From: Prasinococcaceae sp. CCMP 1430
Lineage: Eukaryota; Plantae; Prasinodermophyta
Direction of reading: 5' to 3'
Length of the DNA: 13,296 bases
Assembly: GCA_013416795.1 (NCBI GenBank)
Contig: RQSC01000359.1
Coordinates: forward strand, 2,817 to 16,112
Shown here: piece after piece, positions 1-13,296 of the stretch
Position numbering within the stretch: position 1 is the first letter of the stretch
Layout: each line of letters begins with the position of its first letter
Program-made: the position numbers and the translations under genes
The notes under the pieces: generated by a model
Databases searched by the model: none
What the model saw: the letters and a program-made list of their open reading frames with translations, nothing else
Told to the model about the DNA's origin: nothing

Positions 1-1680
1 GACGCCGACGCCGCCGTCGCCTCGCCCGCCCGCACCGACACGCCCCCCGCCGTGGCCCCGCTCGACGCCGAGGTGTCGCCCGAGGCAAGCGTCACATCGC
101 CCGACGCGCCCGTCGCCGCCGCGCCGCTCGCCAGCGAGAGCGCGCCCGAGGAGAGCCCTCCGGCCGCGGTGCCCACGCGTGCAGCGCCACTCACGCCCGA
201 CCCCAGCGCTGCCACGCCCGACGTCAGCTCCAGCGCGCCACCGACACCATCGGCGCCGGCCGCGCCCGCCGACGCGACGATGGCACCTCCGATCGCGCCG
301 CCGCTCGTGTCCCCGGCGGAGCCCGCGGTGAGCGAGACGGCACCGCCGGCCGTGGTGCCGTTGCCGGCGGCGAGCGCCACCGAGCCCACCGACGCCTCCC
401 CCGCGCCGCTCGCGATGAGGACGTCGCCGCTTGTGGCCCCGCCCGCGGCTGCGCCGCTGCGAACGCCGACGGCACCGGACGCTGCGCCAACCCCTGCGGC
501 GTCGGGCGTGCTCACGAAGACCCCCCCGCTGGCGCCGCCGCCGTCGCTGGAGCCGCCTGATACAAGCACCGCCGAGCCATCGACGCCCGCGGCCCCGCTC
601 GAGCCGGGCGCAATGACCACCGCGCCGGCTCCGCCACCGGCGGAGCGTCCGGTGGAGAGCACCAGGTCGCCGCTCGGGGCGCCCGTGCCGGCGGAGCCAC
701 CCGAAGTCACGAGGACGCGACCCGACGCCGACGAGCTGTCGGTGCCGTTGGCGTCGCCCGATGCGACGGTGACGGCGCCAGTGCGCGACGACACCGCGCT
801 GGCAAGCGTCGCCGCGCCGCTCTCGCCAGCGCCAGCGTCTGAGGCACCGCCGCTTCGGAGCTCGAGTGCGCCGCCGAGCAGGCCGCGCGAGGAGCCGCCG
901 TGCACGCGCGCGGCCCCGCCAACGCTCGTCGCGAGCGCAGCTGCAGCTTCGCCACCGACGAGCACCGCGTCGCCGCCCGCAAGAGCGCTGCTCGCGCCCC
1001 CGGAGAGACGCGCGATACCGCCACTGCTCATCACACCTTCACCACCGCGTACGGTGACTTCGCCGCCAGGCGTGCTCGAGCTCGGCGAGGCGCTGCCGCC
1101 GGACACCACCACCTGCCCCGGCGCGGCGCTGCCCTGGCCGCCGGACACGCGCACGCTGCCGCCGACGGTGCTCGCACCTCCGGACAGAACCACGTCTCCC
1201 GCGCTCGCCGTCGCCGCTGCTGTGCCGTTTCCGTCGCCCACCTCGCCCGTGGCGAGAACGATGTCCCCCGAGGCGCTTCCGACACCTCCCACGCGCGTGA
1301 GCACGCTCACACTACCGCCGGTGCCGAAGGCGCTCGCGCCAGCGGACAGCGTCACCCCTCCGCCTGCACCGAATGCGCTGGCATCGCCCGACGCCACCTT
1401 GACGGCGCCGCCAGCGCCGCCGGAGAGCGCCGCCCCTGCCGCGACCGTCACATTGCCGGCGCCGCCAGCCGCCACGTCGCCAGAGCGAATGGCAATGCCG
1501 CCGCTCGTGCCCTGGTCGGCCGTCGCGTCGCCCGATGCCACAACAACGTCGCCCGACGCTACCGCGGCGTGAGCAGTGCGCACCACCGCGTGGCCTGACG
1601 CGCCGCCTTCGCCGCCGCTGCCCGAGACGAGCAGTGCGTCGCCGCCCGCACCCGTCTGGTCTGACGCCGCTCCACCGAAG
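1..1680 (-). repeat. Coding tandem repeat of about 30-33 degenerate units, [SGA]G-x-[VLIA]-x-[VLI]-x-[SATG]-G plus a Gly/Ala/Ser linker, period about 14-20 aa
   Basis: Translated units include SGDVVVASGD, SGGIAIRSGD, AGNVTVAAGA, GGAVKVASGD, SGDIVLATGE, GGSVRVSGGQ, GGEVTVRGGE, SGDLVLSTGR, GGAVSLTAGS, SGDVTLASGD and AGGVSVRAGE. Confidence 0.9.
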
Positions 1681-4428
1681 ACTGCGGCCGCACCCCCCGC
1701 AGCGGCGCCCGCGCCACCGACGAGCGCGGCGGCGCCGCCGCCGCCGACGCTCGCCGCGCCACCAGCGACGCGCGCGAGGCCGGCGGCGCACATGCGCACA
1801 CACGCGCCTCCTGCGTTCAGCACGCTGGTCACAGCCACGTACTGCTCGACGGTGACCGCAGCACCCGCGCAGGCCCCTGAGCCCGCGATGCCGTCTGCGG
1901 TGCAGCCGCGGAGGATGGCCGTGTGCGCGACCGCGGGCACTGGCGTCTCTCCGCACACCAGCGTCTCCGAAGCGGTGCACGCGGTGCCCTCGCCGCCCTC
2001 TTCCCCTCCGAGCTCGCCTCCAATCAGTCCGACTCCCGCGCTCGCCGGACCGCCGACCCTGCCGCCCTCTGCCTGAAGCCGCGCCTCGAGGAGCGCGCCG
2101 CCTACGCTCTCGCTCTCTCGCGCATGCACGCGCGCGCGCATCGCCGGGTTCTGCTGCGCCTCGCTTCCGCCATCGGCGTCCGGCCACAGTTGCAGCTCCC
2201 TCGCTGCAACCTTCGACCCACGCGTGTTGATGTCCCCGAAGGAGGGCTCGATTTCGCCGGCAACGAGCGTACCGGCGAAGAGCGCTGTTTGCAACGTGTT
2301 GGACACCGACACGGTGCTCGCATTGATGCTCCCGCCGCCCTTGAGCGTGAAGCCCCCCTGCACGTCGATGCCACCGTCTGCCGTGAGCAGCTCGGACGCG
2401 CTGAGGGAGGCGACAGCCACCGACCCCTCAAACTCGGTGCTGCCTGCAAATAAGGCGTCTCCGGACGCGCGCAGCTTGCCGAACAGGAGCGTCTGGCCCT
2501 CGACCGTGAGCGCGAGCGCGCTGCGCACGGAAGGGTCGCCCACCCGCGCGCGCCGCAGCGCGTGCACCTCCGACAGCAAGGTCTCGCCAGACACGGCCGC
2601 GCCGCCGCCCACCAGAAGCGAGAGCTCGCCGGCATCGAGCGCATCCACAATTGCCGCGTCCAAGTCCGCGCCCGCTTCCAGAAGGCTGCGCCTACTGCTG
2701 GCGCCAGTGACGGCATCGGCAGCCGCGGCTGCTGGAGCGCCTGCGAGCAGCAGCGGGGTGCGCACGCCGCCTTCGGCGCTCAGCGTAGCGAGCGTGCGGA
2801 CGCTGGCGTTGAAGCGCGCGGGCGCCCCCACGTCGAGCGCCACGCCGGCATCGCCGTCGGCCCCCGACGCCGCGCCAGGCCTCACGACGATGGCGCCCGT
2901 CGACGTGAGTGTGCCCTGCACCTCGGTGTCCACTAGCGTGGCCACCTCGCCGCCCAGGATGGAGCTAATCGTGCCGCTACAGTTGGCATTGCCGTCAGCA
3001 CCGCCGGTGCAGCCCGTGCGCGTGACCAGTTCAAGTGTGCCTTCGAGGCGCAAGGTCGCGTTGGTGGCGAGCGACAGGGTGCCATGTGAAGACAGCGAGA
3101 GCTTGCCCGCGGGAGCGCGCAACGACAGGTCGCCACTGGCCTCGACCTCCGCGCCACTGAGGAGCAGCTCGCTTCCCGCCTCGGATCGCCCGCCGAGCAA
3201 CTGCAGCGGCCCGCTCTCTACGCGAGCGCCGCCGACAACGTGCAGCGCGCTGTCGGCGTGCGGCGGCGCCACGTTGATGCCTACGCGCGCGCGCTCGTTC
3301 GAATCGGTCAGCAGCGGCATGAATGCCGTCGCGCCTGCGCTGGCAATTTCCAGCAACGTCTCGTGCACCCCAGAGGAGGAGGCATCGCCGCCGCCGCTGT
3401 CGTCGTCTTCGAGCAGCGTGCGCCGCGCCTGCCCGCTCCCCGCTGCGTCCGCGCCGGCGCTGGCGCCGCGCGCGAGAACGGCGCTCGCCCGAATGGCCGC
3501 TGAGGGCCTGAAGAGCTCCGCAGGTGCAGCTGCGCCGATGCCTTCCGTGAGCGCGGCATCAAATTCGCTGGCGACGGAGGTGTAGGTGCCGAGCTCTAGG
3601 AACTGATCAGTGTAAGCACGTGGTGCGTCCGCCGAGCTCGAATCTTCGCCCTCACCCGCGTCGGTTGCAGGGGCCGCGAGCACGGCGGCGCCGTGACTCG
3701 CGACGCGCACGTGAGCGCGCGCGGCAGTGCTGCCGCCGTCGGCGCCGCCCGTCCGGCGCTCGAAAAAGTTGCCAAAGCTGCCAGTACCGGCCGGCGCATC
3801 GAAGACCTCGAGGCCCGAGTTGAGCGTGACGCGGTCAGGCAGGCGCCAGAGCTGGTTCGTGGTGCCCACGACCAGCGCACCGCACCACAGCACCAGCGCG
3901 GCGTGCAGCACGAGTGCGACCAGCCCGGCCGCCAGCGCCACGCAGCGCTGCACCGGGTCGGGGCCGAGCTCCTCCGTGAGCGCGAGCTTCAAGCGGTTGC
4001 CGGGAGCGACGCCGAGCTGAAGAGGCGGGGTTGGGTGGGTGAGAGGGGTGTGGGGGGGGGGACGGGGAGGGATGGGATGGGGATGGGTGAGGGCGGGCGA
4101 GCGCGGTGTGAGGACGCGCGCGCACGCGCCGTCGAGCGCGTGCGCGGCCGCGCGAAGGGCGCGGCCGCGGAGGGCGCAGCAGCGCATCGTTCACCTTCAG
4201 TCCCTGGAGGAAACCCCTGCCGCCTCCGCCTCCGCCCGGGGTCGACACGCGGCTCTGCGGCAAACCCCTCGAATTGAGCGGCAAGCCGTCGCCGCCGTAT
4301 TCCTCGTCGCCGTCGGCCTCCGCCGCACGCCTCTGGCGCTCGAGCTCCGCCCGGCGGCGCGCGCCTACCAGCTTGGCGGACACAATCTCGCTGTGGTTGA
4401 GCGGCACGACCGCGTTCGGTTGGGCCAT
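1..4428 (-). CDS. Giant predicted type II single-pass membrane / cell-surface protein with Gly-rich repeats. Exon 1 is 4428-4195, exon 2 is 4016 to <1. At least 1416 aa, 3'-partial.
   Basis: I scanned the minus frame whose codons map to + triplets starting at positions divisible by 3 and found no stop from 4016 to 1. Exon 1 (MAQPNAVV...FLQGLK, 78 codons) splices in phase 0 (AAG|GTGAAC ... TCTTCAG|CTC). One hydrophobic segment, CVALAAGLVALVLHAALVLWCGALVV, lies at 3944-3867. Eight N-x-S/T sequons follow it. The ORF track probably missed this frame because it has no stop inside the window. Confidence 0.9.
4017..4194 (-). other. Spliceosomal intron of the giant gene (178 nt)
   Basis: GTGAAC donor, pyrimidine-rich 3' half with CTCAC, and TTCAG acceptor. 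Removing it joins the ATG exon in frame to the 4-kb open frame. Confidence 0.75.
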
Positions 4429-4547
4429 CGCGCGCGGCAGGCCGTTCCCTCCCTCCCCGGCCCACACACACGCCCACCCACACCGCTGCCGCCGGCCGCC
4501 GGCCTCGCCATCCAGTACGCACGCCAAGCTGAGGCTCGTGCCGTGCG

Positions 4548-4845
4548 AACACACACACAATACACACACGCACACGCACACGCGCTCGCGCGGCGCGTGA
4601 GCGCGCGCGAAAATCGCCCATCAAAACGCACGCGAGCGCGCGCGCGCGCGCGCGGATTGAGGATTGCGCGCACGCGCGCGCGCGCGCGGCCCAACCGCCC
4701 ATCAAAACGCGTGCGGGTTTTCACACACACACACGCACACGCACACAATTACACACACACGCGCGCAAGCACACGCACACACGCCCTCTCGCGCGCGGGA
4801 TTGCGCGCGCGCGTCGCTGCAATCCCCTATCAAACCGCATGCGAG
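4548..4845. repeat. Low-complexity (CA)n/(CG)n modules, each ending in an 18-bp motif copy
   Basis: CA tracts at about 4549-4580 and 4723-4783, CG tracts between them, and motif copies at 4617-4634, 4698-4715 and 4826-4843. Confidence 0.7.
4617..4843. promoter_or_regulatory. Three copies of the candidate cis-element CCCATCAAA[A/C]CGCATGCG
   Basis: CCCATCAAAACGCACGCG, CCCATCAAAACGCGTGCG and CCTATCAAACCGCATGCG, about 190-415 bp upstream of the giant gene ATG. A regulatory role is inferred, not shown. Confidence 0.5.
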
Positions 4846-5173
4846 GCGCGCCCGGCCGCGTTCGCCCCCGCCCCCGATCCGCGCGCGCGCAATCTGCCCC
4901 GCGCGGGCCGCGCGCGCGCGCGCGCCTTTGCGGTGGGACCCGCAACAGGGTTTACGTACGCGCGGCGGAGGAATGGGGAGTGATGGGACGCGGCGCGCGG
5001 ACGCGGCGCGGGACGGTTGGGGTTCCGCGCGCGCGCATATCCGCGCGCGCGCGCGCGCGCGGCGCGCGCGCGCGCCGATCGGATTTGAGGTCAATCCGGG
5101 TGTAGGGTTTGGTGAAGAGGGGGAATGCATCCGTGTTGATGCGACCAAGCGAAGGGAAGGGGTTGAGGTTCTG

Positions 5174-5199
5174 GCGCGCGCGCGCGCGCGCGCGCGCGC
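5174..5199. repeat. (GC)13 dinucleotide tract, the longest of several
   Basis: Read directly from the sequence. Similar tracts lie at 4636-4654, 5042-5075, 10673-10695 and 12091-12111. Confidence 0.95.
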
Positions 5200-5867
5200 C
5201 GCGTGCGACGAGGCGGGTGCGAGCGAGAGGAGGGCGGCGCCGCGGGGGTGCGGGAGGGAGCGCGCAAACGGGGAACGACGACGAACGCCGCCGCGCGCCG
5301 CGCGCGCCGGCCCAACTCAAACACACCGGCGGGCGCCGACCGACAGGCCGGGACGCCGAGCCGTCGCGCGACGGATCGAATCCCCACTCACCCAACGCGC
5401 CCGGCCCTCCCTCGTCGTGCGCGCGCGCAAGCGCGCTGTCTGTTGCCCCCCCTCCCCTCCCGTCCCGTCCCGTCCGTCGTGCGGTGCTCGTTTGACCCGC
5501 AGCGGCAGGCACAGCACTCTGCTGAGTCGCGGTCGGTCGGTCACACACGCAGAGGCTCGGAGTTCTTATTAGGGTAGGGTCAGTCAAGGGTTCGTCTGGA
5601 ATTCCCGGCCGACAGACAGAATGCGAGTCGGCCAGTTCCCCGGCCGTCTGTGGGTGCGCGCGCGGACCTGCGGGCAGCGCGGGAACGGCGATGGCGGTGG
5701 TGGTGGTGACGGGGGAAGTGGGGGGCGGCGCAGGAGGGCCGTAGCGCAGCGCCGCCGGTGCGCGGGGGCGCGCGGGGCGCAGGCGTGCGCTGCCCGCGCG
5801 GCGGGCCGAGCGCGGGCGCGGGGTGCGGTGCCATCGCGTGCGGTAGCACTGACAACGTCACGGCTAT

Positions 5868-5891
5868 GGGTGGGTGGGTGGGTGGGTGGGG
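5868..5891 (+). repeat. (GGGT)5GGGG, a G-quadruplex-capable repeat just upstream of the P4H start
   Basis: Six G-tracts of at least 3 G separated by single T, ending 38 bp before ATG 5930. Confidence 0.85.
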
Positions 5892-5929
5892 CCGGAACGG
5901 GGGCTGGGAAGGGGTGTGCGCGCGCGGCA

Positions 5930-7124
5930 ATGGCGCGTGCGGCGCCGCTGCTGGCGCTCGCGCTCGTGCTGCTGTGCGCGCTCTCCGCGCGCGCGCCGCT
6001 GTCGGTTGCGTCCTCACTGGCCGACGACGCGGATGAGCCGCTGGTCGGATGGAAAGGCTCCTCGTATAACTCCGCCGAGGGGCGGCCCATCTTCGAGGCC
6101 GAGCGCGAGGCGCGCGAGCTCGCTGCGCGCGGCCACTGGGTGGAGCACCTCAGCTTCGCGCCGCAGGCCAAACTCTTCCACAACTTCCTCTCTGACGAGG
6201 AGTGCGATGCGCTCAAGGCGCAGGCCGAGCCTACGATGCAGCGCTCGACGGTGGTTGACTCGGTGACCGGCCAGGTCAAGACAGACCCCATACGCACGTC
6301 GTACCAGACCTTTCTTGTTCGCAGGTCAAGCGCGATCGTCACCAAAATAGACGAGCGCGTGGCGCGCTTCACGGGCCTGCCGTGGTACCACGGCGAGGAC
6401 ATGCAGGTGCGGGCATCTCGGACGCGCCAGCTGCCCAGACTGACGCGGACTGACCCCATCGCGCCGAGCGAGCGCGCGTGGACGCGCCGACGTTGTGCGG
6501 TCGGCGTGCGCCCTCTTGCTGGCGCGGTGCGCCGACGACGCTGACTGCGTCGCGGCACGCTCGCGCCCTAAACCGCAGGTGCTGCGATACGGAATCGGGC
6601 AACAGTACGACACGCACCAGGACGTCGGCGAGGTCTCGTCCAAGTCGGGTGCCCAGCTCTCGGCCTCGGGGGGCCACAGGGCCATCACCTGCCTCCTATA
6701 CTTCACGACGCCCGAGGAGGGCGGTGAGACGGTCTTTCCCGTCTCGGAGTGGGCCGACGAGGAGCAGGCGGCGGCCGCAGCGGAGGGGCACTTCTCCAAG
6801 TGCGGCTCTCAGGGCGTGGCCGTGAAGCCCCACAAGGGCGACATGTTCTGCTTCTGGAGCATCACGTATGAGGGCAAGATCGACAGGCACTCGCTGCACG
6901 CGGGCTGCCCGGTTATCAAGGGGGAGAAGTGGACGGGCACCAAGTGGATCCACCAGACGCCCTTCCGCTACAACCCGGGCAAGAAGAAGCGCGGGAAGGC
7001 GGGCTGCGAGGACCTTCGCGAAGAGTGCGAGGGGTGGGCGTACCACGGCGAGTGCGAGGCCAACCCGCTCTTCATGGTCGGGCCAGATGGCCAGTGCAAC
7101 AAAAGCTGCAAGAAGTGCACGTGA
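5930..7124 (+). CDS. P4H: Prolyl 4-hydroxylase, plant/algal 2OG-Fe(II) type, with signal peptide and C-terminal ShKT-like domain. Exons 5930-6406 and 6579-7124; 340 aa.
   Basis: N-terminal hydrophobic signal (LLALALVLLCALSARA). Family motifs include FHNFLSDEEC, RTS and GEDMQ|VLRY. Fe ligands are H-Q-D and SLHAGCPV, and the 2OG-binding motif is KWTGTKWIH. The six-Cys tail reads CEDLREECEGWAYHGECEANPLFM..CNKSCKKC. Confidence 0.96.
6407..6578 (+). other. Intron of P4H (172 nt, phase 0)
   Basis: CAG|GTGCGG donor, GCTGAC branch-like site at about 6540-6545, and CCGCAG|GTG acceptor. Splicing restores the conserved MQVLRY. Confidence 0.93.
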
Positions 7125-7363
7125 GGGCTCGCGCCACGGCGCGCGGCGGGAGCTGCTGGCGACGCGCGGCGGGGCACGCGTGAGGGGGGCGGGCGCTGCG
7201 GGACGCCCGGGCGCGCGCAGCGGCAGCAGACGCCGCGCGCGCGGGCGGTTGAACGACCAATAATTCACGCGAATTCGCAGGGCGGGCGCGCGAGCGCCCC
7301 TCATGTGGCCGCGGGGCCGTCGCGCTGGCGCCGGCGCGCACATATGCCGCGGCGCGGCCGCGC

Positions 7364-8518
7364 TCACGCCTGCTTTGGGACCTTGACGTCCGTGGTCTTC
7401 GCAGAGCTCGCTCGGATGAAGGTCCTCACGAGCATCACCGCCGCGACCACGCCGGCGGCGCCGATGCGCGTCTTCCCCTCCGGCGACAGGCTGGCCACCG
7501 CCGGCAACGCATATGTCCACATCAGGTAGGCGTACGCGCACACCCAGAAGAGCGCGATGAGGAGCGTGTCGAGCCGCCGCGGGGCACCGACGTATTCGGG
7601 CGCGTCGAAGCGGTTGGCCTTGGCGTGCGCCTCGAGCGCGGCGTCCTTGCTGCGAAAGAGATCCAGGCACCACTCCTTGAGCTCGTGCTCACCCTCGGGC
7701 AGCTCCTTGGCGTCGATGCGGCGCACGTGCACGTGGATCTCGGCCGGGCGCCTGCAGAACAGCCCGAACAGGCTCGGCGCGGGCTTGCCCTCGGCCGGCA
7801 TGAACGTCACGTCGTACACGGCGTCGACCGACTGCGCGAGGTTGGACGCGACCGCGACGAAGCCGCGCGTCTTGGGCACGAGCGTGTGCTTGGGCACGGG
7901 CATGCCCTTGGACTTCGCGAATTCCTGCGCGATTTTGAGCTTGTTGTGCGTGAAGCGCGTGCCCTCCGCGAACAGCACGAGCATGTACGGCAGCGGGCTC
8001 GCGTTGATGTTCGCGAAGCTGCGCAGCATGAGATCCTTGTCCTTCATCCAGTTGCGCGTGATGAAGACGTACCCCGACAGCCACCAAAGCGTGCCCAGCA
8101 CGGGCACGAAGAGCGCGCTCCGCTTCATGATCGCCCTGTACGACCCCAGCGCGCCCACCCGGATGCCCACCGCCCAGCCGGTGAGCCAGTCGATGTCACT
8201 GCGGTGGTTGCACATCATGATGCCGTTGTCGCGGCCCACCGCCTCCCACGCGGCGGTGTCGCCGTAGCAGCGGAGGTTTACGCCCGCCCACCACTCGGGC
8301 ACCACCACCAGCGAGTTGGCGGCCAGGGGCACCAGCGCGGCGCAGCACCGCTCGAACCACTCGCGGCGCAGGGGCCACAGCACGGCGAACAGCACGAGGA
8401 GCACGGCCGTCACGCAGGCGCCCGACAGCAGGAACGGCGGCAGCAGCAAGACGGTGCACGCGGCGACGTTCGCCCCCTCCGCGAGCTTGGTCAGCGCCGA
8501 TCGCTTGGAGGCGCCCAT
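7364..8518 (-). CDS. LPAT2: 1-acyl-sn-glycerol-3-phosphate acyltransferase (PlsC family, plant ER LPAT2/3-like), single exon, 384 aa
   Basis: Block I CNHRSDIDW, block III FAEGTRFT, plus LVPKTRGF and VYDVT. Hydrophobic segments at both termini. ATG 8518 (MGASKRS) is preferred over 8743 because the upstream extension is low-complexity. The subfamily label comes from motif recognition only. Confidence 0.9.
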   Translation of the reverse strand: MGASKRSALTKLAEGANVAACTVLLLPPFLLSGACVTAVLLVLFAVLWPLRREWFERCCAALVPLAANSLVVVPEWWAGVNLRCYGDTAAWEAVGRDNGIMMCNHRSDIDWLTGWAVGIRVGALGSYRAIMKRSALFVPVLGTLWWLSGYVFITRNWMKDKDLMLRSFANINASPLPYMLVLFAEGTRFTHNKLKIAQEFAKSKGMPVPKHTLVPKTRGFVAVASNLAQSVDAVYDVTFMPAEGKPAPSLFGLFCRRPAEIHVHVRRIDAKELPEGEHELKEWCLDLFRSKDAALEAHAKANRFDAPEYVGAPRRLDTLLIALFWVCAYAYLMWTYALPAVASLSPEGKTRIGAAGVVAAVMLVRTFIRASSAKTTDVKVPKQA

Positions 8519-8796
8519 CGCCCGCCGAGCCCTCCCCCCCCCTTCCCCCCCCCCCCTCGTGCTCCCTCGCCCGCCCGCCCGGCGGGCAGTGCGCCCCCTG
8601 CCGCGCCCGCGATCGACCGCGACCCCCCCCTCTTCCGTCCGGGGATCTCCCTCCCTCCCTCTGGTTCCGCGTCGCGCTCGCGCTGTGGGCGCTTCCCCCC
8701 GCCCGCGCGCGCGCGCCACACGACGGACGGGGGAGCCTCGCATACCAACGCCCGCGCACTCATTGCGCGGCCGGCGGGCGGTGGCCGGCGGGGCGC

Positions 8797-8925
8797 CTGG
8801 CTGGCTGGCTGGCTGGCTCAGCCAGGCTTTGTTGGATGGTGGCCCGGGATGGGATGGGGATGGGGATGGGGATGGGAGTGGGATGTGGGATGTGGGATGT
8901 GGGATGTGGGATTTGGGATGTGGAT
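8797..8925 (+). repeat. Microsatellite cluster: (CTGG)5, GGGAT/GGGGAT units and (GGGATGT)n
   Basis: Read directly: 8797-8818 and 8846-8925. Confidence 0.9.
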
Positions 8926-9009
8926 GGGTTGATGGGGGCGGGAGGGCGGGCTGGCCCGCGATCCGGCCTCATCGGTCGGCGGCGGCAAACAGACGCCGCC
9001 GCGCCGACG

Positions 9010-9036
9010 GAGATTTAGATTTAGATTTTGATTTTT
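9010..9036 (+). repeat. AT-rich (AGATTT)3-TGATTT patch
   Basis: Read directly. It is the main AT-rich island in the LPAT/NhaA divergent region. Confidence 0.8.
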
Positions 9037-9167
9037 TATGATGACGTAAAAAAATCGGCGGGATGCGCAGCGGAGGAAGAGCGCGTCCGCGGCCGTTTGA
9101 AAAGGTGCGCGGCCGCGCGCGCCTTATGCCGCGCCGGAGGGAGGGGGCGAGCGACGCATGCGGTTTG

Positions 9168-10661
9168 ATGGGCGAGCCGGCTCGCGAGCGGAGGCGAGGA
9201 GCGCCCCTTGGGGGGAATGCGGGGCAGATTCGAGAGCGCCAGCGAGGCGAGCGCGTGCGGGCGCTGCGGGAGGGGGGGGACGGGCGGACGGGGGGAAAAG
9301 GGGGAAGGGGAGGACCGCCGCGTACGCTACCGCCTCCGCCGTCGCCCGCCACCGCGCTCCCCGGCGACGGCGCCTCGCGCTCCCTCACGGTCGCGGCGAC
9401 CGCCGTCGAGGGGCCGCCCGCGTCGTTCGCGCACCAGCTGCTCGACGCCGGCGCGGGATCGATCATCCTGCTGCTCGCGACGGCCGTCTCGATGCTGCTC
9501 GCCAACGTGCCCGCGACGTCCGAGTTCTGGACGGGGCTGTGGGACATGCACGTCGGGCCCGCCATGGGCGCGCACGCGCTCACCCTGCGCGACTGGGTCA
9601 ACGAGGGGCTCATGTGCCTCTTCTTCTTCGTGGTCGGCCTGGAGATCAAGCGCGAGTGCGTCTTCGGCTCGCTCAGCTCGCTCAAGAAAGCCGCGCTGCC
9701 GTGCATCGCGGCGGTGGGCGGCATGGTCGTGCCCATGGGCTTCTACGCCGCCATCAACGCCGGCGTGAACGGCGTCATGCAGGGCTGGGCCATCCCGATG
9801 GCGACCGACATCGCCTTCGCCATGGGCATCTTCGGCTTCTTCCGCAACCGCATGCCGGCGGCCGTGAGCGCCTTCCTGCTCACGCTCGCCACCGTTGACG
9901 ACCTTGGGGCCATCTTGGTGATCGCCGTCTTCTTCGCCGGCTCGCTCAAGGCCGCCTACCTCGCCGGCGCGCTCGCGCTCTCCGGCGCGCTGTTCGCCAC
10001 CGACCGCATGGCCCTCGACACGGCGCGGTCGGTCAACGTGGGGAAGTACCTCATTCTCATGCTCGGGCTGTGGTACTGCCTGCTCCTCGGCGGCATCAAC
10101 GCGGACGTGGCGGGCGTGGTCGCCGCCGTCGCCATGCCCGCCGTCGCGCCCGCGCCGCAGGGCTCCACCGCGCCGCCCGAGCACCCGGGCGAGCCCGTGC
10201 GCATCATCGACCACCTCGTGCACAACTGGTCGCCGTGGACCACCCTGGTCATCATGCCGCTCTTCGCGCTGGCCAACACGGCCGTCCCGCTCGACGCCTC
10301 CCTCATCAGCGGCCTCATCTCGCAGCCCGTCGCGCTGGGCATCGCCGCCGGCCTCGTGCTGGGCAAGCCCATCGGCATCACGCTCTTCTCGCTCGCCGGC
10401 ATCAAGGCCAACGTGGCGGCGTGGCCCGAGAAGATGAACGTCAAGCACCTCGTTACGGTGGGACTCCTGGGCGGCATCGGCTTCACCATGAGCCTCTTCC
10501 TCATCACGCTCTCGCTGGCGGGCATGGACTCTGCGGCGCGCCTCGCCAAGCTCTCCATCATCGTGTCCAGCACGGTGGCAGCGCTGGCCGGCGCGGCCAT
10601 CATGTCCACCTTCCCAGTGAACGAGGAGGACAGGCCCGCGGCGGCAGCGGCGGCGGCCTAA
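9168..10661 (+). CDS. nhaA: NhaA-family Na+/H+ antiporter (bacterial type). Start uncertain: in-frame ATGs at 9063, 9126 and 9168; the conserved core begins at about 9430.
   Basis: Motifs WVNEGLMCLFFFVVGLEIKRE, GWAIPMATDIAFA, TVDDLGAILVIAVF, PLFALAN, GKPIGI and GGIGFTMSLF. These cover E. coli D133, D163/D164, K300 and G338. Multiple TM segments and no intron in the core. Confidence 0.94.
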   Translation: MGEPARERRRGAPLGGNAGQIRERQRGERVRALREGGDGRTGGKGGRGGPPRTLPPPPSPATALPGDGASRSLTVAATAVEGPPASFAHQLLDAGAGSIILLLATAVSMLLANVPATSEFWTGLWDMHVGPAMGAHALTLRDWVNEGLMCLFFFVVGLEIKRECVFGSLSSLKKAALPCIAAVGGMVVPMGFYAAINAGVNGVMQGWAIPMATDIAFAMGIFGFFRNRMPAAVSAFLLTLATVDDLGAILVIAVFFAGSLKAAYLAGALALSGALFATDRMALDTARSVNVGKYLILMLGLWYCLLLGGINADVAGVVAAVAMPAVAPAPQGSTAPPEHPGEPVRIIDHLVHNWSPWTTLVIMPLFALANTAVPLDASLISGLISQPVALGIAAGLVLGKPIGITLFSLAGIKANVAAWPEKMNVKHLVTVGLLGGIGFTMSLFLITLSLAGMDSAARLAKLSIIVSSTVAALAGAAIMSTFPVNEEDRPAAAAAAA

Positions 10662-10862
10662 GGGGCGGCCGGGCGCGCGCGCGCGCGCGCGCGCGAGGGT
10701 CGCGAGGGTCGCGGGTTTGCGCGACCACAGATGCGCGAGCGCGGGAGCGCCGCGCGCAGTGCACGTGTGCGCTCGCCCTGCTCGGGACGTCGCACGCACG
10801 CACAATTTTCCACACGCAATTTTGAACTCACCGCGCCGAGTATAAGCAGTCTCTAGAGTATG

Positions 10863-10867
10863 TTACA
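10863..10867 (-). promoter_or_regulatory. Possible chlorophyte-type polyadenylation signal TGTAA for archease
   Basis: TGTAA on the minus strand about 57 nt after the archease stop. No equivalent was seen for P4H, LPAT or NhaA, so support is weak. Confidence 0.3.
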
Positions 10868-10923
10868 CGGAGGCGATTGGGACGCGCAGGGCCCGGACGG
10901 CCGGCGGCCGCGCCGCAAGCGGG

Positions 10924-11803
10924 CTAGATGTCGACGATGACCCAGACGTCCGCGCGCTCGTCCTTCTCCTCGACCTTCATGGCGCTGTACGTGATGGCCT
11001 TCACCTCGGTGCCCTGCAGGTGCTTGCCGTCGACGTACTTGACGCCGCTGGCGGTGGCCTCCACCACCCACTTATCGCGGTCGAGCTTCGTCACCTGAGA
11101 GGTCGGGGCGCGACGAGGCGCGGGCGTCAGCACCATGCGCGAGCGCGATGCGGCGCGCGCGCGGCGGGAGCTGCAGCCCTGCCAGCGCGCACCTTGATGT
11201 TGGTCGGCACGTACTGCTCGCTGGCGAAGACGAAGAGCGTTTCGTCCAAGAAGGCGAAGAGCAGCGAGTGCATGTCGTGCGCGGATACCGAGAAGGTGCG
11301 CGCGGTGTGCACGTCGTTCCGCAGCACGTCGTCGTCGAGCGGCGTCATGTAGTTGAACATCGCCAGCACTGCGAGAGCGGGCGCCGGGCCCGCGAGCGCG
11401 GGAGGGAGCGAGCGCGAGAGCATGCGGGCGGGAGGGGAGGGAGGTCGCGCCAGTCAGCGCCGCCCCCACGAGGGCCAGTCGCCCGCCCGTCTCGCGCGCC
11501 GCGCAGGTGCTTACCGTTGCCTTCAAAGGCCTCCTCGAGGGTGGCGCCCCACGAGTGCAGCTGCACGTCCGCGGTGTGATCCAGGTACTCGAACTTGTAC
11601 TCCTCGCGCTGCTCGGCGATGGCCTGGGCCGGCGCCGCCTCGCCGCCGCTCTCCGCCGCCGCCCCGGCGGCGGCCTCGCCCTCCGCGGTCGCCGCGGCCG
11701 CATTCGCATTCGCAGCAGCTGCACCGCGTCGCCGCTTTCGTTGCGGCAGCGCCGTATACTCGATGTCGCCTGCCACGACTACGAGCTCCTCGTCGCCCGC
11801 CAT
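10924..11803 (-). CDS. archease: Archease (cofactor of the RtcB tRNA ligase). Exons 11803-11515, 11368-11193 and 11094-10924; 211 aa.
   Basis: The spliced product reads [37 protein letters not shown]...LLFAFLDETLF...QGTEVKAITYSAM...VWVIVDI-stop, which contains the family signature motifs. Both introns are GT-AG and restore the frame. Confidence 0.95.
11095..11192 (-). other. Archease intron 2 (98 nt, phase 0)
   Basis: AAG|GTGCGC donor, GCTGAC branch-like site, and CTCAG|GTG acceptor. Confidence 0.9.
11369..11514 (-). other. Archease intron 1 (146 nt, phase 1)
   Basis: ACG|GTAAGC donor and CTCGCAG|TG acceptor. Splicing gives [15 protein letters not shown], with the expected archease spacing. 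Confidence 0.9.
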
Positions 11804-13296
11804 GCCTCATGCACTCTTTCTTGATGGGTTTTCGACGGTTTGTACCTTGTTTTGCTGGTCTTTGAGCCATCAAATTGAACCCGACGTACAGAAACTGTGC
11901 AATAATTTCACGCGTACATCAGAGTGCATGCGAGCGAAGGTCACCGCCGCGTGGGCGCCGCTGAAGGAAAAACGATTTCCCTGGGAAAAGCAACGGAAAA
12001 AGAAAAAAAGGAAAGGGGAGATTTCCGAACGTTGCAGGGGCCTGCGCGACCCGCATGCGTTTTGATGGTGAGTTTCGTTGTTCCCCGACGGCGCGCGCGC
12101 GCGCGCGCGCGTTGCGCGGGGCGCCACGCGTGCAGAAAAGCGCCGCACTTTAGCGCGCTTTTCTGTGCGGGCGAGATATTATTGCGCGGAGGGGGCGGGC
12201 GCGGGGGAGGAGGCGGGCGCGGAGGGTCTGGCGGAGGCGGAGGGGGAGGCGAGGGCGGAGGGGGAGGGGGAGGGGTCGCGAGGACGCGGGCGCGGGGCGG
12301 GGGGAGGCGTGTAGGAGGTTCGTGTGTGTGCGGAAGTTCGTGCGTGCGAGGTGAAGGGGGCGGCGGCGTCAGCTCCTGCGCTGCCGCCCACCCACCCACC
12401 CAACCAATCAACCCCACCCCTCGGGAGTGAGACGCGTGGAGGCGGAGGGGGATGCGGGCGGGTGGGGAAAGGGCGAGGACGCGGGCGTGGACTCGGGCGC
12501 CTTGAGCGGGGAGCTAAGGGTGGGGGCGCAGGGAGGGGGGCGGGAGCGCGCGCGACGCTGCCATCGCATCGCATCGCGCACCGGCGCATCGCGCACCGGC
12601 TGACTCCGCCTACCCCACCCCCCAAACCCAACCCATCCCACCCCTTCCCCCCCCCCAGTTGGGGGCTGGCGCGGGCGCGGCCGCCGCGCCACCGTCCGCG
12701 CCGGATCGTCGGGGTTTCGAACGGCGCCGCGCCACCCTTTTGGGGTTGTAGTGCGTCAAGGGTTTGGATTTTTTTTTGTTCCCGTTTGTGTGCGCGCTGC
12801 TGCGCGCGAGCTAGGCCCGTCCCAGCCTTTGGCCCCAGCGAGGCGGAGTGACATCACCATCACCCCGTGCACGGGGTGAGGCGCCCACCCAAATTTTTGG
12901 ACCCGCGGGCCTCGCGTGGCGGATGTACCGCCCAGTACACTGGGTTCCAGCGCTCCCCTTTTTTGCGAGGGCGCGTTGCGCACCACCCCGCTGTTGTTTG
13001 GCTGCCACACCTTTCTCCGTCTGGCTGGCTGGCAGGCTGGCCCGCCAAAAAAAAAAAAAAAACGCGCCGCGCGCCCTCGGCTGGATCTTATTATAATCCT
13101 CGCATGCGTTTTGCCCTGCGGGCGCGCGATCCGCTGTGCGCGCGGCGCGCGCGCGGCGCACGGTGCACATGTGTGGGCTAGGGCTTTGCCGGCCGCGGGG
13201 CGCACCGCGCCGCCGGCCGCCATCAGACGCAAGGCGAGGAGGGAGCGAGGGAGGGGTGGGGGAAGGGCGGCGCGCGGTGCGGGGCCGGTGGGTGTT

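Follow-up and report, generated by a model that had tools for sequence, protein, structure and literature searches.

A three-exon gene of a marine picoalga predicted to encode a membrane-anchored, Gly-rich fibre with a phage-related C-terminal knob

The minus strand of the window (the whole 13,296-nt stretch of contig RQSC01000359.1 analysed here, from Prasinococcaceae sp. CCMP 1430) carries most of a genuine nuclear gene from a high-GC marine alga: its first three quarters fall inside the window. The gene has three exons, and its predicted product is 1,843 aa long. On balance, this product is probably a type II membrane-anchored extracellular fibre that would most likely be adhesive or wall-linking. 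The gene model, its conservation, the domain order, the repeat periodicity and the homology of a C-terminal knob to a phage domain were all computed here. Protists often have giant surface proteins of repetitive sequence, so an orphan fibre by itself is unsurprising. What is gained is a resolved, comparatively validated model for a gene named in no protein collection and, if the alga is Prasinoderma (PMC7455551), a concrete candidate component of its wall or surface.

Gene model and comparison with an intron-less ortholog

A frame scan of the window found the minus strand free of stops over positions 3..4190, a run of 1396 codons. At 73% GC, stops make up ~1.6% of random triplets and the expected stop-free run is ~63 codons, which places an open frame of this length far beyond chance. 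The frame is missing from the program-made list of open reading frames because it runs past the window end; its absence from that track had been remarked on in the initial annotation, which had also proposed a 4016-nt stop-free minus-strand exon preceded by a 78-codon first exon. This structure was borne out both by the open frame and by an ortholog that is contiguous over the junction. The window takes in the whole of exon 1 and of intron 1 and the greater part of exon 2, which opens in frame at 4016 (minus strand):

4195..4428, minus strand: exon 1, 78 codons, predicted cytosolic N-terminal tail, starting at ATG 4428
4017..4194, minus strand: intron 1, 178 nt, phase 0, C-rich, GTGAAC...CTCTTCAG

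The ortholog (L001) comes from an uncultured relative, has no introns, shares about 45-50% identity and the same domain order, and encodes ...GFLRGLK-LGVPPGNRLKLAL... without a break exactly over the proposed exon 1/exon 2 junction. At the sequence level, this comparison proves the two-exon model of the part in the window. The gene was completed on a Tara metagenome scaffold (L003) that is conspecific, being 99.07% identical to the window over 4,501 nt, where three exons (234+4346+949 nt, or 1,843 codons), a second intron and a TAG stop were found; the length of at least 1416 aa given initially was thereby extended to that of the full product. The second Cys module, second array and knob described below lie outside the window and were taken from this 99%-identical scaffold, not from the assembly that contains RQSC01000359.1. 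An early stop just beyond the window had been named beforehand as evidence that would speak against the protein. An in-frame TGA does occur 331 nt past the window end, but it sits inside the GTGAGT donor of intron 2, and the ortholog, which is contiguous at both intron positions, continues there.

Composition followed the order GC3 > GC1 > GC2 in the minus frame, and a codon-usage score favoured this frame in both exons and fell within intron 1. GC3 periodicity alone does not discriminate between the strands, the plus-strand antisense frame having a common wobble position. The minus strand was assigned because the reading frame is unbroken in two species, because the GT-AG introns are canonical on this strand only, and because divergence from the ortholog was ordered by codon position as expected for coding sequence on this strand (position 2, 0.31; position 1, 0.36; position 3, 0.56). 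A summed tblastx score favoured the antisense frame, an artefact of low-complexity repeats and the shared wobble position that is resolved by the codon-position divergence. The unspliced start at ATG 4187, chosen by prokaryotic gene callers in L003, was rejected because it is the spliced form that agrees with the ortholog, and because the codon score drops in the intron. ATG 4428 is the first ATG downstream of an in-frame stop on the minus strand; the first 58 residues that follow it are not conserved in the ortholog, leaving aa 59-78 as the only conserved part of exon 1, and the true N-terminus is therefore uncertain. An introner-type kinship of introns 1 and 2 was likewise discarded (local score just 33), and neither a tRNA scan nor an Rfam scan of the window gave a match.

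It is highly improbable that the open frame is a by-product of high GC or a pseudogene from which no protein is made. Many frames do stand open at 70-79% GC, such as 1-1569 and 2077-3582 on the plus strand, and no annotation or named protein for the gene was found in the protein collections searched. The 1396 stop-free codons nevertheless argue against such an origin, as do the ortholog with its conserved domain order and codon-position divergence, and antisense frames that are interrupted by stops at different sites in the two species. Excision of the two canonical introns restores the ortholog's sequence exactly. Within the species, pN/pS between the window and L003 was 0.38 (18 non-synonymous and 19 synonymous changes), which also speaks for a protein, and intron 1 differed at 4 of its 178 positions, near the synonymous rate. 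Metagenomes held 10 full-length variants of the exon-3 product.

Membrane anchor, spacer and ectodomain

The first part of exon 2 was divided as follows, with identities to the ortholog:

3945..4016, minus strand: predicted cytosolic juxtamembrane segment at the start of exon 2, aa 79-102, 81% identity
3867..3944, minus strand: transmembrane segment or signal anchor, aa 103-128, 58% identity
3783..3866, minus strand: predicted exoplasmic juxtamembrane motif QLWRLxDRVxLNxGLEVFDAP, aa 129-156, 75% identity
3375..3782, minus strand: acidic spacer of variable, low-complexity sequence rich in Ser, Gly and Ala, aa 157-292, 39% identity, 40 of its 136 positions being unaligned
1986..3374, minus strand: conserved, orphan beta-rich ectodomain, aa 293-755 (about 460 aa), Cys pair 414/424 and sequons conserved

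Together with aa 59-78, the cytosolic juxtamembrane segment forms the most conserved stretch of the protein, and the spacer has many indels between the orthologs. In agreement with the initial annotation, aa 103-128 proved to be the only strongly hydrophobic segment among the 1843 residues (Kyte-Doolittle 19-residue maximum 2.6). No signal peptide was found in the protein, the single transmembrane segment lying 102 aa from the N-terminus. The eight sequons counted earlier beyond this segment were recovered exactly in type and number (NAT, NCS, two NAS, NVT and three NGT); they take in 8 of 18 Asn residues, an excess over the shuffle mean of 3.2 (P=0.007). Eight conserved paired Cys and the conserved sequons NAT397 and N481 all lie C-terminal of the membrane segment. 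As the charges on either side of it are nearly balanced, orientation rests on the Cys and sequon arguments, which are consistent with the type II (N-in) single-pass layout proposed at the outset.

Gly-rich arrays and their Cys modules

The ectodomain is followed by a Cys module and the first of two repeat arrays:

1785..1985, minus strand: Cys module 1 with six Cys conserved in the ortholog, aa 756-822, putatively capping array 1 at its N-terminal end
3..1784, minus strand: Gly-rich array 1, aa 823-1416 in the window and on to about aa 1462 outside it, about 35 units of ~16 aa in the window

The Gly-rich array had been described as running off the window, and does so from about aa 823. As a whole, array 1 comprises about 38 units of a 16-aa repeat, s-G-x-V-x-V-x-s-G, in which the second V may be L and which is completed by 6-10 small residues. 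It is followed outside the window by a second Cys module, an array 2 of about 10 units and the 118-aa C-terminal knob, giving about 48 units in both arrays together. Periodicity was 16 with harmonics at 31-33 and 47-49, and the flanking Gly residues were near-invariant (position -2 in 42 of 45 units, +5 in 38 of 45). The arrays align with the ortholog almost without gaps at 55-63% identity (array 1, 55%), and so the number of units and their register are conserved. A second copy of Cys module 1 follows further along the protein (score 263 versus 129 +/- 12 for shuffles); the modules occupy the positions expected of solenoid caps and were duplicated along with the start of the array. The 16-residue Gly-rich repeat, with its duplicated modules of putative disulfide caps and its conserved repeat count, is undescribed.

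AlphaFold 2 models were of low confidence: pLDDT stood at 34.7 in the model of the N-terminal ectodomain and at 48.3 in that of the array, and Cys module 1 was the sole part of either model to reach pLDDT 70-80. The array model placed a short strand every 14-17 aa (pLDDT 48, mostly <50) and at this low confidence aligned with generic beta-solenoids, its VIA matches indicating only 'solenoid-like'; a Foldseek search with the low-confidence models gave no match. Because of this low confidence we infer, rather than show, a beta-solenoid rod, in which the stacked arrays would extend over roughly 10-25 nm.

Database searches and comparison with known systems

No Pfam match was found for the whole ORF, for four sub-pieces of it (E up to 10) or for the C-terminal parts of the ortholog, and PDB sequence and profile searches gave chance-level matches only (e.g., a T4 gp5 beta-helix chimera, E 0.26). 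When the ectodomain was compared with 1.84e9 protein representatives using phmmer, one relative cluster was recovered, and the ectodomain profile had no matches among JGI metagenome contigs or in IMG/VR. A word-index search with the array region was blank, which is weak evidence as low-complexity candidates probably swamped the search. Together with the Foldseek result, these searches uphold the earlier statement that the protein could not be assigned to any characterised family.

Bacterial beta-solenoid adhesins, namely the autotransporters Ag43 and TibA, the TPS adhesins FHA and EtpA and the trimeric heads of YadA and UspA1, bear no sequence relation to the algal protein. Their repeat families (Pertactin, Fil_haemagg, YadA_head/Hep_Hag, Chlam_PMP) were absent by Pfam hmmscan at E up to 10; GGA[ILV] occurred 10 times (shuffle mean 2.9) and FxxN 0 times. 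The unit of ~16 aa differs from the 19-20 aa of Ag43, TibA and FHA and the 14 aa of YadA. Unlike these adhesins, the algal protein is eukaryotic and spliced, with predicted disulfide-rich caps and an N-terminal transmembrane helix as its anchor; in place of a C-terminal beta-barrel translocator or TPS secretion domain, it has a phage-like knob at the C-terminus, and its introns are spliceosomal. In bacterial ice-nucleation proteins, repeats of 16 residues are organised at a higher order of 48 residues; the algal array has the same period of 16, shows harmonics close to 32 and 48, and is likewise predicted to form a beta-solenoid built of small residues. The likeness is numerical only, however, as the consensus is unlike theirs and Pfam Ice_nucleation gave no match, and no Thr/Ser-x-Thr ice-binding ladders were noticed in the array by eye.

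In the single-pass yeast proteins Wsc1 and Mid2, a short cytosolic tail is joined across the membrane to a long, glycosylated rod outside the cell, which ends in a distal head containing Cys; they are type I, and their rod is Ser/Thr-rich and O-mannosylated. The algal protein would share this overall layout, a likeness of functional analogy only, but would have the opposite topology, and it has a Gly-rich periodic array and no sequence similarity to them.

The C-terminal knob and its phage relatives

aa 1726-1843 (118 aa), minus strand, outside the window: knob, homologous to a phage C-terminal domain

Profile comparisons point to clear homology between the knob and the C-terminal domain of a modular phage head-module family. 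This family (P0006-P0125) is unnamed and metagenomic; its members are about 190-340 aa long and encoded directly after the major head protein, immediately downstream of it in three contigs. With hhalign, the knob matched the phage C-terminal domain at 96.6% (E 4.9e-10) and 97.2% (E 3e-11) over 100-103 columns, and all 20 shuffled controls stayed at or below 1.5%. With hmmsearch, scores were 37.6 and 22.6 bits versus at most 7.8 bits in 400 shuffles. The homology spans the last ~105 residues and ends at the C-terminus in algal and phage proteins alike, with LTA(T/S)G, AP-x-(A/V)GDEL and a terminal A-x-S-x-x-R-(W/Y) as common motifs.

The phage proteins are small and have a conserved N-terminal module of their own (DALVLDADGDT...IDIE...ADDF), whereas the algal protein lacks this module and has gained two conserved Cys in its knob. 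As the family HMM aligns confidently to the knob only, the algal protein is a carrier of the C-terminal domain and not a member of the phage family. This family counts at least 2,324 uncharacterised members, with no PHROG, Pfam, PDB or INPHARED match among the relatives. Most of its 77 loci in IMG/VR have the N-terminal module alone in common, which would be expected were the C-terminal domain a distal module open to exchange. A scan of GTDB genomes found the family on two MAG contigs only, and no host was therefore inferred. Study of either the knob or the phage protein would inform the other.

Proposed role and alternatives

In the reading we favour, the short cytosolic tail and the strongly conserved juxtamembrane and transmembrane region would hold the protein in the plasma membrane. 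Outside it, a flexible spacer and the orphan beta-rich domain would carry the rod, formed by the two disulfide-capped arrays of 16-residue Gly-x-V-x-V-x-Ser-Gly units (~48 in all), which would present the knob at its far end. By analogy, the knob is the likeliest binding end of such a fibre, a putative 'binding knob' that would grip wall or matrix material or other cells. A more specific version, which we regard as doubtful, is that the picoalga acquired an exchangeable distal domain from a phage head module and displays it at the end of its own solenoid fibre, which is Gly-rich, disulfide-capped and anchored in the membrane; this phage-derived module would bind bacteria, or else glycans of bacterial or wall origin, and keep them at the cell surface. 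If true, this would be a phage-to-eukaryote domain transfer giving rise to a new class of eukaryotic adhesin in an early-diverging marine lineage.

The same layout could instead serve as a wall-integrity sensor or membrane-to-wall tether, Wsc1/Mid2-like with opposite polarity, in which the rod acts as a spring or ruler, the knob sits in wall or matrix and the juxtamembrane segment relays force to a cytosolic partner. The cytosolic juxtamembrane segment and exoplasmic motif exceed every extracellular domain in conservation, suggesting that a partner is present at the membrane; the arrays have kept their length and register; and the wall is thick, with a composition that is not known, if the alga is Prasinoderma (PMC7455551). 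Nevertheless, Pfam found no known signalling motif or domain in the tail, its distal 58 residues are unconserved and the protein bears no relation in sequence to WSC or Mid2-type proteins, and we consider this role, drawn by analogy, rather unlikely. It also appears quite unlikely that the Gly-rich region, instead of folding into a rod, is a spacer that is disordered or elastomeric, or else a cross-linked glycoprotein of the wall resembling the plant glycine-rich proteins. A composition of 26% Gly, 23% Ala and 14% Ser, the pLDDT mostly below 50 and the lack of a detected repeat family would suit such a spacer, but not the hydrophobic pattern that recurs regularly every 16 aa, flanked by near-invariant Gly, the Cys modules at cap sites duplicated together with the array start, or the in-register, almost gap-free alignment with a 50%-diverged ortholog. 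Disordered low-complexity regions rarely retain register, and in place of the (GGX)n or unregistered GX of plant-type proteins the array keeps its 16-aa period, V-x-V cores and register. The topology, solenoid fold, geometry and adhesive or tethering role of the favoured fibre are predictions, and its 16-residue repeat arrays are a good target for structure determination.

Gene structure and strand

The window has a GC content of 67-79% and open frames are plentiful in it, but one minus-strand frame lacks stops over 3..4190 (1396 codons versus ~63 expected). As described in the initial annotation, this frame is absent from the ORF listing, the sole reason being that it runs past the window end. 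The 78-codon first exon proposed previously proved exact: it extends from ATG 4428, the earliest ATG downstream of an in-frame stop, to 4195 (minus strand), and exon 2 continues in frame from 4016. The 178-nt, C-rich intron between them has a GTGAAC donor and the 3' end CTCTTCAG. Both exons favour the minus frame by GC per codon position and by a codon-usage score trained on the adjacent NhaA and acyltransferase genes, and the score falls within the intron. The genes adjoining the fibre gene are eukaryotic.

Genes adjoining the fibre gene (window coordinates)
7367-8968, minus strand: AGPAT/LCLAT-type lysophospholipid acyltransferase, PF01553 with the eukaryotic Acyltransf_C (PF16076)
9045-10658, plus strand: NhaA-type Na+/H+ antiporter, PF06965, E 1e-112, single open frame; an antiporter of bacterial type within an algal genome
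10927-11778, minus strand: archease (PF01951); only profile positions 82-136 are present in this frame, which thus represents a single exon of a split gene

Plus-strand frames open over 1-1569 and 2077-3582 are antisense shadows that have their wobble position in common with the minus frame, so GC3 periodicity is unable to decide the strand. Their higher summed tblastx score was misleading, as it was caused by low-complexity repeats, and antisense coding was rejected. The minus strand was established by a frame that is unbroken in two species, where antisense frames are interrupted at differing places, by divergence from the ortholog that was lower at codon positions 2 (0.31) and 1 (0.36) than at position 3 (0.56), and by introns that are GT-AG on the minus strand only.

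Ortholog and completion of the gene

A phmmer search of the ectodomain against 1.84 billion representative proteins returned a single cluster, P0001, from marine metagenomes (48% identity, E 2e-73). A near-complete ortholog is present on the longest contig of this cluster (L001, 70.5% GC); it is intron-less at the junction and encodes the joined sequence ...GFLRGLK LGVPPGNRLKLAL... exactly, which, at the level of sequence, is direct comparative proof of the exon 1/exon 2 splice. Searching with the C-terminal part of this ortholog recovered P0005. The Tara scaffold encoding it (L003) matches window 9..4509 at 99.07% identity, is thus from the same species, and reaches 1.6 kb beyond the left end. 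The leftward extension suggested previously as a means of finding the stop was completed on L003. The in-frame TGA met beyond the window sits inside the G|GTGAGT donor of a second intron (173 nt, 3' end CTCTCAG); the following exon restores exactly the sequence of the intron-less ortholog at that point, and a TAG then terminates the frame. The three exons contribute 234+4346+949 nt to the finished coding sequence, which encodes 1,843 aa.

Within the species, pN/pS was 0.38 (18 non-synonymous and 19 synonymous changes), the intron diverged at approximately the synonymous rate, and the last-exon product has ten full-length variants in metagenomes. Together with the completed coding sequence, this comparative evidence shows that the gene is real and under constraint; that the open frame is an artefact is extremely improbable.

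Both introns (window 4017-4194; L003 4915-5087) are missing in the ortholog of the related uncultured alga (L001 560-600 and ~4690), indicating intron gain or loss after the lineages split. Introners were ruled out, as the two introns are unlike each other. A one-base frame change at L001 2986-2990 relative to L002 (same taxon, another sample) is probably a G-run assembly error or a polymorphism.

Protein layout and repeat arrays

Layout of the fibre protein (full-length residues; identities versus the ortholog)
1-58: distal cytosolic tail, without conservation
59-102: cytosolic juxtamembrane segment, 81% identity
103-128: TM, 58% identity
129-156: exoplasmic juxtamembrane motif, 75% identity
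157-292: acidic spacer, many indels
293-755: orphan beta-rich domain, 50% identity
756-822: six-Cys module 1
823-1462: array 1, 55% identity, 608/640 positions aligned
1463-1557: six-Cys module 2
1558-1725: array 2, 63% identity
1726-1843: C-terminal knob, 50% identity, outside the window

The main features of the initial annotation were all recovered: aa 103-128 is the only hydrophobic segment, the eight sequons C-terminal of it agree in number and type, and the sequence is Gly/Ala/Ser-rich from about aa 823 to the window edge. The sequons are modestly enriched (8/18 Asn versus 3.2 expected, P 0.007). The array period is 16 residues, with harmonics near 32 and 48, and units fit the consensus s-G-x-V-x-V/L-x-s-G, after which come 6-10 small residues, with Gly at -2 in 42/45 units and at +5 in 38/45. 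The Cys module and the start of its array form an internal duplication (score 263 versus 129 +/- 12 in shuffles).

The C-terminal knob and a phage protein family

The search with the ortholog C-terminus also matched small metagenomic phage proteins of ~195-210 aa (P0006-8; E 2e-5 to 4e-4, 5.8e9 sequences), which have motifs in common with the knob. In hhalign, the knob matched the phage profile at a probability of 96.6% (E 4.9e-10) and a 120-member alignment at 97.2% (E 3e-11), while 20 column-shuffled controls reached at most 1.5%. The phage family HMM scored the two algal proteins at 37.6 and 22.6 bits (400 shuffles, at most 7.8 bits). Two Cys that are conserved in the algal knob are missing from the phage proteins.

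At E <= 1e-3 the phage family has at least 2,324 members, none of them named, and no member matched Pfam, PHROG, PDB or INPHARED. In three contigs its gene lies directly 3' of the major head protein gene, within a head module that runs terminase, portal, scaffold, cement-like protein, major head protein; further on come small genes for connectors and one for a tape measure.

Loci of the phage family
L004, 6177-6761
L005/L006, 8001-8999
L009-L085

Across the family the N-terminal module (DALVLDADGDT...IDIE...ADDF) is conserved and the C-terminal domain is variable. Most relatives at 77 IMG/VR loci have just the N-terminal module in common (residues about 32-90) and a subset carries the knob, a pattern that fits a virion-attachment module whose distal domain is exchangeable.

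Proposed role

A type II anchored extracellular fibre is the reading we favour as the most likely, and we infer its topology, fold, location and ligand. The conserved juxtamembrane region would fix the fibre in the membrane and perhaps oligomerise or couple it; the spacer and orphan domain would lead out to a solenoid rod with disulfide caps, about 48 units in all and ~23 nm long at one unit per rung or ~12 nm at two, and the phage-type knob displayed by this rod would be the binding end. The best-conserved parts of the protein are the juxtamembrane segments flanking the TM (window 3783-4016 and 4195-4254, minus strand; 75-81% versus ~50% overall), which hints that the protein either has a partner at the membrane or oligomerises there. 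The same conservation speaks for a wall-integrity tether or sensor, a minor possibility beside the anchored fibre. A disordered or elastomeric Gly-rich spacer appears unlikely.

AlphaFold2 models from shallow alignments gave a pLDDT of 34.7 for aa 290-830, with the Cys module alone at 70-80, and 48.3 for aa 750-1416, with a short strand each 14-17 residues. The better argument for a folded rod comes from sequence: register and unit count are kept between orthologs, Gly/hydrophobic periodicity is strict, and a cap-like disulfide module starts each array.

Repetitive anchored surface fibres are already familiar as a general kind, but no description of this repeat type, its cap modules or its phage-like tip was found in the literature or databases searched. 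The protein represents an undescribed family that is restricted to its lineage and known from two taxa. In Prasinoderma coloniale, GC content is 69.8% and the wall, whose composition is unknown, is thick (PMC7455551).

GT/GC-rich simple repeats occupy window ~4540-4800, upstream of the fibre gene, and a (GGCGGGCGGCCGGC)n run lies past its stop (L003 6100-6195). Approximately ten metagenome contigs of the locus all terminate near 6.1-6.2 kb, presumably breaking at simple repeats.
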